From: Candidatus Nomurabacteria bacterium
GTDB lineage: Bacteria; Patescibacteriota; Saccharimonadia; Saccharimonadales; Saccharimonadaceae
Direction of reading: 5' to 3'
Assembly (NCBI GenBank): GCA_031261545.1
Contig: JAISJL010000016.1
Span: 1 to 46,506 of the forward strand
DNA length: 46,506 nucleotides
Part shown: positions 1-46,506 of the stretch, piece after piece
How positions within the stretch are numbered: the stretch's first letter is position 1
Layout: every line of letters begins with the position of its first letter
The notes under the pieces: model-generated
Seen by the model: only the letters and a program-made list of their open reading frames with translations
What the model was told of the DNA's origin: nothing
The model's database searches: none
Position numbers and translations under genes: made by a program

Positions 1-2395
1 GTTAAAGAACAGCGTCGCGTCGTCGGCGGTCAGCGCCAAAGTGTAATTCGTGGTTTCCGGATCAAACGTCGGCACCAGCGACCCCGCCGACACGGTCAGA
101 TCGCGGAGGAAGGCGTTGGTGTTGTCCGGTGCCAATCTTGTCACCCGCGCATAACCGCCCGCCGTTTTGCCGGTGTTCGCTGCAAAAGTTCCACCCGCCG
201 GGTTCGGCATAGCCGTCTGTCCGCCCACCACATTCGTCCAGTTTTTCCCCGCACCGTCAATCATCAAAGTATCGGTAAATATCTTGCCCGAATTATGCAC
301 CGAGCATAAATTATCCGTTGTCCCGACCACGCAAGCCGCTCCGCCCGTGCCAGTTCGCGGTGCCGTTGAACTCGCCGAAATCACCGCAATCGCCCCCGTA
401 TGCCCCGAGATATACGACGAGCCGCCCGAGCCGCCAACTGAGTTTTCGTTACCAGTTCCGCCTTTTCCACCCCAATATCCACCACCGCCACCGCCCGCAA
501 AATTATAGCTATTATTTGTTGCCGCTCCGCCGACGCCAAAAGCGTTACCCGCAAGTTGCGTCGCTGCCGTTGCTACTCCGGAAGTCGTCGAACTCAATCC
601 GCCGCCGGACTGCACAATTCCAGCCACGACTTGCGAACGACTTCCTGCTCCCCCCGCCACCATCACCCGCGAAATCAAACTGTTCGCCACGCTCCAAGTC
701 GTGTCCGTCGTGCCATTACAAGTATTCGCACAAACCAATCGAAAATCCGTCGCTCCGCCGGCGCCCGGCCCGCTTCGTGCTGGCGAAGATTTTGTCCCGC
801 CATTTCCGCCACCGTTCCAACCGCCAGCTTTTGCTCCTGCTGCGTCGTTGTTACCGTTTGTCCCTTCTCGCCCCACATAAACATAAATCTTGTCATCGGC
901 ATTCATAAACAATGTCCCGGCGGTGTAAGACCCAAAAGCCACATAACCACTCGTATTCGTCACAAATGCTCCGCCACTCGCGCCCCACGCTTCCAATCTA
1001 TAATTTCCATTAGCCGGTGCTGTGAAAGTCGACGCGTATCCCGTTGCCGCAAAATCCGTCTTCGCAACCTCTGTCAATGCCCGATGCAAATTCAATGTAT
1101 ACACAGTATCTGCCTCTCCCTCTTTTGATACCGTTATCGTAATCACAGGATTTTGGATAGCCTCGCTCATATAGGACGTGCCCGTGATTGTCACAGTAGC
1201 ACTACTATCATAGGCCACCGCCGTCAGCGGAAAGACCGCCGTATTATCAAAAATGTCCACGTCATAAGTCAAAGTACTGTAATTAAACGCTGGCGACAGC
1301 ACAAAAGGCGATTCTGTTGTGAGCGATTCCAGCAAAGTTGACAGAGTAGCAACAGTTGGAAAAGTAACTTTCTGCGTCGTCGCCACCGTTGCCGTATCTC
1401 GTCCGCCGGCGACAAACAACGTATTTTGATAAGCCCCAAATTGCGTATGTGACTTCGACAATACCGCCACCGTTGGTGTTGTCGCACTCCAAGTGTTCGC
1501 TTCAATGTCATATCGTTGCACCGTCGTCGTCCACGCCGATAACCCGCGATTTGTTGCGCCGCCCACCAAATAAATATATTTTCCACCATCATAATAAGTT
1601 GCCGGCATAACCACCGGTGTCGTCATACTCGCTTTTTGAGTTACAGTTTTATTTGTCAAGTCTAGCACAAAGGTTTCATTATAAATTGTGGTCCCATCCA
1701 GCCCATTAAAAACATAGATTTTATCACCAACAATCACCGAATAATAAAAATATAAACTCCGCGGCAAAGTCTCTATCCAATCTGTTACAACGCCAGTTTC
1801 AACGTTATATTCACTAATCTTATTTGTCCACGCCGCTGTCGAAGTCGTATTCGTTATCCCACCGAAATAATAAATCGAACCATCATAATATCCCCCGCCG
1901 CTAAACCCCCTCGCTTCTGGGATATCATCAAGTTGCGTATAAGTATCGGCGCTGGGGTCATATTTGTAAACACTGTTTTGACCATAACTCGTGGTATTAT
2001 ATCCGCCCAAAATATAAGCAAAAGTTCCGTCAGACACTGCCACCGATCCAACCATTGCTTTCGGTTGCGCCGCAATCTCTTCTTGAGCAGGATTGTCTAC
2101 CGTTAAATCATATTTATACGCATTAGTTATCGCCGCCCCCGCTGTCGTCAAACTTCCGCCAAACGAATACATCGTGTCGCCTATTACTGTGGTCACACCT
2201 TGTTGCACCGCCGTTGTCAAATCCGCCGTGTTTTCCACAGTTACATCCGCCGGCCCAATCAACGCTTCCGTCATCCCAACTTTCTCCCGCGCCACCAACA
2301 ATCCTCCAACCAAACTGCCCACAATCACCAACAATGTCGCAACAAAAATTAATAACCTATATCTACCAAGAGAGAGAGAGAGGATTTCTTTTCAT
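1..2395 (-). CDS. Large surface/secreted protein, truncated by the window edge. It has an N-terminal signal-anchor, about 6 Kelch-type blades, cadherin-like beta-sandwich modules and a glycine-rich domain. The ATG at 2393-2395 is out of frame with the body.
   Basis: I translated the minus strand by hand. It is one uninterrupted frame from 2391 to position 1, absent from the ORF track because no stop lies in the window. Kelch-like blades: YSFGG, YILGGYN, YYFGGI, IYVFNG, YLVGGA, LFVAGG. Gly-rich domain: YRLEAWGASGG...GGGGGGYWGGKGG. Cadherin-like: LRDLTVSAGSLVPTFDPETTNYTL. The ATG frame stops at 2363-2365 after MKRNPLSLSW. Confidence 0.7.
2369..2382 (-). repeat. (CT)7 dinucleotide microsatellite ((AG)7 on the plus strand) just after the start codon of the surface protein gene
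   Basis: Plus strand reads agagagagagagag at 2369-2382. Adding one CT unit joins ATG 2395 in frame to the long ORF, giving MKRNPLSLSLGRYRLLIFVATLLVIVGSLVGGLLVA. Confidence 0.9.
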
Positions 2396-2396
2396 A

Positions 2397-3719
2397 CTAC
2401 TGTTTCCCCAACAAAAACGTCAATCCAGCAATCGTAATCTCAGAAAGTTCGTCTGCGCCTTGTCGCGAAAGTTCCGCCGCAATGCCCATTTTTTGCAAAA
2501 TATCTCGCAGCCTATTCGCCGAATGAAAATTACCAAAGTCCGTCTTCAACGCAAACTTCTCAATCTTCGCCCCATACACCACAAACATCTTGTCGCTCAA
2601 TTTTTCAATCCGCCATTTGTCGTCGCTATTTTTCGCTTCCAATTTAATCACCGGCAAATCCATCTCCTCGCCATCAACGAAGCCCTCCGCAATTTCCAGA
2701 GCGTATTTTCCGCTGCCCTCGTTTGCCAATTTCACCGCCCGCACTTGCTTCAATAATTCCCGCAACAAGTTCTCAATGTTAGTATGCGACAGCGACGAAA
2801 TCGCAAAAACCGGAGCATCAACCCCCACGACCTCACGCAATGCAGCAATTTGCGACGCAATTATTTCATCGTCCAGTCCGTCGATTTTTGTCAGCGCAAT
2901 AATCTCATTTCGCCCAATCAAATCTTCCGAATATTTTTCCAATTCATTCCGAATCGCCGTGTATTTTTCTGCAATATTTTCGCTATACGCGTCAATCAAA
3001 TGCAGCAAAACGCTCGTCCGCTCAATATGTTTCAGGAACTTGTCACCCAAACCTTTGCCATCGCTCGCTCCCTCAATCAGCCCCGGAATATCCGCAATCA
3101 AAAAGTCATTTTGGTCAATCGTTGCCACGCCAAGATTCGGTGTCAAAGTTGTAAACTCATAGTTCGCAATTTCCGGTCGCGCATTCGAAACCACGCTCAA
3201 AAATGTCGACTTCCCCGCATTCGGAAACCCAACCAAACCCACGTCCGCCAAAAGTTTCAACTCAATTTCTCCCGTGTATTCCTCGCCCGGTACGCCTTTT
3301 TCTGCAATTTTTGGCGTTTGTCGTGTTGAACTCTTAAAGTGCGCATTGCCAAAGCCGCCCTCGCCGCCCTTCGCCACAATTTTCCAATCTCCATCAAAAG
3401 TCAAATCCGCCACAATCTTGCCGCTTCCATCGCGAACAATCGTCCCCACTGGCACTTCCACCACCAAATCCTCGCCGCTTCGTCCAGCGCAAAGTCGCTT
3501 CGCGCCATTCGCGCCATCTTTGGCTTTAAGTTCTGGCGCATAACGAAACTTCAACAACGTATTCATATCCTTTGTCGCCCTGAAAATCACATCACCACCT
3601 TGTCCGCCGTTTCCACCGTCCGGTCCACCTTTCGGAATATAAATCTCGTGCCGAAAACTCACCGCACCGCTTCCGCCGTCGCCCGCCTTGATAAAAACTT
3701 TCGCTGTGTCAATAAACAT
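2397..3719 (-). CDS. obg: GTPase Obg/CgtA
   Basis: MFIDTAKVFIKAGDGGSGAVSFRHE... Obg fold N-terminus, G1 motif GFPNAGKST, and a DIPGLIEGAS switch region. I chose the start at 3719 (third codon of the ORF-track ORF) because a TGATATAAT box ends 6 nt upstream. Confidence 0.93.
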   Translation of the reverse strand: MFIDTAKVFIKAGDGGSGAVSFRHEIYIPKGGPDGGNGGQGGDVIFRATKDMNTLLKFRYAPELKAKDGANGAKRLCAGRSGEDLVVEVPVGTIVRDGSGKIVADLTFDGDWKIVAKGGEGGFGNAHFKSSTRQTPKIAEKGVPGEEYTGEIELKLLADVGLVGFPNAGKSTFLSVVSNARPEIANYEFTTLTPNLGVATIDQNDFLIADIPGLIEGASDGKGLGDKFLKHIERTSVLLHLIDAYSENIAEKYTAIRNELEKYSEDLIGRNEIIALTKIDGLDDEIIASQIAALREVVGVDAPVFAISSLSHTNIENLLRELLKQVRAVKLANEGSGKYALEIAEGFVDGEEMDLPVIKLEAKNSDDKWRIEKLSDKMFVVYGAKIEKFALKTDFGNFHSANRLRDILQKMGIAAELSRQGADELSEITIAGLTFLLGKQ

Positions 3720-3725
3720 ATACAT

Positions 3726-3734
3726 ATTATATCA
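3726..3734 (-). promoter_or_regulatory. Extended -10 promoter (TGATATAAT) for obg, 6 nt from the ATG (leaderless)
   Basis: The reverse complement of 3717-3740 reads TTTGTGATATAATATGTATATGTT. Confidence 0.5.
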
Positions 3735-3738
3735 CAAA

Positions 3739-3747
3739 TGTTATAAT
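3739..3747 (+). promoter_or_regulatory. Extended -10 promoter (TGTTATAAT), 6 nt from ATG 3754 (leaderless)
   Basis: aaaTGTTATAATaaagatATGaat. It lies back to back with the obg promoter in a 34-nt intergenic gap. Confidence 0.5.
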
Positions 3748-3753
3748 AAAGAT

Positions 3754-4437
3754 ATGAATAAAATCCCAAAACTCCATATATTTCTCATCATTTACATTTT
3801 TCTCTGCGCCCTAGTCTTTCTCATCACCGGCAAAACCCTCTCAATCTGGATGATTTGGAACGTTTTTTTGGCATGGCTTCCGCTTTTCTTTTCCCATTTC
3901 ATCACCAAATACAAAAACCAAAAGCTCACAAAAATCTTTTTCGGCGTCTGCTTCCTCTTTTTCCTCCCCAACGCTTTTTACGTCATGACCGACCTCATCC
4001 ACACCAACACCTACAACTTCTACAACGCTAATTATGAAATCTCCGCCACCTACTACACCGACAACTTCGACTCTTGGCTCATGCTCTTCCTCATCTTCAT
4101 CGGCGTCATCCTGTCTTGGACTTTCGGCCTCAAAGCCATCTACAAACTCCAAACTCTCCTTCCGCAAAACCAAATCCAAAACAAAAAACAAAACCCAACC
4201 ACAAATCCAAAATCACGCACAATAATTCTTTACGCAATCCTATCTTTTTTGTGCGCCCTCGGCATCTGGATCGGCCGCTTCCTCCGCTTCAATTCTTGGG
4301 ACATTTTTAACCCCCTAAACCTATTTCCCGCAATACTCCAAAACATCAACTTCTTCACCTTTCAATTCATTTCTGTTTTTGCCTTAATGATTTTCACCAG
4401 CCTGATAATTTTCCAACCAAAAATCAAAACCCCATAA
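3754..4437 (+). CDS. Multi-pass integral membrane protein (possibly DUF1361-type)
   Basis: MNKIPKLHIFLIIYIFLCALVFLI... Several hydrophobic helices and a RFLRFNSWDIF motif. The start was moved to 3754 to clear obg. Confidence 0.7.
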   Translation: MNKIPKLHIFLIIYIFLCALVFLITGKTLSIWMIWNVFLAWLPLFFSHFITKYKNQKLTKIFFGVCFLFFLPNAFYVMTDLIHTNTYNFYNANYEISATYYTDNFDSWLMLFLIFIGVILSWTFGLKAIYKLQTLLPQNQIQNKKQNPTTNPKSRTIILYAILSFLCALGIWIGRFLRFNSWDIFNPLNLFPAILQNINFFTFQFISVFALMIFTSLIIFQPKIKTP

Positions 4438-4441
4438 AAAC

Positions 4442-7400
4442 CTAGGATAATCCACAAATCGCCTCAAAATCCAAACTAGCCTCCAATTCACAAAGTTTCT
4501 CTTTAGAAAGATAGCCCTCCTTGATTTTACCGTTTTTATCTTGACCACCAGTGGGCGGATTGGCCTTGAAATAACCGCGTACGGCGATATTGAAAGCGGC
4601 CTGGAGATCGGCGTCAGAGATATGACGGCAGTCAACATATGGGCAGACGTAGATACCGATGTTGCCACGGTCTTTGCCGGCACCAAAGGTTTTGGAGAGT
4701 TCTTGCCAGTTTTTTTCTCGTTTTACTATTTCTATACCTAGACCGTCTTCGTTGGGACGCATGGCTTTATATATCATACCTTTGAGGTCTTTGCCTTTGA
4801 CGGTGTCTCCGGATTTATTGTGTGGAGCGAAGAGGCGGACATAGCGACCACTTTTCAGCTTCGTTTTTAATAGTCCATCTTTATAATCTTCTAATTGATA
4901 ATCGCCATTCTCGTCTAGGTCTAGGCTCGCCCAAGTTTTACATTTTGTGCAGAATTGCGAAGTGCCAGCAGCGGTGGTTTCTTTGGCATAGTTCAACTTT
5001 TCGCCTGGCAATGGTCGAGTTTTTGCCCCTGCCTTGTAGCCTCCCCAACTCGATTTGATTTTTTCATCATTATCGCCGCCACCTTTCAACACATCGGCTT
5101 GCTTGATACTATCATAGATCTTTGCAACTTTCTTACCACCGATTTCAAAACCGCTCACTTCATACTCAAAACTGAGTGTGGCGTTTTTGGATAATGCTAA
5201 ACTTTCAAGTTGATTTCTGTAACTACCGATTAAGCTTTCACGCAGACGAGCAACTTTTGTGTCCATCGCTGTAAAGGTCTGTCGAACTTGGCTGGCTCGC
5301 CAGCTTTTGACTTCGTTTTTTAAGACCTGCTGTTGATTATCGGCGATGAAATCGCTGTCTAATTGTTTAACCTGGTTATCCTCAACCTTAATTAAGCTCC
5401 ATGCTAAACCATATTCACCAATGTCCACGCCGATGAAACGGTTTTTGATGTTTTTGATGTTTTTGGCGTCAAACTCTGGGTTCTCTGGTGGTAATAGCTC
5501 GAATGGTTGCGAAACAAAAATGCGATGGTCTTTTTCGGAAGTTTTCGGATTATCACCAGACCAATCAATATCAACTATCTTCTCTGCGATGACAAATGCG
5601 CCTGACAGTTTCAATTTTGTCTTTTTCTGACTGTGCTTGCCGAAAAACCAACCCAAAAACTGTATCTGGTATCTTGACGAAGCGACTTTGAGCGCGGGAT
5701 ATTTCGCAGTTGTTTTCACAATATCACTTTCTGGACTGTCGGTATTGTCTTTGGCTTTACAGATTTTTGTTAGCGCGACTTTTTTATCATCATCTAGCTC
5801 ATAATTCTTGAACACATAAAAATAACGTTGAACTTCTTTATTTCGCAATTCCTCCGGCTTCTCACCTTTCTTGTGTTTCATATATTGCTTGTCAGGTTTT
5901 TGCAAACCGGCACCAAGCGTAACTTGATTGCCACCCGCAAAAACGTTGTTCTTATTGCCATCCGAACCAGTAGATTGTAGTTGATAACGCACGACAACTT
6001 GTTTTTTACTCAAAATCGCATTGTAGCCAGAAAGTTGCGAAAAAATATAGTTGTTCTCAATCTGGTCTTTTTTATCGGCGTCCGTCATCACGACCGCTAC
6101 AACTGTGCGAGCCAACTGAATAGTGTCTCTGAATAAATTGAGGTTGTTAAAATCTTTCTGGTACTCGCCAAATAATTCTCTAATTCTTGAGAGTTCGACT
6201 AATCTTTCTGCTGTCAGAGTTTTGCTCCATTCAATACACTTAAGCCGATCATCCCGCTCTCTACCACTTAAATAAAATCGCTCGGTATCTTTTTTAATAA
6301 AATTAACGCCAATTTCCGTAGCGATGCTCTCTAAAATATCTTTAACTTGTGTATTGCCATCATAACCGTCTTGCCCAAATCGCTCATAAAATCTCGCCAG
6401 AGTATTTATCGTGCGGCTTCCTTTTTCGTTCTTTTTCAGCCCGTTGGCTTCGTCTTGGTATTTATCTAAGTCGATTGCTTTATCTAAAATATCGCCGACT
6501 TTTTGGATCTCAGTTTTTATCAAAGATTTCAGATTGTAAGTTTGCTCAAAAAGTAGGCGTTTACTTTCGCCATAGAATAACGGTGCAGATTGAATATGCT
6601 TGCTCAAAATCTTCTGCCAGCCCGCTTCGTTGCTCTCGCCGTCTTCGGACTTTGTTCCACCAAGTTTATCATCTAAACTCCCGACTTCGTCGCCAACTTT
6701 TACACCCTTTTTCTTTTTGGTAGCTACGACTTTATTTTGCTGGTTGTGCTCATTCAATTTACTCCTGAGTTCTGCCAACAAACTTTCTAATTTCTCTGTA
6801 AACTCACGGTCGGCGATTTTTTCCACCCAATACTGCACAGTTCTCGCTTCTTCGGTTTTGGTTTTCTTTTTCTCAACCGTCCATGTATTCACAAAAATCT
6901 TGGGCTGCTCGGTTTTGGCGACATAATCCTTAATGTATTCTTTAGTTTCGGTTATTAACTGTTTTTCACTGTCAGTGTTTGTTTGTAATTTTAGAACCTC
7001 ATTAATCTTGTCTAACATTCTATCTAGCTCAATCATCTGTTCAGGTGCTTTTTTGAGCTTCTCTAAACGATTAGAATACCAGCTTTCTAACTTCCCACCG
7101 AAATCGTTTGCGTAATCACCCCACACCTTAACAATTTGCGGTCTCTCTGGTAGAACGTCAGCGATTTTCATTAATTCATCTAATCTGTTTTTTACAGTAT
7201 CCGTATCATAGCTGTCGCCAAAATAACTTTTGCACGCTTTAAGATAATCACGAAAGTCACCTTTTTTGACGAACAAGAACAAATCATTGAGAACGCGAGG
7301 AATATATCCTTGATTTAACGAGTAAAGAGCTATGCGATTACTTGTTTTATCGTCTTTCTTGTTTTCGTCAATCTTGTATTTATCGTTATAGCGCCTAATG

Positions 7401-8128
7401 ATTTCGTCTAACAGCTTCGTTGTGTCTTTTCCGTCAATAATCTCGAAATCTGGGTCGCAATAAAAGGCCGCATTCTTTTGCGACTCTTTTCCAGTATCCT
7501 CATCGACCGCTCTAATTCTGGGGTAATTATCGTTGTTTGGTTTTTGTAACCCGAACAGCCCGAATTTGTCTTTTTTGTTTTCTCGATACTTTTTAATTAT
7601 TTCTTTGACCTTTTCGTCGTCTTTATGTTTCTCGTCACTCAACAAATTCGCTATTTGGTTTTTCAATTTGTCGTCAGTGGTTTTCGCTGTTCCGCTTTTT
7701 ACAAACTCACACCATTTATCTTTTTTAAGTTTGTCCCGTAAATTATCGTCTATCGTGTCAAAAAGATTTGGCAAAAGTTGCTCGGAAAAATCATTTGGAG
7801 CGTGCGACTGTTTAGAAAAAATAAAACCTAAACTGAGTGCCTTGAGCCAAAACCTGAGGAATGAATATTCGCGCTCGCCATTCGCGATTTGCTCGTTGGT
7901 TTTTTCTGCTCGCCAAGTGAGATAATCGTTGAGATTAATATTGCCGTAGAGCCATTTGTTGTCGCTAGCCACGGCCTCGGCGATCTTATCACGCAAACCG
8001 GTAATGCCGCTTGGGTCAGCTAGCTCGTATTTGATGGAGCGCATTGAACCAGTTCCCCCAGAATACGCAATGCGCTCGTCGTGCAGACGATAGCCGCGTT
8101 TGCCTTGCGATCGTTTCTGAAACTTCAT
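4442..8128 (-). CDS. cas12d: Type V CRISPR effector nuclease, Cas12d (CasY)-like
   Basis: A ~1230 aa ORF flanking the CRISPR array and cas1. Residues are numbered from the ORF-track TTG at 8182.
- RuvC-I: RFIGVDIGEYGLAW (Asp920, codon 5423-5425).
- RuvC-II: LSFEYEVSGFEIGG (Glu1006).
- RuvC-III: SDADLQAAFNIAVRGY (Asp1190/1192).
- Zinc ribbon: CxxC (C1078/C1081) and CxxxxC (C1180/C1185) between RuvC-II and RuvC-III.
- N-terminal GYRLHDERIAYSGG..MRSIKYEL and SRYQIQFL match my memory of CasY proteins.
- The start is ambiguous: ATG 8128 (chosen), TTG 8146 (preceded by GAGGAGAAGG), or TTG 8182. Confidence 0.88.
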   Translation of the reverse strand: MKFQKRSQGKRGYRLHDERIAYSGGTGSMRSIKYELADPSGITGLRDKIAEAVASDNKWLYGNINLNDYLTWRAEKTNEQIANGEREYSFLRFWLKALSLGFIFSKQSHAPNDFSEQLLPNLFDTIDDNLRDKLKKDKWCEFVKSGTAKTTDDKLKNQIANLLSDEKHKDDEKVKEIIKKYRENKKDKFGLFGLQKPNNDNYPRIRAVDEDTGKESQKNAAFYCDPDFEIIDGKDTTKLLDEIIRRYNDKYKIDENKKDDKTSNRIALYSLNQGYIPRVLNDLFLFVKKGDFRDYLKACKSYFGDSYDTDTVKNRLDELMKIADVLPERPQIVKVWGDYANDFGGKLESWYSNRLEKLKKAPEQMIELDRMLDKINEVLKLQTNTDSEKQLITETKEYIKDYVAKTEQPKIFVNTWTVEKKKTKTEEARTVQYWVEKIADREFTEKLESLLAELRSKLNEHNQQNKVVATKKKKGVKVGDEVGSLDDKLGGTKSEDGESNEAGWQKILSKHIQSAPLFYGESKRLLFEQTYNLKSLIKTEIQKVGDILDKAIDLDKYQDEANGLKKNEKGSRTINTLARFYERFGQDGYDGNTQVKDILESIATEIGVNFIKKDTERFYLSGRERDDRLKCIEWSKTLTAERLVELSRIRELFGEYQKDFNNLNLFRDTIQLARTVVAVVMTDADKKDQIENNYIFSQLSGYNAILSKKQVVVRYQLQSTGSDGNKNNVFAGGNQVTLGAGLQKPDKQYMKHKKGEKPEELRNKEVQRYFYVFKNYELDDDKKVALTKICKAKDNTDSPESDIVKTTAKYPALKVASSRYQIQFLGWFFGKHSQKKTKLKLSGAFVIAEKIVDIDWSGDNPKTSEKDHRIFVSQPFELLPPENPEFDAKNIKNIKNRFIGVDIGEYGLAWSLIKVEDNQVKQLDSDFIADNQQQVLKNEVKSWRASQVRQTFTAMDTKVARLRESLIGSYRNQLESLALSKNATLSFEYEVSGFEIGGKKVAKIYDSIKQADVLKGGGDNDEKIKSSWGGYKAGAKTRPLPGEKLNYAKETTAAGTSQFCTKCKTWASLDLDENGDYQLEDYKDGLLKTKLKSGRYVRLFAPHNKSGDTVKGKDLKGMIYKAMRPNEDGLGIEIVKREKNWQELSKTFGAGKDRGNIGIYVCPYVDCRHISDADLQAAFNIAVRGYFKANPPTGGQDKNGKIKEGYLSKEKLCELEASLDFEAICGLS

Positions 8129-8172
8129 ATACTGCTTTTTCTTCAAAATGTCCTTCTCCTCTTGACATATAA

Positions 8173-8197
8173 TTAATTGCAATCTGTTATTTTAGAG
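8173..8197. repeat. Left arm of the inverted repeat bracketing the non-coding gap and the CRISPR array
   Basis: aatctgttattttagag (8181-8197) is the exact reverse complement of ctctaaaataacagatt (8522-8538). ttaattgcaa (8173-8182) pairs with ttgcaattaa (8545-8554). Read on the minus strand it contains TAAAAT (8189-8194), 6 nt before TTG 8182. Confidence 0.85.
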
Positions 8198-8358
8198 ACC
8201 ATGAGATAAAGGCTAAGATACTTTCTAGTGAATTCACAAACACTATCATATCTGGAAACATCATGGATTTACTTGAGAAGAAAAGAATAAGCAAAAATTT
8301 TCGGCAACTTCGCTACGCTCGCTGCCGCTTCCAATAAATTGGAACCGCAACGAAGCCC
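8187..8358 (-). ncRNA. Candidate scoutRNA/tracr-like non-coding region between cas12d and the array
   Basis: - Plus strand 8193-8213 (TAGAG-ACCAT-GAGATAAAGGC) is an inverted, degenerate copy of the 3' half of the repeat (TAGAGGAGAAAAGGC in minus sense).
- A minus-strand transcript would therefore carry an anti-repeat.
- Hairpins: ttccaa-taaa-ttggaa (8329-8344) and cggcagc...gttgccg in minus sense (8302-8327), the latter followed by AAAATTTTT.
- There is no ORF. Strand and ends are unverified. Confidence 0.3.
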
Positions 8359-8359
8359 T

Positions 8360-8516
8360 TGCCTTTTCTCCTCTATTTTACGAGGTATTAGTTTGTGTTT
8401 ATATGCCTTTTCTCCTCTATTTTACGAGGTAAAGTTATCCCTATCATGCCTTTTCTCCTCTATTTTACGAGGCCTGTTATCCCACTTGTATGCCTTTTCT
8501 CCTCTATTTTACGAGG
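8360..8516 (-). CRISPR. CRISPR array with 4 identical 26-nt repeats and 3 spacers of 18, 17 and 18 nt
   Basis: - Repeats tgccttttctcctctattttacgagg lie at 8360-8385, 8404-8429, 8447-8472 and 8491-8516.
- Spacers lie at 8386-8403, 8430-8446 and 8473-8490.
- The minus-sense repeat is CCTCGTAAAATAGAGGAGAAAAGGCA, with an internal CCTC/GAGG stem.
- Orientation is inferred from the minus-strand promoter at 8564-8592 and from the type V convention.
- The repeat boundary could shift by 1 nt, because 3 of 4 copies are preceded by 'a'. Confidence 0.93.
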
Positions 8517-8521
8517 AGTTC

Positions 8522-8554
8522 CTCTAAAATAACAGATTATTAACTTGCAATTAA
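8522..8554. repeat. Right arm of the array-bracketing inverted repeat
   Basis: See the left arm. It starts 5 nt after the last repeat. cctctaaaata (8521-8531) can also pair with tattttacgagg (8505-8516) of the adjacent repeat, giving 11 bp with one bulge. Confidence 0.85.
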
Positions 8555-8563
8555 CTACCTACT

Positions 8564-8592
8564 ATATTATCATAAAATACCAGTAATTGCAA
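8564..8592 (-). promoter_or_regulatory. Sigma70-like promoter in the A/T-rich leader, pointing into the CRISPR array
   Basis: Minus sense reads TTGCAA-17 nt-TAATAT. The predicted start is about 40 nt upstream of the first repeat. Confidence 0.45.
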
Positions 8593-8647
8593 CCTTTTTC
8601 ATATTTTGTGTCATATATACATGAAATTTGCTTAAAAATGAAACATT

Positions 8648-8656
8648 TGTTAAAAT
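8648..8656 (+). promoter_or_regulatory. Extended -10 (TGTTAAAAT), 9 nt upstream of the cas1 ATG
   Basis: tttGTTAAAATgattatatcATG. Confidence 0.35.
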
Positions 8657-8665
8657 GATTATATC

Positions 8666-9727
8666 ATGAAATGCAATGTCAAAACCCAAAATCATTCTAA
8701 TCGCGTGCCAATGTGGCTGCCTTACTTACACTCCATTCGAGAAACCAAAAAAGGCATCTTCGAGTTCGTTTTCAATGGTGGCACAGAAATTGTCAACCTA
8801 AACGAAATCTCTTCAATCATGATATATGGCGAAACTGATACGAAATTAGATCAAAAGATCTTGGATAAGATCACACGCAAAGGCATTCCCATAATCATCC
8901 ATCGCCGCAACATGTCGCAGCCAATTTACATCACTGGCGGCTTACGTCCAGACAAAGATGACACCATCACGGAACAACTCGTCAAACGTCAACAATCACG
9001 AACTTCCACACACATCGCTCGTCAACTTTTAATTGCAAAAATGCACTCAATGTCATATTTAATCCCATCAGCCAAAGTTCCACAATTCGCAAACATCAAA
9101 ACCTTACGCAACATTGAAGCCACGCATGCACACAAATATTGGCGTGCCTATTTCACCAAACTTAATCATCCCGAATGGATACGCCGCGACAAAAACCCAG
9201 CCAGCGAAGCACTGGATGGAGCCAGCAAATTTATATCGGGCATAATTTTGCGCTGGATAACCTACCATCATTTAAGTCCATACCATGGTTTTCTTCATGA
9301 GCCGACCGACTATCCAAGTTTAGTCTATGATTTAATGGAACCAACGCGTGGCATCTTTGAGTCAATTTTGCTTCAAGTTTTTATCAACACTAACCAAAAA
9401 GATTGGTTAGTTAATTCCATTTCCGAATTAAAAATGGCCCTCGATGAGCAAATCTACACATCGCTCACGCGTCAAATTGTCACGCGCCAAGAACTTTTAC
9501 ACGGCACAGTTTTATCGTTAAAATATTATCTGCTCGGACGCCAACGCAAATTCCTAATTCCTCTACCAGGCTCACCAAATGGCGGTCGTCCACCAAAAGT
9601 CGAGTTCCTACTTTACGGTCGCCATGCTGGCAAAACGAATTTTTGGGAAAAAGCGGAAATCGCTGCCAACAATGACAAATGGCTCAAACAAAAACCACGA
9701 CATTTTGATCACGATCACCCATTCTAA
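8666..9727 (+). CDS. cas1: CRISPR-associated endonuclease Cas1
   Basis: Cas1 catalytic signature: NIEATHAHKYWRAYF (Glu) and GFLHEPTDYPSLVYDLMEPTRG (His, Asp/Glu). It is adjacent to the array. A later Met (MWLPYL) is a possible alternative start. Confidence 0.9.
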   Translation: MKCNVKTQNHSNRVPMWLPYLHSIRETKKGIFEFVFNGGTEIVNLNEISSIMIYGETDTKLDQKILDKITRKGIPIIIHRRNMSQPIYITGGLRPDKDDTITEQLVKRQQSRTSTHIARQLLIAKMHSMSYLIPSAKVPQFANIKTLRNIEATHAHKYWRAYFTKLNHPEWIRRDKNPASEALDGASKFISGIILRWITYHHLSPYHGFLHEPTDYPSLVYDLMEPTRGIFESILLQVFINTNQKDWLVNSISELKMALDEQIYTSLTRQIVTRQELLHGTVLSLKYYLLGRQRKFLIPLPGSPNGGRPPKVEFLLYGRHAGKTNFWEKAEIAANNDKWLKQKPRHFDHDHPF

Positions 9728-10806
9728 ACATTAAACCTAAACTCCACCACATCCCCATCTCTCATCACGTATTCCTTCCCCTCCGTCCGCATCAACCCAT
9801 TTTCTTTTACATTTTTTTCACTTCCAAGCCGCACCAAATCATCAAAATTACAAATCTGCGCCGAAATAAATCCCCACTCAAAATCTGTATGTATCACACC
9901 TGCCGCTTGCGGAGCCGTAAAACCCTTGCGAATTGTCCAAGCCCGAGTTTCCTTTTTTCCCGCCGTCAGGAAACTTTGCAAACCAAGCGTATCATAAGCC
10001 GCCCGCACCACTTGCGCCAACCCACTTTCCGTCAAATTGTATTCAGCCAAAAACATTTCGCGATCCTCATTCGGCAATCGCCCCAATTCCTCTTCCAATT
10101 TCGCGCTCACAAAAACCGCCTTCGCAGGCGCAACTATAGCAGCCAATTCTTTTCGCTTCTCGACATCGAACAAATCATCTTCACTTACATTAAAAAGAAA
10201 AATCGTTGGCTTTTGCGACAAAAGCGGCAAACCAAAAAACTTTCCGAGAACCCCACTCTCGCTCGAAACAATCCGCCCATCACCGCCTTTTAATTTGTCT
10301 AAAAGTTCCTTATAATAATTTAATTCTTCAACCTTTTCCCGTCCGCCATTTTTCGCCTCTTTTTCCAATTTCGGAATATGCTTTTCCAAACTTTCAATAT
10401 CCGCCAAAACCAATTCCGTCTCAATCGTCGCAATGTCTCGCGCAACATCTCCCGCGCCCTCCACACTCAAAATCGAAGAATCCGCAAACGCCCGCACAAC
10501 GTGACAAATCGCATCGCACTCGCGAATATTTGCGAGGAACTTATTCCCCAAACCTTCGCCCTTTGACGCACCCGCCACCAAACCAGCAATATCCACAAAC
10601 TCAATCGTCGCCGGAACAATTCTTTCCGTATCATACATCTCACCGAGAACATCCAGCCGCCCATCCGGCACCGGCACAATCCCCGTATTCGGCTCAATCG
10701 TCGCAAACGGATAATTCGCCGTCAAAATATTCGCCTTCGTGAGCGCGTTGAAAAGCGTGCTCTTCCCCACATTCGGCAACCCAACAATCCCAATATTCAA
10801 GCTCAT
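9724..10806 (-). CDS. ychF: Ribosome-binding ATPase YchF
   Basis: MSLNIGIVGLPNVGKSTLFNALT; C-terminal TGS-like EGKEYVMRDGDVVEFRFNV. The start is at 10806, 1 nt after the fic stop. Confidence 0.93.
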   Translation of the reverse strand: MSLNIGIVGLPNVGKSTLFNALTKANILTANYPFATIEPNTGIVPVPDGRLDVLGEMYDTERIVPATIEFVDIAGLVAGASKGEGLGNKFLANIRECDAICHVVRAFADSSILSVEGAGDVARDIATIETELVLADIESLEKHIPKLEKEAKNGGREKVEELNYYKELLDKLKGGDGRIVSSESGVLGKFFGLPLLSQKPTIFLFNVSEDDLFDVEKRKELAAIVAPAKAVFVSAKLEEELGRLPNEDREMFLAEYNLTESGLAQVVRAAYDTLGLQSFLTAGKKETRAWTIRKGFTAPQAAGVIHTDFEWGFISAQICNFDDLVRLGSEKNVKENGLMRTEGKEYVMRDGDVVEFRFNV

Positions 10807-10807
10807 T

Positions 10808-11347
10808 TTACGCCTCCACCTCATAATAATACGATTGCTCGACTCCTTTCATAAACACTTCCCGATCGTCAATCTTATCTGTCAGTGCTGCAGAAAGCAA
10901 AGTCCGCAGTTCCAAATCATTCACAGGGCTACGCTCCATAGAACTCAAATAACCCGCTTTATTAACCAACGACCAGTCCACACATTTTCGCAAACTTCTT
11001 TTCAATATCAAATCCAACCAAATCCGCATGCTCCGTCCATTGCCCTCCAAAAACGGATGCGCAATATTCATCTCGACATACTTTACAATAATTTCCTCAA
11101 AAGCATTTTCCGGCATCTCCTCAATTTTCGCCAACGTATCACCTAGATATAAACTATTCGCAAATCGAAAATTACCCTTCGCGATATTTTGCGTCCGAAT
11201 CTCACCCGCAAAGTCATATAGCCCACCAAACAAATATTTATGTATTTGCCGTAAACCCACAACCGTCCCAACCTCAAAGCCACTCAACTCCGCGCTGTCA
11301 AATAACGCTTTCGCCCGCCCCTCGCTAACTTTATCAACATCGCTCAT
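10808..11347 (-). CDS. Fic/DOC family protein (putative AMPylase)
   Basis: Canonical Fic motif [12 protein letters not shown]. Confidence 0.88.
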
Positions 11348-11353
11348 ATTTCT

Positions 11354-11362
11354 ATTCTACCA
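11354..11362 (-). promoter_or_regulatory. Extended -10 (TGGTAGAAT), 6 nt from the fic ATG (leaderless)
   Basis: Minus sense reads AAATGGTAGAATAGAAATATGAGC. Confidence 0.5.
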
Positions 11363-11418
11363 TTTTTCCGCATAATTTTCAATCTATTTCCCACTTTTTC
11401 GTTTTCAGTAATGCAACA

Positions 11419-12384
11419 CTAGTTATTCAAACAAACCACACCGCCACCCTCTAATGCATATTGCACGGCCAATTTCGATGTTCTACCCGACGTAATAATT
11501 TCAGAGCCATCGCAGGCATACCCACGCGAAACATAAACCTTATGATCACCACTCCAACGGCTCGGCGTCCAACCGTCGCTCGCAGACTTATTTTCAACTA
11601 TCACATACGCCACGCCATCAACATCGTCCCAAATATCACCGCCCGCCAACATATAACTTTTCACAAGCTTACCCCAGTCGTCTGGCAAGTTATTTCTATT
11701 ATTTGCCTGATACATTACAATCGCACTCACTAACCTTGCCATATCATTTTTCCTTTGCGTATTTCTCTGCGATATTCGCAATTCTTCCGTGTTTCCAATT
11801 TCCTCATCAACTACCTGTTCAATCTTTTGCGCGTCGGCAAAAGTTGAGATAACTTTAGCGCTCAACATACAAACATCAAGCAGCGCTACAGTCAAAAGCA
11901 CTAGATGAGGAATGGCGGTATTCACTACCCTAGTTTCCAAAATCGCTTTATTTTTATTCTTAAATATGGCCAACAAAATAATCGGCAACAATACACACGC
12001 CGATAAGACAATAGCAAACACATATATATTTACACGATGAACAAAAAATTGAAAAACTGCGATAACTCCCGCAGCAAGAATCGAACCACTACACAATATC
12101 AAAACACTACCCGGTTTCTTATATTTCTTCGCAAACAAAATCGCCACGATACTCACCAACGAACAAAGTATTAACGCAAAAATCGAATATCTTAACACCA
12201 CAGGAAACAAAAGCATACTCACTATCCAACTAAACGGAGCCGACATAATACCCACCACCAACATCACTGGACCAAGCGCAACACACACTATTGCGGTAAT
12301 TATAAAAACAAAAAGCGCAACCACAAAAGGCCACTTTTTCGTTCTGCTTTCAACATACCCACTTATATTTTCATTCTGCATCAC
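11419..12384 (-). CDS. Hypothetical polytopic membrane protein with a C-terminal extracytoplasmic, pilin-like domain
   Basis: About 6 hydrophobic helices followed by a soluble C-terminus (ARLVSAIVMYQANNRNNLPDDW...). A strong SD, AAGGAGG, precedes the ATG. Confidence 0.7.
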   Translation of the reverse strand: MMQNENISGYVESRTKKWPFVVALFVFIITAIVCVALGPVMLVVGIMSAPFSWIVSMLLFPVVLRYSIFALILCSLVSIVAILFAKKYKKPGSVLILCSGSILAAGVIAVFQFFVHRVNIYVFAIVLSACVLLPIILLAIFKNKNKAILETRVVNTAIPHLVLLTVALLDVCMLSAKVISTFADAQKIEQVVDEEIGNTEELRISQRNTQRKNDMARLVSAIVMYQANNRNNLPDDWGKLVKSYMLAGGDIWDDVDGVAYVIVENKSASDGWTPSRWSGDHKVYVSRGYACDGSEIITSGRTSKLAVQYALEGGGVVCLNN

Positions 12385-12417
12385 ATCCTCCTTATTTTTA
12401 ATTTATTTCAATCGCTT

Positions 12418-12443
12418 AAAAAAAGCGACCACATGCAGTCGCT
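12418..12443 (-). terminator. Rho-independent terminator or attenuator hairpin
   Basis: Minus sense reads AGCGAC-TGCATGTG-GTCGCT followed by TTTTTTT. It lies about 35 nt upstream of the start codon at 12384. Confidence 0.6.
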
Positions 12444-12546
12444 AAACTTTGACAAATCGTAGTTTCAAGAACTAAATCTGCGCACATGGTCGCATTTATT
12501 TCTTGAAGCCAACTGACTTGTCGCCAATTTTATCAAAGTTTAGCTA
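12444..12546 (-). ncRNA. Structured ~100-nt RNA, either a cis-regulatory leader/riboswitch-like element or a small RNA
   Basis: It sits between promoter 12552-12580 and terminator 12418-12443. A 12-bp closing stem pairs gctaaactttga (12441-12452) with tcaaagtttagc (12533-12544). An inner 8-bp stem pairs 12464-12471 with 12500-12507. An alternative 7-bp pairing (12487-12493 with 12425-12431) competes with the terminator. Confidence 0.4.
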
Positions 12547-12551
12547 ACTCA

Positions 12552-12580
12552 ATTATACCGTATCTTCCCATTTCTTGCAA
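12552..12580 (-). promoter_or_regulatory. Sigma70-like promoter, TTGCAA-17-TATAAT
   Basis: Minus sense reads TTGCAAGAAATGGGAAGATACGGTATAAT, immediately after the tsaC stop. Confidence 0.55.
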
Positions 12581-12582
12581 GG

Positions 12583-13152
12583 CTAACCAATCACAATCTC
12601 CCCCTGCCTCAAAACCTCAATTTTCTCACCCTCAATCTTCACCACTGTTGTCGGCAAACTACCGCCAACCGCACCACGAACCACAAAATCCACTTCCGGC
12701 ATACCCAAAGCAACTTCCCCGCTCGTCGCATACGGCGCGACTCCCCGATAATTCGCACTCGTCAAAATCAAAGGACCAACCGCAGAAACCAGCGAAAGCA
12801 AAAACTCATCTCCCGTCAACCGAAATCCAATCGTCTCAAAATTATCAAAATATCTGCTCACTTTTCCTTTCCGCGGCAAAATCACCGTCAGCGATTTTCC
12901 AAAGAAAGAACGCAAAAATCCAAGAGCAAAATCATCAACCACCGCAAATCTCTCAATTTCCGAAAGCGACGAAACCAAAAGACTAAAAACTTTCCCACTT
13001 CCAATGCCGCGATTTTTAATCTCCATCATTTTTCGCACGGCCACCTCGTCATCAAACTTGCACGCTAACCCAAAAACCGTCTCCGTTGGCACCGCCGCCA
13101 CCTTCCCACGCCAATCCATCTCCTCAAAACATGACTTTTCCACAGTTTTCAT
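12583..13152 (-). CDS. tsaC: L-threonylcarbamoyladenylate synthase (YrdC/TsaC family)
   Basis: VAAVPTETVFGLACKF and LTSANYRG motifs; 189 aa. Confidence 0.85.
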   Translation of the reverse strand: MKTVEKSCFEEMDWRGKVAAVPTETVFGLACKFDDEVAVRKMMEIKNRGIGSGKVFSLLVSSLSEIERFAVVDDFALGFLRSFFGKSLTVILPRKGKVSRYFDNFETIGFRLTGDEFLLSLVSAVGPLILTSANYRGVAPYATSGEVALGMPEVDFVVRGAVGGSLPTTVVKIEGEKIEVLRQGEIVIG

Positions 13153-13157
13153 ACTAA

Positions 13158-13166
13158 ATTATACCA
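13158..13166 (-). promoter_or_regulatory. Extended -10 (TGGTATAAT), 5 nt from the tsaC ATG (leaderless)
   Basis: Minus sense reads AAAATGGTATAATTTAGTATGAAAACT. Confidence 0.5.
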
Positions 13167-13203
13167 TTTTTGTCAAAAAAACGCAAAAAAGTGCCATAAT
13201 CTA

Positions 13204-13232
13204 TTGACATCCGCCTTACAGTATGATATAAT
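13204..13232 (+). promoter_or_regulatory. Consensus sigma70 promoter, TTGACA-17-TATAAT with a TGn extension
   Basis: TTGACAtccgccttacagtaTGaTATAAT. Confidence 0.6.
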
Positions 13233-13327
13233 AGTAGTAGAAAAAGCTGTTTTATGTTTATATAAGACGGCATAGATATTTAATGCGCCAAGAAATTTAT
13301 TTTTACAGATGAAGAAAGGAAACCTCA

Positions 13328-14392
13328 ATGCAAACCAGCCCAACAGAGCTCAAAGACAATCTTAACTCCGCCATCAAAAAGGTTCTATCAACCATCAAAA
13401 ACGAACGCGAGCGTCAAGTCGCCGAATATCGCTTCGGAATTATCAACCAAAACGGCAAAAAGGCCACTTTAGAGAAAATCGGTCAAACTCTCGGCATCAC
13501 TCGCGAACGAGTTCGCCAAATTGAACACAACCTCCTCCAAAAGTTGGCAAACCAAGACAGCGACACCAGTCTAACACCAATCTTGAACAGTTTTGAGAAA
13601 ATCATCATCCGTATTTTGGCCGAAAACGGTCGCGTTGCCACTCTAGATTTCATCAACCAACAACTTTTTGGTGACGAAGCCACCGCCGAACTCGGCGCAA
13701 AACTCGCTTTTGTAGCATATTTGAGCAAACAACTCACCCTCATCGACAAAAACAAAGATTTCTACACCTCCCTCGCCATCGCCGAATACGGCAATTCCAG
13801 CGATTACGAAAAGCGCACTGACGAAATCGTCTCAATCATCACCAAAAACGGCGAACCAATGACCCTTGACGAACTCGACGTCCAATTATCCTACGAGCAT
13901 CCTAGCCAAATCGAGGCCCTAGCCAAAATCTCCTCGCTTCTCGCAACTTCTGGCAAGCTTTGGGGCTTGGCCAAATGGCCAGAAATCAAACCCCGCACCA
14001 TCCGTGACAAGATCGCGACAGTCATGAAAGCCTCTGGCAAACCCATGCATTTCGAGGAAATCTCAAAGGCCATCGAAGACGCCGGCTACAATTCCGGCAA
14101 AAAGGCAACCACCGCCGCCATCCACAACGAACTCATCAAGGACAAAACCTACGTCCTCATCGGTCGCGGCATCTACGCCCGCCAAGATTGGGGCTTCACC
14201 GAAGGCCGCACGGTCGCCGATGTCATCACTAGTCTACTAAAAGTTTCCAAAACCCCCCTCACTCGTGACGAAATCACATCTGGTGTTCTTAAAGTCCGCC
14301 GCATCCAACCCAACACCATCCAAGTCGCCCTCGGCAAACGCGAACTTTTCACCTACGATCGCAACACCAAAACTTATACTTTAACTAAATAA
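13328..14392 (+). CDS. DNA-binding protein with a sigma-70 region-4-like HTH and a C-terminal HARE-HTH-like domain
   Basis: ATLEKIGQTLGITRERVRQIEHNLLQKLA (region 4 HTH); C-terminal MHFEEISKAIEDAGY...YVLIGRGIYA. Confidence 0.7.
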   Translation: MQTSPTELKDNLNSAIKKVLSTIKNERERQVAEYRFGIINQNGKKATLEKIGQTLGITRERVRQIEHNLLQKLANQDSDTSLTPILNSFEKIIIRILAENGRVATLDFINQQLFGDEATAELGAKLAFVAYLSKQLTLIDKNKDFYTSLAIAEYGNSSDYEKRTDEIVSIITKNGEPMTLDELDVQLSYEHPSQIEALAKISSLLATSGKLWGLAKWPEIKPRTIRDKIATVMKASGKPMHFEEISKAIEDAGYNSGKKATTAAIHNELIKDKTYVLIGRGIYARQDWGFTEGRTVADVITSLLKVSKTPLTRDEITSGVLKVRRIQPNTIQVALGKRELFTYDRNTKTYTLTK

Positions 14393-15030
14393 TAAAATCT
14401 TTCCCGATTTCCGTTCGCACCCGCGACTTCGTTGTCGTGTTTCGCCCTAATTTTCCAATCATTAGTCTTCAACCAACTCTCAAAATCTTTAATGACTTCT
14501 CGTCGCATTTTGCTATTTTTCACCACTCCTTTGACCAACTGAAAACTTTTAGCCTCAAATTGCGGCTTCAACATTACCAAAACATCAACGTCAGAAGAAC
14601 CCAAAAAATCTTTCGCAATTTTTATCAAAACCTTCCGCAGGCTCAGGAACGACACATCCGCCACAATGACATCCACTTTTTCGCGCAAAACAAAATCAAA
14701 CAAATTCGTTTTCTCGTGCAATTCTACCCTAAAATTATTCCGCAGCCGCAAATCCATCTGCCTCGTTCCAATCTCCACAGCAATAACTTTCTTCGCCCCG
14801 CGGCTCAGTGCATATTCCGTAAACCCACCCGTCGAACTGCCCAAATCTAAGACCACTCGCCCCCGAAAATCCACACCAAAAAACGCGTTCGCATCGGCCA
14901 ATTTCTGACCAGCCCGCGAAACGCGTCCAAAATCTTGCGCCGAAAAATCCGAATGCGCCGACGAACCCAGAGCTTTATTTTTTTCGCTCACGATAGGCTT
15001 TCGTTTCAGTGTCAACCGAAACAATATCAC
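14374..15030 (-). CDS. tlyA: TlyA/FtsJ-like rRNA 2'-O-methyltransferase lacking an S4 domain
   Basis: VSRAGQKL...VLDLGSSTGGFTEYALSRGAKKVIAVEIG SAM-binding motif. The start is uncertain: ORF-track start 15030 overlaps efp by 56 nt, and GTG at 14991 is an alternative. Confidence 0.7.
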   Translation of the reverse strand: MILFRLTLKRKPIVSEKNKALGSSAHSDFSAQDFGRVSRAGQKLADANAFFGVDFRGRVVLDLGSSTGGFTEYALSRGAKKVIAVEIGTRQMDLRLRNNFRVELHEKTNLFDFVLREKVDVIVADVSFLSLRKVLIKIAKDFLGSSDVDVLVMLKPQFEAKSFQLVKGVVKNSKMRREVIKDFESWLKTNDWKIRAKHDNEVAGANGNRERFYYLVKV

Positions 15031-15538
15031 CGGTCTTAATAAAAGCTGGAACCTTAATCACCAAACCAGTTTCAAGCGTCGCATCTTTCTGCACGCTCGA
15101 CGAAGTATCACCCTTAACCGCCGTTTCGGTATATTTCACTTCCAAATAAATGTTTTTCGGCATCTCGACATTTATAACTCTACCATCAAAAAATTGCAGA
15201 CTCATAGAATCATCGCCATCTTTGAGAAAGCCAGCATAATCGCCAACCAACTCACTCGCAACCTGAAATTGCTCAAACGAAACAGGGTTCATGAAGAAAT
15301 AATCCGTGCCATCGTTATATAAATACTGCACATTTTGGCTCGAAACTTCCGCCGGCTCGATTTTCTCCTGACCCTTAAAGGTCTTTGGAATCACCGCACC
15401 ACTCACCAAGTTCTTCAACTTGACATTCACAATGCTCCCGCCGCGCCCCATAACCTTTTGCGAATACTCAATCACCTTAAACGGCGTGCCATCAATTTGC
15501 ACAATCACATTTTTTTTCAAATCTGTTGGTCCAAACAT
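14975..15538 (-). CDS. efp: Elongation factor P
   Basis: MFGPTDLKKNVIVQIDGTPFKVIEYSQKVMGRGGSIVNVKLKNL; 187 aa. Confidence 0.93.
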   Translation of the reverse strand: MFGPTDLKKNVIVQIDGTPFKVIEYSQKVMGRGGSIVNVKLKNLVSGAVIPKTFKGQEKIEPAEVSSQNVQYLYNDGTDYFFMNPVSFEQFQVASELVGDYAGFLKDGDDSMSLQFFDGRVINVEMPKNIYLEVKYTETAVKGDTSSSVQKDATLETGLVIKVPAFIKTGDIVSVDTETKAYRERKK

Positions 15539-15546
15539 AAATCCCC

Positions 15547-15744
15547 CTATTTTGAGTTCACAAACGGCAACAACGCCAAATGTCGCGCGCGCTTAATCGC
15601 CACCGCCAACTGCCTTTGTTGTTTTGCTGACAAACCAGTCTTGCTAATCGGTTCAATCTTACCATAACTATCCACAAATCGTCGCAAAGACGTTGCATCC
15701 TTATAGTCAAAATACAAACCAGCATCTTTCTTAAATCTCTTCAT
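15547..15744 (-). CDS. rpsR: 30S ribosomal protein S18
   Basis: [42 protein letters not shown]. Confidence 0.92.
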
Positions 15745-15787
15745 AAAATCCTTTCTTTATTTAATCAAATCACAACTCTCTCCTACC

Positions 15788-15816
15788 ATTATAGCACACT
15801 TTGATTAAAAAGTCAA
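15788..15816 (-). promoter_or_regulatory. Promoter, TTGACT-17-TATAAT with a TGn extension
   Basis: Minus sense reads TTGACTTTTTAATCAAAGTGTGCTATAAT. Confidence 0.55.
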
Positions 15817-15849
15817 TTCTTACTAAACCCGCACGGTCGCGCCAGAGGA

Positions 15850-16359
15850 TTAAAATGGAACTTCGGACAAATCAATCTCCGTGTTTTCGTCAATATCATC
15901 GAGATTGATCTCGCTCGCTTTTGGCGCTGACGGTTTATTGTTCGAGGCGGGAGCAGTATAAGACGACACAAACGAAGCCTCGCTGTTATTGCCGCCAAAG
16001 TCGTTCTTCGGACCGCCACCATTTCCGCCACCAATGAAGTTGAAATCCTCAACCACCACCTCTGTGCGATAGCGCTTAGTTTTAGTTTTTTCATCTTCCC
16101 AAGACCTCTGACTCAACCGTCCACCAATAAAAATCGGATCACCCTTCTTCAAGAACTTCGCGATAGTATCGCCCAACCCGCTCCAAGCCACACAGTCAAA
16201 AAACCCAGTCTCCTCGTGCGACACGCCATCTTTTCCGCGCCAGCTATTATTCACCGCCACTGAAAAATTCGTCACATTTGTCCCCGTTGGGATACTCCGT
16301 GTCTCCGGATCGCGCGTCAAATTGCCAATCAAAAATACTTTACTAAAACCTTTTACCAT
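15850..16359 (-). CDS. ssb: Single-stranded DNA-binding protein
   Basis: OB-fold N-terminus VFLIGNLTRDPETR, a Gly-rich linker and an acidic tail DLSEVPF. Confidence 0.92.
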   Translation of the reverse strand: MVKGFSKVFLIGNLTRDPETRSIPTGTNVTNFSVAVNNSWRGKDGVSHEETGFFDCVAWSGLGDTIAKFLKKGDPIFIGGRLSQRSWEDEKTKTKRYRTEVVVEDFNFIGGGNGGGPKNDFGGNNSEASFVSSYTAPASNNKPSAPKASEINLDDIDENTEIDLSEVPF

Positions 16360-16407
16360 ATTCCTACCTTTCTTTCCTCTTTCGAGGCTTCCTTAACTTA
16401 CATATCT

Positions 16408-16436
16408 ATCATAACAAATAAAACCGCGCATTGCAA
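16408..16436 (-). promoter_or_regulatory. Promoter, TTGCAA-17-TATGAT
   Basis: Minus sense reads TTGCAATGCGCGGTTTTATTTGTTATGAT. Confidence 0.45.
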
Positions 16437-16494
16437 GCGTAAGCACTAAACTTTTTAATCTGTAAAATTACATTTTCGCAAAAAGCCAAAAACT

Positions 16495-16833
16495 CTACTC
16501 GACCACTTTTGCCGCTCGCTCTTTGGAGGCAGCCAATCGCTTGTCGGCTTTGATGTCTTTTTTGACCAACAAATAGCGCAAAACACCGTCAGTGATATTC
16601 AAAATACCGCTGACTTTAACCAGCGCTTCAGCCGGCAACGCCACAATCATAAAAACATAGGTCGCAAAATCTTGTTTTTTGATGTCATAAGCCAATTTCT
16701 TGCGTCCCCAATTGGTTTCGCTTTTGACTTCGCCACCGTTATCCGTCAAAACCCCCTTGACTTTCGTCAAAGTTGCCTCAACATCTTTCTCGGCTTCTGG
16801 CGCAAGCAGAACTGTCAATTCATACTCTTTCAT
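16495..16833 (-). CDS. rpsF: 30S ribosomal protein S6
   Basis: MKEYELTVLLAPEAE...NWGRKKLAYDIKK. Confidence 0.92.
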   Translation of the reverse strand: MKEYELTVLLAPEAEKDVEATLTKVKGVLTDNGGEVKSETNWGRKKLAYDIKKQDFATYVFMIVALPAEALVKVSGILNITDGVLRYLLVKKDIKADKRLAASKERAAKVVE

Positions 16834-16929
16834 TTCCTCGGTTCCTTTCTTTGGAGGTGTTTTACCGCAAAATCATAACAAAACCGTCACAATCTCACGA
16901 AACACCGAAAATTAATAGTTTACCCCTAC

Positions 16930-16958
16930 AGTATAGCACACTTGCGCGAAAAAATCAA
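16930..16958 (-). promoter_or_regulatory. Promoter, TTGATT-17-TATACT with a TGn extension
   Basis: Minus sense reads ...CAAGTGTGCTATACT, the same AAGTGTGCTATA core as at 15788. Confidence 0.45.
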
Positions 16959-16968
16959 GTTCCTACTA

Positions 16969-17304
16969 CTATTCCAGCCCCAAGCTCTCATTCCCGAGCG
17001 GCGATGCCCGAAAGACATCCCCTTTTATTGGTTTCGTCTGTTCATCCCAAATAATCAAAAACTCATCATAAGTATTATCGTCCAACCCCCCGCTGCTACT
17101 AAAATCCTTCGCCGCTTCATCCGAAACTGACTTCTCCGGCTCATACCCAGGACGGCTCAGATCCAACTGGATCGCCCCGCCTTTTTGGTAAACCATAATG
17201 CTGATCGCTGTCAACAAAACCGCAAACAAAATCGCCAATGCACCCAAAACTATCAGATTTCGCGTCCCTTTTTCTCCAGTCAATTTGCCAAAAAACTTAT
17301 TCAT
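16969..17304 (-). CDS. Hypothetical membrane-anchored protein
   Basis: MNKFFGKLTGEKGTRNLIVLGALAILFAVLLTAISIMVY. A single TM helix. The start at 17304 overlaps the upstream stop by 8 nt. Confidence 0.55.
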   Translation of the reverse strand: MNKFFGKLTGEKGTRNLIVLGALAILFAVLLTAISIMVYQKGGAIQLDLSRPGYEPEKSVSDEAAKDFSSSGGLDDNTYDEFLIIWDEQTKPIKGDVFRASPLGNESLGLE

Positions 17305-17824
17305 TCTCAACCGGCCCCTTCTGCCGCAAAACAATTTCTGCCCTATATTTATCCGCCAACTCCGCTAGCGTGTTGCAATTTCCCTTCACCCCACCCCGAA
17401 GCAATCGCAATTCCTCCAAATTCGCATAAAACTCTTGCGGATGTTGCGCGCAATCCACTCCCAAAATCTTCGTTGCAAAATTATCATAAACCGTGTAGCT
17501 TTTCCGAAAATATTCCACCGATTTTCCAAAATCGTTCGCAATTTTCATCAACCCATCGGCATTTTGACCATTCGCCATCACTCGCAAATCCATATTATTC
17601 ATCAAAACGCCAGATATATAGTCATATTTTTGCCCCAACGCCACTCGCGTATTAGCGTCCGAAACCTGCAACCGACGAATTTGCGTTTTAATCGAACCAC
17701 AATTTTCCGCCACCAAACTATACAAATCCTTATTCTCAGCGAAAACATTTTGTGGCAAAAAACTCATCAAAACCGCCCCCAAAACCATCACGCTTATGCT
17801 AAAACTTCGCCAAAACTTCCTCAT
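17297..17824 (-). CDS. Hypothetical secreted protein
   Basis: Signal peptide MRKFWRSFSISVMVLGAVLMSFLPQNVFA. No recognisable domain. Confidence 0.6.
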   Translation of the reverse strand: MRKFWRSFSISVMVLGAVLMSFLPQNVFAENKDLYSLVAENCGSIKTQIRRLQVSDANTRVALGQKYDYISGVLMNNMDLRVMANGQNADGLMKIANDFGKSVEYFRKSYTVYDNFATKILGVDCAQHPQEFYANLEELRLLRGGVKGNCNTLAELADKYRAEIVLRQKGPVENE

Positions 17825-17831
17825 AAACCGC

Positions 17832-19148
17832 CTACGGTGTCATCCTGTGAATATCTCTCGGGAACAAAATCGCTTCTTTGACATTGTGCAGCCCAACCGT
17901 TTTCTGCACCAACCGATCCACACCCAATCCACAACCGCCATGTGCTGGCAAACCATACTTAAACGCTTGCAAATAATATTTGTAACCAGGATGGTCAACA
18001 TCCAGCCCCGCCGCTTTCATCTGCTCAATCATCTTTTCGTAATTATGCTCACGGAGCGGACAAGTCGCAATCTCAATTCCCCGATAAATCAAATCTGCCC
18101 AATACACTACACCCTTTTCCGCATCAACTTTGTGATAAAACTTCGCCGCCGCCGCCGGAAACTCGCTCGCAAAAACCAAATCCGACCCCAACTCCTTGCG
18201 CGCATATTCCGCAATAAACTTCTCCTCATCAGGGATTAAGTCCTTCTCCTCACGCACATCATTTTTCGTCGCCTTGAAATACATTTCGTGAATCTCCGCA
18301 ATCGTAAAAATCGGCACACTTTCCGTCAATTTCAATTCCGACGCCTGCAAGCTTCGCAGTTCGTCCGCAAATTTTTCATAAGTTTTCGTAACCGCATATT
18401 TCACCGCCCCAGCCACCATATCCAAAACTTCCCCATGCGATCGCACAAATCCCATCTCCAAATCCATCATCAAAAGTTCCGATACGTGTCGCGTCGTCGC
18501 ACTCGGCTCCGCCCGATAACTATGGTTAATCTCAAAAACTCGCTCAAACGCCCCCACCATAATCTGTTTATAAAACTGCGGACTTTGCGCCAAAACACCT
18601 TTTTTGCCAAAATAGTCCACACTAAAGACTTCCGCCCCGCCCTCCGTCGCCTCCGCCAAAATCTTCGGCGTGTCGATTTCCACAAACTCTTGCGAAATCA
18701 AATACTCCCGCAACATCTGCGTCATGAACGCTCGAATCTTAAAAATCTTCTGCTCCTGCAAGTTCCGCACATTCAGCACTCGCGTCTCAAACAGAGTTTC
18801 AAGGTTCTCCGCCTTGTGGTTTATCGGCTTGTCCACCTCAATCATCGGCTCGTCGATAACTGGTGCCACAACTTTCAGTCGCACATCATGCAATTCCGCT
18901 CCGCCCGGCGCTCGCTCGTCTGCCACAACTTTCCCGACAACTTCAAGCACTGTCCCGATCTGCAGTCCGCGCAATTTCTCCAGTTCGTCCTTGTCTTCCA
19001 CCAAAATCTGCACCACACCTCGCCTATCACGCACTGACAAAAAGTTTAATCCTCCCATCAACCGCTTCTTATGCAGCCACCCCTCAATCTGTATTTCTTG
19101 CCCAATAAACCCCGCCACCTCGTCGCTCAAAACTCGTTCCTTTTCCAT
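17832..19148 (-). CDS. aspS: Aspartate--tRNA ligase, archaeal/eukaryotic type (class IIb, 438 aa)
   Basis: GGAEVFSVDYFGKKGVLAQSPQFYKQ, NHSYRAEPSATTRHVSE and GGCGLGVDRL motifs. Confidence 0.85.
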   Translation of the reverse strand: MEKERVLSDEVAGFIGQEIQIEGWLHKKRLMGGLNFLSVRDRRGVVQILVEDKDELEKLRGLQIGTVLEVVGKVVADERAPGGAELHDVRLKVVAPVIDEPMIEVDKPINHKAENLETLFETRVLNVRNLQEQKIFKIRAFMTQMLREYLISQEFVEIDTPKILAEATEGGAEVFSVDYFGKKGVLAQSPQFYKQIMVGAFERVFEINHSYRAEPSATTRHVSELLMMDLEMGFVRSHGEVLDMVAGAVKYAVTKTYEKFADELRSLQASELKLTESVPIFTIAEIHEMYFKATKNDVREEKDLIPDEEKFIAEYARKELGSDLVFASEFPAAAAKFYHKVDAEKGVVYWADLIYRGIEIATCPLREHNYEKMIEQMKAAGLDVDHPGYKYYLQAFKYGLPAHGGCGLGVDRLVQKTVGLHNVKEAILFPRDIHRMTP

Positions 19149-19150
19149 CT

Positions 19151-19879
19151 TTACTCCTTATTTTCAGTATTTCCAGTATCTTCGTCCTCTGACGAACCGG
19201 CATTTATCACTGCATCCAGAGCCTTCCGCAACGCCACGTCCGTACCCCATTCTTTACTGTCCAAAGCTCGCCCGTTCAAGAAAAACGACGGCGTCCCACT
19301 CACATCATCTTTTTGTCCCAAGTTCAAGTCGCTATTTATCTTCGCCGTCACCTCGCTCGACGCAAAATCCTTGTCAAACTGCGTCATATCCAATTCCAAT
19401 TCTCGCGCATAACTCTGAAATTGCTCCGTTCGCTTCGCCACGCCGCTATAAAACCACGCTTCCTGATTTTCATAAATCTTGACATGCATTTCCCAATATT
19501 TCCCCTGTAAACCCGCCGCTTCCACCGCACTCGCCGCTGCCTTAGTGTTTTGATGGATGCTCGTCAGCGGAAAATTGCGAAAAATAAAGGTAATCTTATC
19601 TCCATATTCCTTCACCAACGCCTGAATCCTCGGGTCGGCGCTAGCACAACCTTGACACTGAAAATCTCCATATTCCAACAAGACCACACCAGTATCCTCG
19701 CCACCCAAAACATGGTCACCAATCTGCCCGTTCACCGCGCTCGGCACCTGAATATCTCTCGGATCCAATTTCGCATATTTATCCTCTTTCCTCGCCAGCA
19801 AAACAAACAACAGCACAATCGCCGCCAACCCCAGCCCAATCCCCACATATTTCAATATTTTCTTAACATTTTCATTCAT
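19151..19879 (-). CDS. DsbA-like thioredoxin-fold thiol:disulfide oxidoreductase, membrane-anchored
   Basis: CQGC active site in YGDFQCQGCA plus an N-terminal TM helix. The start was set at ATG 19879, 6 nt after TGTTATAAT; the ORF-track TTG at 19900 lies inside that promoter. Confidence 0.8.
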   Translation of the reverse strand: MNENVKKILKYVGIGLGLAAIVLLFVLLARKEDKYAKLDPRDIQVPSAVNGQIGDHVLGGEDTGVVLLEYGDFQCQGCASADPRIQALVKEYGDKITFIFRNFPLTSIHQNTKAAASAVEAAGLQGKYWEMHVKIYENQEAWFYSGVAKRTEQFQSYARELELDMTQFDKDFASSEVTAKINSDLNLGQKDDVSGTPSFFLNGRALDSKEWGTDVALRKALDAVINAGSSEDEDTGNTENKE

Positions 19880-19885
19880 ACATAT

Positions 19886-19894
19886 ATTATAACA
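19886..19894 (-). promoter_or_regulatory. Extended -10 (TGTTATAAT), 6 nt from ATG 19879 (leaderless)
   Basis: Minus sense reads TTGTGTTATAATATATGTATGAATGAA. Confidence 0.5.
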
Positions 19895-19918
19895 CAACAA
19901 GCCACGCCAAGTAAATAC

Positions 19919-19947
19919 TTGACTTTTTGCTTCAAGTATGATATAAT
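19919..19947 (+). promoter_or_regulatory. Promoter, TTGACT-17-TATAAT with a TGn extension
   Basis: TTGACTttttgcttcaagtaTGaTATAAT, sharing the agtatgatataat core with 13204-13232. Confidence 0.6.
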
Positions 19948-19986
19948 AGACCTAAGCCTCAAAGAATAGGTGCTACTTATATATTT

Positions 19987-21117
19987 ATGAAAATCTTAGG
20001 AATCGAAAGCTCTTGCGACGAAACCGCGGCCTCGGTCGTGGAGAATGGATCAAAAATCTTGACCAACGTTGTCGCATCGCAAATCGAAATCCACAAACAA
20101 TTCGGCGGCGTAGTTCCCGAAATCGCTGCTCGCAGCCACCTCGAAATCATCAACTCCGTCATCAACCAAGCCGTGAAAAAAGTCGGCTGGGATAACATTG
20201 ACGCCATCGCTGTCACCTCCAAACCCGGTCTCATCGGCGCCCTGATGATCGGCACTCTTGCCGCTCGCACCTACGCCCTTGCCAAGAACATTCCCCTCAT
20301 TTCCGTTCACCACATCAAAGGCCACATCTACGCCAATTTCTTGAACCAAGAAAACCAAAAAAATCAACAAACCCAAAACATTCAATTTCCCATTCTTGCC
20401 CTTGTCGTTTCCGGTGGTCACACCCAAATTATTTTGCTCAAATCTCACACGGATTTCCAAATATTAGGCAGCACCCGTGACGACGCCATCGGCGAAGTCT
20501 TCGACAAAGTCGCCAAAATTATCGGTCTAAACTACCCCGGCGGCCCCGAACTTTCCAAGCTTGCCCAAAAATATCAAACAGAAAATTACACAACTAAAAT
20601 ACATTTTCCAAACGCAATTCTCAAGCCAAATCCCGCCAAACTCTACGACGGTCAATTTGATTTCAGCTTCAGCGGACTCAAAACCGCAGTATTAAGACAA
20701 GCTCAAAAAATGGCAGATGTCAATATAGATTTTCCATCATACGAACTCGCCAAAAAACTCACCGAAAACCAAAAAATCCAAATCGCTTATAATTTCGAGC
20801 AAACCGCCACTGATACTCTCGTGGGCAAAATGCAAAAGGCCGCCAATCTCACCAACCCCAAAACCATCATGCTCGCCGGTGGCGTCGCCGCCAATCGCGT
20901 CCTCCGCGCCAAACTCCAAACAACTTTCGGCAAGACCAAAATCCCAATCCATATCGCCCCACCCGAGTTCTGCACCGACAACGCCGCCATGATCGCCTCC
21001 GCCGCCTATTTCCAAATCCAAAACGCACAAATCCAAAACGGCTCAGCCCAAAATCAAGCCAATCCTTTCGCCGACCCGCTTGATTTCAGCATCGCCCCTC
21101 GCGCCAATCTTAATTAA
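19987..21117 (+). CDS. tsaD: tRNA N6-adenosine threonylcarbamoyltransferase TsaD (Kae1/Qri7 family)
   Basis: MKILGIESSCDETAASVV...SVHHIKGHIYA...LVVSGGHTQ...LAGGVAAN. Confidence 0.93.
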   Translation: MKILGIESSCDETAASVVENGSKILTNVVASQIEIHKQFGGVVPEIAARSHLEIINSVINQAVKKVGWDNIDAIAVTSKPGLIGALMIGTLAARTYALAKNIPLISVHHIKGHIYANFLNQENQKNQQTQNIQFPILALVVSGGHTQIILLKSHTDFQILGSTRDDAIGEVFDKVAKIIGLNYPGGPELSKLAQKYQTENYTTKIHFPNAILKPNPAKLYDGQFDFSFSGLKTAVLRQAQKMADVNIDFPSYELAKKLTENQKIQIAYNFEQTATDTLVGKMQKAANLTNPKTIMLAGGVAANRVLRAKLQTTFGKTKIPIHIAPPEFCTDNAAMIASAAYFQIQNAQIQNGSAQNQANPFADPLDFSIAPRANLN

Positions 21118-23083
21118 CCTCAGTCACCGTGTATAAAATCGTGCCAGCATATGTATCACCCATTTCATTACCATCCACCGATGCGCCATATTGAATAATA
21201 TATGGCATAATCCCGCCCACAACCACGCCGCTGTTTCCAAGAGCATCGCCATTCAGATCAAGCACCGCCGGAACCGACAAAGCCGGCACCGCTTGCCATG
21301 TCGCACTGGCAAAATTATTCTCGCCAGCGCTAAATTGGTAGCCCCAAGCCCGTCCGCTCAATGTCGATGCATCCAATCCCGTCTCGCTGGCAACCGGCAA
21401 AAACGGAGTATTATTGTTAATCGAAGTTCCAACCAAACTCGTCTCTGCGCCAATCATCGAAATCGCAACATTATATTCGATCCCCTCGCTACCAATCACG
21501 CGAAAAGCGCTTTTGGCCGACGCCGGCGCGTCAACTTTTGGCCTCAGCACAATCGGATCCTCCCCGCTAATCCCCGTCACATCATCCCGACCGTTGTCAA
21601 TCCCAAGAAAGCCATCGGAAATAAAGTGATACTCATTATCCAACTGGTTTCGCGCCCGACCGCCAGATTCCGTCGTAACCGTGTTGATCATGCTAACCGC
21701 AGCATAATCCACCAACCCCGTCCCAATCGTCTCAACTCGGAACTCATATTCCGTATCGCTCTGCAAACCGCCAATCGTATATTCTATCGCCGCATTTGAC
21801 AAAGTCGCCGCCGTAGTCCAATCACTTTCGGAATTATAAACTCGATATTTCACGATATATCCGTCGCTCAAATGCTTCAAATCATCACCATCGCGCGTGA
21901 TATTCCACGTCAACCTTATTTCGCTTTCAGTCTGACGATACCACGTCAACGAACTCACCGCTCGCGGCGTCAAAATGTTTTTGATCAACTGTGCAATCAA
22001 CTGGGATCCTGCCGCATTCGGATGTAAATTGTCCGAACTATTATTTTGCGTAATCGCACAGCCCAGATTTTCCAAGTTTATCAAATAAGCATGAGCATCT
22101 GACGAACCAGCCGTATAATCGCTATATCCACCCATATATGCTTCTTTATATGTCGGATAAGTCGACTTATACGCCGTGTTTTCGGGCGAACAACCCAAGT
22201 TATACGGCATGATCAAATATAATCCAGTATTTGCCGAGGTCGCCGCGCGCTCCGCTGCCAACCAGCCCGCAACCGTCGCACGCAAAGTAGCGCTACTATT
22301 CCCGCCATTCGTATCGTTAATTCCCTCGTTCGAAAAAATCGCCGTCGGCGTGCCACCAATGTAACTTCCGCCACTCAAACGGCTCTTGTTTTCAGAATAA
22401 TTTGACCACGCATCCACCGCCGCATTCCCCGTCCAGAGCGCAGGGACATAGCCACTATACGCCGTCAATTTTGACCCAGAGTATCCCAGCTGACCGTATT
22501 CAACCCCCAAAAGTTGCCCCAATTTTGGCGCATAGCCGTTCATATTATCAGTAATACTATCGCCATAGAACAAAACGCTTTTACCATTTGGCACAACCGC
22601 AGAAGTCGCTCCACCATCAGCCAAAACTATTCCGTTTATCATGAAAGCATTCGGCGGATTGCCTTCCCATCTTGACCCTGACCCAAATCCAGACATATAC
22701 ACTGTAGCCGTATGCTGACCGCTAGACAAAGAGTTCGAGAAAACCACTTCATTCCCGCTCACATCTGCCAAAGATTTGGAAATATACGACGAACTGCTGT
22801 CAATATATGCCCAAAGCACCATCGAACTCGCCGCAATCCCGCCAAGCTGGCTCGTGTCAACCGTCACACCAAAATGCGTCCCCGAAAAGTTCACCTTAAA
22901 ATACGATCCGCGTGAATTCGCCTGCATCAAATCGGTCCCAGCATACCACGTCCCCGGACTCCAATAAATATCAGCATTACTCACCGCCACATTTGCCAAC
23001 GCATGCGCCTTGCCACCAAACGCAAATCCCCCACAAATCGCCAAAATTGCAATCGCTATAACGCCAACAACCCTTTTCATCAT
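21110..23083 (-). CDS. Secreted SGNH/GDSL-type hydrolase with a fibronectin type III domain
   Basis: Signal peptide MMKRVVGVIAIAILAICGGFAFGGKAHA, a GDS block VLFYGDSITDN, and an FN3-like SSLTWYRQTESEIRLTWN...YEFRVETIG. The start was moved to 23083 (SD AAGGGGG 8 nt upstream). The ORF-track N-terminus (to 23416) overlaps glyA and is Arg/Trp-rich junk. Confidence 0.75.
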   Translation of the reverse strand: MMKRVVGVIAIAILAICGGFAFGGKAHALANVAVSNADIYWSPGTWYAGTDLMQANSRGSYFKVNFSGTHFGVTVDTSQLGGIAASSMVLWAYIDSSSSYISKSLADVSGNEVVFSNSLSSGQHTATVYMSGFGSGSRWEGNPPNAFMINGIVLADGGATSAVVPNGKSVLFYGDSITDNMNGYAPKLGQLLGVEYGQLGYSGSKLTAYSGYVPALWTGNAAVDAWSNYSENKSRLSGGSYIGGTPTAIFSNEGINDTNGGNSSATLRATVAGWLAAERAATSANTGLYLIMPYNLGCSPENTAYKSTYPTYKEAYMGGYSDYTAGSSDAHAYLINLENLGCAITQNNSSDNLHPNAAGSQLIAQLIKNILTPRAVSSLTWYRQTESEIRLTWNITRDGDDLKHLSDGYIVKYRVYNSESDWTTAATLSNAAIEYTIGGLQSDTEYEFRVETIGTGLVDYAAVSMINTVTTESGGRARNQLDNEYHFISDGFLGIDNGRDDVTGISGEDPIVLRPKVDAPASAKSAFRVIGSEGIEYNVAISMIGAETSLVGTSINNNTPFLPVASETGLDASTLSGRAWGYQFSAGENNFASATWQAVPALSVPAVLDLNGDALGNSGVVVGGIMPYIIQYGASVDGNEMGDTYAGTILYTVTEVN

Positions 23084-23138
23084 CTTCAATACCCCCTTGT
23101 TACTCATATAATAACCCACAACCACATTTTTTGCAAGG

Positions 23139-24470
23139 CTATTTATCACTCGGCAACGGGAACCGCAAAGCCATCTCTCGCACTTCCTCACGAATTTCCG
23201 CCAATTTCTCGTCATCATCCCGATTGTCAATCGCCAATTTAATCCACTCCGCCACTCGAACCATATCTTTTTCCACCAAGCCTCGCGTCGTCGCAGCTGG
23301 CGTGCCGAGGCGAATGCCCGACGGCTTAAATGGCGGCAACGAGTCGTCTGGAATAGCATTTTTGTTGAGCGAAAGTCCAATTTTGTCAATCGCCTTTTCC
23401 GCCACCGCACCGTCAATGTCGAAACTCTGCTTCACGTCTGCCAAAATCAAGTGATTATCCGTCCCGCCAGCAATCAAAACGAACCCGCGCTTTTGCAATT
23501 CTTCCGCCAAGACTTTTGCATTTTTGACAATCTGACCAGCATATTCCTTAAACTCCGGTCGCAGAGCCTCACCAAACGCCACCGCCTTCGCCGCAATCGT
23601 ATTCATCAAGGGCCCACCTTGCGTCCCCGGAAAGACCGACCTGTCAATCAACGTCGGAATATTCTCCAATTTATGCTCCGGCTTTTTCAGCGGATTTCCG
23701 ACAGTCCCTCGCGACAAAATCAATCCCCCTCGTGGCCCACGCAAAGTTTTATGCGTCGTCGTCGTGATCACATGAAACCCAAAATCAAACGGATTCGGAT
23801 GCTGACCGCCAACAATCAACCCAGCCACATGCGCCATATCCGCCATCAAAAGTGCACCCACTTTCTTCCCGATTTCCGCCACACGCCCAAAGTCCGGGAT
23901 TCGCGAATATGCCGAATATCCCACGAGAATTATCTTCGGGTTTTCCGCCACCGCCACTTTTTCGAGAGCATCATAGTCAATTTCTCCCGTCTTAATGTCT
24001 TTCTGCCCATACCGCACAAAATTATAAATCTTCGCCGCCTGCGTTACCGGCGCCCCATGCGTAAGGTGTCCACCATGCCCCAAATCCATCCCCAAAATCG
24101 TATCTCCCGGCTCACACCATGCATTGTAAACTGCCATATTCGCCTGCGCCCCCGAATGCGGCTGCACATTTGCGTGATCTGCCCCAAAAAGTTCCTTCGC
24201 CCGATCAATCGCCAATTGCTCCACCTTATCGGTATTTTCCTGCCCCCCGTAATACCTCCGCCCAGGCGTCCCTTCGCTATATTTATTGGTAAAAACCGAC
24301 CCAAGAGCCTGCAAAACTCCTCTCGAGACATAATTTTCGCTCGGAATTAGTTCGAAACCGTTCCTTTGCCTCTCCTCCTCAGCTGCAATCAAGTCAAAAA
24401 CCGCCGCATCTTCCACCTCACACACGCAATCTTTTCCACAGGTTTTGCACATCTTTTCCAAATGACTCAT
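23139..24470 (-). CDS. glyA: Serine hydroxymethyltransferase with a Cys-rich N-terminal extension
   Basis: ELIPSENY, the PLP-lysine region [14 protein letters not shown], and 443 aa. The start ATG overlaps the folA stop (ATGA). Confidence 0.93.
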
Positions 24471-24976
24471 ATCTTATCCTTTCTTAAATATTTCACAAAC
24501 TCATATTTTATGCCGCTTTTCTCGTCAACTCCATCTCCCAAGATCTCTCTATCGTAATCTGACTTGTTAAACTCCGCGAAATACACGTCTGCCGCATTAT
24601 CCTCCGCTTTAATTTCCGTCAAATATATTTCGCGAGCAAAAGGCAAAAGTTGCTCATAAATCGAACCTCCGCCAATCACGAAAATCCTCTCACTCGAACT
24701 TCGATTTTCAGCAATAAACCCATCCAAATCCGTCACCAATTCGTCAAAATCACCCTCAAAAGCAGAATCTGCCACCACGATATTCCATCTATCCGCTAAT
24801 TTTCTGAAACCATCTTTCCGAACTGGCAAACTTTCCCAAGTCCGCCGCCCCATCAACACCTTCCCGCCAGAAGTCGTCTGCCGAAAAAACCGCATATCAT
24901 CCGCCAAGTGCCACACCAAATCTCCACTCTTCCCCAATTCACCATTTTTGCCAATGGCAGCCACAATCACAAACAT
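24467..24976 (-). CDS. folA: Dihydrofolate reductase
   Basis: [35 protein letters not shown]...[12 protein letters not shown]. Confidence 0.9.
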
Positions 24977-24977
24977 A

Positions 24978-25847
24978 CTACACCGCCACCGGCATTTTAA
25001 TCTTGCCTTGATGTTCATAATTTTCCAACCGAATGTCCTTCAATTCTTTCGAATTGTCAAAATCAAAGAAATCTTTCACAGAAGGGTTAATCCACAATCT
25101 CGGCGCATCAAACAATTTTCCATCCGTCGCAATTTTCTCATCTCGCCGCCTAATCTGCTCTCGTATACCCTCAATCTGGTTCTCATAAATGTGCGCATCG
25201 TTAATCACATAAGTAAACTGTCCAACCCGAAGCCCACAAACCTGCGCAATCAAATGACACAGCACAGCGTATTGCGACACATTAAACGGCATCCCCAGCG
25301 GCACATCATTCGAACGCACCGTCACCATCATATTCAATTTTCCATCTGCCGACACATTCCATTGCGAGTTCCACACGCAACTAGGCAACGCCGCCGTCGG
25401 CAACCACTCATTTTGCCACAGCGAAATTATCATCCTTCGGTTTGTCGGATCTTCCTTAATCGTTTTAATCAGATTTTGTATCAGTTCATATTTTCGCACA
25501 ATCCACCCATACGCTGTCCCAATCGTATAAGCATATTCCTTGCCAAAATCTTTCCCCATATATTTTCCATCTTCGCCAATCTGCCACTCGTTCCAAATCG
25601 AAACTCCGCGCTCCTGTAACCACCGCACATCATTGCTCTGCGCCTGATAAATCCACAACATTTCAATCACGGCCGACTTAAACGCCACAAACTTCGTCGT
25701 CAAAATCGGAAACCCCTCGCCAAGGTCAAAGGTCAGAATCTTATGCGGCAATCGATAAGTCGCCACCCCCGTCCTGTTCTGTGCGTATTCTCCATTGTCT
25801 AAAATATCCTGACACAAATCAAGATATTGTTCATCAAACTTCGACAT
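24978..25847 (-). CDS. thyA: Thymidylate synthase (ThyA)
   Basis: [11 protein letters not shown]...[10 protein letters not shown] (catalytic Cys)...[17 protein letters not shown] upstream. Confidence 0.93.
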
Positions 25848-25900
25848 TTCCTAACCTCCTTTTTCTCCCATCTAATTACCCTATAATTATACACTAATAT

Positions 25901-26884
25901 TCACTCTTTTGCAAGATCACTTTTCCTAATTTGCTCAATACTGTCAAGATAGAATTCCTCTACATCGCTAAGATCTTTCACTTCATATTTTCTGTATTCC
26001 GAAACTGCTTTCTTAATCGCTTCTTCATGACTAACCGCGCCAGCACTATCCAATAACCTGCGTTTACCAGCTTTAAGTTGAGCGTCAAGTTCATCAATAT
26101 AGTCTTTCATATACATCGGCCTATGCTCAATAGCGTTAACCTCGGCCATATCAAAATAGCCAGACACAATATTATTCAAAACCCTCAGCTCAGTTTCGTC
26201 GAGATAATTCTTGGCAATCATAGCTTCCGCTCGGGTCGGTTTGTTACCAGCAAAAGTCATAAGACCCAAGAAAGGTTTATTGGAATCAACACGGTAGTAG
26301 ATAACTTCAGCCGCAGTATGCCCATGAGCCGCAAAATGCAATTTATTCTGAACAATCTTAAAAAACCGAATGGAATCATCGGACTTCGGATTGTAATCTA
26401 GACTCGTAGCATAGAGATCAAGAACCTGACGATACATAACTTTCTCAGATGAACGAATATCACGAATGCGGCCAAGTAATTCTTTCCAATAATCTCCGCC
26501 ACCGAGCCGCTTGAGGCGTTCGTCGTCCATCGTGAAGCCTTTTTTAATATACTCCACCAAACGTACCGTTGCCCATCGACGAAACATCGTAGCGACTTTG
26601 GAGTTAATACGATAACCCAACGAAATAATCATATCGAGATTATAATATTCCACGCCATAGCATTTACCATCCGCCGCAGTTGTCAACTTTTTGTTGACAA
26701 CTGAATCGCTATCCAACTCTTCTTCGTCAAAAATATGTCCAATATGTTTGCTAATGTTTTGCTTGCTCGTTTGATATAACTCAGCTAATTGTTGCTGGTT
26801 AAGCCAAATAGTCTCGTTTTCCAAGCGAGTTTCAATTTTTGTTAGACCATCATCAGTTTGATAGATTATAATTTCGCTACTCAT
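25901..26884 (-). CDS. rhuM: RhuM-family protein (defence-island associated)
   Basis: MSSEIIIYQTDDGLTKIETRLENETIWLNQQQLAELYQTSKQNISKHIGHIFDEEEL is the typical RhuM N-terminus. The start overlaps the res stop (ATGA). Confidence 0.8.
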   Translation of the reverse strand: MSSEIIIYQTDDGLTKIETRLENETIWLNQQQLAELYQTSKQNISKHIGHIFDEEELDSDSVVNKKLTTAADGKCYGVEYYNLDMIISLGYRINSKVATMFRRWATVRLVEYIKKGFTMDDERLKRLGGGDYWKELLGRIRDIRSSEKVMYRQVLDLYATSLDYNPKSDDSIRFFKIVQNKLHFAAHGHTAAEVIYYRVDSNKPFLGLMTFAGNKPTRAEAMIAKNYLDETELRVLNNIVSGYFDMAEVNAIEHRPMYMKDYIDELDAQLKAGKRRLLDSAGAVSHEEAIKKAVSEYRKYEVKDLSDVEEFYLDSIEQIRKSDLAKE

Positions 26885-29577
26885 CTGTCTTCCGCCAATC
26901 TTGTCAATGTATCCTGCAATGAATTCGTTGGTGCAATATATCCAACGCCAATTTCCTTAAAATGCTCACGCCCAGCCAAAATTTTATCTCGCTCATCTTG
27001 TCTCAGGCTGCCATCGTTCACATCATTCACACTCTTCGTTTCAGATACAAAATACACTCTCTCATCACCGTCAAAAACCACCGCCCAGTCAGGGTTATAT
27101 GTCCCAAGCGGTGTGTCAATCTTGAACCAAGCCGGCAATTTTATAAAGAATCTGATTTTCTCATTCGCCTCTAATTCTTCCAAATAGTTCTTTTCGTTTT
27201 CCGAATCTACATCAACAAAGTCATAAATTGTCTTGTCTTTTGCGTGGACTTCCAACGCACCAGATTTTGCCGCTTGATCGTAAATATATTTCTCCAGCTC
27301 GGAATTCTCAAACTTCTGCATATCCCACGACTCGCCCGTTTTTTCATATTTTATCCCATCCACCATTAGTCGCGTCATTGCTTTCGTAATCGCTGTTACT
27401 GTCTCATCAATCACCTGCTGAGGATTTGTCAAAATCTTTTCAGCCAGTCCCGATTCGTCCAAAATTTCATACGCTACTTGTCTAGTAATTTTTGTCTGCT
27501 CAGAAATTTTCTTCAAAACATTCGGAACGCTCACACTATATTCAACATCTTTCGCATAACCTGAATCTGCCACAACACTATCTAACCCACCAGCCATTTT
27601 CGTAATTCGTGTTTTCAAATTTGTTATCTTCGCTTTCTTTATCACGACGTCTTCTAATAATTCAACAGTTTCCCGCGCCAAATCATCATCGCTAAACTCC
27701 ACTGCGTATCGTGTTTTGAATTTGATTTTGTCCCACAATTCCTTAAAGCTTTCGTCCAATTCTAATCGTTTCGTCAATTTCACAGTTTTTCGTTCACTTT
27801 TATTTTTAATTCGTCCGCCGAATGACACACCAGTTTCCGTCTCAATCTCAGTCTGTAATTTTCGGCTAAAATCATCATAACTTTCATTTGCCACAACCGT
27901 CAAAATATTTATTCCATCATCACGAATTCGTTCACCATCACTATCCACTGGCAATCGCAGACCTCGACCAATTTCTTGCCGCTTTTTCATTTCACTACTC
28001 GTTTCGTTCAGCGTGCAGATATTAAACACATTTGGGTTATCCCAACCCTCGCGTAGTGCTGAGTGACTAAAAATAAATTTTACAGGTTCACTCATCGATA
28101 ATAATTGCTCTTTTTTCTTCATTATCAGTTCATATGCACTATCATCATCTTTCGTCTTTCCTCCGTCTTCGCCGTCACGAGAGTCTTTCCATTCGCCACT
28201 TTTTTTATCGGCAGCAAAATAACCATTATGGACTTGCTCGGCGGTGAAACCATTTGCAATTTCAGCGAACCGCGGTTTCGCACTTATTTTTTCATAAGCT
28301 TCTTCAAACCACGATGCAAACCTTCCTTTCATCGCTCCACCATTTACATATTCACGATAATTTGCCACCTTATCGATAAAGAACAGGCTCAATACTTTCA
28401 CTTTTTGCCCATTTCGCGCTATTTTTAATTCTTTTTCGAAATGATTTTCAACAGTTTTTTCAATCTGATATTTCAAAATATCTTCGTGGATACTTTCGTC
28501 TTTTTGTCCTATAAAAAACACTTTACCATTTGTTAATTCAATTGAACTTTCATCGACATAAATTCTGTCCAAAATATATCCATCATAGACTTCGCGTCCA
28601 GTTATTTCTGCCAAATCATCGCCCGGCGATAACTTTATAAACTTTCTTTGCAGACCGACCTTGTCATCGACATCAACTTCCACATTCGCTAGCAGCCCAC
28701 TTTTGCCCTTGCGCTCGATTTTCTCCAGTTTGATATATGCGCCATTATACGAATCCTCACTCATCACGCTATCGACTTCAATCTTCTTCACCAGCCCCTT
28801 GTCATAAGCGTCCACAGGGTTCAGACTATACATCAAATTATAATAATTCTTGTGCGTGGCGCTGTATCGCAAAGTGCAAAGTAGGTTCAGCGACTCAATC
28901 GCCGCCTTACGTTTTTCGGTTTCCATATTTTGCGGCTCATCCACAATCACAATTGGGTTCGTCGCCTTTATAAAGTTTAGCGGCGTGCCATAATCGCTCG
29001 CGCTGTTCATTATGTTCGTCGCTTTGGCAAAAGAATCAATCGTGATGACCATAATTTGCAGGCTGTCGTTAGTGGCGAATTGTCGGGCTTGACCCTTTTT
29101 CTTCGCATCCCAAACGTAATAATCCATTTCGGGATTGCCATACAGCCCAGCAAAATGCTCCTTCGTGATTTCTAAATTTTTCAGCACGCCTTCTTTAATA
29201 GCCACACTCGGCACGACAATAATAAACTTCTTCCAGCCATATTTTTGTCGTAGTTCGTGAATCGTGCGAAGGTAAACATAGGTTTTGCCCGTTCCAGTTT
29301 CCATTTCGACGGTAAAATTGCGATTGTCATTCCGGACTTGATCCGGAATCCAGACATTATTCTGCTGCTGTATTTTCTTAATATTCTCTAAAACTTGTTC
29401 ATCATCTAATTTTATAAGGTTTCGTATCGCACTCGCCTGTTCGATTGTCATCTGCCGTTCGTCGGTATCTAATTCTACCCGCTCCGCACCTACATATGGT
29501 TGACCTTCAAAAATATCAACAACCGCCGAAATTGCCTCTAGTTGATAGTCTAAATTATTTTCAAATTGCAACTTCAT
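26881..29577 (-). CDS. res: Type III restriction endonuclease, Res subunit (SF2 helicase plus a C-terminal PD-(D/E)xK nuclease)
   Basis: Motif I METGTGKTYVY, motif II VIVDEPQNM, motif VI QEIGRGLRL, and nuclease YNPDWAVVF...VYFVSETKS. Confidence 0.88.
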   Translation of the reverse strand: MKLQFENNLDYQLEAISAVVDIFEGQPYVGAERVELDTDERQMTIEQASAIRNLIKLDDEQVLENIKKIQQQNNVWIPDQVRNDNRNFTVEMETGTGKTYVYLRTIHELRQKYGWKKFIIVVPSVAIKEGVLKNLEITKEHFAGLYGNPEMDYYVWDAKKKGQARQFATNDSLQIMVITIDSFAKATNIMNSASDYGTPLNFIKATNPIVIVDEPQNMETEKRKAAIESLNLLCTLRYSATHKNYYNLMYSLNPVDAYDKGLVKKIEVDSVMSEDSYNGAYIKLEKIERKGKSGLLANVEVDVDDKVGLQRKFIKLSPGDDLAEITGREVYDGYILDRIYVDESSIELTNGKVFFIGQKDESIHEDILKYQIEKTVENHFEKELKIARNGQKVKVLSLFFIDKVANYREYVNGGAMKGRFASWFEEAYEKISAKPRFAEIANGFTAEQVHNGYFAADKKSGEWKDSRDGEDGGKTKDDDSAYELIMKKKEQLLSMSEPVKFIFSHSALREGWDNPNVFNICTLNETSSEMKKRQEIGRGLRLPVDSDGERIRDDGINILTVVANESYDDFSRKLQTEIETETGVSFGGRIKNKSERKTVKLTKRLELDESFKELWDKIKFKTRYAVEFSDDDLARETVELLEDVVIKKAKITNLKTRITKMAGGLDSVVADSGYAKDVEYSVSVPNVLKKISEQTKITRQVAYEILDESGLAEKILTNPQQVIDETVTAITKAMTRLMVDGIKYEKTGESWDMQKFENSELEKYIYDQAAKSGALEVHAKDKTIYDFVDVDSENEKNYLEELEANEKIRFFIKLPAWFKIDTPLGTYNPDWAVVFDGDERVYFVSETKSVNDVNDGSLRQDERDKILAGREHFKEIGVGYIAPTNSLQDTLTRLAEDR

Positions 29578-31079
29578 GCGTTTGATCCAGACGGTTTATT
29601 ATCATTTCTTGCGTCAATTAGAATGATGTTGCTTGTCGTGTCTAATTCTAATCTGTCCAAGATGTCCCTAGCACGTCCAAAATCATTATCGGAAAAACAT
29701 GTGATAACACAAATTTTATGTGGTTTTTTTGATGATATGTCGGCAGCGGCATATACATCAAGCTGTTTACTTAGATTCGATTCCAGTTTAGTATTCGATG
29801 CAATCTTGAACTCCACAATTGTCTTGTCGTTAGACCCATAAGACACGGCAAAATCAACTGGGCCACGACCATGGTTAGTTTCTGGATTTACATCAAATTT
29901 GCTTTTGCTGGCAGACCAAATGAGTTTATAGAGCCTTTGCAGACCATTCTCGCCTTGGACTCTCTTGCCATCTTTGTCATAAAACATTCTATAGAGATCA
30001 TTATTTTCAATGTTATCTTTCAATATATCAATTTTCGACATTGCTTCATCATAACTGTTATTAAAATCTCCAAAAGTATAGAATAACGTATCTTGATTAA
30101 GCACCCCAATAGCGTGTTTTGCGTTATCGGAATAAATATCTTCCACAAACGCCACTTCGTCTAAGCTGTGTTCAAAAACCAAATAGCCATCATCTTCGCG
30201 ACTCTTTATATAAGCATCTATCAAAATTGGATATTTCTTCATTACCTTGCTATACAGTTGTTGCAAATCCTCTTTTGACGGCTCTTCTTCACTATTTGGC
30301 ATTAACGAAGATATGTACTCATTAATCTCATCTCGAAGTTGTTCGTTGGATATCCTATCCGGTAATTCTATAAATTGGTCGTACAACCCCTTGTTATTTA
30401 TCCACAAATCACTCTTGGTTAAAATATCTCTTGGCGTCAAGAGCACATAGTCGTTAAGTTCACTATGAAACGGCAATGTAAATACTTTTGGCTTCCATCT
30501 GCGAGTATTGTAATCGAAAACAGCCTTGTCTACTGGCACCTCCCGCAAAAGCGCACTGTCGATGTTTTTGATAGCGAATTGTTGGGTGTATTCCGCAAGG
30601 AAGATTTTTATTAGATTCGTAGTAAAATCGCTAACTTTGTCGTTACCAATTCCGTCGCCCAAAAGACAGAGCTTTTCAAGGTGTATATCAATACCCAAAT
30701 CGTTATCTTTTGGCGGTATAATATTAGATATGTTTTTAATAAGCGCATCAGCAAACTGCCTGCCAAGACCTAACCCTGCGTTACCATTTAATGAAAACCC
30801 AAGCCAAGTTTGTTTCACTTCGTCGAAGTGTAAAAGTCTATCAAACTCCCCTTTATCTCCTACGAACTGTCTACTCTGTAAAAATCTCAGATATTTCGTG
30901 ATCTCGGTATGTAATACTTGATATTCTTCCTTCTCGCTTTCAAATATTAGGAATGGGTCTACGAAAAGGGGCGTATCGTTGATCAAAGAAATATCTATTG
31001 CGCCGTGTTCCTTTATGGTGTCTCTACTAACATTGAAATAATCTGAAAAAAAGACGTTTCCTATGCGCACATCATCCAT
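29574..31079 (-). CDS. Uncharacterised ~500 aa protein inserted between mod and res, with a C-terminal PD-(D/E)xK-like motif
   Basis: GRGPVDFAVSYGSNDKTIVEFKIAS (D418...E432-x-K434, nt ~29806-29860). I recognise no other domain. The start ATG at 31079 is 1 nt after the mod stop, and the stop overlaps the res start. Confidence 0.65.
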   Translation of the reverse strand: MDDVRIGNVFFSDYFNVSRDTIKEHGAIDISLINDTPLFVDPFLIFESEKEEYQVLHTEITKYLRFLQSRQFVGDKGEFDRLLHFDEVKQTWLGFSLNGNAGLGLGRQFADALIKNISNIIPPKDNDLGIDIHLEKLCLLGDGIGNDKVSDFTTNLIKIFLAEYTQQFAIKNIDSALLREVPVDKAVFDYNTRRWKPKVFTLPFHSELNDYVLLTPRDILTKSDLWINNKGLYDQFIELPDRISNEQLRDEINEYISSLMPNSEEEPSKEDLQQLYSKVMKKYPILIDAYIKSREDDGYLVFEHSLDEVAFVEDIYSDNAKHAIGVLNQDTLFYTFGDFNNSYDEAMSKIDILKDNIENNDLYRMFYDKDGKRVQGENGLQRLYKLIWSASKSKFDVNPETNHGRGPVDFAVSYGSNDKTIVEFKIASNTKLESNLSKQLDVYAAADISSKKPHKICVITCFSDNDFGRARDILDRLELDTTSNIILIDARNDNKPSGSNA

Positions 31080-31080
31080 C

Positions 31081-32961
31081 TTACACCACCTCCACATCAA
31101 TCTCATTCTGCTCGGCTTGGAGGAGGATGTTGGCTTTTAATTGGCTGTCGTTTGCGAAACTAGTGTCCAACAAAATCACTTTTGACGGTTTCTCCGTGAT
31201 TATTTTGGCGAAGAGGTCATTGGTGATTTTTTCGGCTAGGCAGATTATTAGATCATTGTCGGAAACTTTATAAAGTTTTTCGGGCGAAGGTTCAATTTCG
31301 CTCATTGGACTGATGCCGTTTTTGAGGAGGAGTTCGGTTAGCAAACTTTCCTCTGTTGCGTCGGCGATAAGTGGCTCAATTTGGTCGAGCATTGCGGTGC
31401 GGAGTTGACCTTCATCGTCATAATGTTCCCGCCATTTTTTGAAATTGCTATCGGAAACTTTATAAACTTTGAAGCCAGTGTCGCCTTTGGCAATTTTCGT
31501 GCCAGCGCGACGGATGCGTTCTTTGGAAATGTCAGCGATGTTTTTGTATCCAGCCTTGAAGGCTTCGGATTTTTCGTCGGTTTCTTCGGGCAGTTGGACG
31601 AGAATCCATTTGCGATTGCCACCGTCCTCGGCGTTTAATTCCATCACGGCTTGGGCGGTTGTGCCTGAGCCAGCGAAGAAGTCTACAACTATCTCACTAT
31701 CTGCAACATCCGCCATTCTAATAAAATGTTTGACAAGATTGACGGGCTTTGGATAATCAAATACTTTGCCATCAAATAGTTGCTTTATCGCATCAGCACC
31801 CGAGCCAGCGCCAATATCATCAATCCAGGTTGTGAATTTCTTTGTATCTTCCTCGCCCTCTTTTGGCTCATACATTTTTTCGTATGCTATCCACTCGCCG
31901 TCCTTATCCTTTTGAAACTCGACATTACCCGCCTCAATCTCATAAGTCATTCTCGCCAGCGCCCACCGCCAGCGCCCATCCCTTGAGGTCTGGGCGCTGT
32001 CGGCACCGTCAGCACCCAATTTTGGGTAAAAATCGTTTCCGTCTGGGTCTTTGATTGGATAATAAAGATTTGGACGGTCTTCGCGGCGGCTGTTCGCTCC
32101 CCATTTTCTTAACAACTGTGTTTTATAGTGCCTGTTTTTATCTTTATCAAATTTCGGATAACTATCGCCTTCTTTAACCTCTTCACCCGCGTTAAACTCG
32201 TCAAGACTTTTTGCATAACAAAGGATATATTCGTGTATGACAGCGTAATACCTACTATCTTGTCTGCCGCCACGACCTTTCCAATTTATCTGCCCAATAA
32301 AATTCTCCGCTCCAAAAATCTCATCCATAATCAACCGCAAATTCGCGACTTCGTTGTCGTCGATGCTGACGAAAATTACACCGTCGGGACGGAGGAAATT
32401 GCGGGCGAGGAAGAGGCGCGGATACATCATATTTAGCCAGTTGCTGTGGAAGTAGCCGTTGTCTTTGGAATTTTTGCGGAGGCCGTCGGTGCGAACGACG
32501 AAACCTTCGTCGTCAATCTCGCCCGTTTCCATCTGGTAATCACGGCGATTTTCGGCGAACTTGTCATTATAAACGAAATCGTTGCCAGTGTTGTAGGGTG
32601 GGTCGATGTAGATCATTTTGACTTTGCCGTAATAGGATTTGTGGAGGATTTTGAGGGCTTCAAGGTTGTCGCCTTCGATAAAGAGGTTTTTGGTCGTGTC
32701 GGGGTTGACGGATTCTTCGGGGGCGGGTTTGAGGGTTTTTGTTGTGCGTTCCTGAATGGCGCGGAAGACGTCAGCTTTGCCTTTCCAGCTGAGGCCGTAG
32801 CGTTTTCCCAAATCAACTTCCTTACCGAGCGTAGCCTGCAATTTGTTCCAGTCGATTTTATCTTCAGCGAAGACTTCGGGGAAAACTTTATAAAGTTTTT
32901 CAATCTGTCCGCTTGCAATATCATCACTGTATCCATCAAGTTTTACTACTTTGTCATCCAT
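31081..32961 (-). CDS. mod: Type III DNA methyltransferase, Mod subunit (N6-adenine, beta-class)
   Basis: Motif IV IYIDPPYNTGNDF precedes motif I VVDFFAGSGTTAQA. The start is set at ATG 32961. Confidence 0.88.
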   Translation of the reverse strand: MDDKVVKLDGYSDDIASGQIEKLYKVFPEVFAEDKIDWNKLQATLGKEVDLGKRYGLSWKGKADVFRAIQERTTKTLKPAPEESVNPDTTKNLFIEGDNLEALKILHKSYYGKVKMIYIDPPYNTGNDFVYNDKFAENRRDYQMETGEIDDEGFVVRTDGLRKNSKDNGYFHSNWLNMMYPRLFLARNFLRPDGVIFVSIDDNEVANLRLIMDEIFGAENFIGQINWKGRGGRQDSRYYAVIHEYILCYAKSLDEFNAGEEVKEGDSYPKFDKDKNRHYKTQLLRKWGANSRREDRPNLYYPIKDPDGNDFYPKLGADGADSAQTSRDGRWRWALARMTYEIEAGNVEFQKDKDGEWIAYEKMYEPKEGEEDTKKFTTWIDDIGAGSGADAIKQLFDGKVFDYPKPVNLVKHFIRMADVADSEIVVDFFAGSGTTAQAVMELNAEDGGNRKWILVQLPEETDEKSEAFKAGYKNIADISKERIRRAGTKIAKGDTGFKVYKVSDSNFKKWREHYDDEGQLRTAMLDQIEPLIADATEESLLTELLLKNGISPMSEIEPSPEKLYKVSDNDLIICLAEKITNDLFAKIITEKPSKVILLDTSFANDSQLKANILLQAEQNEIDVEVV

Positions 32962-32967
32962 GCCCCA

Positions 32968-32976
32968 ATTATACCA
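32968..32976 (-). promoter_or_regulatory. Extended -10 (TGGTATAAT), 6 nt from the mod ATG (leaderless)
   Basis: Minus sense reads TTTGTGGTATAATTGGGGCATGGATGAC. Confidence 0.5.
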
Positions 32977-33017
32977 CAAAATCCCTCCAAAACAAAGTGG
33001 CAAAGTCTTCTATGTCA

Positions 33018-33026
33018 TGCTATAAT
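33018..33026 (+). promoter_or_regulatory. Extended -10 (TGCTATAAT), 8 nt from the pepN ATG
   Basis: caTGCTATAATtatattatATGgaa. Confidence 0.45.
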
Positions 33027-33034
33027 TATATTAT

Positions 33035-35368
33035 ATGGAAACGTTTTTAGACTATTTCACACCCGAAAAATACCAACTTTCGTTAGATATATCTAACGAC
33101 CAATTGTTAGGTTGCCTAACAATTCGCGGCATTACCAAATCCAAAATTGTAAAACTCCACGCCAAAAACATAACCGACATCACTGTCGCGGATTACGCTT
33201 GGACACAAAAAGACGACCACATCCTCATCCAAAACCTACCAAAAAACCAGCAAATCATCCTAAAAATCACCTTCACCTCCCAAATCTCCGCCCAAATGCA
33301 TGGCGCTTACCTGTCAAAATATAATTTCAATGGCAAAGAAAATCACATCATCACCACCCAATTCGAAAGCCACTTTGCTCGCGAATGTTTTCCTTGCATC
33401 GACGAACCCGCCGCAAAGGCAATCTTCGAGCTCACCTTAAAACACGATAAGAACCTCACCGCACTCTCCAACACCCCTGTTGCAAAGTCCGAAAGTAGCG
33501 CTACTTTCACCACCACAACCTTCGAGCCAACCCCAAAAATGAGCACTTATCTTTTAGCTTTCGTCGTCGGCGAATTCAACAAAATCGAAAGCAAAAACAA
33601 TCATAATATAAAAATCACCTCCTACGCCCCACTCAACCAACCCAAAGAAAAACTCCTTTTTGCCAACGAAGTTGCATGTAAATCTCTGGATTTTTACGCC
33701 GACAAATTCGGCATAAATTACCCACTACCAAAACTCGACCAAGTCGCCCTGCCGGATTTCGAAGCCGGCGCCATGGAAAACTGGGGTTTAGTCACCTATC
33801 GTGAAAGCATGTTCCTCTGCGACGAAAACTCATCCATCGAAACCAAAAAGTCAGTCGCTCTCGTCGTCGCTCACGAACTCTCCCACCAATGGTTCGGCAA
33901 TCTCGTAACCATGAAGTGGTGGGACGACCTCTGGCTCAACGAATCTTTCGCCACTATGATCGAATATCTTTGCGTCGAAAAATTATTCCCCCAGTGGCAA
34001 ATCATGGACGACTTTTTCCTCAACGAACGCACTGCTGCCATGAACCGCGACGCCATCGCAGGCGTCCAAACCATCAAGCAAGACATCAAATCCCCCGACG
34101 AAATCCAAACTCTCTTCGACGGCGCCATCGTTTACGCCAAAGGCGCGTGCTTAATGTATATGCTCAAAGACCAACTCGGCGACGATAATTTTTTCTCAGG
34201 TCTACAGGATTATTTCCAAAAGTTCGCCTACTGCAACACCGTCGGCGACGACCTTTGGCAAAGTTTACAACCCTACGCCAATTTCAATATTGCGGATTTC
34301 ATGAATCAATGGCTCACCCAGCCCAATTATCCAATCATCCAAAACGGCAAAATAATTCCAATCACAGACGCAGGGCAAACTTGGACAATCCCCAAAATCA
34401 GCGATGACCTCTCTGGTTATTACCTAATCCAAAACAATTGTGAGACATTCGCCACACAAACGCACCAACAAAAAATGCGCACTCTCCTTGATTTAACCAT
34501 CCTAACCAAATACAACAAAACCCCCAGCCTCCAAATCTTTAATATTTTAGAACAACTTTCCCCCAACGAAGAAACCGTCCTATGGCAACTCGCTACCAAT
34601 CTCCTCTCCAACCTCCGCATCTTTATTGAACCCGAAACGGCCGAAGAAAAGCATTTCCAATCTTTCGTTAACAATCTCCTTGAACCAAAATACCAAAAAC
34701 TCGGGCTAAAAAGCACGCAAACCGAACAACCAGCCATCACCGAATTCCGCCAAACCGTCATCGCGTGGCTTCTCTATGCCAAAAATCAAACGGTCATCAA
34801 CGATTTACTCGCAGAATACCACGAAAACTTCGAACAAATCCCCGCCGAACTCCGCGATAATATCCTCTTCACCAAACTCCGTTTCAATTTTTCGCAAGAT
34901 TTATACGACAAATACCTCGCCGAATATCGCACCACGCACGGCCCCGAACTAAAAGACGATTTAGCAAGCGCGCTCACATCCGCCATAAAAAATCCAGAAA
35001 ACATCACCCAAAACCTCAATCTCATGCAAGATTTCACCATCATTCGTCAACAGGACACCCTTCACTGGTTCGCCAGCCTTCTCCGCAATTTTCACGCTCG
35101 CTCCAAAACTTGGCATTTTTTACAAGAAAACTGGTCTTGGTTCGAGCAAAACTTTGGTAATGACGGCGGACTCAATTACTACCCCATGCTCGTCGCCCAT
35201 GTTCTCAAAACGCCCAAACAACTCGCCGACTATTCCACTTTTTTCGCACCAATGAAACAAGAACCCTATCTTGAGCGCGCCATAAAAATGGGCGAAAACG
35301 AAATCTCCGACCGCATCACCCTCATAACCGACAACCAACCCCAAATCCTACAATATCTCAACAAATAA
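33035..35368 (+). CDS. pepN: M1-family aminopeptidase N
   Basis: GAMENWG exopeptidase motif and the HELSHQWFGNLVTMKWWDDLWLNESFA zinc site (HExxH-18-E). Confidence 0.9.
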   Translation: METFLDYFTPEKYQLSLDISNDQLLGCLTIRGITKSKIVKLHAKNITDITVADYAWTQKDDHILIQNLPKNQQIILKITFTSQISAQMHGAYLSKYNFNGKENHIITTQFESHFARECFPCIDEPAAKAIFELTLKHDKNLTALSNTPVAKSESSATFTTTTFEPTPKMSTYLLAFVVGEFNKIESKNNHNIKITSYAPLNQPKEKLLFANEVACKSLDFYADKFGINYPLPKLDQVALPDFEAGAMENWGLVTYRESMFLCDENSSIETKKSVALVVAHELSHQWFGNLVTMKWWDDLWLNESFATMIEYLCVEKLFPQWQIMDDFFLNERTAAMNRDAIAGVQTIKQDIKSPDEIQTLFDGAIVYAKGACLMYMLKDQLGDDNFFSGLQDYFQKFAYCNTVGDDLWQSLQPYANFNIADFMNQWLTQPNYPIIQNGKIIPITDAGQTWTIPKISDDLSGYYLIQNNCETFATQTHQQKMRTLLDLTILTKYNKTPSLQIFNILEQLSPNEETVLWQLATNLLSNLRIFIEPETAEEKHFQSFVNNLLEPKYQKLGLKSTQTEQPAITEFRQTVIAWLLYAKNQTVINDLLAEYHENFEQIPAELRDNILFTKLRFNFSQDLYDKYLAEYRTTHGPELKDDLASALTSAIKNPENITQNLNLMQDFTIIRQQDTLHWFASLLRNFHARSKTWHFLQENWSWFEQNFGNDGGLNYYPMLVAHVLKTPKQLADYSTFFAPMKQEPYLERAIKMGENEISDRITLITDNQPQILQYLNK

Positions 35369-35372
35369 TCTC

Positions 35373-35449
35373 TGGTGGATCGCGAGGGACTCGAACCCCC
35401 GACCCTCTCGGTGTAAACGAGATGCTCTAGCCAACTGAGCTAGCGATCC
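35373..35449 (-). tRNA. tRNA-Val (anticodon UAC), with CCA encoded
   Basis: Minus sense reads GGATCGC-TA-GCTC-AGTTGGCTA-GAGC-A-TCTCG-TTTACAC-CGAGA-GGGTC-GGGGG-TTCGAGT-CCCTC-GCGATCC-A-CCA. A 77-nt cloverleaf folded by hand. Confidence 0.9.
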
Positions 35450-35515
35450 ATAGGCTCATTATACCACAACGAAGCGAGTATATCAAGAAATACGGTATTA
35501 TACCAATATCAAAAT

Positions 35516-35547
35516 CCACCCCCAGAATCCCACGATTCAAGGGGTGG
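35516..35547 (-). terminator. Possible terminator hairpin downstream of the 35593-36315 gene
   Basis: A 7-bp CCACCCC/GGGGTGG stem with an 18-nt loop, followed in minus sense by ATTTTGATATT. The U-tract is weak. Confidence 0.35.
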
Positions 35548-35592
35548 CAACGCTCTACCCTATAGATTTTCTACTGCGTATGTAATGAAAAT

Positions 35593-36315
35593 CTATCTTT
35601 GGCGACGCAACTTCTTCTCTTGTTTCTTATTGCTAATCACAATCAGCAAAGCGAAAACTCCACAAGCCAAAATCACACTCGAAACAATCGTTACCAAGTC
35701 TGCTTTCGCTACTGTTACTTCACCAATCTTAATCACACCAGCACTAGGCGGAGTATATTTCGGATCATAAATCACCACATAATCCAAATCGGTCACGCTA
35801 CTGTTACCCAAAAGGTCAAAACCTTTCACGGTAATATCATGCGTCCCAACGGTCTTTAACCCCACCAAATACTTAATATTCTGCCAATCATACGACGGAG
35901 TTACCGGAATCGTAGCAATCAAAACCCCATTGTCATAAATCTCCAAACAAGTCATAGCCTTGTAGTTAATATCAAGTTGCACCGTGTTTTCGCTGGTCGT
36001 CCATTGTTTTTGACCAACAATCACCAGCCCCGGAGTATAGTCAACCACTGCCACGTCAACTGAATCATTGGCATACAAACCACCGTTCCCATCACTCTGA
36101 CCCGGTATTTCCGTATTATCCCCACCTGTACCATCATTGTTCCCTCCTCCGCCACCAACATTATCCGTGTTAATCTCTCCACACGGCGTCGCCACAGCAA
36201 AAGCCTTTGGCATAGCCTGTCGCGTGCTAATAATAGCACCCGATAGCACCAAAACGCTCGCCGTCACGATGCAAAATGCGCCCATTATCTTTTTCATATT
36301 GTTTTTCCTTTTCAC
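35593..36315 (-). CDS. Hypothetical surface protein with a signal peptide, a Gly-rich linker, a beta-rich domain and a C-terminal TM anchor plus basic tail
   Basis: N-terminus MKKIMGAFCIVTASVLVLSGAII; C-terminus VSSVILACGVFALLIVISNKKQEKKLRRQR. Confidence 0.65.
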   Translation of the reverse strand: MKRKNNMKKIMGAFCIVTASVLVLSGAIISTRQAMPKAFAVATPCGEINTDNVGGGGGNNDGTGGDNTEIPGQSDGNGGLYANDSVDVAVVDYTPGLVIVGQKQWTTSENTVQLDINYKAMTCLEIYDNGVLIATIPVTPSYDWQNIKYLVGLKTVGTHDITVKGFDLLGNSSVTDLDYVVIYDPKYTPPSAGVIKIGEVTVAKADLVTIVSSVILACGVFALLIVISNKKQEKKLRRQR

Positions 36316-36437
36316 ATCACTTTATTTTTATTTGCACACACGCCTCACGCGTTTTCATAACAGAATACCAATTCTGTCTCCAGTCATCCACGGCTCTTCA
36401 CTTCCGTGGACGCCAAACTTAATCTATCTTCTTATTT

Positions 36438-37412
36438 TTACGCTCGTCGCCTTGAAATACTTGAAGCAACCTTCAACACAATCATCATCAACAAGATAAC
36501 AACGATAATGATGATAATCACAAACAAGAAAACTGGCATTACCAACACTGTCTTTGTCCATTGTCCAAGAGTTTCATCTTGCTTATCAATGAAGTCCGCA
36601 TCAACAACCTGAGTCACCTTAAACAGACCCAAAGCCGGCGAATCACTCCACTCCATATTTACCAATCGAGTCGTCTCTGGCAAAATCTCAAATCCTCGCG
36701 TCTGCGAAAAGACCGTTTTGCCACCAAAGGCAGATTTAACCACCAAAGTTTGTCGTGCCACAAAGTCCGAGTTACCGGTGTTTTTAATCGTTGCCGAAGC
36801 CGAAATCGGCTTGTCAAAGATGATCGGACTAATGTTATTCGCAATAACTTCACCGTTTTCATTAATATCGCCAGACACGTTGGCATAAACTACCAACCCA
36901 ACTCGTCCAATACTCTGAATCGTAGAAGTTGTATTCTCATCAACATCGGCGCTCGCAAAAATCGCCGCATACTGACCGCCACCAGCAGCATCTGACGGCA
37001 CCACGATCTTATATGTTACATCCGCCACCTCTTCTGGTTGCAAAACATACGTATCTTGACCGAAGCTAATCCATCGCGCAATCTGCGCTCGTGGCGAAGA
37101 CTCGTTGCCCTCAAACTGTGGAGTGTAATTTTCCCCAACCACCGCGTAAGGCGATGCATAAATCTTAAAGGTGTATTCGTTCGCTCCCTTATTCGTTATC
37201 GTAAACTTTCCTTCGTATGTTTCACCCGGATTAAGATTTATTTTCGCTGACGCTGGCGAAATCTGGATACCCCTAGAATTACTGCCACTGTTCTCTCCTT
37301 CGGCGTAAACATCGTTTGTGCCAAACGGTATAACCACACTTCCAAACATCGGCATCATCAAAACTCCTGACAACACCACGCCCGCTACAACTTTTTTGAT
37401 ACTCTTCAACAT
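36438..37412 (-). CDS. Surface protein with a DUF916-like beta-sandwich domain and a C-terminal TM anchor
   Basis: Signal peptide, then GIQISPASAKINLNPGETYEGKFTITNKGANEYTFKIYASPY. C-terminus VFLFVIIIIIVVILLMMIVLK. SD AGGAGG upstream. Confidence 0.65.
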   Translation of the reverse strand: MLKSIKKVVAGVVLSGVLMMPMFGSVVIPFGTNDVYAEGENSGSNSRGIQISPASAKINLNPGETYEGKFTITNKGANEYTFKIYASPYAVVGENYTPQFEGNESSPRAQIARWISFGQDTYVLQPEEVADVTYKIVVPSDAAGGGQYAAIFASADVDENTTSTIQSIGRVGLVVYANVSGDINENGEVIANNISPIIFDKPISASATIKNTGNSDFVARQTLVVKSAFGGKTVFSQTRGFEILPETTRLVNMEWSDSPALGLFKVTQVVDADFIDKQDETLGQWTKTVLVMPVFLFVIIIIIVVILLMMIVLKVASSISRRRA

Positions 37413-37433
37413 ATTCCTCCTATTATTTACCTT

Positions 37434-37462
37434 AATTATAAAGCATCATCGACACAATGTCA
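37434..37462 (-). promoter_or_regulatory. Consensus promoter, TTGACA-17-TATAAT
   Basis: Minus sense reads TTGACATTGTGTCGATGATGCTTTATAAT. A second weaker copy, TTGACA-17-TATGCT, lies at 37561-37589. Confidence 0.6.
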
Positions 37463-37591
37463 AGACTTTTCTTAACACCAAATGCCCTATTCCTCGCAGT
37501 TTTGTTTTATTTATTTTTGTGTTTGTTTTTCCTTTCTGTGTTTATAGATTACACACCCCCAGCATATCACACAAAAAACCAAATGTCAAGA

Positions 37592-39355
37592 CTATTTCGC
37601 AACTTCGTAAAATCGCTCCATGTTGTGGTTATAATAACTCGTCCCGCTCTTTGTCTCAACTGTAAAATAACTCGTATACGTCTTCACACCTGTCGGAAGA
37701 GCGCTGGTCGACAAGTTTGTCGAAACTGCATCTTGCGCCTCGGTATATTTACCTGTCAGATAACTATAAACAAACCACTTCCCATCTCGTTTAACCAACG
37801 CAAATAGCGTGTCCTTCGTATCGCTCATCGCAATCTGGTCAAATTGCTCCAATCTCTCGCCAGTCGAAACATTATAAAACTCCTCGCCAACCGACGAACG
37901 ACCCACCACTAACAGACGCTTCTTTGATCGCAAATATTCCATCGTCTTATACGACGGCGTCGCCAAACTGCTCCAATTACACTTCACAGCCCCATCATTC
38001 ACGCTAATCCCAATGCTGTTGTTACCGCAAGTCCGAACGTCCATCGACGGCTCAACCAGCGTCAACATCGACGAGTTAATCGGCGACTGATATTCTGTTT
38101 TGTTTGTATCAACATTGGTATATATCGTCGGATATTGCGCCTTTGTTTTCTCGTCTGTGTTCGTGATCTTCACCACATGCTTAATCTGGTCATACACCTC
38201 AAAACTCCCCTTGCTCTCATAAACCACCTTATCCCCCGCCAAATACATCAAAACCTCGTTTCCATCCACACTTTTCGCCACAACATTTTTATCCTTTGCC
38301 ACCAAAAGCTGATTCTTTGCCTCAAAAACCACTTTTCCAGTCTTGACATTTATAATCTTATTCGTCATCCCCTCGCCAACCGAATTTTCATTTATCAAAA
38401 CATAAGTGTCCTTAATCCAATTCGGCGCTTGGCTGATCACCACAGTGCAATTTTGCTCACAACTATAAAAATTACCCTTCTCCAAGCTCGCCACCGTCAA
38501 TTTATCGCTCGCGTTTTTATATGTGTAAACACCTCGTTGCTTATACGACAGTTCCTTTTTCTCACCCTCATCCAACGGTTTCATGTTTATATCATATATT
38601 TTATTACCAATAAACCACATCCCAAAATCCGTGTCAATATTCACAGCATCATTTTGCTCAATTTCCAGCACCACATCACCCTTTTTGTTGATAATACTAT
38701 GCTCGACTTCCGTCTTGACCTCCGCAAAATTACCAAAAAACTCCCCCGCAAAGCGATAATTCGCCGGAATAATCGTCTGCCCATGAATATCCATGTATCC
38801 ATATTTTCCGCTCTCACGAACAATCACCGGCTTCTCGCTATCCATCACTGCCGCCACAGTGCTATCAACGCTTTTACCCAACACCAAGTTTCGAATCATA
38901 TTCGCACCAAAAAGTCCCACCCCAGCAAGCACCAAGGCAACCCCCGCAATCTTGACCTTCTTGCTACTAACCGACATCATCCGCGAGAAAGCGCCATGAC
39001 GAGTTTTGTGAATGTGTTGTGACAAATCGCGATTACGGTGTGCTACTGGTTGATGAGCCAAATGCGTAACTGGCTGATGCGTGACAGGCTTATGCTGCAC
39101 AGTTTCCTGTCGCGCCTCATGCTTCGCAACATTATGTGTCGCCACAACTTCCCGATATTGCTCAGGAATAGTTGGAGCCACTTGAGGCTTTTGTTTTGGC
39201 AAAATCTGTTCTTGCGCAGTCAAAAGTTCGTGCAACCGCTGTTGATTTTGCGCATGATGCGCCTTGACTGCAGCTATATACTGCGCCTGTTGCTCTGGTG
39301 TCAACCTCTCGTATTCTGTGCGTGTGATTTTCCTAAACCCAATATTCCCGTCCAT
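37592..39355 (-). CDS. Membrane-anchored WG-repeat (KWG-like) protein
   Basis: A TM helix (VKIAGVALVLAGVGLFGANMI) followed by repeats such as GKYGYMDIHGQTIIPANYRFAGEFFGNFAEV. Confidence 0.7.
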   Translation of the reverse strand: MDGNIGFRKITRTEYERLTPEQQAQYIAAVKAHHAQNQQRLHELLTAQEQILPKQKPQVAPTIPEQYREVVATHNVAKHEARQETVQHKPVTHQPVTHLAHQPVAHRNRDLSQHIHKTRHGAFSRMMSVSSKKVKIAGVALVLAGVGLFGANMIRNLVLGKSVDSTVAAVMDSEKPVIVRESGKYGYMDIHGQTIIPANYRFAGEFFGNFAEVKTEVEHSIINKKGDVVLEIEQNDAVNIDTDFGMWFIGNKIYDINMKPLDEGEKKELSYKQRGVYTYKNASDKLTVASLEKGNFYSCEQNCTVVISQAPNWIKDTYVLINENSVGEGMTNKIINVKTGKVVFEAKNQLLVAKDKNVVAKSVDGNEVLMYLAGDKVVYESKGSFEVYDQIKHVVKITNTDEKTKAQYPTIYTNVDTNKTEYQSPINSSMLTLVEPSMDVRTCGNNSIGISVNDGAVKCNWSSLATPSYKTMEYLRSKKRLLVVGRSSVGEEFYNVSTGERLEQFDQIAMSDTKDTLFALVKRDGKWFVYSYLTGKYTEAQDAVSTNLSTSALPTGVKTYTSYFTVETKSGTSYYNHNMERFYEVAK

Positions 39356-39375
39356 TTTACCTCCAAGTTACTCCT

Positions 39376-39404
39376 ATTATATACGACTATGATAGAAAAA
39401 GCAA
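39376..39404 (-). promoter_or_regulatory. Promoter, TTGCTT-17-TATAAT
   Basis: Minus sense reads TTGCTTTTTCTATCATAGTCGTATATAAT, followed by SD GGAGG. Confidence 0.5.
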
Positions 39405-39410
39405 GAGGTT

Positions 39411-41243
39411 TTACGCGTTTTTTGCTGCCCTTTTTCGCTCATTCGGGTCAAGATAGCGTTTTCGCAAACGCAAGTTCTTCGGCGTCACTTCCAAAAGTTC
39501 ATCATCACCAATAAAATCCAAACATTGCTCCAACGAAAGTTGCGTGAAAGGCGTCAGCTGCACCGTCCCATCCGACGCTTTTGAGCGCATGTTGGTCAAT
39601 TGCTTCCCTTTGCAAACATTTATATCCAAATCTTCCTTTTTGTTATTCAATCCCACAATCATCCCAGCATAAACTTCCGCTCCCGCACCAACATACAAAA
39701 CCCCACGTGCCTCCGCCATATTCAGCGCATACGCCGTTGTCTGACCCGCCTCAAAGGCAATCAACACCCCATTTCGCTCTTGTTTATAATGCGCACCACT
39801 TGTCGGTTTATACCCCGCCGGAATCGAGCTCATCAAAACCGTCCCCTTAGTCGCCGTGAGCAAGTTATTTCGTAACCCAATCAAAGCCGCTGTTGTAATC
39901 TTATAAACCAACCTTGTCGCCCCAGTCGAAGTAATCTCCTGCGAAAGCATCTCTGCTCGTCGCAAACCGAGTTCCTGCGACACCGCCCCAACAAACTCGC
40001 CATCAACTTCCACCGTCAAATCCTCAATCGGCTCATTTTCCACTCCGTCAATTTCCTTATAAACCACTTCTGGCCGCCCAACTTCCATCTCGAAGCCTTC
40101 GCGTCGCATTGTCTCAATCAAAACCGACAAATGCAATTCACCTCGCCCCGAAACCTTATATCCCAAACCCTGCTCTTCCAGCCGCATCGCAATGTTCGTT
40201 TCAAGTTCCTTTTTCAATCTATCACCAATCTGACGCGAAGTGGTAAAGTCCCCCTCGCGACCCTTGAGCGGCGAAGTATTCGGACCAATATAAATACTCA
40301 AAGTCGGCGCTTCCACCTCAATACTCGGCAACTTATCCGGAAAAGCCACGCTGGCAACCGTATCGCCGATGCTCGATTCCGCCAAACCCGTAATCGCCAC
40401 AATATCTCCCGCCAAGGCTTCGCCAGTTTCCTCGCGCCCCAGCCCCTTAAATGTAAAAATCTTATCAATCCGCGACTTTTTCACCGTATCATCAGCCTTA
40501 ATAACCACAACTTCTTCGCCTTTTTTTGCCTTACCGCGCAAAATCTTGCCCACAACATATTTTCCAAGGAAATTATCATAATCCAGCGAAGTAGCCAGCA
40601 TCTGCAAGCCCTTTTCTGGCTCATCTATAACCTTCGGCTCAGGAATCTCTCTCACAATCGCCTCAAAAATCGGCGTCAAGTCCGCCTCGCCAGCCACATC
40701 TGTCGGATTTGCAACCCAAGCCTTCCCCTCGCGAGCAATCGCATAATAAACAGGGTAAAACAGCTGACTCTCATCCGTCGCCAATTCCAAAAACAAGTTC
40801 GCAACTTCATCTTCCACTTCTGCAATCCTCTGTGCCGGCTTGTCAATCTTATTTATAATCACCACCGGCTTCAACTTCAACTGCAAAGCCTTGTTCAACA
40901 CGAACTTCGTCTGCGGCATCGGGCCTTCCTGCGCATCAACCACCAAAATCACCCCGTCCGCCATATTCAACGTCCGCTCCACCTCGCCCGAAAAGTCCGC
41001 ATGTCCCGGCGTATCTATAATATTAATCTTATAATCTCCATAAAACACCGAAGTCGTCTTCGCCGTAATCGTAATCCCACGTTCATGCTCCTGATCGCCC
41101 GAATCCATAATCAAACTCTGGCTCATCTCCGCCTGATTGTCACGAAAGGTCTTGCTCTGCTTAAGCAGCCCATCCACCAGCGTCGTCTTGCCGTGGTCAA
41201 CGTGTGCGATAATCGCAATATTGCGTATTTTTGACTTATCCAT
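39411..41243 (-). CDS. typA: Translational GTPase TypA/BipA
   Basis: [30 protein letters not shown] and NKIDKP motifs; 610 aa. Confidence 0.93.
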
Positions 41244-41249
41244 TCTCTT

Positions 41250-41278
41250 ATTTTATCACACTTGCCCCAAAAAGTCAA
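41250..41278 (-). promoter_or_regulatory. Promoter, TTGACT-17-TAAAAT (TGn extended), 6 nt from the typA ATG (leaderless)
   Basis: Minus sense reads TTGACTTTTTGGGGCAAGTGTGATAAAATAAGAGAATG. Confidence 0.55.
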
Positions 41279-41324
41279 TACCTTTTTGCAACGACGGAAG
41301 AACATCAACAAAACGTTGTAAAAA

Positions 41325-41537
41325 TTACAGCACGATTTTCTTTTTCTTCGCTGGACCACGTTTAGAGATTTTCCCACCGATTTTCCCCGCTCGTGCCGCC
41401 AAGCCCGGATCCGACGCAAAACCACCCGTCGTGCTAGCCTTGCCTCCTCGTCGTCCAATCTCCGAATAGAAGTTCACCCCGTATTTCTCCCTGATCTTTG
41501 CAACCGTTTTGACGCTTCCCGCTTTAGTTCCTGGCAT
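41325..41537 (-). CDS. KGG-repeat general stress protein (YciG-like)
   Basis: GRRGGKASTTGGFASDPGLAARAGKIGGKIS. I prefer the start at 41537 (MPGTKAG), preceded by SD AAGGAG, over the ORF-track start at 41555. Confidence 0.7.
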   Translation of the reverse strand: MPGTKAGSVKTVAKIREKYGVNFYSEIGRRGGKASTTGGFASDPGLAARAGKIGGKISKRGPAKKKKIVL

Positions 41538-41591
41538 AATCTCTCCTTCTTTCATTTAATTATCGCCCACCGAACCAACTTTTATATCCTC

Positions 41592-41620
41592 ATTTTATCA
41601 CGCTTGCACCCAAAAAGCAA
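41592..41620 (-). promoter_or_regulatory. Promoter, TTGCTT-17-TAAAAT (TGn extended)
   Basis: Minus sense reads TTGCTTTTTGGGTGCAAGCGTGATAAAAT, about 80% identical to the typA promoter. Confidence 0.5.
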
Positions 41621-41686
41621 GAGTTTTCCACAGCTTTTTCACAAACACCAAAAAACCAATACAAGCCACCACCAACCCGCTTATGC

Positions 41687-41715
41687 TTGCAAAATCAAAA
41701 TAACTTTTATATAAT
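41687..41715 (+). promoter_or_regulatory. Promoter, TTGCAA-17-TATAAT, 7 nt from ATG 41723
   Basis: TTGCAAaatcaaaataacttttaTATAATctgcaatATG. The ORF-track TTG start at 41687 is the -35 hexamer. Confidence 0.5.
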
Positions 41716-41722
41716 CTGCAAT

Positions 41723-43957
41723 ATGAAAAAACTATTACAAATCTCAGCGGCTCTCACACCAATCTTGTTAATCTTTGGCATATTCTCAGCCAGCCCCAAA
41801 ACTTATGGTGAAAATTGCGATGATCTCAAGTTCATCTTCGCTCGCGGCTCAGGCGGCACACCCAACGCCGACAAAGAGTTCATCGCCCTCAAAACTGGCA
41901 TAGACCAGATGATGTCGCAAGCCACCACCCCAGTCAAATACTCCGTCTTTGACCTAGGCAGCGACCCATCAGTCGAAACCATTTATAAAGATATCAAAAT
42001 CTTCCCATCTGGGCTTCACAACCTGAACATCTTGAAAGACACGGCTGGTGCCTTCATCTCTGGCGGCGAAGCTTTCCGCTACGGCGCCAGCGTCGCTTCT
42101 GGCGAAATCGAACTAATCGACAACATCACCAACACCCTGAAAACCTGCCCACAAACCAGATTTGTCCTATCCGGCTTCTCACAAGGCGCCCAAGTCGTTG
42201 GCGAAACTTTGCGACAATTGACCCCGACCCAACAGGACAAAATCATTTACGTCGCCCTCTTCGGCGACCCAAAACTTTATCTCCCCGAAGGCGAAGGCAT
42301 CGACCCACCAGCTTGCCACGGCGTCAACCTTTCCGTCTACAATGTCTACACCGGCAACTGCCGCACTTCATCTGGTTCGCTTGGCGCTCGCAACCCCTAC
42401 CTCCCTGATAATCTCCGCACCAAAACCGGCCTCTGGTGCACCAACAACGACTTCGTCTGCGGCGGCGTCGAAAACTTACCCGCCCTCAGTAGTTGCCTCA
42501 TCTTACCCATTCCCAGCCCAACCTGTCCGACAGATATACTCGCCGTAACAGCTCATGGCGAATATGTTGAACGCGGGCACGTCAGTTGGATACTCGCCAA
42601 GATCCGCAGCCATCTCAAACAATATTTCCAACGCCCAGACGGCGAAACCATCTTCGCCGACAACTACACCCCCGAACAGCGCGCCCACAACGAAGCCTCC
42701 GCCCCTTACGACATCGCCATTTTCGCCGACCTCTCCAATCTCAAAACCGTCGCCCAACAAAACGATCTCGAAAACCAAATCCGATCTTTCTTGCAACTCC
42801 TCCCCCAAACCTCCACCACTCGCATCTCCTTTTTCAACTCCTCTTTCTCAACCAGCAATGTCTCAATGTATTGCAACAATAAAATCAACGACATGTCAAT
42901 CCCCGACAACGCCCTCAACTGCATCGCCAACCACCTTTATAACGAACGCAACTTCATCCCCGACAAATATCAATCAACCGACTACACCACCGTCCTCAAT
43001 TACATCACCCAATTCACCGGTTGGCACACCGATTCCGCCCACTCCATCGTCATTTTTACAGACAACAAATCCGCCGCCATCCCTCCAGATTTCAGTCTCG
43101 TCTCCAACGACATCCAACTTTTCAGCAACCTTTCTCTCGACTACGCCCAACTCGCCGAGCTCCAAATCCGTCCCATCGCCAAAACCACCTTCTCGCGACT
43201 CTGCCTCGGCGCCTGCAAACTAACCGTCGGACTAGCCAACGCCTCAGTTGGCGAACCGTTCACTATTGACGCCAGCCCAACCCTCCCCATTTCCGAACCC
43301 ATCGACCACTACGAGTTCGACTTTGCCGACGGCACCACCATTATCTCATCTGAGCCTTTTGCTTCTCATATATATACCACTTACGGCACATTTCTCGCTC
43401 AAGTCCGAGCCATCACCAAATCTGGTCGCATCGGCGTCACCATCATCAGAGTCACCGTCTCCGCCAGCGCCGCTCAACCCATCGCGCCATCACCCATCCC
43501 CCTGACCAATCTCGATTTCACCCCCAACTCCGAAACCAATTCTGGCGTCCTGTCTTGGGAAATCGCCCCATCTCGCGCCCGCGCCGCCACTCCCAATCTC
43601 ATCCTCCGCCTCAATAACTTCATCCTCGGACAAATCGACCCTCAACTAGGTCAAATCATCATCACCGATCTCGACTTTTCCGAAGACCTAACCTTCAATC
43701 TGGGCGCCTCTTCAATCACCACCCCCGCCATCCCATCAACCAACCCGCCAATTTCAGACTTTTCCCCACCTCCTGTGGAAAACCCTGTGCAGAAACCTGT
43801 GCAAAACCCACAAAAATCCACACCCAATCCAACTCCATCTGAACCAAACCCTATTTTATCGCAAACCGCTCTCCTCCCGCCAATAAGTCACACCATAAAC
43901 TCCGCTCCAACCCTCAAATCACCAACTTGTTCCTTCGAATGCTTGCAAAAAAACTAA
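41723..43957 (+). CDS. Secreted cutinase-like serine hydrolase with a PKD domain and a Pro-rich C-terminus
   Basis: Signal peptide MKKLLQISAALTPILLIFGIFSA; cutinase-like FIFARGSGG and nucleophile elbow LSGFSQGAQV; PKD-like YEFDFADGTTIISSEPFASHIYTTYGTFLAQVRA. Confidence 0.75.
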   Translation: MKKLLQISAALTPILLIFGIFSASPKTYGENCDDLKFIFARGSGGTPNADKEFIALKTGIDQMMSQATTPVKYSVFDLGSDPSVETIYKDIKIFPSGLHNLNILKDTAGAFISGGEAFRYGASVASGEIELIDNITNTLKTCPQTRFVLSGFSQGAQVVGETLRQLTPTQQDKIIYVALFGDPKLYLPEGEGIDPPACHGVNLSVYNVYTGNCRTSSGSLGARNPYLPDNLRTKTGLWCTNNDFVCGGVENLPALSSCLILPIPSPTCPTDILAVTAHGEYVERGHVSWILAKIRSHLKQYFQRPDGETIFADNYTPEQRAHNEASAPYDIAIFADLSNLKTVAQQNDLENQIRSFLQLLPQTSTTRISFFNSSFSTSNVSMYCNNKINDMSIPDNALNCIANHLYNERNFIPDKYQSTDYTTVLNYITQFTGWHTDSAHSIVIFTDNKSAAIPPDFSLVSNDIQLFSNLSLDYAQLAELQIRPIAKTTFSRLCLGACKLTVGLANASVGEPFTIDASPTLPISEPIDHYEFDFADGTTIISSEPFASHIYTTYGTFLAQVRAITKSGRIGVTIIRVTVSASAAQPIAPSPIPLTNLDFTPNSETNSGVLSWEIAPSRARAATPNLILRLNNFILGQIDPQLGQIIITDLDFSEDLTFNLGASSITTPAIPSTNPPISDFSPPPVENPVQKPVQNPQKSTPNPTPSEPNPILSQTALLPPISHTINSAPTLKSPTCSFECLQKN

Positions 43958-43977
43958 TTTTGATGTATGCTTTTAAT

Positions 43978-44418
43978 ATGAAACGCATCAAACTACTGTC
44001 AATCATACCAATGGTTTTGGGACTGTTTATATCGCTCGCCTTTTCGCCATTTTCTGCGAACACTTACGCTGCTAGCGGCGACTGCCCCGAAACTTCCATC
44101 ATCGGCAAGGACGAAGCCGACTTCTGCAACGCCCAAGGTGGCGGCATCTGGTATATCCTCAATCTCGCCCTCCGCATCTTGACATGGGGTGTCGGCATTG
44201 TAGCGGTTTTGGGTGTGATTATTGCCGCCATCATCTACACCACCGCTGGTGGCGACGACGGCAAAGTCAAACTAGCCAAAACCATGATCTTCAACATCGC
44301 CATCGGTCTCGTGCTTTATGTCCTACTTTATGCTATCTTGAACTTCATCTTGCCCAACCAAATCAACAGCAGCGGTGACGGCAACACTCCGCTCGTCCAA
44401 CCAGGGAGCAACCCATGA
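43978..44418 (+). CDS. VirB2/TrbC-like type IV secretion pilin paralog 1
   Basis: A signal peptide, a Cys pair, then two TM helices flanking a short polar loop (IIYTTAGGDDGKVKLAKTMIFNIAIGLVL). Confidence 0.7.
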   Translation: MKRIKLLSIIPMVLGLFISLAFSPFSANTYAASGDCPETSIIGKDEADFCNAQGGGIWYILNLALRILTWGVGIVAVLGVIIAAIIYTTAGGDDGKVKLAKTMIFNIAIGLVLYVLLYAILNFILPNQINSSGDGNTPLVQPGSNP

Positions 44419-44948
44419 AGCATCTATTGACTTTTCGCGGCAAGTGTGCTATAATAGCGGTATTGCCAATGATATTGGCGGTGCTTGCTAATGTCTTTTT
44501 CATAGCAAGCCCAACATTCGCAACATCTATTGCACCAACAACAACCACCCCCGCACCAACTTTTGCCACACTCGGCGATTGTGGCAAGTCTTTCTTGACC
44601 TTCAAGCCATGGTTTAACGGCCTCTGTGACGACGCCAACAACACCATCGCCCCTCCCGACACATTCACCACCTCCACTACCAACGGTCTCACCGTCTTCG
44701 TCTGGGTCATCGTCCTCAATGTCATCGCCATCCTCTTGCAACTCATCGGCTATCTCTCCGTCGGCTTCATCATCTGGGGCGGATATTCTTTCATCTTGGC
44801 GCAAGGCGAACCATCCAAACTTTCCACAGCCCAAAAAACCATCATCAACGCCATCATCGGCCTCATCATCGCCATCTTCGCTAATGTCATCATCAACACC
44901 GTCATCCACTTCCTGACCAAAGACGCTTTACCAGGAGGCAAGATATGA
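44415..44948 (+). CDS. VirB2/TrbC-like pilin paralog 2
   Basis: FIIWGGYSFILAQGEPSKLSTAQKTIINAIIGLIIAIFANVII. ATGA overlap with paralog 1. Confidence 0.7.
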   Translation: MKHLLTFRGKCAIIAVLPMILAVLANVFFIASPTFATSIAPTTTTPAPTFATLGDCGKSFLTFKPWFNGLCDDANNTIAPPDTFTTSTTNGLTVFVWVIVLNVIAILLQLIGYLSVGFIIWGGYSFILAQGEPSKLSTAQKTIINAIIGLIIAIFANVIINTVIHFLTKDALPGGKI

Positions 44949-45214
44949 TGCACTTTTTCGCAGCTGGCGTTGATTGGTCTATACCCGAAGCCGACCCCAA
45001 CACCGTCGTCAAAGGCATCATGGGAGGCGTCTTCTTCCTTCTTGGTCTTGTCGCTGTCGGCTTCATCATCTACTCTGGCATCAAATTCCAACTCTCCCGC
45101 GGCAACGCCGGCAAGATGGTCGAAGCCCGCAACACCATGCTCTACTCCATCGTCGGATTAGTCCTCGCCATCGCCGCTTGGGCAATTGTAAGATTTGTCA
45201 TAGGAAACTTATAA
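44945..45214 (+). CDS. VirB2/TrbC-like pilin paralog 3 (short, with no obvious signal peptide)
   Basis: FIIYSGIKFQLSRGNAGKMVEARNTMLYSIVGLVLAIAAWAIVRFV. The start overlaps the upstream stop. Confidence 0.65.
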   Translation: MMHFFAAGVDWSIPEADPNTVVKGIMGGVFFLLGLVAVGFIIYSGIKFQLSRGNAGKMVEARNTMLYSIVGLVLAIAAWAIVRFVIGNL

Positions 45215-45215
45215 C

Positions 45216-45620
45216 ATGAAAAAACTCATCATCATCTTAATCGCAGCCTTCAGTCTCATCATCGCCACAGCACCAGCTCTCGCCATCGACAGCCCCATCT
45301 GTGACGAAATCCGCAATAATCCCCAGTTACCTAATGTCGAAGAAGCCCTCTCTGCCGCAGGTTGCGACACAAAGCCAGAAGACGACAACCTCACCAACAG
45401 CAGCCAAGTCCGCAAGATCGCCAACCTTGCCTTCTGGGGCATCGGCCTGCTCTCGGTCATTATTCTCATCTACGGCGGCATCCGCTATCTCCTCGCGCAA
45501 GGCTTGGCGTCCGAACTCTCACTCGCTCAACACACCATCATCTATGGTATTGTTGGATTATTAGTCTCTCTTGCCGGATGGGCAGTAGTCAATTTTGTAA
45601 TTAAAAATATAGGAGGATAG
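45216..45620 (+). CDS. VirB2/TrbC-like pilin paralog 4
   Basis: A signal peptide, then LIYGGIRYLLAQGLASELSLAQHTIIYGIVGLLVSLAGWAVVNFV. Confidence 0.7.
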   Translation: MKKLIIILIAAFSLIIATAPALAIDSPICDEIRNNPQLPNVEEALSAAGCDTKPEDDNLTNSSQVRKIANLAFWGIGLLSVIILIYGGIRYLLAQGLASELSLAQHTIIYGIVGLLVSLAGWAVVNFVIKNIGG

Positions 45621-45624
45621 AAAC

Positions 45625-46107
45625 ATGTTCAGATTTTTTGCAAGCGCACTCGACGAAACAGCCAAAGGCGGCTGCACCCTTAACGGTGGCACATGGCACA
45701 ACTCCACGGCAACTACCGCAGGTTGGTGCGATTACGGCTCCGGATCATCCGTCGCTCCCGACAGCCTCACCGCCATCATTGGCAACGTCTCCAACATCCT
45801 CTTTTTCGTCATCGGTCTCATCGCTGTCATCATCTTGGTCTACGGCGGCATCCAATACATCATCTCCGAAGGCAACGCCAGCAAAATCGAACGCGCCAAA
45901 ACCACCATCACTTGGGCCATCGTCGGCCTGATCATCTCCATCGTTTCTTGGGCAATAGTCCACTTCATCGTCCTCAACGTCGTCAACGGTGGCGGCAACA
46001 CTTCCCAAAGTGGCGGCGATGCCGACGAAGATCATGACACAAACAGCGGCGGCGACGCCGAGGAGGAACACCCAGAAACTGGTGGTGACGCAGAAGAAGT
46101 ACACTAA
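45625..46107 (+). CDS. VirB2/TrbC-like pilin paralog 5 with an acidic His-containing repeat tail
   Basis: LVYGGIQYIISEGNASKIERAKTTITWAIVGLIISIVSWAIVHFI. The tail is GGDADEDHDTNSGGDAEEEHPETGGDAEEVH. Confidence 0.7.
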   Translation: MFRFFASALDETAKGGCTLNGGTWHNSTATTAGWCDYGSGSSVAPDSLTAIIGNVSNILFFVIGLIAVIILVYGGIQYIISEGNASKIERAKTTITWAIVGLIISIVSWAIVHFIVLNVVNGGGNTSQSGGDADEDHDTNSGGDAEEEHPETGGDAEEVH

Positions 46108-46190
46108 TCCGCCAAAATCCTTGCATTTTTGCCCAAAATGCTTTACAATATATGTAAGTTTACAATAAATTAAGAAAAGGAGTAAGAGAA

Positions 46191-46506
46191 ATGAAAAAAG
46201 TTAGTAAGATTTTAGCAGGAACCATCGCAGGTTTAGCCTTGGCGCTCAGCCTTGCCTTCGCGCCTTTTGCAACCATCGTTGGCGCAGCTTGTAACACCTC
46301 CGGCAGCGGCGGTGCAAGCACATCCGATCCGGACTGTATCGGTAGCGGCGGCATCCAAGGCGGCGCGAACGCCATCCAAAACGACGCCATGTCCAGCCAA
46401 CTTTTTGGCCCCGACGGTACAGTCACTAAGATCATCACCATTGTTGTCTTCATTATTGGCGCCTTGTGTGTAGGTTTCTTGGTCTTTGGTGGTATCCAAT
46501 ACATCT
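46191..46506 (+). CDS. VirB2/TrbC-like pilin paralog 6 (3' end beyond the window)
   Basis: Hand-translated: MKKVSKILAGTIAGLALALSLAFAPFATIVGAACNTSGSGG...ITIVVFIIGALCVGFLVFGGIQYI. SD AAAAGGAG upstream. It is not in the ORF track because no stop lies in the window. Confidence 0.65.
   Translation, partial: MKKVSKILAGTIAGLALALSLAFAPFATIVGAACNTSGSGGASTSDPDCIGSGGIQGGANAIQNDAMSSQLFGPDGTVTKIITIVVFIIGALCVGFLVFGGIQYI

Follow-up and report, generated by a model that had tools for sequence, protein, structure and literature searches.

Does a compact locus with a single large effector gene, a CRISPR array of four repeats and cas1 represent a novel CRISPR-Cas system, as the first-pass annotation of a 46,506-nt stretch of DNA (the window, always meaning the whole stretch analysed) had proposed, or a known subtype? 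The effector ORF of about 1,230 aa, the array and cas1 were all found again within 5.3 kb, with no other cas-like ORF and with their coordinates confirmed (Table 1). Profile searches typed the locus as the known Cas12d/V-D; it is a further Cas12d representative and not a new system. We consider it very probable that this is a chromosomal type V-D (Cas12d/CasY) CRISPR-Cas locus with a scoutRNA in a Patescibacteria host. Its discovery was routine, since standard tools would type it as V-D. Cas12d is a small effector family, mostly restricted to the CPR, and of 1.84 billion representative proteins, searched exhaustively, only 109 clusters were retrieved at E ≤ 1e-30. As cas1, leader, array, scoutRNA and cas12d are all present in one natural unit of 5.3 kb, the locus lends itself well as an orthologue to studies of activity, PAM and structure. 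A conserved inverted repeat bracketing the array and the scoutRNA is the sole feature that may add knowledge.

Organization of the locus and its host

Read along the minus strand, the order is cas1 (leftward), leader, four-repeat array, scoutRNA and cas12d, with everything from the array to cas12d directed rightward. The flanking genes obg, DUF1361, ychF, Fic and Sua5/YciO have housekeeping functions. Neither cas2 nor cas4 was found among the neighbouring ORFs, PADLOC searches included, and Cas1 is the sole adaptation gene, as in type V-D. The earlier description of the locus as Cas12d, array and Cas1 only was therefore right about the adaptation genes but overlooked the scoutRNA gene. Cas1 was recognized by Pfam Cas_Cas1 (E 2.3e-18) and PADLOC Cas1 (4e-22), kept the Cas1-like motifs NIEATHA (aa 149), HGFLHE (aa 207) and VYDLMEPTR (aa 220) intact, and was 60-73% identical to the Cas1 proteins found in the same divergent position at other Cas12d loci. 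The closest named relatives of the Obg encoded beside the locus come from Saccharibacteria, Patescibacteria and Nomurabacteria and share ~59-65% identity with it; this homology places the host among the Patescibacteria (CPR). Such a host is typical of the Cas12d family, not defining for it, and most Cas12d relatives came from CPR/Patescibacteria MAGs.

Table 1. Features of the type V-D locus by window position; Cas12d residues are counted from the ATG at 8128.
Feature	Position	Strand	Description
cas12d (casY)	4442..8128	-	1228 aa from ATG at 8128; stop codon 4442-4444
RuvC-III SDADLQAAFNIAVRGY, aa 1171	4571..4618	-	catalytic Asp D1174; A1173, D1174, Q1176, A1177 invariant
Zinc ribbon (TNB/Nuc) insertion	4628..4951	-	C1060-x2-C1063 ... 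C1162-x4-C1167
RuvC-II FEYEVSGFE, aa 987	5144..5170	-	catalytic Glu E988; F987, E988 invariant
RuvC-I GVDIGEYG, aa 900	5408..5431	-	catalytic Asp D902; G900, D902, G904, E905 invariant
Inverted repeat, 3' arm CTCTAAAATAACAGATT	8181..8197	-	begins at scoutRNA 3' end, 53 nt upstream of cas12d ATG
scoutRNA gene	8196..8270	-	between array and cas12d, directly upstream of cas12d
GC-richer segment, 93 nt	8267..8359	-	between last repeat and scoutRNA; two hairpins, then A4T5 run
CRISPR array	8360..8516	-	four identical 26-nt repeats, CCTCGTAAAATAGAGGAGAAAAGGCA in crRNA sense
Repeat copies	8360-8385, 8404-8429, 8447-8472, 8491-8516	-	exact
Leader / divergent promoter region	8517..8665	.	from array to cas1; sigma-70-like sites on + strand facing cas1
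Inverted repeat, 5' arm AATCTGTTATTTTAGAG	8522..8538	-	in leader, ends 5 nt before first repeat
cas1	8666..9727	+	353 aa; divergent from array and cas12d

The effector belongs to Cas12d

The longest frame of the effector gene (4442..8182, minus strand, 1,246 aa) opens with a TTG at 8182, which is probably an over-extended start, and another in-frame TTG, preceded by GGAGAAGG, lies at 8146. The true start is likely the ATG at 8128, which agrees with the N-termini of the homologues in an N-terminal alignment. An extension above this ATG would cross the repeat arm that flanks the scoutRNA. The first-pass annotation gave no strand for the effector, which is encoded on the minus strand.

The NCBIfam Cas12d equivalog model NF033951 matched the protein at 880 bits (cutoff 250, E 3.6e-264) over model positions 1-1179 of 1180, and the PADLOC models for Cas12d and the CAS-V-D effector gave 584 and 551 bits. 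The initial call of a Cas12d/CasY, type V-D effector was thereby upheld, with profile scores far above the cutoffs. The protein is not "divergent", as it had also been called, because it matches the Cas12d model end to end; moreover, BLASTP gave 54% identity to P0002, the nearest relative in the databases, and the value is 60% when only the stretches matched by HMMER are counted. BLASTP collected 28 homologues. On the effector Pfam returned a single sub-threshold match to Cas12f1-like_TNB (residues 1156-1181), superseded by the NCBIfam and PADLOC results.

The RuvC motifs and zinc ribbon quoted in the first-pass annotation were all present. They make up one split RuvC domain at the C-terminus; it bears a D/E/D triad, and between RuvC-II and RuvC-III lies the zinc ribbon with the motifs CTKCK (aa 1060) and CPYVDC (aa 1162). 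Invariance was judged on an alignment of the 28 homologues, in which the triad and three of the cysteines (C1060, C1162 and C1167) never vary and C1063 reaches at least 90% conservation. The catalytic residues had been picked correctly, but their numbers (D920, E1006 and D1192) fit the 1,246-aa TTG frame; from the ATG at 8128 they are D902, E988 and D1174. E988 is the equivalent of KbCas12d E913, the alanine mutant of which is reported to be dead (bioRxiv 10.1101/2023.12.12.571249).

An AF2 model of residues 790-1228 had a mean pLDDT of 64.7, with high-confidence RuvC core segments. Its N-terminal and insertion segments were poor, and therefore only matches of the RuvC core are meaningful. The best Foldseek matches were all Cas12 effectors, namely CasX (Cas12e; 4.8e-8), Cas12c1 (2.3e-7), Cas12a and Cas12c2, followed by RuvC resolvases. 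The predicted fold of the C-terminal domain thus matches Cas12 RuvC domains, as expected from the first reading of the motifs.

CRISPR array and scoutRNA

The array scored 190 in TRF, far above chance. Its repeats end in GAAAAGGCA, i.e., AAAGGC(A), and we oriented it accordingly, because the published crRNA consists of a repeat ending in AAAGGC followed by the spacer on the 3' side. The spacers TACAAGTGGGATAACAGG, TGATAGGGATAACTTTA and TATAAACACAAACTAATA are 18, 17 and 18 nt long; 26-nt repeats with short spacers, as noted before, were confirmed, and the geometry is that of the published KbCas12d. Exact matches in viral contigs numbered 7 for the first spacer (6 of them from one phage family, with GG upstream), 9 for the second and 2 for the third. 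Few carry a TA PAM, and we rejected them as protospacers, their count being close to the chance estimate for 17-18-mers. The viral contigs thus held no convincing protospacer for any of the three spacers, and no spacer targets the window itself.

Rfam holds no curated scoutRNA family, and its scan of the window returned one tRNA only. We therefore built a covariance model of our own (R1) from four other loci, the window being excluded, brought into one shared register under a structure set by hand, because MAFFT alone misaligned the scoutRNA stems. The sole match of R1 in the window was the scoutRNA (28.2 bits, E 4.8e-4). Positions 8266-8261 pair with 8204-8199 in the outer stem, the conserved UUUCC lies at 8258-8254, the inner hairpin is extended, and an anti-repeat GCCUUU (8213-8208) is complementary to the AAAGGC at the 3' end of the repeat. 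In a comparison of 19 loci, 89.9% of the cells were paired, and compensatory changes occurred in 14 of 14 base pairs. The Cas12d subtype is reported to require a scoutRNA. Scans for promoters and terminators detected neither a recognizable sigma-70 promoter nor an intrinsic terminator bounding the scoutRNA and do not define the transcription units of the locus; TTGCAA-17-TATCAT at 8545-8573 (plus strand, towards cas1) is a consensus match only.

An inverted repeat brackets array and scoutRNA

The stretch from the leader-proximal repeat through the scoutRNA is spanned by an inverted repeat whose arms are complementary at 17 of 17 positions (8522-8538 with 8181-8197). Past a bulge of 6-8 nt, another ~8-10 bp can form between 8172-8180 and the outer segment 8547-8555. 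The score was reached by none of 300 shuffles and ranked first among 172 scan windows across the locus. Significant inverted repeats were found in 17 Cas12d loci, and in the 13 of these that were scanned locus-wide they ranked first every time; their position is kept while their sequence is not, the arms representing six or more unrelated sequences. In the minimum free energy fold of the putative 391-nt transcript, the helix of the two arms forms the closing stem.

The inverted repeat might act as DNA, either as a duplicated promoter or operator for the divergent cas1 and cas12d or as a recombination or integration signal, and we regard this as quite possible, though we would not call it probable. 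Each arm lies upstream of a gene (cas1 or cas12d), both face their gene in the same orientation, the leader arm holds -10-like and TTGCAA boxes, and in three related loci (L004, L006 and L010) the complementarity runs into the presumed promoter region. A -10-like box (TAATAAT/TACAAT) coincides with part of the arms, so that their complementarity may reach upstream of the transcription start. An explanation by RNA only does not need complementarity there. For a shared protein-binding site, however, one would not expect arms that are unrelated between clades and yet retain complementarity and position. The locus is also without a regulator gene, and the arms adjoin the 3' end of the scoutRNA as well as the first repeat, from which they lie 4-17 nt away. 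Furthermore, a hand tally over the arm alignments gave ~21 internal G.U against 9 A.C mismatches on the crRNA strand. The binomial p of 0.022 comes from an interim count of 18 versus 7. This G.U excess is only suggestive, and the loci lack phylogenetic independence. An invertible element is unlikely, because in each locus in which both were located the array precedes the scoutRNA when read in the orientation of cas12d. The 3' arm as a standalone, repeat-like regulatory element was rejected, since its resemblance to the repeat is limited to the repeat's 5' half and to one clade.

Acting as RNA, the leader arm would pair with the post-scoutRNA arm inside a single leader-array-scoutRNA transcript. 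We tentatively propose, with more doubt than conviction, that Cas12d loci arranged in this way have a conserved helix of 17-33 bp, differing in sequence between clades, which closes the array and the scoutRNA into one precursor domain. By bringing the scoutRNA 3' end beside the 5' end of the first repeat, it would tether the scoutRNA to the newest repeat-spacer unit, and as a processing site for a double-strand-specific RNase it could separate the cas12d mRNA from the scoutRNA and first crRNA. This proposal is much less certain than the identification of the V-D locus and its scoutRNA. Its tethered topology is that of the engineered scoutRNA-linker-crRNA single guide. Long-range or leader helices likewise flank multi-product precursors in the processing stalks of rRNA operons and in the stem between leader RNA and first repeat of Streptococcus pyogenes type II-A, where they could steer cleavage by RNase III or give the leader-proximal guide an advantage; here, in contrast, the sequence complementary to the leader is on the far side of the scoutRNA, and the role of the helix is putative. 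If the inverted repeat acts as RNA, it would explain the maturation of the scoutRNA and the first crRNA, and processing in such systems is listed as unknown in PMC11127173. As far as we checked, such a mechanism of biogenesis or spacer prioritization is undescribed for scoutRNA-dependent type V systems. Apart from Harrington et al. (2020), which lay outside its coverage, our literature search returned no earlier mention of a leader inverted repeat; the survey of repeat-like elements by Shmakov et al. (2023) does not extend to type V-D.

Predicted function of the system

The locus is apparently complete and intact, and its predicted activity can be outlined by analogy with published work on KbCas12d/CasY.1 and CasY15. 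The array would be transcribed from the cas1-proximal leader towards cas12d, and each crRNA would comprise a repeat-derived 5' handle and a 3' spacer of 17-18 nt. Through its short anti-repeat the scoutRNA would dock on the repeat, so that the active complex would consist of Cas12d, crRNA and scoutRNA. This complex would read a short 5' T-rich PAM (TA/TR in characterized orthologues) and cut double-stranded DNA with its single RuvC site, and Cas1 alone would insert the unusually short spacers.

Alternatively, the locus might be a decaying, non-immune remnant with intact genes, in which the three-spacer mini-array no longer gives interference or adaptation. The small number of spacers, all without convincing protospacers, would fit this. 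In addition, the related locus L014 has cas1, scoutRNA, the bracketing repeat and cas12d but one degenerate repeat, and arrays in this lineage can therefore erode. We nevertheless consider decay unlikely, as the four repeats are identical, Cas12d has all its catalytic residues and Cas1 its motifs, every conserved scoutRNA element is kept, and frameshifts and internal stops are absent. Still less probable is a complex that binds DNA and silences transcription without cutting, as reported for some enzymes of the closest sister family, Cas12c, on whose DNA cleavage the reports disagree (table in PMC11127173). The RuvC triad is intact here, and according to bioRxiv 10.1101/2023.12.12.571249 KbCas12d and CasY15 cleave double-stranded DNA in vitro and D827A/E913A mutants abolish cleavage.

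Comparison with known systems

KbCas12d/CasY.1 of Katanobacteria (Burstein, 2017; Harrington, 2020, both as cited in bioRxiv 10.1101/2023.12.12.571249) resembles the system described here in its effector of ~1100-1230 aa with C-terminal RuvC and zinc ribbon, in cas1 as sole adaptation gene and in 26-nt repeats ending in AAAGGC with spacers of 17-18 nt. Its published scoutRNA1 shares the outer stem, UUUCC, the inner hairpin and UUAGCCUU, whereas its scoutRNA is described upstream of the array and not downstream of it, directly upstream of cas12d; the inner hairpin in the window is ~16-26 nt longer.

The metagenomic Cas12d homologues P0002 (locus L001) and P0004 (locus L002, Candidatus Vogelbacteria) show 54% and 49% identity over 97-99% of the length. 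Both loci have cas1 leftward, followed by array, scoutRNA and cas12d rightward, with the same bracketing inverted repeat, and the Cas1 of L001 is 73% identical to that of the window. The spacers differ, and the arm sequence in L002 is unrelated. In both loci the scoutRNA adjoins a last, degenerate repeat, whereas the window lacks a degenerate terminal repeat and has the 93-nt segment instead, which is missing in relatives where scoutRNA and array adjoin, occurs once in the window and folds with a z-score of -1.0.

The sister family Cas12c (type V-C) has a homologous RuvC/zinc-ribbon region and likewise combines Cas1 only with short spacers and a dependence on scoutRNA; its profiles, unlike those of Cas12d, match only the C-terminal ~300 residues below cutoff, while the N-terminal 800 match Cas12d only. 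That the effector represents another type V subtype (V-C/Cas12c, or an unclassified Cas12/TnpB derivative) is extremely improbable, since its matches to Cas12c (38.8 bits in NCBIfam against a cutoff of 250, in the RuvC region only; at most 89 bits in PADLOC) face end-to-end Cas12d matches of 551-880 bits, and NCBI names the homologues P0008 and P0027 Cas12d. Among the sequences of solved structures (PDB), where no Cas12d relative was found, the sole match was a weak one to Cas12c2 (E 0.003).

Assignment of the effector to Cas12d

Curated Cas models were unambiguous about the large protein of the locus. The NCBIfam Cas12d equivalog scored 880 bits (cutoff 250, E 3.6e-264) over model positions 1-1179 of 1180, and two PADLOC Cas12d/CAS-V-D models gave 584 and 551 bits. 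Membership in Cas12c (type V-C) was rejected, with 38.8 bits for the NCBIfam Cas12c model on the RuvC part only and 89 bits or less for the PADLOC Cas12c models. Pfam yielded solely a sub-threshold TNB match. A word-indexed homology search identified 28 relatives at 26-54% identity, among them two named Cas12d by NCBI and a further one from Candidatus Vogelbacteria. When 1.84 billion cluster representatives were searched exhaustively, 215 clusters passed E <= 1e-3, of which 109 also passed E <= 1e-30; the top match was P0002, the Cas12d homologue of locus L001 (60% identity across matched stretches).

On the minus strand, the longest open reading frame of the region extends from a TTG at 8182 down to 4442 and would encode 1246 aa. 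In an N-terminal alignment, homologues begin 7-10 residues ahead of the conserved GKRGYRLHDERIAYSGG block, which fits the ATG at 8128 and a protein of 1228 aa. The gene calls of P0002 and of a further homologue, P0013, as well as the 1246-aa frame (in its extension at 8129-8182), overrun upstream through non-coding RNA sequence. Such over-extended automatic calls cross the inverted-repeat arm or the scoutRNA described below, and “ENILAFLI” at the P0002 N-terminus is scoutRNA sequence in translation. Database Cas12d lengths are therefore inflated.

All effector motifs quoted in the first-pass annotation were found in the frame. Its D920, E1006 and D1192 are the right residues, numbered however on the longer frame; they correspond to D902, E988 and D1174 of the 1228-aa protein. 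These three, C1060, C1162 and C1167 were invariant in the 28-sequence alignment, and C1063 nearly so. An AlphaFold2 model was obtained for residues 790-1228 (mean pLDDT 64.7, RuvC core blocks above 90). Its best PDB matches were all Cas12 effectors (PlmCasX 4.8e-8, Cas12c1 2.3e-7, further FnCas12a, LbCas12a and Cas12c2), followed by RuvC resolvases. The comparison of the C-terminus with RuvC/Cas12 by profile and structure, for which a lack of matches had been named as evidence against the claim, therefore came out in its favor. A sequence search found no Cas12d relative among solved structures.

Every defining feature tested at the sequence level was present: the locus is real and its typing as V-D correct. 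The initial observation as a whole (frame, array and cas1, without cas2 or cas4) was confirmed. The label “novel system” was not justified, as the locus belongs to the known type V-D. Potentially new biology is confined to the bracketing inverted repeat, for which the mechanism is a proposal.

Organization of the array and its neighbors

Neither cas2 nor cas4 was found among the locus neighbors (obg, DUF1361, ychF, Fic, Sua5/YciO; see table).

Features of the Cas12d locus and its surroundings
Feature	Coordinates	Strand	Remark
obg	2397-3725		
DUF1361 protein gene	3688-4437		
cas12d	4442-8128	minus	1228 aa
Second arm of inverted repeat	8181-8197	minus	CTCTAAAATAACAGATT
scoutRNA	8266-8199	minus	CCAUGAUGUUUCCAGAUAUGAUAGUGUUUGUGAAUUCACUAGAAAGUAUCUUAGCCUUUAUCUCAUGG
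GC-richer segment	8267-8359		93 nt
CRISPR array	8360-8516	minus	four identical 26-nt repeats; spacers 18, 17, 18 nt
Leader arm of inverted repeat	8538-8522	minus	AATCTGTTATTTTAGAG
cas1	8666-9727	plus	
ychF	9724-10824		
Fic-domain gene	10808-11347	minus	179 aa
Sua5/YciO gene	12583-13152		

In the orientation of cas12d, the repeat (CCTCGTAAAATAGAGGAGAAAAGGCA) consists of a short 5' hairpin and an A-rich stretch with AAAGGC at the end. The published crRNA handle of KbCas12d (CasY.1, the characterised type V-D effector of Katanobacteria), cuccgaaaguaucggggauaaaggc followed by the spacer, shows the same design. Repeat and spacer lengths also equal those published for KbCas12d (26 nt and 17-18 nt; bioRxiv 10.1101/2023.12.12.571249). 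As relatives carry a degenerate terminal repeat at the cas12d-proximal end of the array, the leader lies on the cas1 side and transcription proceeds toward cas12d. In the related locus L014 (2666-2966), cas1, bracketing repeat, scoutRNA and cas12d are kept, and the place of the array is taken by only one degenerate repeat, which ends in AAAGAC.

No spacer matched elsewhere within the 46,506-nt window. Exact matches in viral contigs occurred about as often as estimated by chance, few of them with a TA PAM. Spacers 1 and 2 (8430-8490) have the 8-mer GGGATAAC in common. By rough estimate, chance alone would seldom give two 17-18-mers such a match, and the two spacers may be aimed at related sites.

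The scoutRNA gene

Cas12d is reported to require a scoutRNA (bioRxiv 10.1101/2023.12.12.571249; PMC11127173). The first-pass component list was right for effector, array and Cas1, but overlooked a scoutRNA gene between array and cas12d. Outer stem, UUUCC, inner hairpin and UUAGCCUU are common to the window's copy and the published KbCas12d scoutRNA1, and GCCUUU (8213-8208) forms the complement of AAAGGC at the repeat 3' end. A covariance model trained on four other loci only, with the window left out, found exactly one window site (8196-8270, minus strand, 28.2 bits, E 4.8e-4 in a 310-kb search). In each of 18 further loci it likewise found one site, directly upstream of cas12d. In the resulting 19-sequence alignment, which is favored by having been fitted to the model's own structure, 89.9% of cells were paired versus 31-42% with partners slid. 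Compensatory changes were found in 14/14 pairs, and the covariation score of 0.92 (0.22 in shuffles) was reached by none of 500 shuffles. The predicted fold is nevertheless convincing in view of the controls with slid partners and the variety of pair types. Rfam contains no family for scoutRNA.

In the locus of KbCas12d, the best-studied one, the scoutRNA lies upstream of the array (bioRxiv 10.1101/2023.12.12.571249), in the window downstream, and the inner hairpin is extended in the window's copy and longer than in KbCas12d. These differences in gene order and hairpin fall within the family. The GC-richer segment between last repeat and scoutRNA holds two hairpins and an A4T5 run and may serve as an internal promoter or terminator, or else represent an insertion; in L001, L002, L004 and L008, unlike the window, the scoutRNA abuts the array. 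A distant Cas12d clade is ordered cas12d, cas1, array, with a scoutRNA-like element just upstream of cas12d and far from the array (L016 ~2865-2945, L017 ~570-650, L019 ~2880-2955, L068 ~220-300). This element carries a 9-10-nt anti-repeat, GGTTCCTAAC, on its 5' flank and is hence more tracrRNA-like.

An inverted repeat brackets array and scoutRNA

The leader arm ends 5 nt ahead of the first repeat, and a perfectly complementary second arm begins at the scoutRNA 3' end. Beyond a small bulge, ~8-10 bp more complementarity follow (8172-8180/8547-8555). The same arrangement was observed in L001, L002, L004, L006, L007, L008, L010, L011, L056, L059, L063 and L075 and in the more distant L022, L023, L024 and L026, in total 17 Cas12d loci including the window; it was absent or marginal in L013, L069, L070 and L072. 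The complementarity score was reached by 0 of 200-300 shuffles in each relative locus. A locus-wide scan, covering the window and the 12 loci of the L001 to L075 set, returned the post-scoutRNA stretch as the single best leader complement in 13/13 loci, among 105-349 scanned stretches. The arms represent at least six sequence types unrelated to one another, while their position and complementarity are kept. In the full-text literature searched (Harrington et al. 2020 outside it) the inverted repeat had no prior mention.

Most likely, judged from sequence, the arms form a long-range RNA helix in a putative leader-array-scoutRNA transcript. Such a helix would bring the scoutRNA 3' end beside the 5' end of the first repeat, the same connectivity as in the engineered KbCas12d single guide (bioRxiv 10.1101/2023.12.12.571249). 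The helix closes the MFE fold computed for a putative precursor of 391 nt; the z of -6.9 is due in part to the repeats themselves. Internal arm mismatches on the crRNA strand were G.U in about 21 cases versus A.C in about 9 (hand tally of alignments); the one-sided binomial p of 0.022 comes from an interim 18-vs-7 count on loci which are not independent. Alternatively, the inverted repeat would act as DNA, its arms being two copies of a promoter or operator that serves cas1 and cas12d. As the leader arm overlaps -10-like boxes and cas1 is divergent in all loci with the inverted repeat, this DNA-level role stays a serious rival to the RNA helix.

Host and genomic context

The Obg protein encoded beside the locus shows about 59-65% identity to named Saccharibacteria, Patescibacteria and Nomurabacteria proteins, and most related Cas12d loci stem from Patescibacteria MAGs; both speak for a CPR context. 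Two genes from cas1, the Fic/DOC-domain protein scores 293 bits against PDC-S04, a candidate defence family of PADLOC, and may represent a second defence gene beside the CRISPR locus. The plus-strand GC skew is very strongly negative in every 2-kb bin of 1-46506 (-0.09 to -0.44, overall -0.30), independent of gene orientation. For cas12d it is much weaker, at -0.11 versus -0.23 to -0.45 in the neighbors, which could reflect a later acquisition of the gene.

Follow-up and report, generated by a model that had tools for sequence, protein, structure and literature searches.

The minus strand of the window, by which we mean the whole stretch of 46,506 nucleotides analyzed, very probably encodes the scoutRNA of a type V-D (Cas12d/CasY) CRISPR system at positions 8266→8199. 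This assignment is based on the identity of the effector as a Cas12d, the architecture of a validated scoutRNA, covarying stems, a dock fitting the locus's own repeat, and position. As far as can be judged from sequence, the RNA is of a known kind and displays the features by which a scoutRNA is recognizable at that level. A first-pass annotation had proposed that the gap between cas12d and the CRISPR array encodes a co-factor RNA on the crRNA strand. This proposal was borne out by homologs, by covariation and by a second covariance model constructed without the window (R2), which found only 8199-8266 (-) (32 bits, E = 8e-6 in 46.5 kb), the next-best match in the window having E = 0.69. Each sequence feature listed in the annotation was found where it had been placed, with the qualifications given below. 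The functional unit is 8199-8266, and not 8187-8358 as a whole, as had been suggested.

The locus is a compact type V-D CRISPR system with the order leader, array, gap and cas12d on the minus strand. It was compared with 64 loci with Cas12d relatives from metagenomes and genomes and with its two closest relatives, L065 and L066, giving a set of 66. The features of the locus are as follows.

8666..9727, plus strand: cas1, divergent from the leader (Pfam Cas_Cas1, E = 2e-18)
8564..8592, minus strand: predicted pre-crRNA promoter, with -35 TTGCAA at 8587-8592, a 17-nt spacer and an extended -10 TGaTAATAT (hexamer 8564-8569)
8360..8516, minus strand: CRISPR array with four 26-nt repeats separated by three spacers of 17-18 nt, the crRNA being read in minus sense
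8293..8344, minus strand: array trailer, with hairpin UUCCAA-UUUA-UUGGAA at 8329-8344, hairpin CGGCAGC...GUUGCCG at 8302-8327 and AAAAUUUUU at 8293-8301
8199..8266, minus strand: scoutRNA core of 68 nt, CCAUGAUGUUUCCAGAUAUGAUAGUGUUUGUGAAUUCACUAGAAAGUAUCUUAGCCUUUAUCUCAUGG, placed by model R2, homologs, KbCas12d scoutRNA1 and fold
4442..8128, minus strand: cas12d, 1228 aa from ATG 8128, with an alternative start TTG 8146 behind GGAGAAGGA

Homologs of the effector comprise 28 database proteins at E < 1e-90, part of them called Cas12d by NCBI, and the RuvC residues D902, E988 and D1174 of the window Cas12d are invariant across the homolog alignment. The window enzyme shares at most ~55% identity with any other Cas12d found. 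A PDB sequence search with the effector returned Cas12c2 as the sole match, a weak one (E = 0.003), and a Pfam scan of the protein found no family. The longest ORF in the ORF list spans 4442-8182, opening at TTG 8182, and the homolog alignment places the N-terminus at MKFQKRSQGKRGYRLH, corresponding to ATG 8128, or at TTG 8146 behind GGAGAAGGA. The ORF-free gap of 177 nt in the first-pass annotation holds when counted from TTG 8182; with the homolog-supported starts the non-coding gap between array and cas12d measures 213-231 nt. Automatic calls or longest ORFs of cas12d were found to overrun the scoutRNA in L065 and in the window (ORF start 8182). The called gene start of L065 (2501) falls inside its scout (2485-2531), the true start lying farther downstream. 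The divergent layout of cas1 and leader recurs in nearly all related loci.

The repeat copies of the array are located at 8360-8385, 8404-8429, 8447-8472 and 8491-8516, with the minus-sense sequence CCTCGTAAAATAGAGGAGAAAAGGCA. As a minus-strand RNA the repeat reads CCUCGUAAAAUAGAGGAGAAAAGGCA, and its layout of a hairpin plus AAAGGC is that of the KbCas12d crRNA, cuccgaaaguaucggggauaaaggc-spacer. Because of this match in layout (...GAUAAAGGC-spacer) the crRNA sense was set as minus. The same orientation of the array follows from the conserved promoter and leader on the 8516 side, and from the degenerate terminal repeats of relatives, which sit at the scout-proximal end. Spacers of 17-18 nt combined with a 26-nt repeat ending in AAAGGC match the hallmark of type V-D, in which spacers measure 17-19 nt. 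The TGnTAnnnT and -35 blocks of the predicted promoter are conserved across six leaders (the window plus L038, L036, L032, L034 and L042), and the promoter scores 8/12, under the threshold of the generic promoter scan. Transcription of the pre-crRNA would be expected to start near 8557, coinciding with the 5' end of the leader arm described below. Locus L038 (JAISHL010000025.1) has a 26-nt repeat identical to that of the window, and its leader, trailer hairpins and post-scout arm are similar, while its Cas12d is only ~31% identical to the window Cas12d. The RNA module and the effector of these two loci appear to have diverged at very different rates, or to have been exchanged.

The scoutRNA is probably read from the minus strand, as indicated by the model matches and by stems that contain G·U pairs. 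From 8266 to 8199 its parts are, in order, the P1 5' strand, J1, the P2 5' strand, an insertion, the P2 3' strand, J2 and the P1 3' strand.

8261..8266, minus strand: P1 5' strand CCAUGA, pairing with 8199-8204
8254..8260, minus strand: J1 UGUUUCC with the conserved UUUCC motif, the T/T/C/C columns being (near-)invariant in alignment A4 (see below) and in the R2 consensus
8216..8253, minus strand: P2 hairpin, in which AGAUAU/GUAUCU closes an apical insertion of 26 nt (8222-8247) with palindrome GUGAAUUCAC
8205..8215, minus strand: J2 UAGCCUUUAUC (also given as UUAGCCUUUAUC), with the dock GCCUUU at 8208-8213
8199..8204, minus strand: P1 3' strand UCAUGG, placed by covariation, model R2 and fold

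Both P1 and P2 are present in the MFE and centroid folds of the 68-mer, as they are in the individual MFE folds of most homologs, and the thermodynamic signal of the 68-mer by itself is weak (z -1.6). The 26-nt insertion in P2, which holds the perfect palindrome GTGAATTCAC, is specific to the window; the nearest relatives, L065 and L066, have 47-nt scouts that lack it. An independent expansion of P2 was observed in L005. The window scout lies 53-71 nt upstream of the cas12d start and downstream of the 4-repeat array, all in one orientation. A promoter and terminator scan revealed no convincing promoter just upstream of the scout and no canonical terminator after it.

In ~35 distinct sequences of the 66 loci the element immediately precedes cas12d on the cas12d strand, at 8-70 nt from the cas12d start in every scout-bearing locus. 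Conservation in related loci, as well as covariation across them, had been put forward as checks in the first-pass annotation, and both are observed. A hand-segmented, N-padded alignment (A4) was made of 35 sequences, comprising the window, 33 homologs and KbCas12d scoutRNA1. In A4 98.6% of cells are paired, a percentage inflated by the choice of helices by eye, and double changes occur in 18 of the 21 pairs; the covariation score of 0.748 compares with 0.139 in shuffled controls and no more than 0.094 when partners are slid. The P1 columns are 100% paired with double changes in 9 of 12 pairs over the 35 sequences, and P2 shows double changes in all 9 of its pairs. A covariance model built from six sequences with the window left out (R1) gave 25 matches, each just upstream of a cas12d gene; in the window it matched only 8199-8266 (-), with E = 0.026 for a search space of 1.08 Mb. 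An alignment of 23 of the R1 matches made with the model (A7), from which the window was again left out and which by its making is fitted to the model, shows 92.5% paired cells and double changes in every one of its 15 pairs (7 of 7 in P1), with a score of 0.877 against 0.187. An Rfam scan of 7500-9200 at E up to 10 yielded nothing under E = 1.1, and the matches were irrelevant. Alignment of the raw scouts by MAFFT followed by RNAalifold predicted no pairs, because differences in junction length shift the stems. The KbCas12d scout sequence had no match among the fetched loci. In a group of distant Cas12d loci (L019, L024, L026, L027, L029, L045, L047 and L057) the order is scout→cas12d, then cas1← and →array. 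Their scouts have a GC-rich P1 of 12 bp, with the cas12d start codon 8-30 nt further on.

The repeat ends at its 3' side in AAAGGC, to which the dock GCCUUU (8213→8208) in J2 is complementary over six contiguous Watson-Crick pairs. The dock corresponds to part of what had been read as a degenerate repeat copy in opposite orientation. The plus strand at 8193-8213 does read TAGAG-ACCAT-GAGATAAAGGC, as annotated, and AAAGGC at 8208-8213 is the conserved dock; TAGAG at 8193-8197 belongs to the start of an arm matching the leader, and not to a repeat. GCCUU is invariant in 35 aligned sequences, and contiguous Watson-Crick pairing between dock and own repeat ranges from 5 to 10 nt across loci. At position 6 of the dock a change is accompanied by one in the repeat: L012, L051 and L054 have C there opposite G, and L002 has A opposite U. 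Furthermore, a double change in L042, dock GUCUUU with repeat end AAAGAC, retains the pairing. This stretch of L042 (3690-3891) consists of a leader, a lone degenerate repeat ending in AAAGAC, a window-like trailer and a scout, and looks like an array-less locus. Of 2000 permutations of the repeats among loci, 6 equalled or exceeded own-repeat pairing by energy and 3 did so by length; the kinship of the loci weakens this test. By itself neither the 6-nt dock nor the gapped 15-nt resemblance to the repeat is significant: a search of the window with a 13-mer anti-repeat at 3 mismatches gave 24 matches where 17 were expected. The significance of the scout derives from homology and covariation, not from its resemblance to the repeat.

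P1 and P2 would leave two single-stranded junctions, a 5' one with GUUUCC and a 3' one with UUAGCCUUU. The dock in the latter would pair with AAAGGC, the anchor that forms the 3' end of each crRNA repeat beside the spacer, and Cas12d is predicted to bind the scout together with the crRNA to form a DNA-cutting complex. By analogy with the family, the window scout would probably bind Cas12d and be required for cleavage. As to its origin, the RNA may be co-transcribed and processed, most likely from the leader promoter within a leader-array-scout(-cas12d) transcript that would then be trimmed.

The primary scoutRNA paper, that of Harrington et al. from 2020, reportedly described the scoutRNA of Cas12d (CasY), for example KbCas12d/CasY.1. 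The family features used here were taken from a KbCas12d preprint and from secondary sources. KbCas12d scoutRNA1 is an RNA of 44 nt, aaagggu-uucc-aguuu-uuaacu-aaacu-uuagccuucc-acccuuu, and KbCas12d scouts were found to be active in vitro, the shortest and best being aaaggguuuccaguuuuuaacuaaacuuuagccuuccacccuuu (bioRxiv 10.1101/2023.12.12.571249). The window scout has the same order of parts (P1, UUUCC junction, P2, UUAGCCUU junction, P1) and has GUUUCCAG and UUAGCCUU in common with scoutRNA1. The Kb scout likewise has a GCCUU dock that fits a repeat end AAGGC, and it adjoins cas12d on the crRNA strand. The window scout differs in its length of 68 nt, which results from the 26-nt insertion in P2, and in having six contiguous dock pairs instead of five. 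It is located downstream of the array, whereas the Kb scout is described as upstream. After the window scout comes an arm with complementarity to the leader. A short dock, of 3-5 nt in the literature, complementary to an anchor at the 3' end of the repeat is a general scoutRNA property (PMC9522604). The scoutRNA/tracrRNA of Cas12c (type V-C; Kurihara et al. 2022, PMC9522604) likewise has a short dock to the spacer-adjacent repeat anchor; it is required along with the crRNA, and its processing is independent of RNase III. Compared by description, the Cas12c RNA is longer than the window scout and has three segments pairing with the repeat (PMC9522604).

Between array and scout lies the array trailer. 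Its hairpin at 8329-8344 (TTCCAATAAATTGGAA) is perfect, as the first-pass annotation had it. The second hairpin, annotated as a 7-bp stem CGGCAAC...GCTGCCG at 8302-8327, was correctly located and is followed in minus sense by AAAAUUUUU (8301→8293) as described; on the plus strand, however, the stem contains an A·C mismatch, which is a G·U pair on the minus strand. Indeed, the hairpin pair folds with -17.6 kcal/mol in minus sense (z -3.35) and with -10.3 kcal/mol in plus sense (z -1.33). Counterparts with changes in the stems were found only in L038, L042 and L066; most scout-bearing loci are without them, and in L065 the scout directly follows the last degenerate repeat. The hairpins at 8302-8344 had been taken as part of the co-factor RNA. 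They are here judged to lie outside the conserved scout, upstream of it in the array trailer. The hairpin with AAAAUUUUU (8293-8327) was rejected as a terminator, four A residues separating stem and U run. Considered as a possible decayed fifth repeat, the hairpin at 8329-8344 starts 17 nt after repeat 4, begins with CC and is identical to the repeat at only 9 of 26 positions in a hand alignment. A pyrimidine tract, UUCUUUUCUUCUC (8287→8275, minus), is located ~10 nt upstream of scout P1, and L066 has CCUUUUCUC in the same place. The tract can pair with the 3' half of the repeat, GAGGAGAAAAGG, by 11-12 bp including G·U, and with the cas12d Shine-Dalgarno region AGAGGAGAAGGA (8151-8162), which is itself repeat-like. 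A role of the tract (8275-8287) as a second anti-repeat or anti-Shine-Dalgarno was discarded, the mismatch count not being significant and conservation being confined to the nearest loci.

TracrRNAs form long repeat:anti-repeat duplexes that are cut by RNase III. Like the window scout, the tracrRNAs of type II and V-B/E/F are non-coding, lie beside the array, carry an anti-repeat and are part of the effector complex. It is conceivable, though unlikely, that the window RNA is tracrRNA-like, with GCCUUU(A)UCUC, perhaps together with the tract UUCUUUUCUUCUC, forming a duplex of at least 10 bp with the repeat (GAGGAGAAAAGGC) and being processed as in type II/V-B. A pairing of 10 nt with one bulge had been annotated, and RNAcofold reproduced it, GCCUUU(A)UCUC with GAGAAAAGGC: given the scout and a crRNA unit, it selected these 6+4 bp with a bulged A, the duplex having -13.4 kcal/mol. 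The close relatives L037 (GCCUUAUCUC) and L038 (GCCUUUCUC) retain YCUC after the dock, dock and repeat pair slightly better when matched than when permuted, and L066 has CCUUUUCUC where the window has the pyrimidine tract. The structure of Cas12c2 had also shown more crRNA-scout pairing than predicted (PMC9522604). The four additional pairs, however, compete with the closing stem of the scout, since the UC needed for them is part of the 3' strand of P1, a strongly covarying stem. For the window dock, foreign repeats (-8.0) are pairing partners at least as good as the own repeat (-7.2). The tract fits the anti-repeat only at 3 mismatches, for which ~17 chance matches are expected in the window; tract and dock overlap in their repeat target, making simultaneous pairing impossible, and the tract is missing from L065 and most loci. 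With six contiguous pairs, or ten with a bulge at the cost of the covarying P1, the window RNA does not fit a tracrRNA as defined by an extended anti-repeat, and the longer pairing is kept as a minor rival. Of the earlier label 'scoutRNA/tracr-like' the first half stands and the second, given a contiguous complementarity of 6 bp, does not.

The conserved element might alternatively act in cis only, forming a structured leader at the 5' end of the cas12d mRNA with a role in stability, translation or autoregulation and without function as a guide cofactor in trans. This is very improbable. It would agree with the element lying, in every locus, on the cas12d strand and 8-70 nt ahead of the cas12d start, with the scan finding no separate promoter or terminator, and with a fold of the 213-nt gap in which the pyrimidine tract pairs with the Shine-Dalgarno region GAGGAGAAGGA. 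However, the homologous KbCas12d RNA is active in vitro when supplied in trans, and likewise as a fusion with the crRNA, and the invariant GCCUU fits the repeat end, not the mRNA, and changes with the repeat in L042. Moreover, a cis role is compatible with a role in trans. Least probable of all is a decayed inverted copy of leader and repeat, giving a plus-strand cr-like regulatory RNA or nothing functional: plus strand 8170-8213 does resemble the leader end plus the 3' half of the repeat (AATCTGTTATTTTAGAG..GAGATAAAGGC), and a -35 TTGACA is present at 8162-8167 on that strand, but every model match is on the cas12d strand, the covarying stems, with their G·U pairs, agree with a minus-sense RNA, the scan yielded no plus-strand promoter at 8162-8167, the repeat-like half and the array are on opposite strands, and the would-be spacer TAAGATACTTTCTAGTG, a 17-mer, has no second match in the window at up to 3 mismatches. 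On these last two grounds a CRISPR repeat-like regulatory RNA was rejected. The dock may well have originated by inverted duplication, which is compatible with its present function in a scout.

Two segments, one in the leader and one after the scout, form an inverted repeat.

8522..8557, minus strand: U arm, formed by the transcribed leader, UAGUUAAUUGCAA..AAUCUGUUAUUUUAGAG, and separated from repeat 1 by 5 nt
8170..8197, minus strand: D arm, CUCUAAAAUAACAGAUUGCAAUUAAUUA, starting 2 nt after the scout, in the cas12d 5' UTR

Complementarity is 100% over 17 nt (8181-8197 with 8522-8538) and 92% over 13 nt (8170-8182 with 8545-8557). The U/D duplex, a 30-bp inverted repeat of 13+17 bp, has an energy of -33.8 kcal/mol, and in the MFE fold of 8560→8160 it is the closing stem (z -7.2). 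Among 20 loci with the order array→scout→cas12d, the inverted repeat beats all 200 shuffles in 16, and a 17th ties with the best shuffle. L065 and L066 also carry a leader/post-scout inverted repeat. Further loci with the inverted repeat besides the window are L038 (162-188/512-538), L036 (1105-1121/1359-1375), L032, L034, L009, L006, L021, L002 and L052. The sequences of the arms differ between loci, and complementarity is kept. RNAalifold, applied to the leader and post-scout segments of seven close loci, predicted the helix unaided, with double changes in 9 of 17 pairs. Arm mismatches on the sense strand comprise 37 G·U against 13 A·C (binomial p = 5e-4). A T run follows the downstream arm in four close relatives; the window lacks one. 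The inverted repeat was not found in six loci with the array beyond cas12d, where scout P1 is 12 bp. An inverted repeat serving as promoter or operator common to cas1 and cas12d is predicted to occur in such loci as well, and its absence there therefore argues against a promoter motif common to both genes.

On these grounds we tentatively suggest, giving the idea slightly less than even odds, that in V-D loci of the layout cas1← leader→array→scout→cas12d the leader and the post-scout segment form a conserved long-range RNA helix of 17-35 bp. Such a helix would enclose the entire pre-crRNA and scoutRNA and could stack on scout P1. It might be cut, for instance by RNase III, and so release the non-coding unit from the cas12d mRNA, it might protect both ends of the precursor, or it might set the 3' end of the scout beside the 5' end of repeat 1. 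In the last respect it would be the natural counterpart of the engineered scout-linker-crRNA single guide. A local alternative structure was also observed: the leader end UAUUUUAGAGG (window 8491-8538, minus) can pair with CCUC(G)UAAAAUA, the 5' half of repeat 1, and the resulting leader-repeat hairpin (-13.2 kcal/mol) would be in competition with the long-range helix. Such leader-repeat hairpins are known from CRISPR arrays (PMC13187072), with roles reported in Cas9 and Cas13 arrays. In rRNA operons, leader-trailer helices are reportedly formed by complementary segments that flank a multi-unit non-coding precursor (PMC11404451, PMC10250234). The likeness lies in flanking complementarity that is kept as pairing and not as sequence; the putative helix of the window differs in that it encloses a CRISPR array and a scoutRNA and abuts an effector mRNA. 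No description of a leader-trailer helix in V-D loci was found in the searchable literature, a search that did not cover the primary scoutRNA paper.

The coordinates, strand and parts of the scout given here are needed for reconstituting the window Cas12d. The same alignment annotates scouts in ~35 other distinct sequences, and it shows the scout always just upstream of cas12d. In reviews the biogenesis of V-D pre-crRNA and scoutRNA is listed as unknown or unconfirmed. The leader-trailer pairing offers a concrete, testable hypothesis for this biogenesis; it is the part of the locus that deserves follow-up, and it may be new.

Follow-up and report, generated by a model that had tools for sequence, protein, structure and literature searches.

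Type V-D CRISPR systems, whose effector is Cas12d (CasY), have spacers of 17–19 nt between repeats of 26 nt, carry cas1 as their sole adaptation gene, and need a scoutRNA (10.1101/2023.12.12.571249). Their PAM is 5′-TA or 5′-TG (PMC7889808; PMC6509639). An engineered single-guide RNA, in which the 3′ end of the scoutRNA is joined to the 5′ end of the repeat, outperforms the separate RNAs (10.1101/2023.12.12.571249), and the maturation of the V-D pre-crRNA is listed as unknown or unconfirmed in the literature (PMC7889808). Both V-C and V-D are without cas2, and a Cas1 of V-C can integrate short spacers by itself, as a tetramer, according to the passage of PMC6977970 that cites Wright et al. (2019).

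We analysed a small array of repeats with short spacers in a stretch of 46,506 nt (hereafter the window, meaning the whole of the DNA that was analysed) from a genome of the Patescibacteria (CPR). This feature is very probably a CRISPR array that belongs to a complete type V-D (Cas12d/CasY) system of two proteins (Table 1). It sits between divergent cas1 and cas12d genes, with a scoutRNA candidate between array and cas12d, and its repeat fits the 25-nt consensus of the family, with a mini-hairpin at the 5′ side and a 3′ end of ...AAGGC.

The effector gene was assigned with the NCBIfam Cas12d equivalog, NF033951, which its product matched at 880 bits (cutoff 250) over model positions 1–1179 of 1180; PADLOC made Cas12d calls for the same ORF at 584 and 551 bits, and a Pfam search of this ORF returned no match. 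In an alignment of 16 proteins, the columns of the RuvC residues D902, E990, and D1174 are invariant, and the D-to-E spacing equals that between D827 and E913 of KbCas12d. In a search of 5.8 billion clusters, the closest other Cas12d proteins were 54% identical to that of the window, and 30 homologues were recovered (31 word-based matches), some of which are named Cas12d by NCBI. The best PDB match was weak (E = 0.003) and lay in the RuvC region of the Cas12c2 structure 7v93, in a database that holds no Cas12d. The Cas12c model NF033950 likewise matched in the RuvC region only, at 38.8 bits, and membership of type V-C (Cas12c) was rejected with this score so far below the cutoff of 250. Judged by its sequence, the effector is a divergent member of the Cas12d family. 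An alternative start for cas12d, an in-frame TTG at 8146, has an RBS closer to it.

Transcription of cas1 diverges from that of the array and cas12d, and the motifs NIEATHA, GFLHEPT, and DLMEPT, which are catalytic motifs of Cas1, align in its product to a solved Cas1 structure. No cas2 or cas4 was found in the window, scanned to 16 kb, and there is no unassigned space to house one: the locus borders directly on obg and a DUF1361 gene on one side and on ychF and fic on the other, with genes for Sua5, a sigma-70-like protein, FtsJ, and EF-P as further neighbours, and its sole non-coding gap is 8129–8665. The named proteins most similar to the Obg of the window come from Saccharibacteria, Nomurabacteria, and other Patescibacteria (61–65% identity), which marks the host as a CPR bacterium. 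An Rfam scan of the whole window returned tRNA only, with no scoutRNA or CRISPR repeat family. A preliminary description of the locus, made from the DNA letters, had called short spacers a peculiarity of CasY/Cas12d arrays, and the adjacent full-length Cas12d (880 bits, with the PADLOC calls) and the published 17–19-nt spacers of type V-D agree with it. That description also concluded that a Cas1-only integrase must use a different molecular ruler. The cas1 gene does indeed stand alone, but the ruler is no new implication, since it has been addressed experimentally and established for the sister subtype V-C, from which it may be extrapolated to the window.

Table 1 Coordinates of the features of the locus in the window
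Feature	Position	Strand	Basis or remark
cas12d (casY), effector nuclease, 1228 aa	4442–8128	minus	NF033951, PADLOC
scoutRNA 3′ tail arm, CUCUAAAAUAACAGAUUGCAAUUAAUUA	8170–8197	minus	reverse complement of leader arm
Candidate scoutRNA core	8199–8266	minus	module match to KbCas12d scoutRNA1; covariance model
GC-rich hairpins followed by AAAAUUUUU, array–scoutRNA interval	8291–8358	minus	hairpins in predicted fold
CRISPR array, 4 repeats and 3 spacers	8360–8516	minus	RNA-sense repeat CCUCGUAAAAUAGAGGAGAAAAGGC(A)
Repeats, TGCCTTTTCTCCTCTATTTTACGAGG	8360–8385, 8404–8429, 8447–8472, 8491–8516	plus	four exact copies
Spacers, 18, 17, and 18 nt	8386–8403, 8430–8446, 8473–8490		with 26-nt repeat
Leader arm, GUUAAUUGCAAGUUAAUAAUCUGUUAUUUUAGAG	8522–8555	minus	predicted to pair with scoutRNA tail; ends 5 nt before repeat 1
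Candidate promoter, weaker, TTGCAA-17-TAATAT	8592–8564	minus	by-eye reading, 8/12, under scan threshold
Candidate promoter, TTGACA-16-AATCAT	8682–8655	minus	consensus scan, 10/12 matches; function not implied
cas1, 353 aa, lone adaptation gene	8666–9727	plus	PF01867, 66.8 bits; PADLOC Cas1, residues 27–292

The exact identity of the four repeats bears out the repeat starts (8360, 8404, 8447, and 8491) and the periods (44, 43, and 44 nt) given in the preliminary description, and the count of four repeats confirms its view of the array as tiny, with three spacers. Its spacer lengths of 18, 17, and 18 nt likewise stand with a 26-nt repeat, but the option it offered of spacers 1 nt shorter (16–17 nt) does not, since the 25-nt family repeat gives spacers of 18–19 nt (19, 18, and 19 nt in array order, all beginning with A). 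The nucleotide on which that option turned, an “a” preceding TGCC on the plus strand, is common to three of the four units and lies outside the repeat by comparison with the family, the boundary being called from the conserved repeat of 25 nt with its ...AAGGC end (RNA sense) in 28 Cas12d arrays. At up to three mismatches, the 46.5-kb window contains four occurrences of the 25-nt repeat core, all within the array, and no match was obtained in any of 100 shuffles. Identity between units collapses beyond 26–27 nt of repeat; because similarity ends at the repeat edges, longer repeats with degenerate ends and spacers of normal length, named in the preliminary description as a possible undoing of its reading, are excluded, and the short spacers hold. 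Eight nucleotides, GGGATAAC, are common to spacers 8473–8490 and 8430–8446, and one of these two spacers also has 7 nt in common with the tail arm of the scoutRNA.

For comparison, 37 further Cas12d loci were fetched, and 28 arrays were parsed from these and the window. All 28 Cas12d-linked arrays have a 25-nt repeat with the 3′ end ...AAGGC in the sense of cas12d, and the repeat of the window matches that of a further Cas12d locus (L012) at 26 of 26 positions. The lengths of the 275 spacers peak at 18 nt (16 nt: 3; 17 nt: 10; 18 nt: 170; 19 nt: 87; 20 nt: 5), with 257 spacers (93%) at 18–19 nt, which provides a clean spacer-length distribution for Cas12d arrays. A bias toward A/T at the first spacer position was observed in the same 28-array comparison. 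Arrays of one to four spacers are common among the relatives. In addition, four loci with identical flanks (L059–L062) carry 1, 4, 4, and at least 3 unrelated spacers in different samples, and two loci that encode the same Cas12d (L003 and L004) differ in their spacer sets. These differences indicate that small arrays in the Cas12d family are actively turned over. The array of the window is a true type V-D array and apparently intact, and its short spacers, which add nothing new by themselves, are an expected trait and already-known biology.

The published crRNA of KbCas12d consists of cuccgaaaguaucggggauaaaggc and then an 18-nt guide, from which it follows that the array of the window has the minus strand as its sense strand, with CCUCGUAAAAUAGAGGAGAAAAGGC and then the guide. 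Among relatives the degenerate terminal repeat is always on the cas12d side, which places the leader on the cas1 side, beyond 8517. Growth of the array at the 8517 end, as had been supposed beforehand, agrees with the orientation derived from the KbCas12d crRNA and from the degenerate repeats of relatives, and spacer 8473–8490 is expected to be the newest of the three. Both candidate promoters (region 8564–8682) lie upstream of the leader arm. The element at 8291–8358 has counterparts at the same position in four other loci (L002, L009, L011, and L012) and, from its predicted fold, may be a partial terminator or serve in processing; a terminator scan called nothing, 8291–8358 included.

The preliminary description had also proposed a search for protospacers and a PAM. 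Run on IMG/VR viral contigs, this search yielded exact matches for every spacer (7 for spacer 8473–8490, 9 for 8430–8446, and 2 for 8386–8403), which amount to two, eight, and two independent viral matches, respectively, six of the seven matches of spacer 8473–8490 being in one family of related contigs. That six-contig family has a GG flank, and a TA flank is present in three of the nine viral matches of spacer 8430–8446. The matches were not accepted as evidence for targets, their number being about that estimated by chance for 17–18-mers and their 5′ flanks being inconsistent. Within the 46.5-kb window, there was no other match to any spacer at up to three mismatches. A regulatory mini-array or cr-like RNA (CreR/CreT, tracr-L) was considered and set aside, as the window holds no self or cas-promoter match.

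The candidate scoutRNA core contains a closing stem (CCAUGA/UCAUGG), a single-stranded GUUUCC, an internal hairpin, and a single-stranded anti-repeat, UUAGCCUUU (8208–8216), and these modules come in the order seen in KbCas12d scoutRNA1, which has been used experimentally. A covariance model trained on the elements of 17 other loci, with the window excluded, had its best match at 8200–8265 of the minus strand (20.5 bits, E = 0.0057). Every locus of the window’s layout has a conserved element between array and cas12d, composed of a closing stem of 4–8 bp that varies in sequence by locus, then an unpaired (G)UUUCC, a hairpin, and an unpaired UUAGCCUU. Covariation of the closing stems was seen over 20 loci; the stems were checked sequence by sequence, as RNAalifold on the MAFFT alignment of scout cores recovered the inner hairpin only (5′ ends misaligned). 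The anti-repeat GCCUU of the scoutRNA is complementary to AAGGC of the repeat, and in the window a longer predicted pairing is possible, of GCCUUU-A-UCUC against GAGA-AAAGGC (6 + 4 bp, 1-nt bulge).

An inverted repeat encloses the array, the leader arm being the reverse complement of the 3′ tail arm of the scoutRNA. In the window the two arms have a perfectly complementary run (17/17 nt) and a second block of 13 nt, the predicted leader:tail duplex has an energy of −33.8 kcal/mol (z = −6.7), and the helix is present in the minimum-free-energy fold of the 426-nt transcript (z = −6.6). Leader:tail complementarity was found in 15 of the 16 loci of the window’s layout (alignment z-scores of 5–19 against shuffles), with duplex energies in these loci of −28 to −53 kcal/mol. 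The arm sequences are wholly different between clades, yet still complementary within a locus, and a matrix of cognate versus non-cognate pairs showed the cognate tail to be the best partner of the leader in 13 of 17 loci. The pairing was assessed free of alignment, by duplex energies and by this matrix; a pair count on a concatenated alignment was dropped for register shifts. The position of the arms is also regular: the tail arm starts 0–1 nt past the closing stem of the scoutRNA in 12 of 16 loci, and the leader arm ends 2–7 nt ahead of repeat 1.

Complementarity in the CasY.1 clade was predicted beforehand and held (leader ATACCAATAAAATCGG, tail CCGATTTTATTGGTAT) in a sister locus with an identical repeat, the contigs of CasY.1 itself stopping in the array. 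In loci with the array downstream of cas12d, the basal stem of the scoutRNA is uninterrupted, covarying, and 10–12 bp long, there is no tail arm, and the −10 box of the array abuts repeat 1, with essentially no leader RNA. A G:U strand-asymmetry test gave 19 G:U-compatible mismatches in the sense orientation versus 9 in the antisense, a weak difference among phylogenetically related loci. We found no mention of leader:tail pairing in the accessible literature, a body of work that does not extend to the primary scoutRNA paper. From these patterns of complementarity we tentatively propose that the array is embedded in the scoutRNA, in that leader and tail may form the two sides of a co-evolving basal helix of 17–45 bp, the former as its 5′ strand and the latter as its 3′ strand. 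The simplest reading would be that the scoutRNA possesses a long basal stem, and that an array of the window’s class is nested in it, with the leader of the pre-crRNA as the 5′ strand. A terminator-like hairpin between array and scoutRNA could mean that the two are separate transcripts, and pairing in trans would still work.

From homology to KbCas12d/CasY.1 and CasY15, transcription of the array would proceed on the minus strand, from a cas1-side promoter, and each crRNA would consist of a repeat-derived 5′ handle and a guide of 18–19 nt. GCCUU of the scoutRNA would then pair with AAGGC of the repeat and license Cas12d to bind and cut DNA by a 5′-TA or 5′-TG PAM. Again from homology, new spacers would be inserted at the repeat nearest the leader (8516 end), by a Cas1 that acts without Cas2 and whose oligomer size would set the length of ~18 bp, as has been demonstrated for the V-C Cas1 only. 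The transcribed leader would base-pair with the 3′ tail of the scoutRNA and thereby nest the array within a lengthened basal stem of the scoutRNA. In this way the scout core would be kept beside the newest repeat-spacer unit, in a topology like that of the engineered single-guide RNA.

Several other explanations of the array have to be weighed against a type V-D system. The repeats might not be CRISPR at all, but a tandem repeat of chance or structural origin, or else longer repeats with normal spacers. Nothing but the small copy number speaks for this, and we give it practically no credence: it is refuted by four exact 26-mers (period 43–44 nt; 0/100 shuffles), by the 26/26 identity with the repeat of Cas12d locus L012, and by the conserved order of cas1, leader, array, scoutRNA, and cas12d, and the sequence between the repeats is unrelated from unit to unit. 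The mini-array could also be a fossil or have been repurposed, with acquisition ended and the “spacers” either regulatory (as in cr-like, CreR, or tracr-L RNAs) or functionless. That it has just three spacers, that no protospacer exceeds chance, and that two spacers share GGGATAAC while 7 nt of one recur in the scoutRNA tail arm would all suit such a relic, which is nevertheless very improbable given four identical repeats, intact cas12d and cas1 with catalytic residues kept, the lack of any self or promoter target in the 46.5-kb window (up to three mismatches), and the turnover of related small arrays (L059–L062; L003 versus L004). Alternatively, the array may be real and collapsed by assembly, the arrays in the population being longer or heterogeneous and the contig representing one path. 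CRISPR arrays are frequent points of breakage or collapse in short-read assemblies, and the CasY.1 contigs L056–L058 terminate in arrays or at their edge; still, the contig of the window crosses the array into unique sequence on either side, and arrays of 1–4 spacers are common in relatives, so that we regard collapse as unlikely. It is in any case compatible with a type V-D system and alters the spacer count only.

A different question is whether the inverted repeat around the array has its role as DNA, in the form of operator sites, integrase sites, or the relic of an inverted duplication, and not as an RNA helix. Both arms adjoin promoter or 5′-UTR regions, the outer arm contains a palindromic, −35-like TTGCAA, and the G:U asymmetry (19 versus 9) favours RNA weakly. 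However, the arms differ completely by clade and yet are complementary, whereas the site of a conserved protein should keep its sequence, and a neutral relic would have decayed at protein identities of 25–50%. Moreover, the tail arm abuts the closing stem of the scoutRNA (0–1 nt in 12 of 16 loci), and loci with remote arrays carry an equivalent long stem within the scoutRNA. A role at the level of DNA consequently seems somewhat unlikely to us, and pairing between leader RNA and scoutRNA tail is tentatively retained as the preferred interpretation of the inverted repeat.

If the leader:tail helix forms, it would hold the scout core by the newest repeat-spacer unit as a natural split single-guide RNA, and it would be the missing processing or assembly signal for the V-D pre-crRNA. 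The helix is a testable hypothesis for the assembly or processing of V-D pre-crRNA and scoutRNA, and it suggests a rationale for the design of single-guide RNAs. The window also provides a divergent, apparently intact Cas12d system with its RNA parts mapped (promoter side, leader, orientation, and scoutRNA), so that the system could be reconstituted directly.

The KbCas12d/CasY.1 system of Candidatus Katanobacteria (10.1101/2023.12.12.571249) resembles that of the window in having repeats of 25–26 nt that end in AUAAAGGC and spacers of 17–18 nt. In both, cas1 stands alone and the length of Cas12d is about 1,100–1,200 aa, and both scoutRNAs run from closing stem through UUUCC, hairpin, and UUAGCCUU to closing stem. 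The succession of array, scoutRNA, and cas12d is common to the window and the CasY.1 contig (L056), on which a degenerate repeat comes between array and scoutRNA, and leader:tail complementarity is shared with the CasY.1 sister locus. The V-D locus of KbCas12d/CasY.1 is reportedly associated with Burstein 2017 and Harrington 2020. Its effector differs from that of the window, being too distant to be among the 31 word-based matches. In the CasY.1 clade, furthermore, the scout core follows the last repeat directly and the tail measures ~25 nt, whereas in the window a gap of 93 nt separates array and scout core, 68 nt of which are the hairpin-rich 8291–8358. The anti-repeat pairing differs as well, with up to 10 bp possible in the window versus 5 bp in KbCas12d.

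The loci of Candidatus Vogelbacteria, PCYK01000006 (L003/L004) and PCSX01000016 (L033), have the same succession of cas1, leader, array, scoutRNA, and cas12d as the window, with 25-nt repeats, 17–19-nt spacers, and a leader:tail inverted repeat of 28–45 nt. We take L003/L004 and L033 to be the sources of the published CasY.3 and CasY.2 repeats, respectively. The Cas12d of L003/L004 (P0004) is 49% identical to that of the window, and the repeat, leader, and tail sequences of the Vogelbacteria loci are entirely unlike those of the window.

Type V-C (Cas12c) systems share with the window a two-protein locus without cas2 and dependence on a scoutRNA, and the RuvC regions of the effectors are distantly related (38.8 bits; 7v93, E = 0.003). 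The repeats and spacers of V-C are said to be short as well, a report attributed to Wright et al. in 2019. The difference lies in the effector, which in the window fails the Cas12c model, and in the Cas1 with which the ruler experiments were done, which was that of V-C. Outside these subtypes, the tracrRNA:pre-crRNA duplexes of types II, V-B, and V-E are similar in that a helper RNA adjacent to the array pairs with the array transcript, as is predicted for the window. They differ in that the predicted long duplex of the window is with the leader and occurs once per transcript, with 5–10 nt of pairing per repeat. The processing stems of rRNA operons, which are cut by RNase III, are comparable to the window in another way, as a long-range helix of flanking sequences encloses functional RNAs; RNase III is a part of rRNA-operon stem processing, and the likeness, one of arrangement in sequence, would carry no implication of a role for the enzyme at the helix of the window.

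The CRISPR array of the window is flanked on both sides by the arms of an inverted repeat, so that leader and scoutRNA 3′ tail are reverse complements of each other (see table). Complementarity between leader and scoutRNA tail was also observed in other Cas12d loci of the comparison set (L001, L002, L004-L006, L008-L010, L012, L014, L022, L025, L026, L033, and, in the CasY.1-sister locus, L059-L061), and comparison of these loci shows that leader and tail arms have co-evolved across the Cas12d loci. This co-evolution suggests that the array of the window would be located within an extended basal stem of the scoutRNA. The GC-rich hairpin element on the scoutRNA side of the array is conserved at the equivalent position in L002, L009, L011, and L012. 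If the element acts as a partial terminator, as it may, the scoutRNA would need a promoter of its own; a -10-like TAAATC is present immediately upstream of the scout core.

Features of the array region and of neighboring genes in the window
Feature	Position	Strand	Remarks
Leader arm + scoutRNA 3′ tail arm	8522-8555 + 8170-8197	minus	Inverted repeat around the array
GC-rich hairpin element, then AAAAUUUUU	8291-8358	minus	Between last repeat and scoutRNA
scoutRNA gene, predicted	8199-8266	minus	Carries UUAGCCUUU anti-repeat at 8208-8216
Fic protein adenylyltransferase	10808-11347	minus	NmFic equivalog, 286 bits; adjoins ychF
321-aa ORF, after the Fic gene	11419-12384	minus	Without match to any family

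The RNA components of the window are closely matched in L012, another Candidatus Nomurabacteria contig (JAISHL010000025, 193-349), where the 26-nt repeat is identical to that of the window and the leaders are nearly identical, but identity between the two Cas12d proteins is only ~31%. Either conservation is much stronger in the RNA modules than in the effector, or loci have swapped these modules.

A different arrangement is seen in seven Cas12d loci (L018, L019, L021, L028, L029, L032, and L037) with the array downstream and the scoutRNA upstream of cas12d. Their scoutRNA has a long, uninterrupted closing stem and a 5′ hairpin whose loop, GUUCCUAACU, is a 10-nt anti-repeat, and the -10 box of the array (TATACT) directly adjoins repeat 1.

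We counted the first spacer nucleotide following the conserved ...AAGGC end of the repeat in 272 unique spacers from 28 Cas12d arrays (window and L001-L037). A accounts for 50% (against a background frequency of 29%) and T for 29%; all three spacers of the window start with AU. This excess of A/T may reflect a bias related to integration or to the PAM. The two leader-proximal spacers of the window (8473-8490 and 8430-8446) have the 8-mer GGGATAAC (RNA sense) in common, with a chance probability roughly estimated at 0.01-0.02, and AUAACAG occurs both in the former spacer and in the tail arm of the scoutRNA.

Over the whole window, C greatly exceeds G on the plus strand (GC skew -0.3 to -0.49), independently of gene orientation. 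The skew is weaker in the CRISPR locus (4400-9000; -0.12 to -0.25), where GC content is also lower than in the flanks (0.39 vs 0.45-0.50), and is close to zero at 31000-33000. This pattern suggests that the two segments were acquired more recently or inverted.

The gene adjoining cas1 in the CasY.1-sister locus (L059, 3167-4672; L060, 1910-3415) encodes a protein of 501 aa that has both a PDDEXK_1 and an RNase_H_2 domain and could be an accessory adaptation nuclease; the window contains no counterpart of it. Where contigs carry the scoutRNA sequence published for KbCas12d (L056, 10201-10000, minus strand; L057 and L058), its position is between array and cas12d; the preprint places the scoutRNA "upstream of the array" (10.1101/2023.12.12.571249). 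In the sister locus (L059-L062), the scout closing stem is directly fused to the last repeat. The scoutRNA of KbCas12d pairs with the repeat over 5 bp, but that of the window could form a longer pairing, in which a 1-nt bulge separates segments of 6 and 4 bp.
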